From contig JBKHJJ010000001.1 in the NCBI GenBank assembly GCA_046538185.1, positions 1 to 38,235 of the forward strand: a stretch of DNA of 38,235 nt. The letters are read 5' to 3'. Of this stretch, positions 1-38,235 are shown one piece after another. The DNA is from Dehalococcoidia bacterium (GTDB lineage Bacteria > Chloroflexota > Dehalococcoidia > GIF9 > AB-539-J10). The notes below the pieces were generated by a model, which saw only the letters and a program-made list of their open reading frames with translations, was not told the origin of the DNA and made no database searches. A program made the position numbers and the translations under genes. Numbering within the stretch: position 1 is the stretch's first letter; the number at the start of each line of letters is the position of its first letter.

Positions 1-30
1 AAGGTCTTTGAGGTGGAAGTTCCGGTCTGA
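1..30 (+). CDS. 3' end of an ORF starting upstream of the window (...KVFEVEVPV*)
   Basis: Frame is open over 1-27 with TGA at 28-30, which overlaps the next ATG (ATGA coupling). It may be the partner of the hicA-like gene. Nine codons are too few to identify it. Confidence 0.2.
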   Translation, partial: KVFEVEVPV

Positions 31-253
31 TGGCTCGGAAGCTGCCGAGACTGAAAGCCAGTGAGGTTATCAAGATACTCCAACAGCACGGATTCACCTT
101 GATCTCACAACGGGCAGTCATCAGAAATGGCGGAATGATGAGACGGGGAAGCAAGTGATTGTGCCATATCATAAAGGCAAGCAGCTGCCGCTGGGCACGA
201 TGAGGAGCATCGTTGAAGGAAGTGGCATTCCCCAAGAGAAATTCCGGCCCTAG
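30..253 (+). pseudogene. hicA: HicA-family (YcfA-like) mRNA interferase toxin, frameshifted
   Basis: ATG 30-32 gives MARKLPRLKASEVIKILQQHGFTLISQ, a HicA-type N-terminus. A second frame from 113 gives GSHQKWRNDETGKQVIVPYHKGKQLPLGTMRSIVEGSGIPQEKFRP*, ending at TAG 251-253. The halves join only if one G is added to the GGG run at 112-114. Confidence 0.7.
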
Positions 254-298
254 AACCCGCCCAGTCCTGGCACCACAACTATGCCCACGTAATCACGC

Positions 299-316
299 CC
301 ATGTTCGTCCAATGGT
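299..316 (+). repeat. Intergenic 18-nt motif copy A: CCATGTTCGTCCAATGGT
   Basis: Matches copy B at 17 of 18 positions in the same orientation. It lies between the hicA relic and the HNH gene. Confidence 0.6.
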
Positions 317-478
317 AGCTAAATTGCCCTTCAGCTTGTTGATTTTGTCAGCGCAGGGTGTATCTTTCTATGCAGTCCCCCATCCTTGAATCCAGAAGTA
401 CGTCCTGAATCCCAAAGCCAACAAAGCTAACAACAGAACTCTATTACCGATGATTGTTGAATTAAGGTGGTAGGATAT

Positions 479-1021
479 TCAGCGATAGTCCCATCGACCA
501 GAACGTAGCAGACGAATCCTTTGAGTCCTGTGCTCCTGAACCCAGAGCTTTTGTCGCTGTCTGGGGGGGATACCTTTGTTAGCGGAATCATGGTGATTGG
601 GACAAAGAACTAAGAGATTCCAAACAGTGTTTGTGCCACCTTCGTGCCTAGGTTTTATATGGTGGATTTCTAGGTTACCGGTTTTGCCGCAAGTTGGGTC
701 TTCACACCTATTTCCCGTGTAGTGTATGAACAAGGCTCTTTCAGATGATGTTAAGTCTGGGGCTTTCGGGAACGTAGTATGCTGTGAGGGATTGCCGGAT
801 GCAGAAAGCCAATAGTAAGCCTTCTTGGCGAAGGTTGTGAATGCTGCCGGTCCTTGCCTCTTGTAAGCGAGGTACGATAGCAAGGCAATGATTATGAGAG
901 CAATGGCTATCGCCACCCATATTATATGTGTTGGAACAAGAGCCCAGATAATGGCCCCGAGGATAAATGCAATTACTATAACTTGAGCCCAACGTGGGAG
1001 TCGGTTGCTGGTCTTTGCCAT
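479..1021 (-). CDS. Membrane-anchored HNH endonuclease (two N-terminal TM helices plus C-terminal HNH)
   Basis: 180-aa ORF. Hydrophobic helices WAQVIVIAFILGAIIWALV and IIWVAIAIALIIIALLSYLAY. C-terminal motif CEDPTCGKTGNLEIHHIKPRHEGGTNTVWNLLVLCPNHH fits the HNH C..C...HH...N...C..HH pattern. Confidence 0.8.
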   Translation of the reverse strand: MAKTSNRLPRWAQVIVIAFILGAIIWALVPTHIIWVAIAIALIIIALLSYLAYKRQGPAAFTTFAKKAYYWLSASGNPSQHTTFPKAPDLTSSERALFIHYTGNRCEDPTCGKTGNLEIHHIKPRHEGGTNTVWNLLVLCPNHHDSANKGIPPRQRQKLWVQEHRTQRIRLLRSGRWDYR

Positions 1022-1062
1022 TTAAAGATTTATGCGCCAGGTAGTATGATCTATAATATATA

Positions 1063-1068
1063 ATTATA
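1063..1068 (-). promoter_or_regulatory. Possible -10 box (TATAAT on the minus strand) for the HNH gene
   Basis: AT-rich patch 1039-1066 is flanked by direct 8-mers TATGCGCC at 1031-1038 and 1067-1074. TATAAT reads on the minus strand at 1068-1063, about 42 nt upstream of the ATG at 1021. No clear -35. Confidence 0.3.
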
Positions 1069-1210
1069 TGCGCCGTTCAAGTGAAATAGAAGACTTCGCG
1101 AGATTTTGGGCTTAGCTTGTTGTATGAAATCTAAGGGAGAGAAGAACCAGGTAGAATAGTCAATGAGTGCTTATCGCAGCCGTGGTCATAGCGCAAGAGA
1201 ATCAAACATT

Positions 1211-1228
1211 CCATGTTCGTCCAGTGGT
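1211..1228 (+). repeat. Intergenic 18-nt motif copy B: CCATGTTCGTCCAGTGGT
   Basis: Matches copy A at 17 of 18 positions. Its first 15 nt recur exactly at 33830-33844 inside an RCC1-like repeat. It lies inside an unsupported 37-codon minus-strand ORF (1131-1244). Confidence 0.6.
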
Positions 1229-1323
1229 GACTACCTAACTCCATAGTATTTCTTGGGGTCGTACAAAATGTACTGCCAACTTCTTCTGGTGAGAGCACGG
1301 GCATGACAATAAGAGAGCTCAGT

Positions 1324-1746
1324 CTATCGGATTATTATACGGAGCTTTTTAGTGACATCCAGCCCGTGGGGAATATCAAGTTTGGCTAGTATGTACCATC
1401 TGATTCCGCCGATTATTCGTGGTCTAACATCCAAGACATTTGTTGGTATTTTCATCTCAAACAGGTAATGCTCTTGTCCCCCGCTGTATTCCTTTTCGCC
1501 GTCCAGTTGCTGTTCCGAGTCATAGAAGCGCGCGGTGCCTGTCACGGTCGTTGCATATGCCGGTATCCCCGACCTCCCCGTTGACGGAGTTGTCACCCTG
1601 GTCTTACCTTCACCGATCAAGGATATACTCATGCCTCTAGCTTTCACAGGTTTCCTTAGTGTCAAGGTAACAGTGCCGGAAATGGTATCCCCCCGAATAT
1701 ACTTGAGTTTCTCAAGTGTGATATCGATTCTCCCTCTACCAAACAT
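1324..1746 (-). CDS. Arrestin-N/Spo0M-like beta-sandwich protein, single lobe (about 140 aa)
   Basis: Start is taken at the internal ATG (1746), which is preceded by AAAGGA. MFGRGRIDITLEKLKYIRGDTISGTVTLTLRKPVKARGMSISLIGEGKTRV follows the Spo0M/arrestin N-terminal pattern (short label, then G.v.G.v.l....... then l.l.G). The track ORF extends to 1797. Confidence 0.6.
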   Translation of the reverse strand: MFGRGRIDITLEKLKYIRGDTISGTVTLTLRKPVKARGMSISLIGEGKTRVTTPSTGRSGIPAYATTVTGTARFYDSEQQLDGEKEYSGGQEHYLFEMKIPTNVLDVRPRIIGGIRWYILAKLDIPHGLDVTKKLRIIIR

Positions 1747-1905
1747 AGCCTGTCCTTTTTCGACTCCCGATTCAGATTGTGGCTCAATAGGGAACACGAG
1801 GCAATGAATCCGTATTGTTAATTACATCGCCCACCCTTGTTCGATACATGTTAAGAATGTGTCAGATAGTTATATGGTAACATATGCATGGAACGGCAGA
1901 CATCC

Positions 1906-1923
1906 CCGTGCGCGTCCAGTGGT
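1906..1923 (+). repeat. Intergenic 18-nt motif copy C (degenerate): CCGTGCGCGTCCAGTGGT
   Basis: Matches copy B at 15 of 18 positions in the same orientation. It lies in the divergent gap between the arrestin-like and PNPOx-like genes. Confidence 0.4.
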
Positions 1924-1954
1924 CTTCAGGATTCGAAGCTGAGTAGTTCGGGGT

Positions 1955-1983
1955 TTGATTGCGTCGATGTTTCTATTTATAAT
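1955..1983 (+). promoter_or_regulatory. Sigma70-type promoter candidate for the PNPOx-like gene
   Basis: TTGATT (1955-1960), 17-nt spacer, TATAAT (1978-1983), about 49 nt upstream of ATG 2032. Confidence 0.4.
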
Positions 1984-2031
1984 GGCCTTTCTACTTTGCT
2001 TCTCTAAGATTCTTCAGAAAGACACAAATTG

Positions 2032-2451
2032 ATGCAGATCAGCGATGAACTAGCGCAAATTCTGAATCGATTCAAGGAAACCCAGTTTGTTGCACTGGCC
2101 ACCATCGAAGGAACACGACCGAGGGTAAGGCCAATGACACTGATATATCTGGACCGCAGGTTCTGGATGGTGACCTCCACTTATAGCAGCAAAGTTGTAC
2201 AGATCAGGCAGAATGCAAATGTAGAGTTTATCTATAAATTCGATGAGAATGCCGAGGACCGCTGTATCCGGGTACTGGGGAAAGCGGAGCTCATTGAAGA
2301 CAACGAGACGAAGGCCAGCATCGCAAAACGGATTCGTTTTTTTGAGGACTACTGGTCTGGGCCTGAAGATCCCGACTATACCCTATTGGAGATCTTGCCT
2401 GAGGAACTGCAATACGTCACGCCTTCGGGCACGCAACAATTCCAGGTGTAG
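2032..2451 (+). CDS. Pyridoxamine 5'-phosphate oxidase-like FMN-binding split-barrel protein
   Basis: About 139 aa. The pattern FVALATIEGTRPRVRPMTLIYLDRRFWMVTS...VEFIY...IRVLGKAELIED is typical of the PNPOx-like family. ATG at 2032 is preferred over TTG at 2029. Confidence 0.8.
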   Translation: MQISDELAQILNRFKETQFVALATIEGTRPRVRPMTLIYLDRRFWMVTSTYSSKVVQIRQNANVEFIYKFDENAEDRCIRVLGKAELIEDNETKASIAKRIRFFEDYWSGPEDPDYTLLEILPEELQYVTPSGTQQFQV

Positions 2452-2711
2452 TCACTTTCGTTCTGCCTGCCAGCGTTTCCCCGTTCGTGCTCTGCAGAGG
2501 TGTTAGGTTGCTGCATCACCTGAGAAACCGCTATTTCTGTACAGTCGTCCCCGGACGGCAGTCCTGCCTATGAGCATACGGAGACGCTTAGGCTCGCCCA
2601 GCGGTAGGTGAAGCTAGCTTCAGCATGGTGTGGCGACGCGTGGAACCGTGGCCAACAACTGGCGGCTGTGCATGTTGGAACCCCATATTGCATCCAACAA
2701 CCTGCAGCACG

Positions 2712-2740
2712 TTGACAGTTACGAATGTTCGTGCTAGAAT
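2712..2740 (+). promoter_or_regulatory. Sigma70-type promoter candidate for the giant surface-protein gene
   Basis: TTGACA (2712-2717), 17-nt spacer, TAGAAT (2735-2740), about 50 nt upstream of GTG 2791. Confidence 0.5.
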
Positions 2741-2790
2741 TGCTTATCCTGTAGCGGTGCTGCGATAGGAGTCTTTGGGGGCGTGGTCTC

Positions 2791-5700
2791 GTGTGTACAC
2801 ACCACAATGGGCAAAGAGTATTCGGTTTCCTAGTTACTGTTATCCTTTCACTATCCCTCTTGTCAGGCGGCCTTCTATTCAGCGCCCATGGCAAGACCGC
2901 TTCCGCTGCCGACACTGTCTTCTACGACTTTGTCTCCCAGGCTGCCAGCGCGTCCTGGTCCAGCGGCGCCGGCAGCCTGCCCTTCCCCGGCAGCGATACC
3001 GACAGCCGTGGGTTCGCCCTTTACAGGGATGACTGTCATCTTGAGGACGATAGCACCTGGGCAAGAGTTCTGGAAACTCACCCGCAGTGGGTAAGTGACG
3101 GCTGGATAATGGGTGTGTATCCCGAGATGACAGTTGCCTCCGGCGCCGAGCTCAAAATCACCGTGGGATTTTTCAAAGGGGCTGCCGAAAGCGATGGCGT
3201 AACCTTTGAGGTTAAGTTTGAAGAGTTTCTCGGTCTGAATGTGGCGCCCAAAATCCATTCTATTCTCAGCCATAAAGCAACCTACGATGGTGAGCTCGAC
3301 TCTATGACCACGGATTTAGAATCTGTGGAGGGCAAAACAGGTAACTTCGTCTTGTATGCTAACGCCGGACAGGACTCCGGCCAGGACTGGGCAGCCTGGG
3401 CTGAGGCGAAGATTGAAGTAGAGGCTGACACAACTCCACCAATCGTCACAATAGGCCATTCCCCCTCAGAGGTCACTACCGCTGACATTGTCACTTTCAC
3501 AGCTCAGGCAGAAGATGATAGCAGCGTCCTCAATATGCTGATTTTTGTAGACGGTCAGCAGGTCAAGGCGTGTGCTCCTCCGAGCCAAAAGACCGATGGC
3601 CAAGGAGGAACATACTGGGAATGCGTTTACACCGGCGGACCCTATGACGAAGGCACGCTAACTTATCAGGCCGAGGCTCTTGACAGCTATCAGAATCGCG
3701 GTGTCTCCAGTGAGGGAAGCGTTGATGTTACTGTCTCCATTACTCCGGTCCAACCACCGCTCACAGCCTGTTTGTTCTCCATTTCTGGCACCATCCACGA
3801 TTTCTGGCATGACTCAGCAACGCTTAAGATTGAGATATGCGAGGCTGAAACGATCATAGCCCAAATAGGCGGCAAAACAGTGCCGGTAACAACCTGTAAG
3901 GAAGGGGGCCGCGTCTGGCGTGTTGATACAAACAGGCTGTTCTCTGGCGATCTACCCGGTCCCGATTTGACCTATCGGGCGGGCCGTCTTTGTCCCGGAA
4001 CATACATTGTCACTCCCGTCTATCAACCGGGTGTGGACCTTTGCGAGTGGCAGGGTAGCTGGCAGACCGCCAAGGGGCAGGTAGTCAGAATTGAAGATGC
4101 CAACGCTGAAGGTTTCGATTTTGCCTTCGAACCGGAGGACTCGAGTGCCCCGCGGATCAGCAGCATAACGGCTGAGCCCGAACACCCGGAGCTCGGCGAA
4201 GATGTGGTCATTACCATTCTGACCCAGGACGATGGGGAGATATCCGCCATCTGGGAAAAGACGGATACGGTATTTGTAGACGGTTCGTTTCACGCTGGCC
4301 ACTGGCACAGCTTGACCGTAAGCCCCGGGATGCTGGGCAGCACGGCTGGGGCTCAGTTCTCACTGACCGACGACCGCATCATGCAGGCCACGGTAAGAGC
4401 CAGGGTATGCGACAGCGGGGGTAACAGCCACATGGCACAAATGACCGTTCAATTCGGCAGCTGTGATGACGGTATCCAGAACCAGGGGGAAACAGGTGTG
4501 GACTGTGGCGGCCCCTGCCCTTCCGAGTGCAAAAACTGCCTGAACGATGCCACAATAGGGGACGGCACTTCGGCTTATTTGTATAGCCCGGACCAGATTG
4601 AGTACGTAAGAGGCTGGGCCCTGGGAGCCGTTTCGGAATATGCCGATGTAATGGGGATAGATCCTTTCGAGCTTGATACCAGTGACGAGTATATTGAAGC
4701 TATTGCCTGGTGGGTACCTACTCATATGGGTTATCGAGGAGATGATATCAATAGACAGGTCCTATGCGATGTAATGGACCTTGATTTTGACATCTGTGAT
4801 TGCGAGCTGTGTGATTTCTGGCAGCCAGCTTACTACATCTTGAACTACAGCGGACGAGCACAAAGTACGGACCCTTCTAAGTGGTTCTTCGGGGACTGCG
4901 ACGACTTCGCTATACTTAGCTCTGCCTTGCTCAGGTCACTGGGAGTAAGCCACAAGTGCATCTTCATTGCCACGCAGCCCGGGCATGCATTTAACATTGT
5001 CAATTATCACAGTAAGCACAGGATATTAGAGCCGCAGAACAGCGCCATTGGTTGCGAAGACTATGTGCCAGAGCTCATTCTCAACGACAAAATAGATTGG
5101 GTCAGCCCCTGGCAGTATACTATGAATTACCCGGGGTGCGAGAACCCAACAGTGTCAGTCACTGGTGGGGGCTTTGGTGCCAAGATGCTGTGGCTCGACT
5201 GGAGCGGCTGGGGAGAATACCCGGCGCTGGCCGTAGGAGACTTCGATAGCGACGGTCGTGACGATATCGCCGCTGTGTATAATGATTGGGATACGCGGGA
5301 TTTTGTTGCTGTTGTTTTCCCATCCACCGGCTCTGGTTTCCAGGCGCCGTCGGCGGCATTGCCTGAACCATATCCATCGCACCCTGGCGTCATGGTCGGT
5401 AATCGTCCCGAGGGCGACTTCATCGTGATCACGGAACACGGATACTCCGGCGGTTTTAGAGAAGCAATAGGAACGATGGCAGCCTGCCCTTCGTCAATAG
5501 TGGGGCATGAGCCAACCAGCGAGACGGACGTTATATGCTTCGGAGATCCGCGAGGGAGTGGCACAGATACTGTAATTGAATTCTCTCGAGGAGATACACA
5601 CAAGGTCAGAGTCTGCCATACGGTCTGGAACGACGCGTTCTGCCCGCGCGATGAACTGCCCCTTGTAGGTGACTTCGATGGCGACGGTTATGACGATGCC

Positions 5701-6174
5701 GTTTCTTTTGCAAGGGGTAGCGCTGCCGGAGTTCGTGTCATCCGTGCGGTAGAAGGCCAGAGCGAGTTTACCATGCTCTGCCTGTGGCACCCGAAATTTT
5801 GTATGGGTGATGAAATACCCGGGGTCGGTGATTTCAATGGTGATGGGAGAGACGACGTCGTGGCCTTCAATTTGGGCAACGGGGATGTCTTTGTCGGGTT
5901 ATCAACGGTGCTTGGCTTCTGGAGCGATGGCTTTGGTGAAACCCAGAGCCGCTGGCATGATGACTTCTGCTCAAATGATGACACTCCGGTGGTGGGAGAC
6001 TTCAACGGTGATGGACTGGATGACGTGGCCTGTTTCCGCATCAACAGCGGCCGTGTGAGGGCGTGGGTCGCCCTGACAATGCCCAGCACCCTGACTTATG
6101 ACTATCACGGTGGGAACCCGTGTCAGCAGGCAAACCTTTACCTGGATGCTTACTTGCCTTCAATCTGCCCCTAG
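2791..6174 (+). CDS. Giant secreted multidomain protein: signal peptide, Ig-like modules, Cys-rich CGGPC module, transglutaminase-like cysteine-protease core, FG-GAP/VCBS repeats
   Basis: 1127-aa ORF with GTG start. Signal peptide FGFLVTVILSLSLLSGGLLFSAHGKTASA. The module CDDGIQNQGETGVDCGGPCPSEC lies at 4462-4530. The core FGDCDDFAILSSALLRSLGV...GHAFNIV has its Cys codon at 4897-4899 and His codon at 4984-4986. At least four VGDF[DN][GS]DG.DD repeats lie at 5233-6040. Confidence 0.9.
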   Translation: MCTHHNGQRVFGFLVTVILSLSLLSGGLLFSAHGKTASAADTVFYDFVSQAASASWSSGAGSLPFPGSDTDSRGFALYRDDCHLEDDSTWARVLETHPQWVSDGWIMGVYPEMTVASGAELKITVGFFKGAAESDGVTFEVKFEEFLGLNVAPKIHSILSHKATYDGELDSMTTDLESVEGKTGNFVLYANAGQDSGQDWAAWAEAKIEVEADTTPPIVTIGHSPSEVTTADIVTFTAQAEDDSSVLNMLIFVDGQQVKACAPPSQKTDGQGGTYWECVYTGGPYDEGTLTYQAEALDSYQNRGVSSEGSVDVTVSITPVQPPLTACLFSISGTIHDFWHDSATLKIEICEAETIIAQIGGKTVPVTTCKEGGRVWRVDTNRLFSGDLPGPDLTYRAGRLCPGTYIVTPVYQPGVDLCEWQGSWQTAKGQVVRIEDANAEGFDFAFEPEDSSAPRISSITAEPEHPELGEDVVITILTQDDGEISAIWEKTDTVFVDGSFHAGHWHSLTVSPGMLGSTAGAQFSLTDDRIMQATVRARVCDSGGNSHMAQMTVQFGSCDDGIQNQGETGVDCGGPCPSECKNCLNDATIGDGTSAYLYSPDQIEYVRGWALGAVSEYADVMGIDPFELDTSDEYIEAIAWWVPTHMGYRGDDINRQVLCDVMDLDFDICDCELCDFWQPAYYILNYSGRAQSTDPSKWFFGDCDDFAILSSALLRSLGVSHKCIFIATQPGHAFNIVNYHSKHRILEPQNSAIGCEDYVPELILNDKIDWVSPWQYTMNYPGCENPTVSVTGGGFGAKMLWLDWSGWGEYPALAVGDFDSDGRDDIAAVYNDWDTRDFVAVVFPSTGSGFQAPSAALPEPYPSHPGVMVGNRPEGDFIVITEHGYSGGFREAIGTMAACPSSIVGHEPTSETDVICFGDPRGSGTDTVIEFSRGDTHKVRVCHTVWNDAFCPRDELPLVGDFDGDGYDDAVSFARGSAAGVRVIRAVEGQSEFTMLCLWHPKFCMGDEIPGVGDFNGDGRDDVVAFNLGNGDVFVGLSTVLGFWSDGFGETQSRWHDDFCSNDDTPVVGDFNGDGLDDVACFRINSGRVRAWVALTMPSTLTYDYHGGNPCQQANLYLDAYLPSICP

Positions 6175-6209
6175 TCTGGCAGAGCTTAAGCGAGAGAGAA
6201 GCAGAGAAA

Positions 6210-7307
6210 ATGTTACTGGGGTATGGAAAAAGATACTGGCTGAAGCCAGGCTCAGGTAGATGGCTCTTCATGAGCCTGGTGGTGTTGTGCCTATCATTGT
6301 TTCCTGCTAACCCCGCACACGCAGCATTGTTCTACACGGGTGATGTTCACATAGACTCGTTTTCGGCGACGCTAAATGTAACTGATGAAGCTGCGGTTAG
6401 TGTGGAATATGTCCTGGTCAATCACGGGGATAGCCAGGAAGCTATCAATATGACTTTTTCTCCTTCCGAGGCTATAGCTAGAATTGACGGGAGCGAACTG
6501 GTGAATCCGATCGCGTTTGATCCCGCAGAAACAAGACAACTATCACTATCTTACTCCCTGGGCCTCCAAACGGCAGAATCTCAAGGAATTGTGTTTGCGC
6601 CGGTGCTCTTTTTTGATGGCATGGCAAACTCCAATAGAGTGGACAGCTACAGTGTGAGATTGATACTGCCAGAAGGCATTAGGAAAATAATCTATTCAAG
6701 CCTGCCATATACAGGCACCGCCGAGCAGAGCGGTAGAGCCCTGATCATCTGGGAGAAAAGCGACTTATATCCGACTCCGCTGGCTATAAGCTGGACAACC
6801 CTGGACGTGGATATTGCCACGGTAAAGAACACTGTACCGGAAACCCTGAGTTCGCCCGGCGAGGTAGTCACGGTTGAAGTCACAGTTCAAAACAAAGGCA
6901 GTGACGAGGTAGGGGATATCACCTTGATTGATAGCTTCTTTCCTGGCGCTTTCGAAGCTGTGGAGCCCCTGTCTGAGTTCAGTCTGATCCAGGAAGAGAA
7001 TAGTGACCCCCGCCTGTACTGGCAGAAAGAAATAGATTCTCTGGGGCCCGGAGAGACGGCGGTCTGTAGCTACTCGGTAAAAGTGAAGGTTCTGGGTCTG
7101 GAAACAAGGCTGGATCCTGCGGTGGTGTTGATCGATGGTACGTCGGTGAGCGTGTCAAACGAAGTTATCCTGCATAGTGAACTTGCCGAAAGATACGGAG
7201 CGGAAGCCTCCGGGGGATTCCCAGTATTGTATGCCATAATTGGCGCAGTTATCGTCGCAGCCATAATCACCACGGTCTTTTTCCTGAAGTCGAGAAAGAA
7301 AGCATAG
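6210..7307 (+). CDS. Surface protein with signal peptide, CARDB/DUF11-like beta-sandwich and C-terminal TM anchor
   Basis: ATG 6210 is chosen (ATG 6270 is also possible). Signal peptide MSLVVLCLSLFPANPAHA. GEVVTVEVTVQNKGSDEVGDITLIDSF matches the CARDB/DUF11 style. The C-terminus GGFPVLYAIIGAVIVAAIITTVFFLKSRKKA is a TM helix with a basic tail. Confidence 0.8.
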   Translation: MLLGYGKRYWLKPGSGRWLFMSLVVLCLSLFPANPAHAALFYTGDVHIDSFSATLNVTDEAAVSVEYVLVNHGDSQEAINMTFSPSEAIARIDGSELVNPIAFDPAETRQLSLSYSLGLQTAESQGIVFAPVLFFDGMANSNRVDSYSVRLILPEGIRKIIYSSLPYTGTAEQSGRALIIWEKSDLYPTPLAISWTTLDVDIATVKNTVPETLSSPGEVVTVEVTVQNKGSDEVGDITLIDSFFPGAFEAVEPLSEFSLIQEENSDPRLYWQKEIDSLGPGETAVCSYSVKVKVLGLETRLDPAVVLIDGTSVSVSNEVILHSELAERYGAEASGGFPVLYAIIGAVIVAAIITTVFFLKSRKKA

Positions 7308-7365
7308 TCTCAACATCTGTGGTTCCCTCTCTGCTTCACTGGAGCAGGCTGTTGTCTTGACTCCA

Positions 7366-7374
7366 TGCTATAAT
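7366..7374 (+). promoter_or_regulatory. Extended -10 promoter candidate (TGcTATAAT) for hicAB
   Basis: TG at 7366-7367 and TATAAT at 7369-7374. The predicted start site at about 7381 coincides with the GTG start at 7382, so the mRNA may be leaderless. Confidence 0.35.
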
Positions 7375-7381
7375 CAAGTGT

Positions 7382-7579
7382 GTGAAGTTCAGCGAACTGG
7401 TCAGGCTCCTGGAGGAGAACGGTTTTGAACTGATAAAGGAAAAAGGCTCAGTGAGATATTATGCCAGACAGGGGGTGGATAAACTAATCAGAATCGATTA
7501 TCATGGTTCCATAGAAGTACCGACAGGGACTTGCGACGTGATTCTGAAAGCGGCCGGATTGAAGGGCCGAAGAAGATAA
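7382..7579 (+). CDS. hicA: HicA-family toxin (atypical: GSV where GSH is expected)
   Basis: 65 aa. MKFSELVRLLEENGFELIKEKGSVRYY...IEVPTGTCDVILKAAGL matches the HicA/YcfA pattern. It is followed 1 nt later by hicB. Confidence 0.8.
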   Translation: MKFSELVRLLEENGFELIKEKGSVRYYARQGVDKLIRIDYHGSIEVPTGTCDVILKAAGLKGRRR

Positions 7580-7580
7580 A

Positions 7581-7826
7581 ATGATAGACTTGAAATACTC
7601 TCTGATTGTCGAAGCAACTGAAGACCCCGGATTTTTTACCTTCTACTCACCCGACTTGGAAGGCTTTACCGGGGTGGGGACTTCGGTGGAGGATTGCCTT
7701 TACAAAGCGAAGTGGGGAATGGAAGATCATATCGCCCTGCTTAAGGAGCGCGGGCTTCCCATTCCAAAACGAATTCACGACCCCACCATCACGATTAGGA
7801 ATGCGACACCGGCAGGAGTAAGCTAG
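7581..7826 (+). CDS. hicB: HicB-family antitoxin (UPF0150-like)
   Basis: 81 aa. YSLIVEATEDPGFFTFYSPDLEGFTGVGTSVEDCLYKAKWGMEDHIALLKERGLPIP is the typical HicB N-terminal domain. It is tightly coupled to hicA. Confidence 0.8.
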   Translation: MIDLKYSLIVEATEDPGFFTFYSPDLEGFTGVGTSVEDCLYKAKWGMEDHIALLKERGLPIPKRIHDPTITIRNATPAGVS

Positions 7827-8069
7827 AACATCGTAAGCAACACCATGGTTCGTTCAGCCTGCCAAACACATCCTTGTCCAATGACGACAAACCCTCGCTT
7901 GAAGTAGTGTCAGAGCAGTATGTCTGACGGTCAGTTAGGCGCCTTCTTAGCGTCAACACGGCCTTCGGCGGGTGATTTGTCATAGTAGTTCCGTTCCATC
8001 GTGTTCGTTGATCAAATCGCTCGGCTTTGGTTGACTGTAGATAGTCAGGTCATTCCATAGTGATTCCCC

Positions 8070-8098
8070 TTGACACGGCCTGTGGACACGAATAGACT
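8070..8098 (+). promoter_or_regulatory. Sigma70-type promoter candidate
   Basis: TTGACA (8070-8075), 17-nt spacer, TAGACT (8093-8098), about 50 nt upstream of ATG 8149. Confidence 0.45.
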
Positions 8099-8148
8099 TA
8101 CGCAAACATCACGCAAATTCAACGTATCGGCTACATACGAGTAATAAC

Positions 8149-8760
8149 ATGTATTGTCCGAAGTGCGGCAGGGAAATTGACGAGTCCAGTCAATACTGCA
8201 AGTATTGCGGAGCCCATTTGGAGGAGGACGCTGTAGAAAGTGCTCCTGAACATCCACGGGGCTATGGTGAGGATATCTCCGCCTACGAGACGCCCAGGAT
8301 GATTCCTATGGACATGATGGAGAAGAATGAGAGAATCGTGTTTGAAACGCATGCCAGCAAGATGGGGTCATTCTTCAATCACATTGTGGTGGCGCTCCTT
8401 CTCCTTGCGGGCGGCTCAGCCATGCTGATCGTGCTTAGCTGGGAGATTCCAGGCGCCATACTGATGGTTATTGGGGCGATAATAGGGCTCGTAGGCTATG
8501 TCAGGTGGCGGTCTGTTGTGTACGCACTGACTACAAACCGAATAGTAGTGCTCAAGGGCATATTCTCAAAAGAGCTGTATGAAAACCGCCTGGATAAGGT
8601 TCAGGATATCAGAATGAAGATCAGTCTGAGGCAGCGAATATATAATTGCGGTGATATTTTCGTGTCAACGGCAGGGACATCCGGTGTCGAATGTATATGG
8701 GAGAACATACCGGATCCGCGCAAGAAACAGAAGCTGCTGCGGACGCTGATGGCAAGGTGA
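8149..8760 (+). CDS. Zinc-ribbon plus membrane-flanked bacterial PH (bPH_2/YdbS-YdbT-like) domain protein
   Basis: N-terminal MYCPKCGREIDESSQYCKYCGAHL is a zinc ribbon. Two TM helices follow (FFNHIVVALLLLAGGSAMLIVL and GAILMVIGAIIGLVGYV). Then YALTTNRIVVLKG...DIRMKISLRQRIYNCGDIFV is typical of bPH_2. Confidence 0.8.
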   Translation: MYCPKCGREIDESSQYCKYCGAHLEEDAVESAPEHPRGYGEDISAYETPRMIPMDMMEKNERIVFETHASKMGSFFNHIVVALLLLAGGSAMLIVLSWEIPGAILMVIGAIIGLVGYVRWRSVVYALTTNRIVVLKGIFSKELYENRLDKVQDIRMKISLRQRIYNCGDIFVSTAGTSGVECIWENIPDPRKKQKLLRTLMAR

Positions 8761-8914
8761 AGGGATAGCAGCCTTCCAGGAAGTCTCTCAATGGTTCGGA
8801 AAGCCGCAGGAAACTAGCTTGGTCTTGTCGGTTAACGCACGTGCCAATGCAGGTCCGGCGGCAACAAAACGGCCTGGCAGCTGGCTCCGATACACAATGG
8901 CATGGTTCTAGTTC

Positions 8915-9472
8915 ATGAAAAACATATTTCGTGATAAGACAAGAGACGATTTAGCTCGAAACCTCAACTCCCTGGGTATCAGGGCGAAGCTGGCCGGGCG
9001 TGGCCGGGTGGAAGAAAAAGTTGAGAATTTATGGTATCAACGTTCTCTGGGAATCATAGACATATCAGAAGGGTCGGTCGGGTGGATTAACATCTTGAAG
9101 AAGGACGGAAGCAAGAATAGCCCTCCGCGGTGGTGGGTCATTCTTGGTATTCCGGATGAGCGACCTCTGTCAAATCACAAGGCGGTTGACATCAAGACAA
9201 TCAGGAAGAAGGCATTTCCATTGTTCGGGAAAGTGGTAGACGTGACCTGGGAAGGTGACGATCATCATACCGGGCTAGCCGAGGTTCTTTCCAACGATGA
9301 AGCAGTAAAGAACTTGGCGAAGGGGATTGGGAATCTGACACTTCACAGCTATGCCAGGGAATTCCAGGGATGGACACTACAGGTGGATAGGCGATTTGAG
9401 CCGACCAGCCAGGATTGGGCAGCAATCCAGAAGATTGCTAACTACATCCTTTCATCAGCCCGTGTGTACTAG
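8915..9472 (+). CDS. Hypothetical soluble protein, 185 aa, no recognised family
   Basis: Clean ORF with a protein-like composition. I recognise no motifs in it. Confidence 0.6.
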   Translation: MKNIFRDKTRDDLARNLNSLGIRAKLAGRGRVEEKVENLWYQRSLGIIDISEGSVGWINILKKDGSKNSPPRWWVILGIPDERPLSNHKAVDIKTIRKKAFPLFGKVVDVTWEGDDHHTGLAEVLSNDEAVKNLAKGIGNLTLHSYAREFQGWTLQVDRRFEPTSQDWAAIQKIANYILSSARVY

Positions 9473-9492
9473 CTAGGGCCGGAGCGATTAAG

Positions 9493-9582
9493 CTAAGGCA
9501 AGCCTACGAACAGTATCACCAGGCCCACCACCAGCATCGTCACCCCCAAAGCTAATAAGCCAATCAATAGCTTCTTGTTCAT
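9493..9582 (-). CDS. Possible 29-aa single-TM peptide (MNKKLLIGLLALGVTMLVVGLVILFVGLP)
   Basis: Found by hand, as it is below the ORF-track cutoff. It starts with ATG and is strongly hydrophobic. No clear SD. Confidence 0.25.
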   Translation of the reverse strand: MNKKLLIGLLALGVTMLVVGLVILFVGLP

Positions 9583-9771
9583 GTGTAGAACCATTGCCGA
9601 GCAGGTCTCCTGCTATAGTACTAGAACGCCAAAGAAAATGAAAGGACTGCCGCCTTAGAAGAAGCAAAATGGACACTGAATCTTCCCTAACAGGCGCGGC
9701 TGGTGGAGCTATGCTTGTTGGAAGATGAGTGTTTGGATGTCGGCGCAATTCGACCAGGAGTTCTTTCCGTA

Positions 9772-9800
9772 TTGACACGGTTATACGCGAGGACTATAAT
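9772..9800 (+). promoter_or_regulatory. Consensus sigma70 promoter of the mgtE leader
   Basis: TTGACA (9772-9777), exactly 17 nt, TATAAT (9795-9800). Both hexamers match the consensus perfectly. Confidence 0.6.
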
Positions 9801-9824
9801 CGTCCACGGAACGAGATACAAGGT

Positions 9825-9905
9825 ATGGAAAAGAGATCATCACCAGACCCAGACCATAAACCGCGACAGATTGGCATTTTCGTTCGGTGGTGGGACTTGC
9901 CTTAG
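9825..9905 (+). CDS. Candidate leader mini-ORF (MEKRSSPDPDHKPRQIGIFVRWWDLP)
   Basis: 26 codons inside the leader, with four Pro codons. The SD is weak and too close (AAGG, 1 nt from the ATG). Speculative. Confidence 0.2.
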   Translation: MEKRSSPDPDHKPRQIGIFVRWWDLP

Positions 9906-9931
9906 AATAGGTCTCTGATTGAGGCGTCTGT

Positions 9932-9966
9932 GCCCCACGTCCCACCGGACGTGGGGCGTTTTGTTT
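9932..9966 (+). terminator. Intrinsic terminator immediately upstream of the mgtE start codon
   Basis: Perfect 11-bp stem: GCCCCACGTCC (9932-9942), loop CACC, GGACGTGGGGC (9947-9957). It is followed by GTTTTGTTTG. The ATG is at 9976. Confidence 0.7.
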
Positions 9967-9975
9967 GTCTGTAAA

Positions 9976-11349
9976 ATGAGCGAACAGTTTACCGGAAGGG
10001 TACCAACAGAGGCTCTGGATGAAAGCACATTCAAAGGCCTGCTGGAGAACAAGGAATACAGAGCTTTGCGGGAGAGGCTCGTAGGTACAGACCCCGGGAA
10101 TATTGCCGACTTGCTGGGCACTGTGTCGGCGGACAACGCCGTGATAGCATTCCGCCTTCTCCCCAAAGACCTTGCCATCGATGTCTTCGACAATATGGAC
10201 GGGGTGCTTCAGAACCTGATGCTTGAGGCGTTCAGCGACCAGGCGGCAAGGAATTTCTTAGAGGCAATGCCCCCTGATGACCGGACCGAGTTGCTGGAGG
10301 AGGTACCAGCGAAGGTAGCGCGCAGGCTGTTACAGATACTCTCGCCCGAGCAACGCCGTCTCACCATGCAGCTGCTGGGCTATGATGAAGAGACCGCCGG
10401 GCGTGAGATGACCCCTCTGTTTGTAGACCTGCACGGCGATATGACTGTGGCACAGGCTCTGAAAAGGGTCCGACAGTTGGCCATCAACCGGGAGACTGTG
10501 TACGAGTGCTATGTGATGGACCGCCGCCGCTATCTTATAGGAACTGTGTCACTCAAGGACCTGGTCATGGCTGACCAGGATGCCAGCGTAAGCGATATCA
10601 TGGAACCAGACCCGCCATTTGTGTTCACCCATACCGACCGCGAGGAGGTAGCCAGGGAGCTTCGAGAACATAGCCTGCTGGCAATTCCAGTGGTGGATGC
10701 AGAGCAGCGTCTCGTCGGTATCATCACTCATGATGATGTGGCGGACATCCTGGAACAGGAAGCCACCGAAGATATCTATCGCTTTGGTGCGGTACCAGGT
10801 ACGGAGCGAGGCTACTTTGCCGGCCGTATCCTTGACGTTGTCCGGCGCCGGACGCCATGGCTTTTCTTGCTTATCGCGGTCAGCCTGATTATCGCCCCTA
10901 TTATTCTGAGGCAGGAAGAATGGCTCGCCGAGATATATATACTGGCTGCCTTCATCCCTTTGGTGATAGCCGCCGGCGGGAATGTGGGAGCACAATCGGC
11001 CACCGTGGTTATTCGCGGGCTGGCCACGGGGGAGGTAAACCCGAGACGGGCTCTGGCCGTCATCTTGAGGGAGGTTGGGATAGGCGCTATCATGGGCGTT
11101 GCCCTCGGCGCGGTTGCCCTGGGTATGGCTTATGCGTTTGGGCGCAACTTGGCAGCAGCCGCTGTGGTGGGCATCACCCTGATAGGCATCTCTGTAATGG
11201 CAACCCTGGTGGGAGGAGCATTACCATTTGTTTTTCGTTTATTCAAGACTGACCCGGCTCTGGTGTCGGCACCGTTCATAACTACAATTATGGATATATT
11301 TGGGGTAGCACTCTACTTCGGGATTGCGCGAATAGTACTTGGGCTGTAG
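9976..11349 (+). CDS. mgtE: Magnesium transporter MgtE
   Basis: MgtE N-domain (FRLLPKDLAIDVFDNMD...), a CBS pair (YVMDRRRYLIGTVSLKDL..., AIPVVDAEQRLVGIITHDDV) and a C-terminal 5-TM domain (IPLVIAAGGNVGAQS...). Start is taken at ATG 9976 rather than the track start at 9919, which would read through the terminator. Confidence 0.95.
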   Translation: MSEQFTGRVPTEALDESTFKGLLENKEYRALRERLVGTDPGNIADLLGTVSADNAVIAFRLLPKDLAIDVFDNMDGVLQNLMLEAFSDQAARNFLEAMPPDDRTELLEEVPAKVARRLLQILSPEQRRLTMQLLGYDEETAGREMTPLFVDLHGDMTVAQALKRVRQLAINRETVYECYVMDRRRYLIGTVSLKDLVMADQDASVSDIMEPDPPFVFTHTDREEVARELREHSLLAIPVVDAEQRLVGIITHDDVADILEQEATEDIYRFGAVPGTERGYFAGRILDVVRRRTPWLFLLIAVSLIIAPIILRQEEWLAEIYILAAFIPLVIAAGGNVGAQSATVVIRGLATGEVNPRRALAVILREVGIGAIMGVALGAVALGMAYAFGRNLAAAAVVGITLIGISVMATLVGGALPFVFRLFKTDPALVSAPFITTIMDIFGVALYFGIARIVLGL

Positions 11350-11446
11350 TCTGCCTGCCTGGGAAAGGGTCAGGCCTCGTGCAGACGGACAGAGGGAGCA
11401 GAAGACGACGAACGGAATTATTGAAGGCCCGAGGAGAAAGTCGGGA

Positions 11447-12520
11447 ATGAAGCGACTGCAAAAGCTGCGCACGTCAATTGCCGAAATGGGATTGGACGCT
11501 CTTCTGATTTCTCAGCCGCAGAACCGCCGGTATATTTCGGGATTTACCGGATCGGCCGGATGGCTGTTCGTTTCAGTGCAAAATGCTGTTCTGGCTACCG
11601 ATTTCCGCTATATAGAGCAAGCTAAGGGAGAGTCGGCAGAGTTTGAAATTATCCAGACGAAGCGAGAGCTACGTGACTGGCTTCCCGGTCTCGTCCGTGA
11701 CTCAGGATGGCGCAAATTGGGCTTCGAGGCTGACGTGGTTTCTTATGATGGTTATCAGAAGCTCAGCGAGGCAACAGAGACCAACGGAGACAGCCTTGAG
11801 CTTGTTTCTACCAAAGGCCTGGTGGAGCATCTCCGCTCCATCAAAGAGCCGGGAGAACTGGAGTTAATCAGCAGGGCAGTGGCTCTGGCTGATACCGCTT
11901 TTGAACAAGCAAAGGCGTTAATTCATCCAGGCATCACCGAAAAGGAAGTGGCCTGGGAGATAGAGGAACTGCTTCATCAGGGAGGGAGCGAGGGCGCCGC
12001 TTTTGAAATCATTGTGGCTTCCGGCCCAAATTCGGCCCTCCCTCATGCTCAACCTACAGAGAGACGAATTAGTCGCGGTGAGCCAGTCTTGATTGACATG
12101 GGGGCTAGATTCCGTGGTTACTGCAGCGACCTGAGTCGCACGGTTTTCCTGGGCGAACCAGGCAAGGCCCTGGGGCAAGTTTATGATATAGTTTCGAAAG
12201 CACAGGCTGCCGCCATAGAGGGAGTGCAATCCGGCATGAGCGCTTCCCAGGTGGATGAACTGGCCCGAAGTGTCATTGAGCAGGCTGGATATGGAACAGA
12301 CTTCGGACATGGCCTGGGACACGGGGTCGGCCTGGCAGTACACGAGTTGCCTGCGCTCGGGCCCACCTCTGCCGATTCGCTCGCCGATGGCATGGTTTTT
12401 ACCATCGAACCGGGAATCTATCTGCCGGGGCAGGGCGGGGTCAGAATCGAGGACATAGTAGTATTGACGAACGGAAAGGCCAGGGTGCTAAGCAGGGCAA
12501 GCAGGGACTTGTTAATTTGA
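11447..12520 (+). CDS. Xaa-Pro aminopeptidase/dipeptidase (peptidase M24B)
   Basis: N-terminal creatinase-like domain (GLDALLISQPQNRRYISGF). The pita-bread metal ligands are in context (LIDMGARFRGYCSDLSRT, GHGLGHGVGLAVHE, FTIEPGIY, VRIEDIV). GAGGAG lies 10 nt upstream of ATG 11447. Confidence 0.9.
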   Translation: MKRLQKLRTSIAEMGLDALLISQPQNRRYISGFTGSAGWLFVSVQNAVLATDFRYIEQAKGESAEFEIIQTKRELRDWLPGLVRDSGWRKLGFEADVVSYDGYQKLSEATETNGDSLELVSTKGLVEHLRSIKEPGELELISRAVALADTAFEQAKALIHPGITEKEVAWEIEELLHQGGSEGAAFEIIVASGPNSALPHAQPTERRISRGEPVLIDMGARFRGYCSDLSRTVFLGEPGKALGQVYDIVSKAQAAAIEGVQSGMSASQVDELARSVIEQAGYGTDFGHGLGHGVGLAVHELPALGPTSADSLADGMVFTIEPGIYLPGQGGVRIEDIVVLTNGKARVLSRASRDLLI

Positions 12521-12606
12521 GCTTCTTCGTTTCATCATCCTGAGCGAAGTGAAGATTCTGCTACAGATACAGAGTCCCGATGGACGTTGTCCAGAGATTG
12601 TTCGTT

Positions 12607-12625
12607 GTCCCGACTTCGTCGGGAC
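12607..12625 (+). terminator. Weak hairpin after the peptidase gene
   Basis: GTCCCGAC, loop TTC, GTCGGGAC (8-bp stem), followed only by TCTTT. It lies in a 140-nt spacer. Confidence 0.25.
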
Positions 12626-12692
12626 TCTTTAGAATGACAAGCGGTGAGAAGCATAGTGGTAATTGGATTTCAACAAGCAAGGAGGTTACCAG

Positions 12693-13253
12693 ATGATTGA
12701 TGCCGGCGAATTGAGGAAGGGAGCCGCCATAGAGCTAGATGGCGGAACATATGTAGTTCTGGAATACCAGCACGTTAAGATGCAGCAAAGGCAACCTGTA
12801 GTCAAGTTGAAGCTTCGTGACGTTCGTGGCGGTAATGTAGTTGAGCGGAATTTCCAATCCGGTGACAAGGTTGAACCGGTGTTTCTGGAGCATCGCCCCG
12901 TTCAGTACCTTTATAGTGACGGTGACCTTTACTATTTCATGGATAACGAGACTTACGAGCAAATCGTGTTGACTTCGGCACAGATAGGTGAGGGAACAAG
13001 TTACCTGAAAGAAGGCGTGACGCTGGAGATTATGACTAGCCAGGGAGAAACAGTGGCTGTAGAATTGCCTAATTCTGTGGAGCTTCAGGTTGCGGAGACG
13101 GAGCCTGGCTTCAAGGGAGACAGAGCTACGGCGGGCACCAAGACAGCCAAGATGGAGACGGGCGCGCAGGTCCAGGTTCCTCTTTTCATTAATGTAGGCG
13201 ACGTTATTAGAGTGAATACGCGCACTGGCGAATACCAAGAAAAAGCAAGCTGA
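12693..13253 (+). CDS. efp: Elongation factor P (non-canonical tip loop)
   Basis: AAGGAGG lies upstream of ATG 12693. EF-P motifs are present throughout (LRKGAAIELDG, YLYSDGDLYYFMDNETYEQ, ETEPGFKGDRATAGTKTAKMETGAQVQVPLFI). The loop reads KMQQRQP (12777-12797) where KPGKGQA is expected. Confidence 0.95.
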   Translation: MIDAGELRKGAAIELDGGTYVVLEYQHVKMQQRQPVVKLKLRDVRGGNVVERNFQSGDKVEPVFLEHRPVQYLYSDGDLYYFMDNETYEQIVLTSAQIGEGTSYLKEGVTLEIMTSQGETVAVELPNSVELQVAETEPGFKGDRATAGTKTAKMETGAQVQVPLFINVGDVIRVNTRTGEYQEKAS

Positions 13254-13355
13254 ATGTCGCTCAACCAGTCGTCGCCCTGTTCGCAGTGCTCCGTCCTTTG
13301 CGCGGGATCCTTGACACGCTGCACGAGCGAATACAGTCTCAGTTCTGCCGGATTC

Positions 13356-13364
13356 TGGTATAAT
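13356..13364 (+). promoter_or_regulatory. Extended -10 promoter candidate (TGgTATAAT) upstream of the PHP gene
   Basis: TG at 13356-13357 and TATAAT at 13359-13364. It is followed by a GC hairpin, CGGCCGG...CCGGCCG. The -35 is poor. Confidence 0.35.
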
Positions 13365-13477
13365 CGGCCGGGGACGAGAACCGGCCGCGTATTTCCGCTG
13401 AGAAGTTCACGGCGAGCTAATCCGGGATGTTTGTTCCGGATGGCGAGACGGAGCCGGTCCGGGATACTTGATACGCG

Positions 13478-14170
13478 ATGACAAGACGGGTAGGGCGATT
13501 AATAAAGGCTGATCTACATGTCCACACCTGCCACTCTGCAGATTGCCTTACCCCTTTGGAGAGAATAGTTGAGCATTGCCTGGCAACGGGTATAGATTGC
13601 ATTGCTGTGGCCGACCACAACACCATTGCTGGCGCCTTAAGGCTAAGGGAAATCGCCCCTTTCAAAGTAATCGTTGCTGAAGAGGTCATGACGCCTGCCG
13701 GTGAGATTATGGGACTCTTTCTCAGCGAAAGAGTTCCCCCAGGCCTATCTCCTCAGGAGACAATATATCGCATCAGAAGTCAGGGTGGCCTGGTAGCTAT
13801 TCCTCATCCGTTTGGCAGATCCCTGCCCTGGAAGACTAATCCCCTAACCTCGGCGGCAGTTCTGTCCCAGGTTGACATAATCGAAGCCTTTAATTCCCGT
13901 ACGCCACTTTCTAGCAGTATCGCCAGGGCACAGAGGCTGGCCGAAGAGTGGGCCAAGGCCGCCAGTGCAGGTAGCGACGCCCATACTGTGAGTGAGATTG
14001 GTCGGGCATATGTAGAAATGCCCGACTTCGATGGGCCAAGGGACTTCCTGAACGCTCTAGCTCAGGGCAAAATAGTCGGGCAGAAATCCAGCTATTTGGC
14101 CCATTTTGCCAGCACCTGGGCCCGGATAAGGAATCATCTATTCGGACGCTCTGTGGAGGGTTGGGAATGA
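13478..14170 (+). CDS. PHP-domain metal-dependent phosphoesterase
   Basis: KADLHVHTCHSADC...IAVADHNTIAGA...AIPHPF...SDAHT matches the PHP His/Asp motif series. Confidence 0.85.
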   Translation: MTRRVGRLIKADLHVHTCHSADCLTPLERIVEHCLATGIDCIAVADHNTIAGALRLREIAPFKVIVAEEVMTPAGEIMGLFLSERVPPGLSPQETIYRIRSQGGLVAIPHPFGRSLPWKTNPLTSAAVLSQVDIIEAFNSRTPLSSSIARAQRLAEEWAKAASAGSDAHTVSEIGRAYVEMPDFDGPRDFLNALAQGKIVGQKSSYLAHFASTWARIRNHLFGRSVEGWE

Positions 14171-14206
14171 GCAGGGCTGCAATTCGGGGCCACGGCGCGT
14201 TACTGC

Positions 14207-14371
14207 TCACTCGCGCCTTCTGGTCTCACGGAAGATCCACACGAAGGTGACGGTAGCGATCACCGCGATGACGATGATCGTAATCAAGCCTCCCTTGCCC
14301 AATCCGCCGAAAGGCTCACCTGCGGCATAGAGCGTAGAGGTGGCTTGTATCCACCGTACCATTCCAGCCAT
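14207..14371 (-). CDS. Possible 54-aa single-TM protein
   Basis: Found by hand, as it is below the track cutoff. MAGMVRWIQATSTLYAAGEPFGGLGKGGLITIIVIAVIATVTFVWIFRETRRRE is a TM helix with a basic tail. It lies 100 nt downstream of clpP on the same strand. Confidence 0.35.
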   Translation of the reverse strand: MAGMVRWIQATSTLYAAGEPFGGLGKGGLITIIVIAVIATVTFVWIFRETRRRE

Positions 14372-14471
14372 CGTCCTACCAGTTCAAACCATCAGATACT
14401 TGAGATTCTAGGGGGCGTCGCCGTTCCAGTTGGTAAGTCTGCCCGGCCCGCCTATGACGTGGCACGAGCTA

Positions 14472-15083
14472 TTAGCTTTGTTTGTCGGGTGGCTTGCTGA
14501 GTATCTCGTCTATGATGCCGTATTGCACTGCTTGTTCGGCGCTGAGATAGAAATCTCTATCGGTATCGTGGGCAATCTTCTCCACGGGCTGGCCCGTGTG
14601 CTTGGCTATGATACTGCGAATCGTTTCCTGCATTCTCATGATTTCCCTGGCGGCGATCTCAATGTCTGCTGCCTGCCCTTGAGCACCGCCGACTGCCTGA
14701 TGCAGATGTATAGTTGAATTGGGCAATGCGTACCTCTTGCCTTTGCTTCCGGCGCAAAGAAGCAAGGTGCCCATGCTGGCCGCTAGACCTACACAAATGG
14801 TGGATACAGGGCAGCGAAGAATCTGCATTGTATCGTAGATGGCCAGACCTGCGCTGATGATACCACCGGGGCAATGAACGTAGAGGTTTATGTCCTTGTC
14901 CGGGGCCTCTCTCTCCAGATAAAGAAGTTGAGCAATAATGAGATTCGCTATCTGGTCGTTGATCGGCGTGCCTAGGAAAACTATTCTCTCCCTGAGTAAG
15001 AGAGAATATATGTCAAAGATACGCTCACCGCGAGCGCTGGTTTCAGTCACCGTAGGGATTACTACTTGAGATTTCGTCTCCAT
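14472..15083 (-). CDS. clpP: ATP-dependent Clp protease proteolytic subunit
   Basis: [33 protein letters not shown] (catalytic Ser context), IHLHQAVGG. Confidence 0.95.
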
Positions 15084-16375
15084 TATTCCTCCTTTTTCGT
15101 AGCCTCGATGTTGCCGGTGGCTATCTGCAGCAATCGATCCATTGTCTTCTCAGTATATAGAGACTGTTCGATTGATTGTCTGACCTGGGGCAGCGAGAAA
15201 AACTGTGTGGCCTTCTCCTTGTCCTCAGCCCCACTGGCAATTTCGCTTACCTTATTATCTACCTCCGAGGAATTAATTTCAATCTTCTCCTCTTCAGCCA
15301 ATTTGCCCAGAACAAGGCTCTGACTAAGCCGCCTTTTTGCTATAGGACGGAGTTCTTCCCTGAGTTCTTCTTCGCTCTTGTTACTTCTTTTCAGGTAGTC
15401 GGCCAGTTCTCTGAAGCCCAGACGCCGTGCCTCATCTGTAAGCAGTCCATTGATTTCTTCCTCTTCCAGTACAGGGGGGTAATTCACTTCGCTGAGATCG
15501 ACCAGGGCTTCAAGCGCCTTCTGCCTTAACTCCAGCTCATTTCTGGCATCAGCGCTGGCCTTCAGGTCAGCGGTCACTTTCTTCTTCATCGCCGCCAGGC
15601 TCTCATATCCAGCACTCTGAGCCAACTTGTCATCGAGTCTCGGTAGCTGCTTCTCCTTGATTTCGGAGACAGTGACTTTGAAGGCGGCCTCTTTGCCCCG
15701 CATTGCTTCCATTTCATGGTCATCGGGAATGGTCAGGCTGAAAGACGTTTCCTTATTCTTCTTAACGCCCTCTAGATAAGAGGCAAATCCAGGCACCGGC
15801 GAACGTGAATCACTATCAACCTCATAAAATATGCCTTTGTGGTCTAACCAGGGTTTCCCTTCCACACCGGCTTCGATGTCCATGGTAACGATGTCATCCA
15901 ACTTGACGGGGCGGTCCACGGGTACCCATGCCCCATGCCTTTCCCGAAGTTCTTCTATGGCAGCAGCAACTTCTTCTTTGGCGATCTTGGGTACCGGACT
16001 GGGTTCCAGCTTTATGCCATGGTAATCGCCAAGCTTGACCTCAGGTTTGAGAGCGACCGTGGCTTTGAAAACGAGAGGCTCAGTCTGGACCACTTCTATT
16101 TCCGGTCTGGCTATAGGCTCCAGTTCCTGGGACTCGATCGCCTCCTTGTACAGGTCCGGTATGAGATTCTCGAATGCCTCCTCCAAGAGACTGTCCTTTC
16201 CTATATGCTGCACTAGGATCGGTCGCGGGGCTTTTCCTTTGCGGAAACCGGGTATGGATACCTTGTTAACCAGACGGTGATAAGCCTTGTCCAGTGATTT
16301 GTCCAACTCATCGGCTTCAGCTTCAATAGTAAGGACGGCCTGGCGATTTCCTGGATTCTCTGTACTTACTTTCAT
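15083..16375 (-). CDS. tig: Trigger factor
   Basis: 430 aa. The N-terminus [22 protein letters not shown] is the ribosome-binding signature. The stop overlaps the clpP ATG (TAATG). Confidence 0.95.
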
Positions 16376-18210
16376 GCACTGCGCTCCTTTTCGTTCGCTC
16401 GCAGAACCTCATGCTTAAGTTTAAGGTTTAGCTCGTTAAGTTGATTATCAGTCACATAAGATGGACTATCCAGCATTACGTCGACGGCGTTCTGATTCTT
16501 GGGAAAAGCGATGACCTCTCTTATGCTCCGTTCCCCGGCAAACAACATCACCAACCGGTCCAGACCTATGGCAATACCGCCATGGGGCGGCGCGCCATAT
16601 TCCAGTGCTTCCAGCAGACCCTTAAATCGATTTTCCGTTTCCTCTTTGCTGTAACCAAGTAGGCCAAATACATTCTCCTGCAGCCGACGATTGTGGATCC
16701 TTATGCTACCGCTGCCCAGTTCGCAGCCATTGCACACTACATCATAATGCTGGCCGTAGGCCCTCGCCGGTTCCGTATCGAGAAGCGAAACATCTTCATC
16801 TCGGGGAGCAGTAAACGGATGGTGCATGGTATTCCAGTGATTTATCGTCTCGTCCCACTCCAAGAGAGGGAAATCAATTATGAAGGTGAAAGCCAATATC
16901 TTAGGGTCAGCCAGATTGAGTCGATGGGCCATCTCGCGGCGCAACTCATCGAGTGCCTTGTTTACTGCCTCCGGTTTGTCGGCCACTATGAGCAGAAGAG
17001 CAGCGGGCTTTGCCTCGAATCTACTGGCTATCTCCTCTACCTGGCGATGAGTCAAATACTTGGCAGCTGCCGACTTCACCTGGTCCGCGGTTATCTCCTG
17101 TCCCGTGAAAGCCATGGTTGTTAGCCCCTGAGCTCCATAGCTCTTTGCCAGATTAATCAGCTCATCAAGCTGATGGCGAGTATAGTGACTGCAGCCGGGG
17201 ATACATATTCCCTTTACCTTGCCACCGTTATCGAGTGCCGCCCGGAAGACCTGGAAGTCGGTGGTGGAGGCGATGTCGGATATATCCTTGATCTCCAGGC
17301 CGAACCTGATGTCTGGCTTGTCCGTCCCGTACTTCTCCAGCGCTTCTTTGTAGGAGAGATACGGAAATGGTTTCAGCAACCGCATATCGGGCTTGGTCGC
17401 CTTGACGAGTGATGCAAAAAGCTCCTCCATTAGCTGCAATATGTCCTGCATCTCGATGAAGCTCATTTCCAGGTCAAGCTGGGTAAACTCAGGCTGGCGG
17501 TCTGCTCTGAGGTCTTCGTCCCTGAAGCAACGGGCTATCTGGAAGTACTTGTCAAAGCCCGCAACCATGAGGATCTGTTTCAGCTGTTGCGGAGACTGGG
17601 GAAGGGCGTAGAATTTGCCGGGACTGACACGACTGGGCACGAGATAGTCCCGGGCTCCTTCCGGTGTGCTATTGACCAAAATAGGTGTTTCAATTTCGGC
17701 AAACCCTTTAGCGTCAAGGAAATCGCGAATGAACTTTATCACTCGATGGCGCAACAGCAGATTATCCTTTATCCTCTTCCTTCTCAGGTAAAGGTAGCGG
17801 TGTTTCAGACACAATGATTCTTCAATCTCCTCATCTTCACTTACGTAGAATGGTGGCGTTTTCGAGGTATTGAGGATGACGGCCTTTTCTACTATGACCT
17901 CGATGCCTCCGCTGGCGAGCTTCGGATTGTCCGTACCTTTGGGACGGGGCAAGACCTCTCCGGTAACCTGAACGACGTACTCGGTACGGAGCGAACCGGC
18001 CACCTGATACGCCTCTTGGGACGCCTGGGGATTGAACACCACTTGAACTATGCCTTCCTGGTCACGCAGGTCGATGAATACTTTCCCACCGTGGTCACGA
18101 CGTCGGTGCACCCAGCCAGCCAGAGTTACCTTGCGTCCGACATGCTCTTCCCGCAGCTCACCACAATTATGGGTTTTGAGCAAAGATATTCTCCCTTTCT
18201 GAATGGGCAT
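16372..18210 (-). CDS. aspS: Aspartate--tRNA ligase (bacterial type)
   Basis: 612 aa. OB-fold N-terminus (VTLAGWVHRRRDHGGKVFIDLRD) and class II motifs (FRDEDLRADRQPEFTQLD, GGIAIGLDRLVM). It overlaps the tig start by 4 nt. Confidence 0.95.
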   Translation of the reverse strand: MPIQKGRISLLKTHNCGELREEHVGRKVTLAGWVHRRRDHGGKVFIDLRDQEGIVQVVFNPQASQEAYQVAGSLRTEYVVQVTGEVLPRPKGTDNPKLASGGIEVIVEKAVILNTSKTPPFYVSEDEEIEESLCLKHRYLYLRRKRIKDNLLLRHRVIKFIRDFLDAKGFAEIETPILVNSTPEGARDYLVPSRVSPGKFYALPQSPQQLKQILMVAGFDKYFQIARCFRDEDLRADRQPEFTQLDLEMSFIEMQDILQLMEELFASLVKATKPDMRLLKPFPYLSYKEALEKYGTDKPDIRFGLEIKDISDIASTTDFQVFRAALDNGGKVKGICIPGCSHYTRHQLDELINLAKSYGAQGLTTMAFTGQEITADQVKSAAAKYLTHRQVEEIASRFEAKPAALLLIVADKPEAVNKALDELRREMAHRLNLADPKILAFTFIIDFPLLEWDETINHWNTMHHPFTAPRDEDVSLLDTEPARAYGQHYDVVCNGCELGSGSIRIHNRRLQENVFGLLGYSKEETENRFKGLLEALEYGAPPHGGIAIGLDRLVMLFAGERSIREVIAFPKNQNAVDVMLDSPSYVTDNQLNELNLKLKHEVLRANEKERSA

Positions 18211-18338
18211 TATAGCTTATGAGAGGCTTGCTTTCAATTGAGCTAAGTTGATAGTATTATCGGAGGCGCTCTAGGACCTGTGAGCTATGGAGCGATATCT
18301 GTCAAGGGCGTGTATTCTACATGGGCTAGAGGGGAATT

Positions 18339-19334
18339 GTGTTCAGGACAGAAGTAACCGAAATACTGGGCATAGAATACCCTATAACTCAAGGTGGCAT
18401 GTGGTGGGTCTCCCGCGCCGAGCTGGTTAGTTCGGTGTCAAATGCTGGTGGACTGGGTATACTGAGCGCGTTGACTTTCTCCTCCCCGGAGGGCCTTGCC
18501 GCTGAAATCAGAAAGACCAGGGATCTGACCGATAAGCCCTTTGGGGTGAATGTTACCTTAGTCCCCACTCTTCGTACCGTGGATATTGATAGCTATCTTG
18601 ATGTGATTATCGAAGAAGGCGTGAAGGTTGTGGAAACAGCGGCCAGGAACCCCGAGCCTTACATGAAGCGGCTTAAGGAGGCAGGAGTCAAGGTGATACA
18701 CAAGTGTACGGCGGTTCGCTTCGCGCGCACGGCGCAGCGAGTAGGTTGCGACATAGTTAGCATCGATGGCTTTGAATGTGCCGGCCACCCCGGTGAAGAG
18801 GATGTAACCTCGCTGATTCTCGTCCCGCTGACAGTCGATGCACTGGACATCCCGGTGATTGCCTCAGGTGGTTTTGGTGATGGCCGGGGCCTGGTGGCAG
18901 CGCTCGCGCTGGGTGCCAGCGGGATCAATATGGGCACCAGGTTTCTGGCTGCCAAAGAGTCTCCCGTGCATCACGGGGTAAAGGAATGGCTAATCAATTC
19001 ATCGGAGCGTGATACCGTGTTAGTAATGCGCTCCCTGCGCAATACGGAACGGGTGCTGAGAAATGCCGCGGCGGAGAAGGTTGCACAAATGGAGAAAGAT
19101 GGAGCTTCCCTGGAGGAATTGGCGCCATTGTTAGCCGGGCAAAAGGGTGAAGAGCTTTTGGAAAGTGGGGAGCTCGACCAGGGGCTGCTTGCCTGTGGTC
19201 AAGTTGTCGGCTTGGTGCGTGACATTCCTTCAGTAAAGGCGATAATCGATTCCATCATCTCCGAAGCTGAAGAGATTATGGAGCGCCGCCTTACCACTAA
19301 GGGGCTGTTCCAGCCGCTGCGTAAGCCGTATTGA
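18339..19334 (+). CDS. Nitronate monooxygenase / FabK-like FMN oxidoreductase (NMO family)
   Basis: ILGIEYPITQGGMWWVS...AGGLGILSA...IASGGFGDGRGLVAALALGASGINMGTRF. GTG start. Confidence 0.9.
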   Translation: MFRTEVTEILGIEYPITQGGMWWVSRAELVSSVSNAGGLGILSALTFSSPEGLAAEIRKTRDLTDKPFGVNVTLVPTLRTVDIDSYLDVIIEEGVKVVETAARNPEPYMKRLKEAGVKVIHKCTAVRFARTAQRVGCDIVSIDGFECAGHPGEEDVTSLILVPLTVDALDIPVIASGGFGDGRGLVAALALGASGINMGTRFLAAKESPVHHGVKEWLINSSERDTVLVMRSLRNTERVLRNAAAEKVAQMEKDGASLEELAPLLAGQKGEELLESGELDQGLLACGQVVGLVRDIPSVKAIIDSIISEAEEIMERRLTTKGLFQPLRKPY

Positions 19335-19596
19335 CCGGCGGCGCATAAGGTTTTGCCACGTGAGTTCACGGCTGTACCTCTCAATTTCCCCTTCATCACA
19401 GAGTCTGGCTGACTCTGGGTCAATGGGCAACCTCCCCGGAAGAAGAGAACTTCCTTCCAGCATTGCATGATGGCTCTTGAGATGAGGGGAACTCGCCCGA
19501 CAACCGTTCGGTGGTGAGAATTCGTTGACAACCGGTTCGCTCCCGGCGTTCGACTGAACTCGTCATCAGTACGTGGAAGGCGAGGTTGTCCCACTA

Positions 19597-20211
19597 TTAC
19601 CGCTTTCCGTGTTGGTCTCCTTTTGTTAACGAAGAATATATTGCCTCCACTTGCCTCTTCGTCTTTTCCAGCGAACCATCATTATCAATAACAAAATTCA
19701 CAAATCTAGTTTTTTCCTCAAGGGGAAGTTGGGATTGTATTCTGTTTCGCGCATCCTCCCGGCGCATTCCCCTTTCCTCCAATCGTCTTAACTGGGTTGG
19801 CTCACGCGCACAAACGAGGATTGTCTTGTCCACAGATACAGGGCGAGTAAGCTCAAACAGCAAAGGAATGTCCTTGATAATCAGAGCATCGGGGTCGAGA
19901 CTCTTGATGTCATTTGTAATTCTTTCGTCTTCCTTAAACACCTCGGGATGGACTATTGCATTTAGCTTTGCCACCTTTTCCTGGTCGGGAAACACTGTCT
20001 CAGCCAGCTTCTGCCGGTTGAGGGTCAGGTCTTCATTTAGGAAATCCTTTCCGAAATACTCTACTATTTCTTTCCAGGCTTTTGAGTGAGGACGGACAAC
20101 CTCTCGAGCCAGCTCATCCCAATCAATCACATAAGCCCCCAGTTCTTTGAAAAGACTGGCTACCGTGCTTTTGCCCGTGCCCACACTCCCGGTGAGACCA
20201 ATAATCACCAT
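19597..20211 (-). CDS. coaE: Dephospho-CoA kinase
   Basis: IIGLTGSVGTGKST P-loop, DWDELAREVV, IVHPEV. About 200 aa. Confidence 0.9.
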   Translation of the reverse strand: MVIIGLTGSVGTGKSTVASLFKELGAYVIDWDELAREVVRPHSKAWKEIVEYFGKDFLNEDLTLNRQKLAETVFPDQEKVAKLNAIVHPEVFKEDERITNDIKSLDPDALIIKDIPLLFELTRPVSVDKTILVCAREPTQLRRLEERGMRREDARNRIQSQLPLEEKTRFVNFVIDNDGSLEKTKRQVEAIYSSLTKGDQHGKR

Positions 20212-20236
20212 CTATTTCCTCTTTCTGCTGTTTCCC

Positions 20237-21517
20237 TCAACGGTCAGTGTTGTGGGTGGCCGCAACGTTCTTGGGGAAGGTCTCCGGCATTATGCCCACC
20301 ATTATGCATGCCAGGACCGAGCTTCCCAGGTAGAGGGAGAAAATTACATGGTATGCCATCAGGGTGCTCTCGCCGAAAAGATCAATGATGTAGCCGGTAA
20401 TTCCCTGAAAGACGGCCACACCGATGAACATTGCGGTGCTTACCGTTCCCAGTGCTGTTCCCGCTATTTCCAGGGGAAAGAACTCCTTGACACAGCCTTG
20501 ATTAATCAAAAACGTGAAACCGCAGAAGCCGAGCACGAAGTAAATCAAGGCTATTACAAACCCTCCCGGGTAGGAAGACAGCAAGAGCAGGGCCGTGAAG
20601 GCGCCCACCATTCCGATCGTGCCCAGGAACAGTACGGGGCGCCGTGCTCTGAAAACCCGCTCTGACAACAGTCCCCAGACCACACCTCCGATAATCCCAC
20701 CGATGGACAAAAACATGAGGAGGGTGCCTGCCAGTTCCCTGCTCGTGCCGAAGTTCTCCTGCAGGTAGGAAGCCCCCCATAGGCTCTGGAAGCTGAACAG
20801 TACGCCGTAGATCAGGAAGGCCCACAGGAGAAAGCGCCAGAACTTGGGGTGGTGCCAGAAGGAGTAATCAGGTGAGGCGGAGGCCTTCTTCCCTTGCTTT
20901 CCTTTGTTCCACTTTTCCTGCATGTTGCTCTCTGCCTGAATCTGAGGACTGATGGGATGGGACTTCATCAGGCGATACAGACCGATTATTAGGCCCAGCA
21001 TTATCAGGGAGGGGATAATGTAGGACATGCGCCAGCCTATTCCTTCCACCATTACTGCCATGGGTAAGGTAGCCAGGATAAGGCCCTGGCTGCCAATCGC
21101 ATTGAGGACTCCAGTCATGGTGGCAAATTCATCCGGCCTGTAGTTCATAGCCAGGTATTTCAGGGACGGGACCCATACCCCCGCTGTTCCTATCCCTATG
21201 AGTATTCGTCCCCAGCTTGCCATGTGAAGCCCGGTGGAAAGGGCGAATAAGATACATCCGGCTACTCCCAGGAGGCCGAGGTAGAAGACAGTATGCCGCA
21301 CACCGAAGCGATCCGAAAGGACTCCAATGGGAATCTGGACAATGCCGTAGGCGTAGAAGAAAGCTGAAGCCATCAAACCGAGTGAAGCAGCGGGGATGGC
21401 AAAATCGGCCATAAGGTCTTCGACTATTACTGCTGTATTGGTACGAAAGAAGAGGGCAAAAATGAAAACGAAGCAGAGAGCAAGAAAAACAAGTCCTCGG
21501 TGGGTTATCTTTGGCAC
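20237..21517 (-). CDS. MFS transporter
   Basis: 426 aa with about 12 hydrophobic helices and the loop motif GVLSDRFGVRHT. Confidence 0.9.
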   Translation of the reverse strand: MPKITHRGLVFLALCFVFIFALFFRTNTAVIVEDLMADFAIPAASLGLMASAFFYAYGIVQIPIGVLSDRFGVRHTVFYLGLLGVAGCILFALSTGLHMASWGRILIGIGTAGVWVPSLKYLAMNYRPDEFATMTGVLNAIGSQGLILATLPMAVMVEGIGWRMSYIIPSLIMLGLIIGLYRLMKSHPISPQIQAESNMQEKWNKGKQGKKASASPDYSFWHHPKFWRFLLWAFLIYGVLFSFQSLWGASYLQENFGTSRELAGTLLMFLSIGGIIGGVVWGLLSERVFRARRPVLFLGTIGMVGAFTALLLLSSYPGGFVIALIYFVLGFCGFTFLINQGCVKEFFPLEIAGTALGTVSTAMFIGVAVFQGITGYIIDLFGESTLMAYHVIFSLYLGSSVLACIMVGIMPETFPKNVAATHNTDR

Positions 21518-21636
21518 AGAAAGAGCCTCCGCTCGTAAGGCTTCCTCATTCTGGCATTATTGCGTTTCGTTTGTAAAGAATCTGAACTGTATGTCCGGTG
21601 TAAGCGAAGGCGTAGCTTCTGATGAACGCGCTGAGC

Positions 21637-22134
21637 TCATGTTTGAGTTTTCTGCTTTTGGACTAGAGCCACGGCCTGCGCAGCTATCCCTTCCTCCCTG
21701 CCGATGAAACCTAAACCGTTGCTAGTGGTGGCTTTGATAGTCACCTGTGCTATCTCCACGGCCAGAGCCTCAGCGATACGATTCCTCATCTCGGAGATGA
21801 AAGGCCAGATTTGGGGGCTTTGGGCCACTATAGTGACATCAATATTGACGACAGCGAATCCTTTTGCTTCGACCAGCATCCTGGTCTTGCCCAGCAAAAT
21901 CAGACTTGAGATATCTTGATACTCCGGTTCCTGGGGAGGAAACAATGTACCGATATCGCCCAGGTCAGCAGCGCCACACAGAGCATCTATGATGGCGTGA
22001 GTCGCCACGTCGGCATCACTCCATCCTGACAAGCCTTTGCTGTAGGGGATATCAGTGCCTGCCAGGACCAGCCTGCGGCCCGCAACTAGTGGATGGCTGT
22101 CATAGCCGGTGCCGACCCTTAATCCCTCTCGCAT
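21637..22134 (-). CDS. ispF: 2-C-methyl-D-erythritol 2,4-cyclodiphosphate synthase
   Basis: RVGTGYDSHPL...GWSDADVATHAIIDALCGAADLGDIG...ATTSNGLGFIGREEGIAA. Confidence 0.95.
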   Translation of the reverse strand: MREGLRVGTGYDSHPLVAGRRLVLAGTDIPYSKGLSGWSDADVATHAIIDALCGAADLGDIGTLFPPQEPEYQDISSLILLGKTRMLVEAKGFAVVNIDVTIVAQSPQIWPFISEMRNRIAEALAVEIAQVTIKATTSNGLGFIGREEGIAAQAVALVQKQKTQT

Positions 22135-22332
22135 TTTCCTCCCTCATTACCGTTATGCACCGAGACCTTCCTTCATACCTAGTATACACCCAAACTCTGC
22201 ACAATGGCTGCCTGCATTCCGTAATCGCCAGGCATGTAACCCCGCCGGCTCTTTGACGCTATCGTAAACGACGATTACCTTTGACGCCTGCCAGCAAAGC
22301 TGATAAGCTAGGGAGCTTGAAGGAGAGTGAAG

Positions 22333-23679
22333 ATGGCTGCTAAGGTGGACATGGACAAAGTCGTTTCTCTGTGTAAGCGGAGGGGGTTCATTTTCCCCAG
22401 CAGCGAAATATATGGCGGCCTGGCCAGTTGCTGGGATTATGGCCCTATGGGGGTGGAGCTTAAACGCAATGTCAGAGATGCATGGTGGAGGACAATAGTC
22501 CATGAGCGGGACGACGTGGTAGGCCTGGATACATCAATCATGATGCATCCAGGGGTCTGGGCAGCTAGCGGCCACATTGATAGCTTCACAGATCCACTGG
22601 TCGAGTGCAAGTCTTGTCACCTGAGGTGGCGCGCTGACCAAATAGAGAACCAGAGATGTCCCAAATGTGGCGGGGAGTTGACCGAACCCCGCATGTTCAA
22701 TTTGATGTTCAAGACGTTCATGGGTCCTGTGGAGGAAGGGGCAAGCACAATCTATCTGCGTCCCGAAACTGCCCAGGGCATCTTCGTTAATTTTGAGAAT
22801 GTAATTACGACTTCGAGGAAGAAGCTGCCTTTAGGCATCGCCCAGATAGGTAAGTCCTTCCGCAACGAAATCACCCCCGGCAATTTCATATTCAGGACCA
22901 GGGAATTTGAGCACATGGAGCTGGAGTACTTCGTCAAGCCCGGGACCGACGAGAAGTGGCTTGATTACTGGGTCAAGGAGAGGTTCGATTGGTATACCGA
23001 GCTGGGTATCAAGAAAGAAAATCTTCGTCTGCGGGAGCACGGCAAGGATGAGCTTGCCCACTACGCCAGAGCCTGTTTTGACATCGAGTATCTGTTCCCT
23101 ATGGGCTGGTCGGAGCTGGAGGGCATCGCCAACAGGGGCGATTTCGACCTTGTGCAGCATGCTAAAGCTAGCGGCAGAGAGCTCGTGTACTACGATGCTG
23201 AGGCCAGCGAAAAATATGTTCCCTATGTTATTGAGCCATCGGCCGGGGTCGACCGCTCCGTCCTGGCTTTGCTCATTGACGCCTACGATGAAGAGGAAGT
23301 GGAAGGGGAAAAGAGAACCGTCCTACACCTGCACCCCTCTCTGGCTCCGTTCAAGGTAGCTGTTTTGCCCTTGAGCAGAAATGAAAAACTAACCCCTCTC
23401 GCTAAAGAGGTCTTCAAGCAACTGTGCCCGAATTTCGTGACTGACTACGATGATTCACAAAGCATAGGGCGGAGATACAGGCGCCAGGACGAAATCGGCA
23501 CCCCGTTCTGCGTTACCGTAGATTTCGAGTCCCTTGAGGATAGGCAGGTTACCATTCGAGACAGGGACAGCCTGGCCCAAATCCGGGTGCCCGTAGCAGA
23601 ACTGAATAAGGCCCTGGAAGCCAAGCTCAAAGGCGAGACCTTCGACGCCTCGCCGCTCTGGGCCACCAGGCAGAAGTAA
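22333..23679 (+). CDS. glyQS: Glycine--tRNA ligase (dimeric class II type)
   Basis: [65 protein letters not shown] lies 7 nt upstream of ATG 22333. The track start is GTG 22327. Confidence 0.95.
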
Positions 23680-23781
23680 GAATTCTGCACTTGGTGCCGC
23701 CCGACCACATCGTCCATGCAAGTGAAATGAGTGTGCAAAGTGGGTGTAGAAACAGATGCTTGGATCAGGAAGAACGACGAT

Positions 23782-24567
23782 ATGAAAATACCCATCTACC
23801 AGGTTGATGCCTTCACCTCTGAAGTCTTTTCGGGTAATCCCGCCGCTGTTTGCATACTGGACTCATGGATTGACGATAACTTGCTTCAGTCCATTGCTTC
23901 TGAGAATAACCTGTCAGAGACGGCCTTCCTCGTTCGCAATGACGGCGGCTGTGATCTCCGATGGTTCACTCCAATAACTGAAGTTGCACTCTGCGGACAC
24001 GCAACGCTGGCCAGCGCTTTTGTCCTTTTCACCTACCGGGACTGGGCGGAAGAAGAAATCCGTTTCCATACAAGGAAAAGCGGACAACTGGTCGTTGGTA
24101 AAGGCGACGGTCTGCTGAAGATGGATTTCCCATCCAGACCCGCCCGTAGCATCATATCGCCCTCCGGCCTGAAGGAGGCACTTGGTGTAACACCGATCGC
24201 AGTAATGGACTCGTCGGAGGATTTACTTGCCGTACTGGAGAGTGAGAAGGCGGTTCGGGAACTCCGGCCTGATTTTTCTGCGCTTGAGCAGATTGAGTCT
24301 CGTGGTGTCGTGGTGACTGCGAGGGGGAGTCAAAGCGATTTTGTGTCAAGGTTCTTCGCCCCCCGGGTTGGGATACCGGAGGATCCGGTGACAGGTTCTG
24401 CGCACTGTGTCTTGGTTCCATACTGGTCACGCGAACTCCACAAGAAGAATTTGCATGCATTTCAGATATCGAAGCGGGGTGGCGAGGTGTTCTGCGTTGA
24501 TGCCGGAGATCGAGTAAAGATTGCAGGCAGGGCAGTACTATACATGGAAGGCGCGATAACCATATGA
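23782..24567 (+). CDS. PhzF-family isomerase
   Basis: MKIPIYQVDAFTSEVFSGNPAAVC...SETAFL...CGHATLA...DPVTGSAHC. Start is taken at the internal ATG 23782. Confidence 0.9.
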   Translation: MKIPIYQVDAFTSEVFSGNPAAVCILDSWIDDNLLQSIASENNLSETAFLVRNDGGCDLRWFTPITEVALCGHATLASAFVLFTYRDWAEEEIRFHTRKSGQLVVGKGDGLLKMDFPSRPARSIISPSGLKEALGVTPIAVMDSSEDLLAVLESEKAVRELRPDFSALEQIESRGVVVTARGSQSDFVSRFFAPRVGIPEDPVTGSAHCVLVPYWSRELHKKNLHAFQISKRGGEVFCVDAGDRVKIAGRAVLYMEGAITI

Positions 24568-24673
24568 CGTGTCGAACAGGCACATGCGTCAGACGCGCAA
24601 GATTGTACCATTGACGCCTGACGTTATACTGAATTATCCCTCTTAATTCAACACAGTCTGAACGGGGAAATTA

Positions 24674-24701
24674 TTGACACTTCATATAGCGTCGCTATAG
24701 A
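24674..24701 (+). promoter_or_regulatory. Sigma70-type promoter candidate for the methyltransferase/ogt pair
   Basis: TTGACA (24674-24679), 16-nt spacer, TATAGA (24696-24701). Confidence 0.45.
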
Positions 24702-24753
24702 GTGGATGCCTGTAGACAAGGAATGGACTGACAGGTTTGCAGAAGGAGTAAAG

Positions 24754-25560
24754 ATGCAAGAGAAGACGACCTGGGAGCAGTTCTTTGACGCGCACGCGCC
24801 GATCTACGATGCGAACATATTCACCAAGAATACGGTCAACGAGGTAGACTTTCTGCTCGAGGAACTGGAACTCAAGGTTGGCGACTCGGTTCTGGATGTC
24901 GGGTGTGGCACGGGCCGGCATTCCATAGAACTTGCCAAACGGGGTTACTCAGTGACAGGGCTGGACTTGTCTGCGGAGATGCTGGCAGAGGCAGCGACTA
25001 AAGCCGAAGCCGAAAACGTGAAGGTAGAATGGGTCCGCTCGGATGCTACGCAGTTCGCGTTCCCTGCAAAGTTCGATGCGGCGATCTGCCTATGCGAAGG
25101 GGCCTTGGGGCTTCTAAGCCAGACTGATGACCCCATAAGCCAGCCGCTGGCCATTCTCCGCAACGTTTCCCGAAGCTTGAAGCCAGGGGCGAAGGCCGTA
25201 TTCACCGTTCTCAACGCAGCAGCCATGCTCCGCAGGTATCAAAACGGGGATGTGGCTGAGGGACGATTCGACCCGATAACCATGGTCGAATCGTCGGAGC
25301 AAGCGCCGCGAGAAGGCCTGCCTCGTATTGCCGGTCGAGAACGATCTTTTGTCCCGACGGAGTTACGTCTCCTGCTCCAGATCGCCGGCATGTCTGTCCT
25401 CAGCATATGGGGTGGGACTGCTGGGAACTGGGGAAGAAGGACACTCGACCTGGACGAGATGGAAATCATGGTCGTGGCACGCAAGACGGGCGAACCATGG
25501 ACGCAAGGCACCGCAGCGAGTCAGCACGTCGGCGACAACATTCTTCGGAGGCAAGAATAA
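24754..25560 (+). CDS. Class I SAM-dependent methyltransferase
   Basis: VLDVGCGTGRHSIELAKRGYSVTGLDLS is motif I plus the acidic loop. AAGGAG lies upstream of ATG 24754, and the track start at 24706 would sit at the predicted start site. Confidence 0.85.
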   Translation: MQEKTTWEQFFDAHAPIYDANIFTKNTVNEVDFLLEELELKVGDSVLDVGCGTGRHSIELAKRGYSVTGLDLSAEMLAEAATKAEAENVKVEWVRSDATQFAFPAKFDAAICLCEGALGLLSQTDDPISQPLAILRNVSRSLKPGAKAVFTVLNAAAMLRRYQNGDVAEGRFDPITMVESSEQAPREGLPRIAGRERSFVPTELRLLLQIAGMSVLSIWGGTAGNWGRRTLDLDEMEIMVVARKTGEPWTQGTAASQHVGDNILRRQE

Positions 25561-26132
25561 ACCTGGTCAGCATTCAGCGTCACGAGACTGAGATCGGCGA
25601 ACTGGTGCTTGGTTCTTTCGGCGGCAAGCTCTGTCTGCTCGGATTCGGAGGCAAGAAAATGAGGAGAGCAGTTGACGCCAGCATCAGGAGAGGGCTGGAT
25701 GCCGGGTTTGTCGAGCGGGATGATGAAATCCTGGAGAAAACTAGAAAACAAGTTGATGAGTATCTCACTGGAAATAGAGAAGAGTTTGATATTCCCCTGC
25801 TAATGGTCGGGACCGATTTTCAGAGAGGCGTCTGGAAGGCACTGATGAAGGTCCCCTACGGAGTCACGTCAACATATGGGCAAATAGCTCAGGACATAGG
25901 CAGTCCAAAGGCCGTCCGAGCGGTCGGCAATGCTAGCAGTGCGAATCCCATCAGTATAATCGTTCCCTGTCATCGCATCATCGGGAGTAATGGACAGCTT
26001 GTTGGATATGGGGGTGGATTGTCCGTTAAGAAACGATTGCTAAAGCTGGAGCAAAGGGATACGAGTTCATGGAGGGAAGGTGCCTGCGCACTGATGACTG
26101 AGGAAGACGCACCAGACAAGCATCTGGGCTAG
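25497..26132 (+). CDS. ogt: Methylated-DNA--protein-cysteine methyltransferase
   Basis: Active-site motif IIVPCHRIIGSNG and helix-turn-helix TYGQIAQDIGSPKAVRAVGNA. The start is uncertain. Family-like sequence begins near 25566 (SIQRHETEIGELVL), and the only upstream in-frame ATG is 25497, overlapping the previous gene by 64 nt. A non-ATG start near 25563 is possible. Confidence 0.85.
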   Translation: MDARHRSESARRRQHSSEARINLVSIQRHETEIGELVLGSFGGKLCLLGFGGKKMRRAVDASIRRGLDAGFVERDDEILEKTRKQVDEYLTGNREEFDIPLLMVGTDFQRGVWKALMKVPYGVTSTYGQIAQDIGSPKAVRAVGNASSANPISIIVPCHRIIGSNGQLVGYGGGLSVKKRLLKLEQRDTSSWREGACALMTEEDAPDKHLG

Positions 26133-26222
26133 TACATCTTGAAGGAACTGACATAACCATTCATTCCAGCGGACGGTTTTCAGTTGCTGTTGATTTCAGA
26201 TAATGATAACTCTGAGTTAACT

Positions 26223-27935
26223 CTACTTGATCAACCTGAACTCACTAACGTCCACCAGGCCCAGGTCGGTTAGCCTCAGTTCGGGAATCACTGGCAAGGC
26301 GAGGAATGAGAGAATGGCAAATGGGGCGGGGGGCAAATTGCCCAGGCTGGCGGCAGCCTTCTCGACTTTTTCATGCTGTGATACCACCACCTCCAAAGGG
26401 TCGGGAGAAAGCAGGCCGGCGATGGGCAGGGGCAGCGAAGCGAGAATTTCCTGGTTCGCGCAGACAACCAGTCCGCCCTGCAACCTATTGATTTCCTCGA
26501 TTGCCTTGAGAATGTCGAGGTCATCGGCACCCACGGCTATTATGTTGTGAGAGTCGTGGGCCACTGACGAGGCTAGTGCTCCCTTCTTTAAGCCGAAGCC
26601 CTTTACAAGGCCTACTCCAATGTTGCCGCTGGCCGTGTGTCGTTCCACCACCACCAGCTTCAGAATGTCTCTCTCCAGATCGGGCATGACCGTCCCCTCC
26701 ACAAGTTGCATCTTTTCCATCACCTTATTCGTAAGTATCTGTCCGGGGATGATTTCGATAACTGGGTATCTTTCTCCGCTGATATTGCTTGAAAGCAGAG
26801 GAATCCTTAATGATTCTGCCGTCGGTGGCTTGATGTGCACCGTATTAGCCAATTCCGGAGCAACAGGTGGGAGAGGGAACAAGAGTCTGCCGCGCTTTGC
26901 CACCAGTCTGCCCTGGTAGAAAACCATGTCTATCTCTAGTTTGGCGAGGTCGGTAATGGTTGTGAGATTGGCTATGTAACCGGGGCCAATGCCCCCTCTA
27001 TCATAAAGCCGGAAATACTCCGCGCTGTTGATCGTCGCCATCTGAATTGCGCGGATCGGCTCCAGCCCGCGGCCAATCGCCTTCCGTACGACAGCGTCGA
27101 TATCTCCTTCGTGAAGCATATCAGAGCAACTAAGGTCGTCCACCACGAAGAAGCATCTCTTATAGGTATTATCGGTAACCAGAGGTAGAAGGGCGTCCAG
27201 ATTCTTCTCCGAAGACCCTTCCCGAATCATGAGGTACATACCACGGCGCAGCTTCTCCATTCCCTCCTCCCGGGTTGTAGCTTCGTGCTCAGACCCGATA
27301 CCGGCAGACAAGTAGGCATTTAGCCTTTCGCCAGCGAGACCCGGGGCATGTCCGTCGATAACTTTGCCCTTTGAAGCACTGATCTTCTTTAAGACCCGCT
27401 CCTCCCCACTAATTACGTCGGAGAAGTTCATCACCTCCCCCAGGCCGATTACGTTAGGATGAGCCAAGAGCCCTTCTATTTCCTCGAAGCTGATTATCGC
27501 GCCTGCTGTCTCCAGCTGGGTCGCAGGCACACACGACGGGGCCATGAACAGCATGTCCAGCGGCAGTTTCTGCGCCCAACCTGTGACAAATTCTACGCCC
27601 CGGAGTCCACAGACATTAGCGATTTCGTGCAAGTCAGTAACCACGGCCAGAGTGCCTCTGGGGACTACGGCCTGAGCGTACCTTGCCGGGTGAAGCATAG
27701 AGCTTTCTATATGTGTATGGCCGTTTATGAACGCAGGAGCTAGAAACTCGCCCTGCAAATCAATGGTTTCTTTCGCCTTGTAATAATCTCCTACTCCGGC
27801 AATTCTCTCGCCACAGATAGCCACGTTGGCTTGCTCTATTTCTCCAGTGAAGGTGTTTACTATCCGGGCATTCCTGAGGATTAAATCGGCGGGCGTCTCG
27901 CCTCTGGCCACAGAAATAAGCTCTCTTAGATTCAT
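26223..27935 (-). CDS. ade: Adenine deaminase
   Basis: 570 aa of the amidohydrolase family. APAFINGHTHIESSML and the overall length and shape are typical of Ade. It lies 3 nt downstream of hpt. Confidence 0.9.
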   Translation of the reverse strand: MNLRELISVARGETPADLILRNARIVNTFTGEIEQANVAICGERIAGVGDYYKAKETIDLQGEFLAPAFINGHTHIESSMLHPARYAQAVVPRGTLAVVTDLHEIANVCGLRGVEFVTGWAQKLPLDMLFMAPSCVPATQLETAGAIISFEEIEGLLAHPNVIGLGEVMNFSDVISGEERVLKKISASKGKVIDGHAPGLAGERLNAYLSAGIGSEHEATTREEGMEKLRRGMYLMIREGSSEKNLDALLPLVTDNTYKRCFFVVDDLSCSDMLHEGDIDAVVRKAIGRGLEPIRAIQMATINSAEYFRLYDRGGIGPGYIANLTTITDLAKLEIDMVFYQGRLVAKRGRLLFPLPPVAPELANTVHIKPPTAESLRIPLLSSNISGERYPVIEIIPGQILTNKVMEKMQLVEGTVMPDLERDILKLVVVERHTASGNIGVGLVKGFGLKKGALASSVAHDSHNIIAVGADDLDILKAIEEINRLQGGLVVCANQEILASLPLPIAGLLSPDPLEVVVSQHEKVEKAAASLGNLPPAPFAILSFLALPVIPELRLTDLGLVDVSEFRLIK

Positions 27936-27938
27936 CTC

Positions 27939-28466
27939 CTAGTCCTCCAGCGAACAAATATCAGGCAAATTGCGGAAGTCCTCGCCAAAATCCAATCCGT
28001 ATCCCACGACAAACTTATTGGGCAGCGTCAAGCCAAGATAGTCTATCGATACCGGGACTCTGTGCCGGGCCGGCTTGTCTGTCAGTGCACATAGCTTCAG
28101 GGAAGCAGGTTTCCCTCTTTTCAGATAATCGAGCAAGAAAGAGGTGGTAATTCCCGTATCCACGATATCCTCGATAACCAGGACATCTCTATCTTTTATG
28201 CGCATCCTGGCCCCGTGAACTACTCGCACTTGCCCCGAGCTTTCGCCGGCCGCTCCGTAGCTGGACAGCCCGACAAAATCGAGTTGCAAAGGTAAGTCAA
28301 GCCCGCGAATAAGGTCGGCCATGAACACGAAAGAACCCTTAAGGACTCCAATGAGCAAAGGCTCTCTGTCTCGGTAGTCCCTGTTGATTTCGTGAGCCAG
28401 CCTGTCCACAGTTTTGGCTATCTCGTCACGGCTGATAAGAATCTTGAGTTGTGGCTGAGAGGCCAT
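27939..28466 (-). CDS. hpt: Hypoxanthine phosphoribosyltransferase
   Basis: 175 aa. PRPP motif VLVIEDIVDTGITTSFL and the C-terminus FVVGYGLDFGEDFRNLPDI. Confidence 0.9.
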   Translation of the reverse strand: MASQPQLKILISRDEIAKTVDRLAHEINRDYRDREPLLIGVLKGSFVFMADLIRGLDLPLQLDFVGLSSYGAAGESSGQVRVVHGARMRIKDRDVLVIEDIVDTGITTSFLLDYLKRGKPASLKLCALTDKPARHRVPVSIDYLGLTLPNKFVVGYGLDFGEDFRNLPDICSLED

Positions 28467-28568
28467 TATGTCGTTCCTGCATCAGCTACTATGATAGCAT
28501 AATTGAACCCGACTGCGGATGCTGGACTTTTTTGTTGTTTTGTTGTACACTTCTATCACAGGATAGAG

Positions 28569-28841
28569 ATGCGGTCGAGCCTTATCGGGAAGATCGAAAA
28601 AGCGAAAAGGTACGCGCAGGAACCGGATCGTATAACTTTCTCGGGTCTAACCGCTGTTTTCCACGGGGAGAACGATGACCACACGTTAAGCTATGCCGAC
28701 GGAAAGTGGCACTGCACCTGTCATTTCTTTTCTCAGTGGGGCTTATGCAGCCACACCATGGCGCTCCAGCAAATCCTGGGCAAAATGTTACCCAAGGAAG
28801 CTCTTGACTCTCCCATGGAAGCTCAGCTGGCAGAGAAGTAA
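28569..28841 (+). CDS. Small SWIM zinc-finger protein
   Basis: WHCTCHFFSQWGLCSHTMAL fits the CxCx(n)CxH SWIM pattern. Start is taken at ATG 28569. The 3' end overlaps the convergent folC by 19 nt. Confidence 0.7.
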   Translation: MRSSLIGKIEKAKRYAQEPDRITFSGLTAVFHGENDDHTLSYADGKWHCTCHFFSQWGLCSHTMALQQILGKMLPKEALDSPMEAQLAEK

Positions 28842-30166
28842 TCCAACGTTTCTCCCACGACAAACAGAGAGCCGGTAACGCAAACAAGGTCTGCCTCACC
28901 CGCCTCAGACAGAGCTCTTGATATAGCTTCAGGCACGGTCTGACTGGTTTCAGCATGAATGCCCCGTTTGCTGAACTCATCTGTCAAGGTGGAAGGGGCA
29001 GCAGCGCGGGACTGCAATGCCCGTGTCACTATGACTCGAGGGGAGAGCGAAACTAGCTCATTCACTATTCCCGGCACATCTTTGTCGGTCGATGTCCCGA
29101 AAACAAGAAGAGTCCGCTTGTGACCGAAATACGCCCTGACATTCCTTACCAATGCTCTCATTGAGGATACATTATGGGCACCGTCAACCAGCACAGTGGG
29201 GTTCTGCTGCAGGATGTGGAATCGGCCGGGCCAGTGCACCCGGGCGAGTCCTTGAGCAATATCGATGGCTGAGATGGTGAACCCCATTGAGGACAGCATC
29301 TCTAGAGCGGCTACTGCGGCAGCAGCATTCTCAAGTTGGTAGTCGCCCAGAAGAGGAACGCTGACCTGGTAATCGTTTGCTCTGCCCTTTACGGTTAGCG
29401 ATTGATGAGAGAGGTCACCGCCTGTCTTATGCCAGGTGATTTCCTTGCCTACCTGAACGACCTTCGCCTTCCTCTTGTGACAAATATCGTTGATCGCCAT
29501 GGCCGCCTCTTCCGGCTGGGGAGAAAGCACCACCCAGCAGCCGGGCTTAACAATCCCCGCTTTTTCCCGCGCTATTTCCCCAAGAGTATTGCCTAGAATC
29601 TGAGTGTGGTCGAGGCTGATCGGGGTAATGATACATACTGTGGGGCTGGCCACATTGGTAGCATCAAGCCTGCCTCCCAGACCTGCTTCCAGCACTTGAA
29701 AGTCCACCCGCTTCTTCCTGAAGTAGGCAAATGCCAGCGCAGTCAGAGCCTCAAAATAGGTCAGTTGCCTCAAGGTGGAGTCCTGTTTCATTGCCTCAAC
29801 AAAGGGTTTGACCTCCGCCATAGCGGCGGCGAAATCAGCTTCAGAAATCAAATTGCCATCTACGCTAATACGCTCTCTGATCGTGTGAAAATGAGGGGAG
29901 ATATATAGCCCTGTTTCATATCCTGAACCGGTCAAAACCTGTGCGGTCATAGCTGCTACACTCCCTTTCCCCTTGGTGCCTGCGATGTGGACCGTCCTGG
30001 CTGACAGGTGAGGATTACCCATACGGTTTAGCAGCTCCTCTACGTGGTTCAAGCTATAACCGGGTTGCGCGTAGGTTATGCCCGGAATCTGCTCGTAATT
30101 TACAAAACTATTGAGATATTCTTCCGCCTCAGCGTAGTTCAATTCCTCACCTTGATGTCCACCCAT
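28823..30166 (-). CDS. folC: Folylpolyglutamate synthase / dihydrofolate synthase
   Basis: HIAGTKGKGSVAAM P-loop, Mur-ligase style LEAGLGGRLDATN, VDGAHN. Confidence 0.9.
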   Translation of the reverse strand: MGGHQGEELNYAEAEEYLNSFVNYEQIPGITYAQPGYSLNHVEELLNRMGNPHLSARTVHIAGTKGKGSVAAMTAQVLTGSGYETGLYISPHFHTIRERISVDGNLISEADFAAAMAEVKPFVEAMKQDSTLRQLTYFEALTALAFAYFRKKRVDFQVLEAGLGGRLDATNVASPTVCIITPISLDHTQILGNTLGEIAREKAGIVKPGCWVVLSPQPEEAAMAINDICHKRKAKVVQVGKEITWHKTGGDLSHQSLTVKGRANDYQVSVPLLGDYQLENAAAAVAALEMLSSMGFTISAIDIAQGLARVHWPGRFHILQQNPTVLVDGAHNVSSMRALVRNVRAYFGHKRTLLVFGTSTDKDVPGIVNELVSLSPRVIVTRALQSRAAAPSTLTDEFSKRGIHAETSQTVPEAISRALSEAGEADLVCVTGSLFVVGETLDYFSAS

Positions 30167-30181
30167 TATACTACTTGAGCG

Positions 30182-30209
30182 TTGTACCCTGCTTACCCTG
30201 TGGTAGAAT
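30182..30209 (+). promoter_or_regulatory. Promoter candidate for the archaemetzincin gene
   Basis: TTGTAC (30182-30187), 16-nt spacer ending in TGg, TAGAAT (30204-30209). Confidence 0.4.
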
Positions 30210-30250
30210 CTTGGGATACCTGTTGACAGAAAACTGCACGGGAGAAGTCA

Positions 30251-30766
30251 GTGAAGATCACGTTCGAACCGTTAGGGCTGGTAGCCGGCGAAACAATGGA
30301 GGAGCTCAGGGATAGGGTTGGCGGCATTTTCCATTGTCCCACGGTGATAAAGCCAGGGTTCAGTGATTTGGCCCGGGCCTATAATCCCCAGAGGAAACAG
30401 TATCTCTCCTCAGAATTGCTAAGCTCACTCCAGAAGTCGGCAGAAGAAGAAAGGCTTGTGGGCATAACCGAAGTTGACCTTTATGTACCCAGGCTTAACT
30501 TTATATTTGGTGAAGCCAATGTACTGGTCGGCACCGCAATTGTATCGCTCTGTCGCTTAAGGCAAGAGCACTATGGTTTATCTCCGGACGAGGCTTTGTT
30601 TCTGGAAAGAGCTACTAAGGAAGTGGTCCATGAACTGGGGCATACCTTCGGCCTGGGACATTGTCCCAACAACAAATGTGTCATGCACTTCTCCAACAGC
30701 CTGGCCGACACTGATTTCAAGGAGACAACCTTCTGCAGCAAGTGTCGTCCCAGGATAATTCTTTGA
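30251..30766 (+). CDS. Archaemetzincin-family zinc peptidase (M54)
   Basis: HELGHTFGLGHCPNNKCVMHF...FCSKC matches the archaemetzincin signature HExxHxxGxxxCxxxxCxM...CxxC. GTG start. Confidence 0.85.
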   Translation: MKITFEPLGLVAGETMEELRDRVGGIFHCPTVIKPGFSDLARAYNPQRKQYLSSELLSSLQKSAEEERLVGITEVDLYVPRLNFIFGEANVLVGTAIVSLCRLRQEHYGLSPDEALFLERATKEVVHELGHTFGLGHCPNNKCVMHFSNSLADTDFKETTFCSKCRPRIIL

Positions 30767-30856
30767 ACTAATCAGAGAATTTGCTATACTTGGCAGGTTC
30801 GCAGTCATACTGCCCCATGGCAATGCGTCGGGCATTCTGACAAAGGAGGATAGACC

Positions 30857-32152
30857 ATGCAAAAAGAGGTAGTTGCCGTTAGCGGCGCGAGGACAGCGAT
30901 CGGCGCTTTTGGTGGTTCTTTAAGAGATATACCCGTTGTTGAGCTGGGCGCGGCGGCAATCAGGGAGGCACTTAAACGAGCGGGGCTAAGGCCGGACTCA
31001 AGTGAAGAACTACTCAGGTATGGCCCCGACGCACTTAAGTCTGATGCAATGATAGAGTTGGAGGAGAAGCATCATGCTTACGATTCTTCTCTGCGCCCTG
31101 TTCAGGTTGATGAAGTGGTGATGGGAAACGTTCTTCAGGGAGGGCAAGGACAGAATACCGCTCGCCAGGCCTGCATCTACGCGGGCATCCCCAAGGAGAC
31201 CCCTGCCTTTACGGTGAACAAGGTCTGTGCCTCAGGTCTAAAAGCAATCACTCTGGGAGCAGAAGCCATAATAACAGGGGAGGCCGAGGTTGTAGTTGCC
31301 GGCGGGATGGAGTCAATGAGTCACGCTCCCTACGTTCTTCCCAAGGCTCGCTGGGGCTATCGCATGGATGTAGGGGCCAAGGGAGAGTTGATAGACCTGA
31401 TGGTCTTTGATGGAGTATGGGAAATATTTTACGGCTACCACATGGGAAATACCGCGGAGGAAATCGCCAATCGGTACGGGTTCACCCGCCAACAACAGGA
31501 TGAGATTGGCTATCTTAGTCATACCCGGGCTCGCAAGGCCATAGTGGAGGGCGCGTTTAAGGATGAAATAGTTCCTTTCTCTATCCCCCAGCGCAAAGGC
31601 GAGCCCATTGTCTTTGATACTGACGAGCGGCCCATGGACACTTCTATGGCGAAGATGGCCAAGCTGCCTCCGGCGTTCCGCAAAGATGGAACTGTCACTG
31701 CGGGTAACTCTTCAGGGATCAATGATGCTGCGGCTGCAGTGGTGCTTATGTCCAGAGAGAAGGCTGAAGAACTGGGGCTTAAACCAATGGCCATCCTTAA
31801 GGCCTGGGCTTCAGGTGCGATTGACCCCAAATACATGGGACTGGGACCTATACCTGCAGTAAGAAAGGTACTGAAGAAGACGGGGCTCAGCAATAAAGAC
31901 TTTGACCTTATCGAGCTCAATGAAGCCTTTGCCTCTCAGACGCTAGGTTGCATGAAGGAGCTTGGTTGGGATTTTGACCGCATCAACCCCCACGGCAGCG
32001 GTATATCTATGGGTCATCCTATTGGCTCCACCGGAGCGAGAATAGCAGTTACCATCATGTACGATATGATGCATAGAAATCTGCATCGTGCCCTGGAAAC
32101 CATGTGTATCGGTGGTGGACAGGGAATGGCAGCCGTGTGGGAAAAGCCCTGA
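30857..32152 (+). CDS. Acetyl-CoA acetyltransferase (thiolase II) with an N-domain insertion
   Basis: VNKVCASGLKAI (nucleophile Cys), NEAFASQ, GHPIGSTGARI and CIGGGQGMA. There is an extra segment of about 35 aa at 30992-31103. Confidence 0.95.
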   Translation: MQKEVVAVSGARTAIGAFGGSLRDIPVVELGAAAIREALKRAGLRPDSSEELLRYGPDALKSDAMIELEEKHHAYDSSLRPVQVDEVVMGNVLQGGQGQNTARQACIYAGIPKETPAFTVNKVCASGLKAITLGAEAIITGEAEVVVAGGMESMSHAPYVLPKARWGYRMDVGAKGELIDLMVFDGVWEIFYGYHMGNTAEEIANRYGFTRQQQDEIGYLSHTRARKAIVEGAFKDEIVPFSIPQRKGEPIVFDTDERPMDTSMAKMAKLPPAFRKDGTVTAGNSSGINDAAAAVVLMSREKAEELGLKPMAILKAWASGAIDPKYMGLGPIPAVRKVLKKTGLSNKDFDLIELNEAFASQTLGCMKELGWDFDRINPHGSGISMGHPIGSTGARIAVTIMYDMMHRNLHRALETMCIGGGQGMAAVWEKP

Positions 32153-32226
32153 GCTCGCACTGCGTCCGCCACTCCGGCGGGTACAGCGTAGGCAAAAAGG
32201 TGGAATTCACCGCCTCTTATGGATGT

Positions 32227-33378
32227 TCAGCTGAGAGTCCAGGTAGCGACATCGCACTGCCCGTATGTGTCGTGGCCCACAGCGACCACGGTGCCGTCGG
32301 ACTTAAGCCCCACCGTGTGCCCATAGCCCGCGGCGACCTGGACTATGTCCGTCCAGTCGTCGACATCGCACTGGCCATAAGTATTGTCGCCCGCGCCGGC
32401 TACAGTGCCGTCGGACTTAAGGATCACCGTGTGCCAGTAGCCTGCGGTGACCTGGATGACGTCCGTCCAGCCGCTGACATTGCGCTGACCGACGGAATCA
32501 TCTCCCAGAGTAACCACTCTGCCGCTGGCCTTGAGGGCAACGGTGTGGTAGCCGCCTGCGGCGACCTGGATGATGTCCGTCCAGGTAGTGACATCGCACT
32601 GCCCGTATGTGTCGTGTCCCACAGCGACCACGGTGCCGTCGGCCTTAAGTCCCAAGGTGTGGTAGCCGCCTGCGGCGACCTGGATGATGTCCGTCCAGTT
32701 GCCGACATTGCACTGCCCATAGTCGTTGGCCCCCACGGTGACCACGGTGCCATCGAATTGAAGACCCAAGGTGTGATAGCTGCCCGTGGCGACCTGGATG
32801 ATGTCCGTCCAGTTGCTGACCTCGCGCTGCCCGTAGTCGTTCCATCCCACGCCGACGACACTGCCGTTGACCCTGAGCGCCATCGTGTGACCATAGCCTG
32901 CAGCGACCTGGATGATGTCCGTCCAGTTGCCGACATCGCACTGCCCGGCGGAGTTGTATCCGGCGGCTACCATGGAGCCGTTGGAATCGAGTCCCACCGT
33001 ATGATAGCCACCTGCCGTGACCATGGGGATGGATTGAGGCCCAAAGGCAAAGTTGGCGGTGATAGAGTAGTTGTCGTCCATGGTGATCTCGGTTGTGGCA
33101 TCATTAACGTCAGCAATGGTACTCACATCGCCACTCCAATCTACGAAGTGGTAACCAGCATCGGGAGTCGCCACCAGGTCGATCACCGTCCCCCGAGCGT
33201 AGGCAGAAATCCCCTCTCCAGGCGTAGCTACCGAGCCTCCAGAGGTACTGGCGACAGTGAGGCCGTACTCAACAACACCACCGCACCCTGGCACAGTGGC
33301 AAGTAATGCTACCGCAACCAGGAATACAGTGGCTGTTGCCGCGCAGCGGTGTCTCCTTGAATCAACTGCTATTTTCAT
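32227..33378 (-). CDS. Lipoprotein: InlB-B-repeat-like domain plus 7 x 38-aa RCC1-like blades (paralog 1)
   Basis: Signal peptide with Cys (LLATVPGC). The domain YGLTVASTSGGSVATPGEGISAYARGTVIDLVATPDAGYHFVDWSGD follows. Then come seven repeats of the form DGTVVAVG.N.YGQC.V..WTDIIQVAAG..HT.GL. Confidence 0.9.
   Translation of the reverse strand: MKIAVDSRRHRCAATATVFLVAVALLATVPGCGGVVEYGLTVASTSGGSVATPGEGISAYARGTVIDLVATPDAGYHFVDWSGDVSTIADVNDATTEITMDDNYSITANFAFGPQSIPMVTAGGYHTVGLDSNGSMVAAGYNSAGQCDVGNWTDIIQVAAGYGHTMALRVNGSVVGVGWNDYGQREVSNWTDIIQVATGSYHTLGLQFDGTVVTVGANDYGQCNVGNWTDIIQVAAGGYHTLGLKADGTVVAVGHDTYGQCDVTTWTDIIQVAAGGYHTVALKASGRVVTLGDDSVGQRNVSGWTDVIQVTAGYWHTVILKSDGTVAGAGDNTYGQCDVDDWTDIVQVAAGYGHTVGLKSDGTVVAVGHDTYGQCDVATWTLS
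32230..33033 (-). repeat. In-frame tandem coding repeats with a 114-nt period (7 units)
   Basis: The exact 43-mer GGTGTGGTAGCCGCCTGCGGCGACCTGGATGATGTCCGTCCAG occurs at 32542-32584 and 32656-32698. Near-identical GACCTGGATGATGTCCGTCCAG cores recur every 111-114 nt. Confidence 0.85.
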
Positions 33379-33411
33379 ACTTCACCTCTAGATTTGTGTA
33401 GTTGCATCAGC

Positions 33412-33433
33412 AAATTCCAAATTCCGAAATTCC
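33412..33433. repeat. Three tandem AAATTCC heptamers between the two RCC1-like genes
   Basis: AAATTCC occurs at 33412-33418, 33419-33425 and 33427-33433. They lie in the promoter region of paralog 1 and read as GGAATTT on the coding strand. Confidence 0.6.
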
Positions 33434-33446
33434 AATGGTAGTACAA

Positions 33447-33478
33447 CCCTGCCTCGGCCCGTGAGGGCCGAGGCAGGG
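33447..33478 (-). terminator. Strong hairpin downstream of RCC1-like paralog 2
   Basis: Perfect 14-bp stem: CCCTGCCTCGGCCC (33447-33460), loop GTGA, GGGCCGAGGCAGGG (33465-33478). It starts 8 nt after the stop codon. The T tract on the minus strand is weak (TTGTACT). Confidence 0.55.
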
Positions 33479-33485
33479 TGAAGAT

Positions 33486-34628
33486 TCAATTCAAATCCCA
33501 ACCGCCGACGTTGCACTGCCAGTAGTAGTTCCATCCCACGGCGACAACAGCGCCGTCGGACTGAAGCCCGGCCGTGTGCAAGCCTCCTGCAGCGACATGG
33601 ACGATGTCCGTCCAGTCGCCCACATCGCACTGCCCGGAGCCATTCGATCCCGCAGCGAGCACGGTGCCGTCGGCCTTAAGCCCCACCGTGTGCCAGCCGC
33701 CTGCGGCGACCTGGACAATGTTCGTCCAACTGCTGACATCGCACTGCCCGGCCGAGTTGTCTCCCACCGCGACCACAGTACCGTCGGCCCTAAGCCCCAC
33801 CGTGTGCCAGTCGCCTGTGGCGACCTGGACCATGTTCGTCCAGTTGCCGATATTGCATTGGCCAGAGGCATCCGATCCCGCAGCGGCCATGGTGCCGTCG
33901 GCTTCAAGCCCCATTGTGTGCGAGCCGCCTGCGGCGACCTGGATGATGTTCGTCCAGCTGCCGACATCACATGCTCCGCAGGTGTTGTTCCCCACGGCAA
34001 CCAGGGTGCCGTCGAATTGAAGCCCTACCGTGTGCCAGTTGCCTGCGGCGACCTGGATAATGTCTGTCCAGTTGCTGACATTGCACTGCCCGGAGACATT
34101 CCATCCCACAGCGACCACCGTTTCATTGTACCCAAGTCCCACCGTGTGCCAGGCACCCGCAGCGACGTGGCTGATATCCATCCAGTCGTCGATATTGCAC
34201 TGCCCGAAGGCGTTCCATCCCACAGCAACCACAGTGCCGTCGGTCTTAAGTCCCACTGTGTGCCTATCGCCTGCAGCCAGGTCGTATTGCTTGACAAAGT
34301 TTGCTGTTATAGAGTAGTCGTTGTTAATCGTGAGGTTTGTTGCGGCGGCATAGACATTGCCAATCGCGCCCACGTCACCAGTCCAGTCGGCAAACTGGTA
34401 GCCAGCATTGGGAGTCGCCACCAGGTTGATCACCATTCCCACAGGATAGGTGAAAGTCCCCTGTCCAGGTGTAGTTACCGATCCTCCATCGGTGCTGGCG
34501 ATACTGAGGCTATAAGAATAAGGAGGCTGAGCACAGCCTGCAATTGCAGCAATGAAGGCTGCCATAACCAGGAAGATGCTGATTCCTCTCACGTAGTGGT
34601 ATTTCCTCAAATTAAGCATTGTGTTCAT
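33486..34628 (-). CDS. Lipoprotein: InlB-B-repeat-like domain plus 7 x 38-aa RCC1-like blades (paralog 2)
   Basis: Canonical lipobox IAGC. The domain YSLSIASTDGGSVTTPGQGTFTYPVGMVINLVATPNAGYQFADWTGD follows. Seven blades are marked by ..HT.GL, GQC.V and WT.I.QVAAG. Confidence 0.9.
   Translation of the reverse strand: MNTMLNLRKYHYVRGISIFLVMAAFIAAIAGCAQPPYSYSLSIASTDGGSVTTPGQGTFTYPVGMVINLVATPNAGYQFADWTGDVGAIGNVYAAATNLTINNDYSITANFVKQYDLAAGDRHTVGLKTDGTVVAVGWNAFGQCNIDDWMDISHVAAGAWHTVGLGYNETVVAVGWNVSGQCNVSNWTDIIQVAAGNWHTVGLQFDGTLVAVGNNTCGACDVGSWTNIIQVAAGGSHTMGLEADGTMAAAGSDASGQCNIGNWTNMVQVATGDWHTVGLRADGTVVAVGDNSAGQCDVSSWTNIVQVAAGGWHTVGLKADGTVLAAGSNGSGQCDVGDWTDIVHVAAGGLHTAGLQSDGAVVAVGWNYYWQCNVGGWDLN
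33489..34286 (-). repeat. In-frame tandem coding repeats with a 114-nt period (7 units)
   Basis: GCGACCTGGA(T/C)NATGT(T/C)CGTCCAG-type cores occur near 33587, 33701, 33815, 33929, 34043 and 34157. Confidence 0.85.
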
Positions 34629-34981
34629 TCTCTCTCCAGATTATTGTAGTTGCCTGCTTCAGTCCAATACAATGCTGTTACTTATGCCAGCTGTCCGGCG
34701 AACTTCAGCAGTTCCATAGCGGATTCGACTGTTCATTTCTACACGTGTATGAAGCTGTCTCCAATACTAATTGAATATAGTCTAAGACCCGTTCGTTTCT
34801 CCGTCAATCACCCATTAGTAGCCGTACTTTCGTACGCCGACCCTGTGTTGCTCCCATTGGCCGAAGCAAGCAAGTACCATAAGGGCCGTATCGGACTCTC
34901 TGGCGGGTTGCCTGAATCATTCAATTGGAGTATGCTTCCTAGTAGAAATAATAACCCGGTCGGTTGGTGTGTTGGTTTACC

Positions 34982-35080
34982 ATGGTTGATCTGGACGACC
35001 TCTTGACTTATCGGCGTTTCGATAGGTCGGCAATGCTTGATCACCTTGAACCAGCAATACGCCGGAAAACTAATTCATAA
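34982..35080 (+). pseudogene. N-terminal relic of a bifunctional SIS-type phosphoglucose/phosphomannose isomerase (PGI/PMI)
   Basis: The ORF runs from ATG 34982 to TAA 35078-35080 and reads MVDLDDLLTYRRFDRSAMLDHLEPAIRRKTNS*. The first 24 or so residues follow the family N-terminus (LDD....y..fD.s.ML.hl). After that the sequence is unrelated and stops. Confidence 0.55.
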
Positions 35081-35100
35081 ATCCAGGAGAAATATGGGGA

Positions 35101-35676
35101 ATGGAAACGGAAATTCGGTATCTGAATGATATGAAGATGGTTCTTTATGATAAGGCATGGGCAACAACCGCATCCAACTTCGAGGTTTACTATATGGAGC
35201 GAGGGCTCGAGGAGAAGGATGACTTAAGGTACGACATTACGACAATTCCGCCCAAGATGCTGGGCCAGGAATTCGTAAAAACTAAAGGACATTACCACAT
35301 CGGGGCATTTCAAGAACTGTATATTGTTCTGGAGGGAAAAGGAATCTTCTTGATGCAAAAGAAAGGAGAGGGGAAAATCCAGGACGTTTACTATGTAGAG
35401 GCAAAAAAGGGAGAGTGTGTTCTAGTTCCCTCTTTCTATGGACATGTGACAATCAATCCCGCTTCAAAAACCTTGAAAATGGGAAATTGGATATCAAAAC
35501 AATATAAAGCTGATTATGAAAGTATTGCAGAAAAAGGGGGATTTGCGTATTACTACACGCAAGCTGGGTGGGTCAAAAATGGGAATTATGAACAAGTTCC
35601 TGAACTTCGTTCTGAAATGCCACTGGAATCAATGCCGAGAAATCTGGATTTCTTGGAAGGGCCTAAGAGCAAGTAG
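35101..35676 (+). CDS. Cupin-type glucose-6-phosphate isomerase (archaeal cPGI family)
   Basis: RYLNDMKMVLYDKAW, GQEFVKTKGHYH, ELYIVLEGKGIFLMQ, GECVLVPSFYGHVTIN and DYESIAEKGGF line up with the Pyrococcus-type cPGI as I remember it. My hand count over 35101-35400 gives about 43% G+C, lower than the neighbours. Confidence 0.9.
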   Translation: METEIRYLNDMKMVLYDKAWATTASNFEVYYMERGLEEKDDLRYDITTIPPKMLGQEFVKTKGHYHIGAFQELYIVLEGKGIFLMQKKGEGKIQDVYYVEAKKGECVLVPSFYGHVTINPASKTLKMGNWISKQYKADYESIAEKGGFAYYYTQAGWVKNGNYEQVPELRSEMPLESMPRNLDFLEGPKSK

Positions 35677-35692
35677 AAGGGACGTTATTCCC

Positions 35693-35925
35693 CACTGGCG
35701 GCCGACGACGATGACTTCCGCTGAACTGCTGGCCAAGTCGGCAGTCGGTCATGAATTTGCTGAGACCGGAGCAGAAAGCACGCTGGCTTAGGTGCTCGGT
35801 CTGGTTCTCCTGGTGATTATTGCATTTTCTATCTGGCAATGCTGAACGAAGTTGACCCCGCATCCGTAGATGCGATAAACTTCGTGAAGCAGTACCTCTC
35901 CCAGTCCGGTATTCCCCGTGACTAG
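35693..35925 (+). pseudogene. C-terminal relic of the same SIS-type PGI/PMI gene
   Basis: HWRPTTMTSAELLAKSAVGHEFAETGAESTLA is interrupted by an in-frame TAG at 35789-35791. VLGLVLL follows, then a frameshift from loss of one G at 35812-35813. The rest reads GDYCIFYLAMLNEVDPASVDAINFVKQYLSQSGIPRD* (TAG 35923-35925). This matches the family C-terminus (lgDy.S.YLA.l.gvDP.pV..I..lK..L). Confidence 0.6.
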
Positions 35926-35998
35926 GGCGGAGTGAAAGGTTATGGTTGGTCGGGCAGATGTGTGGGCAAGTCAGTGAGTATAGTAGGGGGATGGGTGG

Positions 35999-37069
35999 AT
36001 GAAAGCTTTGGTCCTGGCTGCTGGCAAAGGCACAAGACTCAAGCCACTAACTAATACTGTGCCGAAGCACCTCTTGCCAGTGGGCGCTAAGCCGATTCTG
36101 TTCCATGTCCTGGACTACATAATAGAGGCCGGGATCAAAGATATCGGCATTGTCATATCGCCGGACTCAGGACCCTACATAGAAGAAGCCGTGGGGGATG
36201 GGAAGCAGTGGGGAGCAAGCATTACCTTCATCTCTCAACGTGAACCGCTGGGACTTGCACATGCAGTCAAAGTGGCTCAGGACTTCCTGGGCGGTTCACC
36301 TTTTCTCATGTTCCTGGGCGACAACCTCATCCAGGGGGGAGTTAAGGACTTTCTGGAAGAGTTCCAGGCTTCTGACTCCGACGCCAGCATCCTCCTCAAG
36401 GAAGTAACTGACCCCAGGGCTTTCGGCGTAGCTGAGCTTGACTCATCGGGAAAGGTGATACATATGGTGGAAAAACCCAAGGAACCCAGGAGCAACCTGG
36501 CCATAATCGGCGTTTATCTTTTCACACCCGAGATTCACAAAGCTATAGCCCAGACCAAGCCTTCCTGGAGGGGGGAACTGGAGATAACCGACGCTATCCA
36601 GAAGCTCCTGGAGATGGGAAAGGAGATCAGAAGCCATGTGCTCCAGGGCTGGTGGCTGGACATCGGCAGTAATGACGGGCTAATCGAGGCTAATCGTCTG
36701 GTTCTTGACACCTTTTTGAGTCGGAGCATCAGAGGAAAGACAGATTTACAGAGCCGGATCGAGGGCAGAGTCCAAATTGAGGAAGGAACAGAGCTGGAAA
36801 ACAGCAGTATTCAGGGTCCGGCGGTTATTGGGGCGAATTGCCGCATAACAGGTTCCGTCATCAAGCCTTTCACCAACATCAGGGCCGGGACGGTGGTCCG
36901 GGACTCATCGCTGGAGCGTTCGGTAATACTGGACAATTGCCAGATCTTGGGAATCAAGCACTTGACTGATAGTGTGATTGGTAGAAATACGGTACTAGCT
37001 GGACAGGGGAAGAGTCCCGAGAAGCTGAGGCTGTTCATAGGTGATGATTGTACAGTGGAATTGGAGTAG
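35999..37069 (+). CDS. Sugar-1-phosphate nucleotidyltransferase, long form with C-terminal left-handed beta-helix
   Basis: MKALVLAAGKGTRLKPLTNTVPKHLLPV is the G.G.R signature. Also FLGDN, VEKPKEP and hexapeptide-like repeats at the C-terminus. 356 aa, like the archaeal-type glucose-1-phosphate thymidylyl/uridylyltransferases. Confidence 0.9.
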   Translation: MKALVLAAGKGTRLKPLTNTVPKHLLPVGAKPILFHVLDYIIEAGIKDIGIVISPDSGPYIEEAVGDGKQWGASITFISQREPLGLAHAVKVAQDFLGGSPFLMFLGDNLIQGGVKDFLEEFQASDSDASILLKEVTDPRAFGVAELDSSGKVIHMVEKPKEPRSNLAIIGVYLFTPEIHKAIAQTKPSWRGELEITDAIQKLLEMGKEIRSHVLQGWWLDIGSNDGLIEANRLVLDTFLSRSIRGKTDLQSRIEGRVQIEEGTELENSSIQGPAVIGANCRITGSVIKPFTNIRAGTVVRDSSLERSVILDNCQILGIKHLTDSVIGRNTVLAGQGKSPEKLRLFIGDDCTVELE

Positions 37070-37075
37070 AGGATA

Positions 37076-38235
37076 ATGCAGAGGGTGTTAATTGTCTCAA
37101 ATAGGCTACCTATCACGATTCAGGAGAGGAAAGGCGAACTACACGTTGAACGCAGCGTAGGTGGCCTGGCCACGGGACTGAGCTCATGGTACAGGTCGTT
37201 CGATAGCATCTGGATAGGATGGGCGGGGGTGGGGCGGAAGAAAATCAAGAAGGAAAAGGACGTAATGGCCAGACTGGAATCTGAAAACTGCTACCCCGTT
37301 GCTCTTTCACAGGAAGATGTCGAAGCCTACTACCAGGGGTTCTGCAACAAGACTATCTGGCCTCTCTTTCACTACTTCCCCTTCGACGCAGAGTACAGCG
37401 AAGAGTTCTGGGCAGCTTATGAACGGGTCAACACGGCCTTCGCCAATGTAGTGGCCGGTATTGCCAAACCTAACGATATTGTGTGGGTACACGATTATCA
37501 CTTAATGCTTCTCCCCGGCCTCTTGAGAGAAAGGTTGCCAAAGGCAACAGTGGGCTTCTTCCTCCACATCCCTTTTCCATCTTCTGAAATATTTCGCCTG
37601 TTACCGTGGCGTGACCGTATTCTGGAAGGGCTACTGGGTGCAGACCTGATAGGTTTTCACACCTATGACTACACGCGGCACTTTCTGCATAGCGTGCGTC
37701 TTCTATTGGGCTACGAAGCCGACATGGGACAGATCACCGTGGCAGATCGAGTGGTGAAGGCGGACACGTTTCCGATGGGCATAAACTACGAGCGATACTC
37801 CAGCGTTGACCAGGACCCGAAAGCACAGGCAGAGAGAAAGAGGTTACGTAGGAAACTGGCAGATTTTCGGGTAATTCTCTCGGTGGACCGTCTGGACTAC
37901 ACCAAAGGGATCCCCCAGCGTCTGCGGGCCTTCAGTGTATTTTTGGATCGGAACCCAAGCTTCAAGGGGAAAGTGGTTCTTGTTCTGCTGGTAGTGCCTT
38001 CGCGCACAAGAGTGGAGCAGTACATGCGATTGAAGAGGCAGCTGGATGGGCTTGTCGGCGAAATCAACGGCAAGCATGGAAACATAGGCTGGATGCCGGT
38101 CTGGTACCTGTACCGCACATTACCCTTTCACTCGCTAGCCGCCCTTTACAGCCTGGCCGATGTTGCCCTGGTCACCCCTCTCAGAGACGGGATGAACCTG
38201 GTAGCCAAAGAGTATATGGCGGCTAAGACGGACGG
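37076..38235 (+). CDS. otsA: Trehalose-6-phosphate synthase (GT20), 5' part; continues beyond the window
   Basis: Translated by hand, since it has no stop in the window and is absent from the ORF track. MQRVLIVSNRLPI..., NKTIWPLFHYF, VWVHDYHLMLLP, FFLHIPFPSSEIFR, IGFHTYDYTRHF, LSVDRLDYTKGI, LVTPLRDGMNLVAKEY. Confidence 0.9.
   Translation, partial: MQRVLIVSNRLPITIQERKGELHVERSVGGLATGLSSWYRSFDSIWIGWAGVGRKKIKKEKDVMARLESENCYPVALSQEDVEAYYQGFCNKTIWPLFHYFPFDAEYSEEFWAAYERVNTAFANVVAGIAKPNDIVWVHDYHLMLLPGLLRERLPKATVGFFLHIPFPSSEIFRLLPWRDRILEGLLGADLIGFHTYDYTRHFLHSVRLLLGYEADMGQITVADRVVKADTFPMGINYERYSSVDQDPKAQAERKRLRRKLADFRVILSVDRLDYTKGIPQRLRAFSVFLDRNPSFKGKVVLVLLVVPSRTRVEQYMRLKRQLDGLVGEINGKHGNIGWMPVWYLYRTLPFHSLAALYSLADVALVTPLRDGMNLVAKEYMAAKTD

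Follow-up and report, generated by a model that had tools for sequence, protein, structure and literature searches.

Many mgtE genes use the M-box, and mgtE is usually described as an M-box-controlled gene. The mgtE locus of an uncultured Dehalococcoidia bacterium, located on a 38-kb window (the whole stretch of 38,235 nucleotides that was analysed), raises the question of what else may regulate this gene. The first-pass annotation had noticed there a consensus promoter, a leader with a proline-containing mini-ORF and a terminator next to the start codon, had recognised no M-box and had suggested an undescribed attenuator. To our knowledge, the only Mg2+ transporter genes known to be controlled by a leader peptide are enterobacterial mgtA/mgtCBR and corA. 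In the searchable literature we found neither a leader peptide described for mgtE nor any such element in Dehalococcoidia.

Results

Promoter, leader and genes of the locus

The gene mgtE occupies positions 9976-11349 of the forward strand, on which all features described below are located, and encodes a protein of 457 aa with Pfam MgtE_N, CBS and MgtE domains. Its relatives, showing 67-97% identity, were present in Dehalococcoidia MAGs and metagenomes. Upstream of the gene we confirmed a perfect promoter of sigma-70 type, with all 12 hexamer positions identical to the consensus (-35 TTGACA, 9772-9777; spacer of 17 nt; -10 TATAAT, 9795-9800). TTGACA-17-TATAAT occurs at this single site in the 38-kb window and was not seen in 100 dinucleotide shuffles. 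The two hexamers do not vary across 60 related leaders, in contrast to the spacer and the DNA upstream of them. We propose that this consensus promoter is constitutive. Judging from the position of the -10 box, transcription is predicted to start at approx. 9806-9808; if it starts near 9807, the leader would have a length of about 169 nt, close to the 170 nt originally estimated. The mini-ORF would then be preceded by a short 5' UTR (9806-9824, GGAACGAGAUACAAGGU), whose conservation exceeds 90% within the main family of related loci and in which no canonical, well-spaced Shine-Dalgarno sequence was found.

No recognisable Shine-Dalgarno sequence precedes mgtE in the window lineage either. A leaderless mgtE mRNA, produced from its own promoter inside the terminator, was considered and rejected, since no -10-like hexamer at the right distance could be read by eye. 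The gene downstream of mgtE (11447-12520) codes for an Xaa-Pro peptidase with Pfam Creatinase_N and Peptidase_M24 domains; its reading frame opens at 11339, the ATG at 11447 being the likely start, and in the window lineage it is probably co-transcribed with mgtE. It should be added that in public annotations the mini-ORF was never called as a gene, and that many public mgtE models run upstream through the terminator.

Search for known RNA families

The Rfam covariance search of the whole window returned no family at gathering score. With E values up to 10, the region 9450-10100 yielded only chance-level matches, neither RF00380 nor the mgtA Mg sensor being among them, and the M-box was also not found in six related Dehalococcoidia leaders. 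The same search on cyanobacterial and Lachnospiraceae mgtE loci, intended as a positive control, found no M-box either, and detected a lysine riboswitch and tRNAs, which shows that the method itself works. The initial impression that this leader is not an M-box was thus borne out, and neither the M-box nor any other known RNA family was retained as its identity.

Conservation among relatives

It had been pointed out that a leader or hairpin lacking conservation in relatives would speak against a regulatory element. We found promoter, mini-ORF and terminator kept together upstream of mgtE in approx. 70 Dehalococcoidia loci, all relatives' sequences being derived from MAGs or metagenomes, with marine and hypersaline sediments and anaerobic digesters as source environments. 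In a main family of about 65 loci, the leaders share 72-96% nucleotide identity over a stretch bounded exactly by the -35 box and the U-tract and the MgtE proteins are 74-97% identical, while the sequence upstream of the -35 box is not conserved. The same architecture with other sequences was seen in divergent lineages, namely in the Dehalococcoidales subfamily, with a peptide of the form M[EK]TKSD[KR]EPD..VQWVMP, and in the loci L170, L177 and L175, the last one combining the core SDIDDKRR and an unrelated terminator sequence in the same design. Throughout these lineages mgtE is the shared target gene. No such leader precedes mgtE in three related loci (L171, L172 and L174), and no analogous acidic/proline uORFs were found ahead of 89 more distant mgtE genes. 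A candidate of this kind in L079 and L153 (KPEPG) sits on the hairpin of a tRNA-cluster terminator and was discarded as a chance match.

The mini-ORF and its peptide

The 26-codon ORF was confirmed at 9825-9905 (stop codon TAG, 9903-9905) and encodes MEKRSSPDPDHKPRQIGIFVRWWDLP. Of 68 aligned leaders, 67-68 have an open frame of 24-35 codons at this position, compared with 35 and 0 for the other frames, and its indels are all multiples of three, bar two 1-nt insertions. As judged from codon comparisons, coding selection is limited to the N-terminal acidic/proline core SSPDPDHK (codons 5-12, 9837-9860), in which PDPD corresponds to 9843-9854: pN/pS was 0.15 in codons 5-12 versus approx. 0.7 in the flanking codons 2-4 and 13-19, and variation within the core is almost wholly at third codon positions, concentrated in S-P-D-P-D.

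Within the first 10 residues, the window peptide and those of nearly all lineages have 4-5 D/E/P preceded by S/T, the exception being L173, which is without the motif. Equivalents of the core in other lineages are DKEPDQR, SPQDPDHKRR, SLDPDHKRR and SDIDDKRR; an in-frame duplication in L101 has produced PDPDPDPD, and L169 has ESD in place of EPD. What stays constant across lineages is an acidic cluster followed by K/R. Four leader peptides had no match in Pfam and NCBIfam at E up to 10, and ten peptide variants were missing from a collection of 15 billion proteins.

The C-terminal half of the peptide is wholly different between lineages, and in the frameshifted leaders of L082 and L113 it is swapped out with the nucleotide complementarity to the terminator retained. 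A Trp-rich C-terminal arrest peptide (RWWWG, TnaC-like) was rejected, as across lineages the C-terminal residues are not kept, only the nucleotides. The V-R-W codons are invariant at all three positions.

Terminator and anti-terminator

The GC-rich hairpin of 11 bp followed by a U-tract, described earlier as lying directly before mgtE, was found at 9932-9967, with 8 nt separating the tract from the ATG (9976-9978). The hairpin (9932-9957) consists of the 5' arm GCCCCACGUCC (9932-9942), the loop CACC (9943-9946) and the 3' arm GGACGUGGGGC (9947-9957), and the U-rich tract GUUUUGUUUG (9958-9967), found in all related leaders, follows. Its folding energy is -24.9 kcal/mol (z = -4.8), and none of 200 shuffles folded as well. 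Among 68 sequences, 98.8% of cells in the stem are paired and both sides change in 5 of the 11 pairs, with covariation values reached by 0 of 500 shuffles. Transcription is predicted to terminate at this hairpin. No copies of its apex motif were detected outside mgtE leaders, in the rest of the window and approx. 1 Mb of fetched loci.

Positions 9932-9951, that is the 5' arm, the loop and the proximal 3' arm of the terminator, also form the 3' strand of a predicted anti-terminator, whose 5' strand (9881-9896) lies within the mini-ORF. In the window it covers codons 19-24, and codons 19-26 in most relatives: CGUUCGGUGG (9881-9890) pairs with 9942-9951, and UGGGAC (9891-9896) with the beginning of the terminator 5' arm. 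Folding of the nascent RNA 9878-9952 gave the anti-terminator with -30.3 kcal/mol, and the same form is taken by nascent RNAs of L119 (-33.0 kcal/mol), L175 and L177. The full-length RNA favours the terminator, with -56.3 kcal/mol against -43.9 kcal/mol when the anti-terminator is forced. Such a preference for the terminator in the complete transcript is typical of how attenuators are designed kinetically.

Several comparisons argue for this pairing. In the 68 sequences, 90.5% of its cells are paired versus 35-53% with slid partners, and four pairs are altered on both sides. The duplex was equalled by 14 of 500 shuffles for the window and by 5-9 of 500 for four other lineages; in seven of eight lineages the terminator finds its best partner in ORF codons 18/19-26, and in six the energy of this pairing ranks among the top 1-5% of shuffles. 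RNAalifold returned the anti-terminator unprompted on the Dehalococcoidales subfamily, and an anti-terminator overlapping the ORF predicted to be translated was also seen in L170, L175 and L177. Individual variants include a synonymous CGA>CGG, which closes an A x C mismatch in the window group, U-A>C-G in L012/L108, and GUGGG>GCGGG in L170 alongside an A-U>G-C change in the terminator stem. For L164, of the Dehalococcoidales subfamily, the simple duplex was no better than shuffles (383/500). In this subfamily a part of the competitor is located downstream of the ORF, and ribosome control is for that reason less obvious there. Both predictive folding and comparative data thus support the existence and conservation of the anti-terminator, with only modest covariation, since the two strands hardly vary and the structure itself had been deduced from the same sequences. 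The invariance of the V-R-W codons and of the terminator loop is explained by a three-way constraint, exerted by codons, anti-terminator and terminator.

Two further competing pairings had been named in the first-pass annotation. Their complementarity is real with coordinates shifted by one base: TCATCACC (9837-9844) can pair with GGTGGTGG (9886-9893), and GGTCT (9910-9914) with AGACC at 9845-9849 or 9851-9855. Neither of them showed covariation among relatives or was better than shuffles, an A-U pair of the former being broken in 44 of 58 sequences, and both were rejected. No supported anti-anti-terminator (1:2) helix was found, the candidate 9837-9844:9886-9893 being the one without covariation; read-through is therefore predicted as the default without translation. 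Two other elements appeared in MFE folds and were not retained: a hairpin over the ORF stop codon, between the anti-terminator strands, had no covariation support, and a pairing of the A-rich 5' end with the U-tract has variants which, on inspection of the alignment only, are not compensatory. An unbiased search of the main family for covarying column pairs yielded nothing but noise, its sequences being too similar.

Discussion

Proposed mechanism

The suggestion that the leader is an undescribed, non-M-box, translation-coupled attenuator is supported by its conservation in approx. 70 loci, the coding signature of the ORF, the covarying terminator, the anti-terminator present in multiple lineages and the failure to match Rfam, Pfam or NCBIfam entries. 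From the sequence comparisons and folding models we consider it quite likely that the leader acts as a ribosome-controlled intrinsic-terminator attenuator of mgtE and, in the window lineage, probably also of the Xaa-Pro peptidase gene that follows, in which mgtE would be switched on when synthesis of the peptide fails at its motif.

The constitutive consensus promoter would start a leader of approx. 170 nt encoding a peptide of 26-27 residues, and during the synthesis of the terminator the long-range anti-terminator would be the most stable nascent fold. A ribosome translating smoothly to the stop codon would cover 9888-9917 and disrupt the anti-terminator; the terminator would then form and transcription would stop (OFF). 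If, on the other hand, the ribosome stalled or dropped off at the PDPD codons, 9881-9896 would be left free, the anti-terminator would form, and the polymerase would read through and mgtE would be made (ON). We infer both the translation of the ORF and this direction of the switch from the model.

The published criteria for intrinsic ribosome destabilisation comprise at least four D/E/P in the first 10 residues, small residues before them and a location near the N-terminus, the effect being stronger at low Mg2+ (bioRxiv 10.1101/2021.02.02.429294). The prototype motif is EPDP of MgtL, which aborts translation more at low Mg2+ (bioRxiv 10.1101/2021.02.02.429294; PMC8934632; PMC11552253). By its sequence, the SSPDPDHK motif fits these criteria. 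In analogy to EPDP of MgtL, low cytosolic Mg2+ may increase the failure of elongation at the acidic/proline motif, with the ribosome serving as the Mg2+ sensor; it is from the regulated gene and the likeness of the peptide motif to MgtL that we infer Mg2+ as the signal.

Alternative explanations

The same attenuator could respond to another signal, its Pro (and Asp) codons reporting the supply of charged tRNA-Pro under proline limitation or osmotic stress, which we regard as unlikely. Such a role has reportedly been demonstrated for Pro codons in Salmonella mgtL and mgtP. The window ORF has two Pro and two Asp codons, and both Pro codons are inside the selected core; in other lineages, however, there is one Pro codon or none. 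An Xaa-Pro peptidase gene (M24 and Creatinase_N domains), whose product releases proline-containing products, is found directly after mgtE on the same strand in 63 main-family loci, yet the Dehalococcoidales subfamily, with a single Pro codon, has no peptidase gene downstream. L169 and L175 are without Pro in the motif and keep the acidic residues. Enterobacterial precedent for Pro codons of leader ORFs (PMC11552253) has to be set against the free use of CCA, CCU, CCG and CCC as Pro codons and against what is common to the lineages, that is the acidic cluster followed by K/R and not the proline.

It is improbable that promoter, ORF and terminator constitute an independent small gene, encoding a protein of 26-31 residues (for instance, an MgtE modulator comparable to MgtS or MgtR) or a small RNA of dual function, with mgtE expressed by constant leaky read-through and no switch. 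The unit is complete, from its promoter through the ORF to a strong terminator, but the 8 nt between the U-tract and the ATG leave no space for mgtE to have a promoter of its own. The peptide is conserved and invariably encoded next to mgtE; purifying selection, however, acts on eight residues only, the remainder being almost neutral, and the C-terminal half differs by lineage and is replaced in L082/L113, with terminator complementarity kept. Moreover, the hydrophobic stretch is not long enough to form a membrane helix, and the conserved anti-terminator would be left without purpose.

Finally, direct sensing of Mg2+ (or of another ligand or a protein) by the leader RNA, as a new riboswitch-like element or a protein-binding hairpin with an incidental or auxiliary ORF, is about equally improbable. 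The hairpin apex (ACGUCCCACCGGACGU) and parts of the leader are invariant beyond the needs of a plain terminator, and many mgtE genes elsewhere have an M-box. Against this reading, there was no Rfam match and no conserved multi-helix aptamer, and none of the predicted helices other than the terminator and the anti-terminator showed covariation. Pairing with the V-R-W codons accounts for the invariant apex, and L175 has the same architecture built on another hairpin sequence. An RNA-only sensor also leaves the strongest selection, that at the peptide level, unexplained.

Significance

We put forward tentatively, on grounds of analogy, that Chloroflexota may have independently evolved a Mg2+ switch with the ribosome as sensor, whose failure on an acidic/proline nascent peptide at low Mg2+ is read by an anti-terminator/intrinsic-terminator pair before MgtE. 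If true, together with mgtL-mgtA and corL-corA, all three major classes of bacterial Mg2+ transporters would use the same principle, and intrinsic ribosome destabilisation would be a general, ancient gauge of cytosolic Mg2+ rather than an enterobacterial peculiarity. Should the attenuator model be right, ribosome-based Mg2+ sensing would reach a third transporter family and a distant phylum. It would also offer a compact, transplantable system of approx. 200 nt for testing general Mg2+ sensing by acidic/proline nascent chains, where the natural variants PDPD, EPD, DIDD and the PDPDPDPD duplication could be used for structure-function work. The annotation of the locus, with an uncalled mini-ORF and mgtE models extended upstream through the terminator, is corrected as well.

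Comparison with known systems

The M-box (ykoK, RF00380), the usual mgtE regulator in Firmicutes, shares with the Dehalococcoidia leader the position ahead of mgtE, premature intrinsic termination and, presumably, the physiological purpose. The Dehalococcoidia leader is, however, too short and has no multi-helix aptamer, and its sensor candidate is a conserved ORF predicted to be translated. The Mbox of Mycobacterium tuberculosis likewise combines Mg2+ homeostasis with a small conserved upstream ORF, and there the M-box aptamer is reported to be the sensor, controlling the uORF and Rho-dependent termination (PMC12810186). In the Dehalococcoidia leader, by contrast, no aptamer was detectable and the uORF is itself the proposed sensor.

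Classical attenuators of the trpL, hisL and pheL type have, as here, a leader ORF with an intrinsic terminator behind it and an anti-terminator strand that overlaps or adjoins the ORF, and the position of the leading ribosome picks the hairpin, as is proposed for mgtE. The mgtE leader differs from them in having no run of codons for an operon-related amino acid, selection being on the peptide motif and not on codon identity, and no supported upstream 1:2 sequestering helix.

The enterobacterial leaders of mgtL-mgtA, corL-corA and mgtP/mgtM-mgtCBR also carry a short ORF ahead of a Mg2+ transporter gene. There is no detectable peptide or RNA homology with MgtL, only PDP and RR being alignable by eye, and the acidic/proline motif begins at residue 7-8 here and at residue 2 in MgtL. 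The gene regulated is the MgtE channel instead of a P-type ATPase or CorA, the host belongs to Chloroflexota instead of Enterobacteria, the consensus promoter appears constitutive where that of mgtL is PhoP-dependent, and the OFF state would be imposed by a strong intrinsic terminator at the start codon in place of Rho-dependent termination. What the mgtL-type leaders have in common with the Dehalococcoidia leader is a cluster of acidic residues and proline near the N-terminus with basic residues after it, two exclusive RNA folds between which, as proposed here, the progress of the ribosome decides, and the predicted logic, by which efficient translation of the uORF would lead to repression and failed elongation to induction.

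Promoter and leader of mgtE

The promoter, mini-ORF and hairpin that the first-pass annotation had placed ahead of mgtE are all present in the region as described. The promoter (+ strand) consists of TTGACA (9772-9777), a 17-nt spacer and TATAAT (9795-9800), with 12 of 12 consensus matches; the site is unique in the 38 kb and was obtained in none of 100 shuffles. Transcription is predicted to start near 9807, which would give a leader of about 169 nt to the mgtE ATG (9976). On the same strand, this leader carries an ATG-initiated mini-ORF (9825-9905) encoding MEKRSSPDPDHKPRQIGIFVRWWDLP and is closed by a GC-rich 11-bp hairpin at 9932-9957 with a CACC loop, and then GUUUUGUUUG; for the hairpin, folding returned -24.9 kcal/mol (z = -4.8). 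The product of mgtE (+ strand) contains MgtE_N, CBS and MgtE domains. No Rfam family reached gathering score anywhere in the window and a permissive scan of 9450-10100 gave chance-level matches only, neither M-box nor mgtA Mg sensor, in agreement with the earlier judgement that the leader does not look like an M-box.

In the window lineage mgtE lacks a Shine-Dalgarno sequence (9968-9975) and its ATG lies 8 nt past the terminator U-tract, so the terminator hairpin may also hinder initiation of mgtE translation. Clear AAGAGG, AGGAG or AAGGAGG motifs with a longer spacer precede mgtE in the Dehalococcoidales subfamily and in the related loci L170, L175 and L177. The mgtE frame is open upstream through the hairpin to a TTG at 9919 (9919-11349, + strand). 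Public gene models of many mgtE relatives measure 462-477 aa versus 457, and their start was therefore probably set upstream, translating the terminator, which suggests that the start codon is misannotated systematically.

Divergently from the leader, a 33-codon hydrophobic ORF (9493-9594, - strand) encodes MNKKLLIGLLALGVTMLVVGLVILFVGLP. It has no Pfam match and, since it is conserved in 16 related loci at 78-97% amino-acid identity, is probably a real gene for a small membrane protein.

Conservation and divergent lineages

Hundreds of MgtE relatives were found at 67-97% identity, all in MAGs and metagenomes of uncultured Dehalococcoidia/Dehalococcoidales (Chloroflexota). In BLAST of the intergenic DNA against 160 fetched loci, conservation starts exactly at the -35 box and ends at the U-tract, with leader identity of 72-96% in about 65 loci and no conservation 5' of the -35 box. 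When 60 distinct leaders are aligned, neither promoter hexamer varies but the spacer does, and the terminator shows hardly any change; entropy per column was 0.36 for the ORF, 0.19 for the terminator and 1.33 for DNA 5' of the -35 box. A tandem mgtE pair (~1098-2477 and 2501-3871) in L121 (924-3871) has the leader before the first gene only.

Distant mgtE loci, obtained via additional protein searches, share the order of consensus promoter, ORF of 24-31 codons, terminator and mgtE. Dehalococcoidales from digesters (L019, L120, L161-L167, L169) encode M[EK]TKSD[KR]EPD[KQS]R...VCVQWVMP... and have a covarying terminator and a genuine Shine-Dalgarno ahead of mgtE, while the leader peptides are MDSSSPQDPDHKRRYSAIIVRW... 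in L170 and MEAKSSLDPDHKRRLVTIFVRW... in L177/L178. L175 (~385-603) encodes MSSKRLSDIDDKRR... and has an unrelated terminator, AGCCUCAUGCCC-UCAGU-GGGCAUGAGGCU; only 7 nt separate its -10 box from the leader ATG, so this uORF may be leaderless. Common to the lineages is an acidic cluster, usually with proline, at approximately residues 6-11, preceded by small residues and followed by K/R; exceptions are ESD in L169 and the unrelated peptide of L173. In the Dehalococcoidia loci L171, L172 and L174, whose mgtE shares 75-77% identity with the L170 gene, the upstream region is GC-rich and a motif scan (330 nt, upstream of position 601) detected no consensus promoter, so the element appears to have been lost, or never to have existed, in some lineages.

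Sensing of proline-tRNA by the leader is a rival reading that gains from the gene directly 3' of mgtE, which has the same orientation at 63 related loci and probably shares its operon: in the window this gene (11339-12520, + strand, probable ATG 11447) encodes an Xaa-Pro peptidase with Creatinase_N and Peptidase_M24 domains. However, lineages whose leader has a single Pro codon, or none, keep the acidic cluster, the L175 motif SDIDDKRR being acidic and without proline. An operon of this kind would join a peptidase specific for proline to a leader peptide that contains proline.

Selection on the mini-ORF

The mini-ORF is intact in 57 of the 60 main-family leaders, the exceptions being two with a 1-nt insertion and one with an ACG start; all remaining indels (one TGG codon lost in the window group, a 12-nt duplication in L101, +3 in L013, -3 in L012/L108) are multiples of three. 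Its frame is open in 67-68 of 68 leaders; the remaining two frames are open in 35 and 0. Variation in the codons of S6-P7-D8-P9-D10 is located at third positions, and pN/pS is 0.15 at codons 5-12 (SSPDPDHK) and about 0.7 at codons 2-4 and 13-19. We infer from this pattern that the mini-ORF is translated and that, among the parts of the peptide, only the SSPDPDHK core matters. The codons V20-R21-W22-W23-W24 do not vary at any of three positions, synonymous sites included, which points to an RNA-level constraint. The peptide was absent from a collection of 15 billion proteins and matched no Pfam or NCBIfam model.

In L101 (2318-2503) the motif proposed to be destabilising has expanded naturally: an in-frame 12-nt duplication makes PDPDPDPD out of PDPD. 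L082 and L113 (2329-2503 in both) have a 1-nt insertion in the leader-ORF T-run, which turns the C-terminal half into …QICHFRSMVVGLALV and shifts the stop a few bases downstream but leaves the N-terminal motif and every RNA element in place; it could be a sequencing error, or else a sign that the C-terminal sequence can be dispensed with.

The rival reading of an independent gene for a small protein or sRNA is disfavoured: evolution is near-neutral outside the 8-residue core, the C-termini are lineage-specific and no space is left for mgtE to have a separate promoter.

Terminator and anti-terminator

Pairing in the terminator stem reaches 98.8% over 68 sequences, with both partners changed at 5 of its 11 pairs; none of 500 shuffles reached the observed values. 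The two competing pairings of the first-pass annotation (9837-9844 with 9886-9893; GGTCT 9910-9914 with AGACC 9845-9849 or 9851-9855) do exist as complementarity, with coordinates corrected by one base, but show no covariation. A different pairing emerged unprompted from RNAalifold of seven Dehalococcoidales leaders: there the terminator loop and proximal 3' arm are base-paired to ORF codons (GCGUUCAAUGGG). The equivalent main-family strand, CGUUCGAUGG, pairs with CCACCGGACG, i.e. the last 5'-arm base, the loop and the first five 3'-arm bases, and the GUGGGGC right after it pairs with the 5'-arm start GCCCCAC. In the window, every base of CGUUCGGUGG (9881-9890) finds its partner in 9942-9951, a synonymous CGA>CGG closing the A x C mismatch of most relatives, and UGGGAC (9891-9896) pairs with 9932-9937.

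Nascent RNA that extends only halfway into the 3' arm folds as anti-terminator (window -30.3, L119 -33.0 kcal/mol; likewise L175 and L177), whereas the complete leader favours the terminator (-56.3 vs -43.9 kcal/mol); as modelled, the kinetics are arranged as they typically are in attenuators. Pairing of the anti-terminator amounts to 90.5%, whereas controls with slid partners reach 35-53%; both sides change in four pairs. Informative variants are U-A>C-G in L012/L108, A-U in L115 and the Dehalococcoidales subfamily (loop CAUC), all-paired wobble solutions in L007, and GUGGG>GCGGG in L170 together with a terminator A-U>G-C change. This covariation is modest, because the strands are nearly invariant and the structure was derived from the same sequences used for the pair counts. 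When the target ran from the terminator 5' arm through the loop to the sixth base of the 3' arm, the best partner lay within ORF codons 18/19-26 in 7 of 8 lineages, among them L175, whose sequence is unrelated. Shuffles at or below the observed energy, out of 500 each, were 14 for the window, 5 for L119, 6 for L170, 9 for L175, 7 for L177, 25 for L019, 50 for L173 and 383 for L164, the last two counts making the anti-terminator there unconvincing. Neither a hairpin between the two anti-terminator strands nor an upstream helix sequestering them found support.

Both the lack of a conserved aptamer-like fold and L175, which has an unrelated terminator and still an anti-terminator embedded in its ORF, speak against direct sensing by the RNA.

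Proposed switch

The leader is probably a translation-controlled attenuator. The translation-coupled attenuator suggested at first pass finds sequence-level backing in the conserved leader, coding selection, covarying terminator and ORF-embedded anti-terminator. Once the stop codon (9903-9905) occupies the A site, the ribosome would cover about 9888-9917 and block the anti-terminator strand, so that the terminator would form (OFF). Stalling or dissociation at PDPD (9843-9854), with a footprint to about 9869, would leave 9881-9896 free; the anti-terminator would then form first and polymerase would read through (ON). Since no sequestering upstream helix was supported, an untranslated leader is likewise predicted to be ON.

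As the signal, we tentatively propose Mg2+ acting via ribosome destabilisation: low Mg2+ would cause failed elongation, read-through and more MgtE. With mgtE the one gene common to all lineages, such a reading would be physiologically sensible.

Comparison with known systems

Intrinsic ribosome destabilisation is described for D/E/P-rich stretches in the first ~ten residues, is favoured by small preceding residues, countered by long nascent chains and stronger at low Mg2+; MgtL, the leader peptide of enterobacterial mgtA, is the prototype, and its failed translation induces mgtA (bioRxiv 10.1101/2021.02.02.429294; PMC11552253; PMC8934632). Judged by its sequence, the selected SSPDPDHK motif fits this description. 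In the literature searched, with most subscription-journal papers outside its scope, we found no mgtE leader peptide and no link between Dehalococcoidia and mgtE regulation. The leader does not belong to the M-box family; M-box matches at gathering score were also absent from 14 scanned cyanobacterial and Lachnospiraceae mgtE loci (a subset of L021-L080 and L152-L157). Nor is it a member of the mgtL-mgtA or corL-corA families, with which it has no peptide or RNA homology and which serve another transporter class in another phylum. Termination in those systems is Rho-dependent, whereas the window leader has an intrinsic terminator, and yet it is with mgtL-mgtA and corL-corA that we propose it to share its mode of function.

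Follow-up and report, generated by a model that had tools for sequence, protein, structure and literature searches.

Non-orthologous (analogous) gene displacement was reportedly described by Koonin, Mushegian and Bork in 1996, and gene displacement in situ within conserved operons is said to go back to Omelchenko et al. (Genome Biol 2003). In the latter, a gene is swapped at its own position for a laterally acquired gene of the same reaction, while the neighbours and the regulation stay. The replacement by an unrelated enzyme is usually inferred afterwards from patchy distributions.

Cupin-type phosphoglucose isomerases (cPGIs) are convergent with the SIS-type PGIs and have been patchily transferred to bacteria (PMC12525153, PMC7304191). 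Sequential displacement that leaves remnants behind is known from the T6SS clusters of Vibrio cholerae, where effector displacement leaves orphan remnants, and a related process is homology-facilitated illegitimate recombination (PMC5361080, PMC3240628).

Here, we study a locus within a stretch of 38,235 nt (the window) in which a SIS-type bifunctional phosphoglucose/phosphomannose isomerase gene (pgi/pmi) was very probably displaced in situ by a non-homologous cupin-type PGI gene, with presumed reuse of the promoter, later decay and probable spread between lineages. The steps of this replacement are readable in the DNA.

Architecture and ancestral state of the locus

The features of the locus are provided in Table 1. 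Intact pgi/pmi genes (354-359 aa) are found at the same position in four related Dehalococcoidia MAGs (L013, L014, L015, L017), directly upstream of the two neighbours, i.e., in the order pgi/pmi, rmlA_long, otsAB. The PGI/PMI of L013 exceeds the cut-offs of both NF006426 (352 bits) and TIGR02128 (252 bits), and the OtsAB of the same genome reaches 1028 bits on NF011071. Synteny with rmlA_long is kept at all intact-state loci and at most cupin-state loci. The first-pass annotation of the window had expected an intact pgi/pmi upstream of the nucleotidyltransferase and otsAB in related genomes, and this is the arrangement of the four MAGs. The ancestor would have had a SIS-type bifunctional pgi/pmi at the head of a sugar-nucleotide/trehalose cluster (pgi/pmi, rmlA_long, otsAB), with a TreT-like gene on the opposite strand.

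Table 1. Features of the displaced pgi/pmi locus (positions within the window)
Feature	Position	Strand	Evidence or remark
Native pgi/pmi promoter-like element, TTGCCT (34908-34913), 17-nt spacer, TATGCT (34931-34936)	34908-34936	+	
Native 5'UTR of the one-time pgi/pmi gene	34937-34981	+	homologous to the region upstream of intact genes
N-terminal relic, PGI/PMI codons 1-22	34982-35047	+	now start of a 32-codon upstream ORF
Leader brought by the cupin gene	35047-35100	+	not in intact genes; in all N-relic-bearing cupin loci
Cupin-type phosphoglucose isomerase gene, intact, 191 aa	35101-35676	+	PF06560
Trailer brought by the cupin gene; start of the cupin-HAD spacer in the long form	35677-35715	+	
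C-terminal relic, PGI/PMI codons ~289-358 and native stop	35716-35925	+	PF10432, NF006425
Promoter-like site inside the C-terminal relic, TTGACC-18-TAAACT	35852-35881	+	listed by consensus scan
rmlA_long-type glucose-1-phosphate nucleotidylyltransferase gene, first gene downstream	35999-37069	+	TIGR01208, 454 bits (cut-off 320)
otsAB (bifunctional trehalose-6-phosphate synthase/phosphatase), 5' part, ends with the window	37076-38235	+	93% identity to L013 OtsAB

In the window, the cupin gene takes the place of the missing PGI/PMI middle and is flanked by relics of one and the same gene, as had been proposed. Its identification as an intact cupin-type PGI gene is confirmed by PF06560 (GPI; 117.5 bits at a cut-off of 20.7, E=5e-34, model positions 6-181 of 182) and by conserved metal ligands (see below). 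The protein also matches archaeal cPGI structures (1J3P, E=5e-16; 1QXJ, E=6e-14; range over the cPGIs of the PDB 5e-16 to 4e-9), with low identity to these solved enzymes.

The left fragment had been said to start like PGI/PMI. Indeed, codons 1-22 align to the N-termini of intact relatives (15 of the 22 residues match L013; E=7e-7 by tblastn against a small database), and the nucleotide homology to intact loci runs upstream into the promoter region. The upstream ORF (34982-35080) translates to MVDLDDLLTYRRFDRSAMLDHLEPAIRRKTNS*. No profile match to Pfam or NCBIfam was obtained for its 32-aa product, since the ORF is too small to score.

The right fragment, once reconstructed, matches PF10432 (bact-PGI_C, positions 93-150 of 151, E=9e-9) and NF006425 (PGI/PMI, positions 293-355 of 358, E=6e-12), and two tblastn segments show 81-84% amino-acid identity to L013. 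Thus, both flanking fragments are PGI/PMI, which removes the objection that they might lack such similarity. Of the earlier reading of 35693-35925 as the PGI/PMI end, the identity holds but the start does not: homology begins near 35713-35720 (codon ~288-290). Likewise, the gap between the relics has to be corrected from about 230 to ~265 codons (23 to ~288). Given relics of codons 1-22 and ~289-358, a functional PGI/PMI product is not possible in the window.

Two lesions within the C-terminal relic had been reported, and both could be located, i.e., an in-frame TAG (35789-35791), a position occupied by CAG in the intact genes and in the relative L002, and a GGG-to-GG frameshift (35812-35813). 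A Logan assembly (L001, run SRR21542050) is 100% identical to positions 34734-36039 of the window (1306 nt), such that a second assembler arrives at both lesions, although it probably worked on the same reads. The nearest relative (L024, ~97% nucleotide identity) shares the TAG with the window and still has the third G. By this comparison, the TAG arose in the lineage of the window, including L024, and the single G was lost later, in the window only.

Origin of the insert and subsequent deletions

The cupin gene has a G+C content of 41.8% (GC3 44.8%) compared to 52.5% for the whole window (housekeeping GC3 55-63%). The low value relative to the flanks, already noted in the first pass, persists in all relatives (38-42% vs. 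~50%). Nearest relatives of the cupin outside the group show 57-65% identity and reside in Patescibacteria-type genomes of 31-37% G+C (named Patescibacteria or Nealsonbacteria by their sources). Both the deficit and these homologues back the foreign origin that had been claimed for the gene, and they suggest exchange between Patescibacteria-type organisms and Dehalococcoidia.

We propose that a low-G+C foreign segment with its own ribosome-binding site and the cupin PGI gene was joined in by illegitimate recombination, which would have cost pgi/pmi its codons from 23 onwards. On the left, the junction follows ..CACCT (35046|35047) and is identical in the window, L024, L007, L016, L025 and about 25 further loci. 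About 30 loci have both this junction and the leader in common, and the junction recurs in more than 40 metagenome/MAG loci. The adjacent leader contains the stop TAA of the upstream ORF (35078-35080) and the ribosome-binding site AGGAG of the cupin gene (35085-35089). In relatives, the cupin start is two codons earlier; an extra G throws the respective ATG (35094) out of frame in the window. An Rfam search of 34500-36200 found no RNA family, and the consensus scan found no terminator after the cupin gene.

Some relatives (L020, L021, L063, L064) carry a long form of the locus, composed of the cupin gene, a HAD-IIB phosphatase gene, a 290-aa gene and relic codons 238-358; in L037, the long form is interrupted by the contig end. 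The three inserted genes of L020 are of low G+C (38.7%, 41.8% and 40.8%, respectively, vs. ~50-53% for host genes). Homologues of the HAD and 290-aa genes are not next to the cupin gene in distant, donor-like loci, and neither the 290-aa protein nor a 69-aa ORF of L023 has a Pfam or NCBIfam match. The long form is presumably nearer to the original insert, and the window is a shortened, further decayed version of the locus relative to it.

The deletion junctions show microhomology, namely GCTTC/GCTTC for the short form and, in the window, GGCTTCC/GGCTACC, with GGCTTCC at the trailer end and GGCTACC in the PGI/PMI gene. By comparison with the long form, microhomology-associated deletions took out both extra genes together with part of the C-terminal relic. 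The trailer is common to long-form loci (L020, L063) and all short forms. We considered trailer and junction as proof of one common deletion for the window and the large cupin clade and rejected this: in the window, the junction is shifted inward by 13 nt and involves another near-repeat, such that an independent deletion from the long form is possible.

Age and probable spread of the scarred allele

The locus had been presented as a displacement caught with both scars in place. Both scars are readable, but the event is not a fresh one of this genome, since dozens of loci share it. That is, the displacement is neither private to the window nor recent.

We compared neighbour-joining trees, which are based on short genes. 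In the rmlA_long and otsA tree, the window groups with the intact-state L013 in 200/200 bootstraps, while the large cupin clade is monophyletic in 200/200 and forms a group with the window in 0/200. Within the cupin tree, the large clade without the window is monophyletic in just 44/200 replicates. A further locus (L059) starts with the resident promoter and pgi/pmi codons 1-110, which are followed by a flavoprotein gene and then by a second promoter, the N-terminal relic and the cupin gene. Its promoter copies differ at ~9% of positions (hand count). This arrangement shows a scarred cassette that landed in another intact pgi/pmi. Given the grouping of the window with an intact-state genome, the codon-structured variation of the relics across loci, and L059, the scarred allele was probably passed among related lineages through recombination within the homologous flanks, thereby again replacing intact pgi/pmi.

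Since the cassette still includes remnants and flanks of the pgi/pmi that it disrupted, it could recombine into genomes with an intact pgi/pmi. It is conceivable, and we put this forward tentatively, that it acts as a self-propagating allele whose relics are both fossils and the vehicle of its spread. Such an allele would account for the grouping of the window with an intact genome, relics that look recently coding, and the double copy of L059.

A history of vertical inheritance only, in which a single ancient displacement in the ancestor common to all these lineages was followed by re-import of the intact L013 and L014 genes through the relic arms, agrees with part of these data. With a mean of 0.136, the cupin genes of the window and of the large clade have diverged roughly as far as their flanks predict: the ratio of cupin to flank distances amounts to 0.66 for the window vs. 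0.70 within the large clade, and thus timing alone is no proof of late transfer. Furthermore, the relics of the window resemble L013 along their whole length, which fits shared descent of the arms. We nevertheless regard this history as unlikely: the intact gene would have to be restored independently at least twice (L013, L014) where one extra transfer suffices, the window tends to fall within the large clade in the cupin tree, L059 directly shows the entry of the cassette into a genome with an intact gene, and the codon structure of the relic diversity does not fit long neutral decay after a single event.

Relics and promoter-like elements

The relics could be alive, i.e., the N-terminal ORF could be a translated leader (e.g., coupling to the cupin gene) and the C-terminal fragment a selected small protein in relatives. 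For the N-terminal relic ORF (118 nt), no indels are seen in 18 distinct sequences, most of which are open, and the diversity by codon position is 0.083/0.066/0.193. In the C-terminal relic, the reading frame of codons 285-358 is mostly uninterrupted across five diverged loci (with the stop codon lost in L002), variable sites distribute as 19/8/35 over the codon positions (p=4e-6), and gene callers provide ORFs of 66-104 aa in many metagenomes. However, arms that recently belonged to functional genes should show just such a pattern. The stop and frameshift of the window's C-terminal relic and several stops in the N-terminal relic of L016 and L066 also contradict a function, as do the deletions: about half of the cupin loci are without the N-terminal relic and many have lost all or most of the C-terminal one. 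Living relics are thus rather improbable.

The profile matches of the C-terminal relic were also tried as a small-protein family. All of them are short gene-called fragments (28-104 aa), and a full-length PGI/PMI is not among them. The match list is no evidence for such a family, since some of its fragments stem from broken or gapped intact genes (L022), and the candidate was rejected.

The promoter-like element TTGCCT-17-TATGCT is kept, according to alignment and blastn, in the intact-state L013, L014 and L017 as well as in all cupin-state loci, even those without the N-terminal relic. It agrees with the consensus at 8/12 positions, which is just under the scan cut-off of 9 and explains its absence from the list of the consensus scan. 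Its conservation and position point to a promoter role. The 5'UTR is likewise conserved in both states of the locus, with a 17-nt segment that is missing in the window, L013 and L014 and present in the large cupin clade. The first-pass suggestion that the cupin gene inherited the promoter is therefore backed by the conservation of element and 5'UTR, and the old pgi/pmi promoter most likely drives cupin transcription.

The second promoter-like site (TTGACC-18-TAAACT) may be the promoter of rmlA_long and otsAB, which follow it. Conservation of its TTGACC extends across the distinct sequences that were aligned and examined, and no locus with the nucleotidyltransferase still downstream has lost the final ~100 nt of pgi/pmi. 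The reason for the conservation is ambiguous, since the same bases encode the conserved EVDP...DAINF motif.

Probable function of the cupin-type enzyme

In the cPGI of Pyrococcus furiosus (PfPGI), the metal is bound by His88, His90, Glu97 and His136, and Tyr152 and His158 are implicated in proton exchange (PMC6627849). The cupin residues H64, H66, E72 and H115 align to the metal ligands, i.e., 4/4 are conserved. Tyr152 and His158 correspond to I131 and A137 and are not conserved (phmmer; the alignment is weak in the C-terminal part), which lowers the certainty on mechanism and specificity, not on family membership. Among 37 distinct relatives, the diversity of the cupin gene at codon positions 1/2/3 is 0.070/0.058/0.157, which indicates purifying selection. 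Based on family membership and metal ligands, the protein most likely performs the interconversion of glucose-6-phosphate and fructose-6-phosphate for the cluster and central metabolism.

Alternatively, the insertion may have hit a dispensable or dead pgi/pmi, such that the cupin would be an isomerase of another sugar or sugar phosphate and PGI would be provided from elsewhere in the genome. The two replaced proton-exchange residues fit this view, as does a distant relative (L075) with a SIS PGI/PMI-like gene (31% identity) beside the cupin gene. No second pgi is present elsewhere within the 38-kb window, which is the only part of the genome in view. On the other hand, the strong PF06560 match covers nearly the whole model with all metal ligands in place, and purifying selection acts on the gene, which dozens of loci have retained behind the old promoter, even where relics and neighbours are gone. 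In addition, the cupin-type is the only PGI in some CPR genomes, and few genomes have more than one type (PMC7304191). We thus consider a role other than that of the replaced PGI very unlikely.

Metagenome assemblies can in principle be chimeric, but a join of unrelated reads by assembly or binning is practically excluded by the identical 1306 nt from a second assembler and by the recurrence of this architecture with its junction in more than 40 contigs, which come from many independent samples and MAGs.

Comparison with known systems

The displaced gene belongs to the bifunctional PGI/PMI enzymes of the PGI superfamily (TIGR02128/PRK08674), as known from Aeropyrum, Thermoplasma and Pyrobaculum. 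Its replacement may have cost the sugar-nucleotide/trehalose cluster its phosphomannose isomerase activity. The incoming protein resembles the cPGIs of Pyrococcus furiosus and Thermococcus litoralis (1QXJ, 1X7N, 1J3P) in its family match and its His/His/Glu/His metal site, while its subfamily is bacterial, common to Dehalococcoidia and Patescibacteria-type genomes, and far from the characterised archaeal enzymes. The locus offers a concrete, testable model for the scatter of the convergent SIS-type and cupin-type PGIs across bacteria.

The layout of L059 is like that of the T6SS remnants of V. cholerae, i.e., a homology anchor on one side, an illegitimate join on the other, and stumps left behind. 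Unlike in the T6SS competition module, the cargo is an enzyme of central metabolism that replaces an analogue, and the mechanism is here deduced from sequence alone. With respect to gene displacement in situ, the event is of a known kind and unusually well preserved. Classic cases were deduced from phylogenies and gene order, whereas both stumps, the junctions, a longer intermediate, the intact ancestor and graded decay can be read from the DNA of this locus and its relatives.

Very probable displacement of pgi/pmi at its own locus

The window comes from the chromosome of a Dehalococcoidia MAG. Housekeeping genes lie nearby, e.g., one of aspartyl-tRNA synthetase type and those for trigger factor, ClpP and MgtE, and the cluster of the cupin protein itself is labelled Dehalococcoidia by NCBI. 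Here, a cupin gene has very probably displaced a resident pgi/pmi in situ, judging from the relics and related loci described in the following.

Features of the window and of related loci (L0xx, on other MAG or metagenome contigs)
Feature	Position	Strand	Content
HNH endonuclease-domain ORF	479-1021	-	small ORF
RCC1-repeat paralogues	32227-33378; 33486-34628	-	divergent InlB B-repeat domain, ~7 RCC1 repeats
Promoter-like element	34908-34936		TTGCCT-17 nt-TATGCT
N-terminal relic ORF	34982-35080	+	32 codons
Intact cupin gene	35101-35676	+	191 codons, PF06560
Interrupted reading frame	35677-35925	+	one TAG, one frameshift
Long-cassette genes	L020:1560-3112		HAD-IIB phosphatase, 290-aa protein; also in L063, L064, L037
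Different insert in pgi/pmi	L023:5340-6230		69-aa ORF
Toxin/antitoxin look-alikes	L025:2974-3645	-	PIN-domain (VapC-like), AbrB/MazE-like
Tandem C-relics	L025:4616-5020		codons 285-358 and spacer, then degenerate codons ~320-358 and spacer; also in L026

Once repaired, the downstream stretch matches PF10432 (positions 93-150 of 151, E=9e-9) and NF006425 (PGI/PMI; positions 293-355 of 358, E=6e-12), i.e., it is the end of a bifunctional PGI/PMI, as the first-pass annotation had read it. The 32-codon ORF is too short to score, such that profile searches were uninformative; its proposed identity as the start of the same gene is confirmed by alignment with codons 1-22 of the intact PGI/PMI genes of relatives, to whose codons ~289-358 the downstream stretch aligns. 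Both lesions reported for the latter, i.e., an in-frame TAG and a single-G deletion, are found and are absent from the intact genes, which like the related locus L002 read CAG and GGG (GG in the window) at these positions. The nearest relative, L024 (~97% nucleotide identity, same RCC1-like gene upstream), shares the TAG yet retains GGG, which orders the events as displacement, TAG and G loss. The Logan assembly of SRR21542050 is identical to the window across 1306 nt.

A scan with the downstream nucleotidyltransferase, in which each species was represented by a single genome, recovered five contigs from Dehalococcoidia MAGs that share this gene order. In line with what had been predicted for relatives, 4/5 (L013, L014, L015, L017) carry an intact gene of 354-359 aa directly upstream of the nucleotidyltransferase. 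That of L013 scores 352.6 bits with NF006426 and 252 bits with TIGR02128, both exceeding the NCBIfam cut-offs for bifunctional PGI/PMI. The fifth (L016) shows the relic-cupin-relic layout of the window. Since the downstream genes encode an rmlA_long-type glucose-1-phosphate nucleotidylyltransferase and a bifunctional trehalose-6-phosphate synthase/phosphatase, the displaced gene headed a sugar-nucleotide/trehalose cluster.

The middle gene, annotated beforehand as a cupin-type PGI, covers almost the whole PF06560 model (117.5 bits, E=5e-34) and its product matches solved archaeal cPGIs (E=5e-16 to 4e-9); by family, it is a cupin-type glucose-6-phosphate isomerase. H64, H66, E72 and H115 align with the metal ligands of the Pyrococcus cPGI (His88, His90, Glu97, His136; PMC6627849). 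Because the alignment provides no conserved counterparts of Pyrococcus Tyr152 and His158, PGI activity is strongly suggested rather than demonstrated. In relatives, the cupin protein begins two codons earlier (MGLETEIRY..). An additional G in the window and L024 puts this earlier ATG (35094-35100 region) out of frame, such that the start must be 35101, 11 nt past AGGAG.

In alignments, the promoter-like element and the following 5'UTR are kept in front of the intact genes as well as in all cupin-state loci, i.e., those with the cupin gene; the element persists even where the N-relic has been lost. For the earlier suggestion that the cupin gene probably inherited the resident promoter, this means that a native element and 5'UTR are indeed conserved in both states, and such conservation favours inheritance of the promoter itself. 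The left junction lies after ..CACCT (35046|35047) in every locus retaining the N-relic and is followed by a ~54-nt leader with its own Shine-Dalgarno and the cupin gene, while ~40-45 nt past the cupin stop are common to all forms. An Rfam search of the locus region matched no family.

Both RCC1-repeat paralogues show an N-terminal hydrophobic segment (by eye), are G+C-rich (59-60%, GC3 69-71%) with a skew opposite to that of the cupin gene, and their repeat composition causes long spurious ORFs on the other strand. L013 has a related gene too, some way upstream of its intact pgi/pmi. The HNH ORF near the window start, where G+C is lower (45-47%), may derive from a phage or mobile element and have no connection with the displacement.

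Distribution and graded forms

The cupin protein has many relatives in metagenomes (78-96% identity). We read 44 close loci from a metagenome scan plus loci obtained by exact protein look-ups. According to these sequences, the displacement is old and widespread and the window copy a derived form. In the long form (L020, L021, L063, L064; the contig of L037 stops short), the cupin gene is followed by a HAD-IIB phosphatase gene, a 290-aa gene and PGI/PMI codons 238-358. The short form has codons ~285-358 after the cupin gene, with its junction between two GCTTC pentamers. Most loci retaining the nucleotidyltransferase show a shorter form with degenerate codons ~320-358 only, and several have no C-relic, their downstream genes being replaced by subtilase or mfd. 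The N-relic is found in about half of the loci. The right junction of the window (GGCTTCC vs. GGCTACC in the gene) lies 13 nt deeper into the relic than that of the common short form and may reflect either an additional deletion or an independent one.

The long-cassette phosphatase reaches 89 bits with TIGR01484, under the cut-offs for specific phosphatases; the 290-aa protein has no family match and a hydrophobic C-terminus. In L023 (GCA_049586675.1, JBAVCL010000040.1), another insert has gutted the pgi/pmi gene of this locus: the native promoter and codons 1-~19 precede an unrelated 69-aa ORF, which has a promoter-like site of its own (TTGACA-17-TATTAT), and codons 297-358 come after it. Pfam and NCBIfam searches with this ORF matched nothing, and neither cupin nor flavoprotein gene is present at the locus.

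Origin of the cupin gene

The low G+C noted for the cupin gene against its flanks is borne out by every relative (38-42%), and all three long-cassette genes show 38.7-41.8% vs. ~50-53% for host genes. The closest homologues outside the group (57-65% identity) are found in genomes of 31-37% G+C, assigned to Patescibacteria or Nealsonbacteria where named. A cupin-only PGI has been described for the Patescibacteria group (PMC7304191). Nearest homologues and composition thus point to a Patescibacteria-type donor.

In distant low-G+C loci (L068, L069, L071, L073, L075, L076 and others), a short nucleotidyltransferase gene (~230 aa) typically comes directly after the cupin gene, such that the two are paired independently of the Dehalococcoidia locus as well. 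In L075, a gene resembling SIS-type PGI/PMI (31% identity) lies directly upstream of the cupin gene.

Proposed movement between lineages

When rmlA_long and the first 386 codons of otsA are used for a bootstrapped neighbour-joining tree (distance-based, short genes), the window joins the intact-state L013 (200/200). The large cupin-state group forms one clade (200/200) grouping with the intact-state L014 (186/200); window and large clade are joined in no replicate of 200. The window's relics, 5'UTR indel state and intergenic spacer are L013-like over their whole length. In the cupin tree (distance-based, short gene), just 44/200 replicates recover the large clade as monophyletic to the exclusion of the window, and the window's commonest partners are L034 or L028.

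L059 provides a direct example of cassette re-entry. Its first part comprises the resident promoter and pgi/pmi codons 1-110, which now contain a frameshift, with a flavoprotein gene in opposite orientation after them; its second part holds another promoter copy with N-relic, cupin and C-relic. Recent internal duplication is ruled out by the divergence between the two copies of promoter and N-terminus (roughly 9% of positions by our own count). The cupin gene of L025 and L026 is followed by a tandem of two distinct C-relics, which looks like a recombinant between two cupin-state alleles. Furthermore, variation in the relics among loci is codon-structured, with 19/8/35 variable sites at codon positions 1/2/3 for C-relic codons 285-358 (p=4e-6) and diversities of 0.083/0.066/0.193 for the N-relic; prolonged neutral decay following one event is not expected to leave such a pattern.

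Selection on small ORFs and gene conversion are alternatives to be weighed. The simplest common explanation of tree, L059 and relic patterns is that the cassette repeatedly entered genomes with functional pgi/pmi by flank recombination. On the other hand, cupin distances between window and large clade scale with flank distances as within the clade, which counts against late transfer into the window lineage. For this reason, we only slightly favour a spread of the allele between lineages.

L002, L005, L023 and L059 have a gene for a ComEC-type DNA-uptake channel (DUF4131, Competence, Lactamase_B) a few genes upstream of the locus, which circumstantially supports natural transformation in the group. 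The toxin/antitoxin look-alikes of L025 (translations read only) are inserted between flavoprotein gene and pgi/pmi promoter; comparable additional DNA (~1 kb) is found in L026-L029, L045 and L057, and L039 has a different, secreted-looking 249-aa gene at that site between two promoter-element copies.

Comparison with known systems

The component families, cPGI and PGI/PMI, are already known, and the locus is of the same kind as non-orthologous gene displacement, here in situ within a conserved cluster, a known concept mostly inferred from trees and gene order. What is unusual is the completeness of the record, which comprises the ancestral state, the two scars, precise junctions, a longer intermediate form, microhomology at the junctions of the deletions, native promoter retention and signs of secondary spread. 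Its value as a worked example is moderate to good, and would be greater if recombination-driven spread were confirmed.
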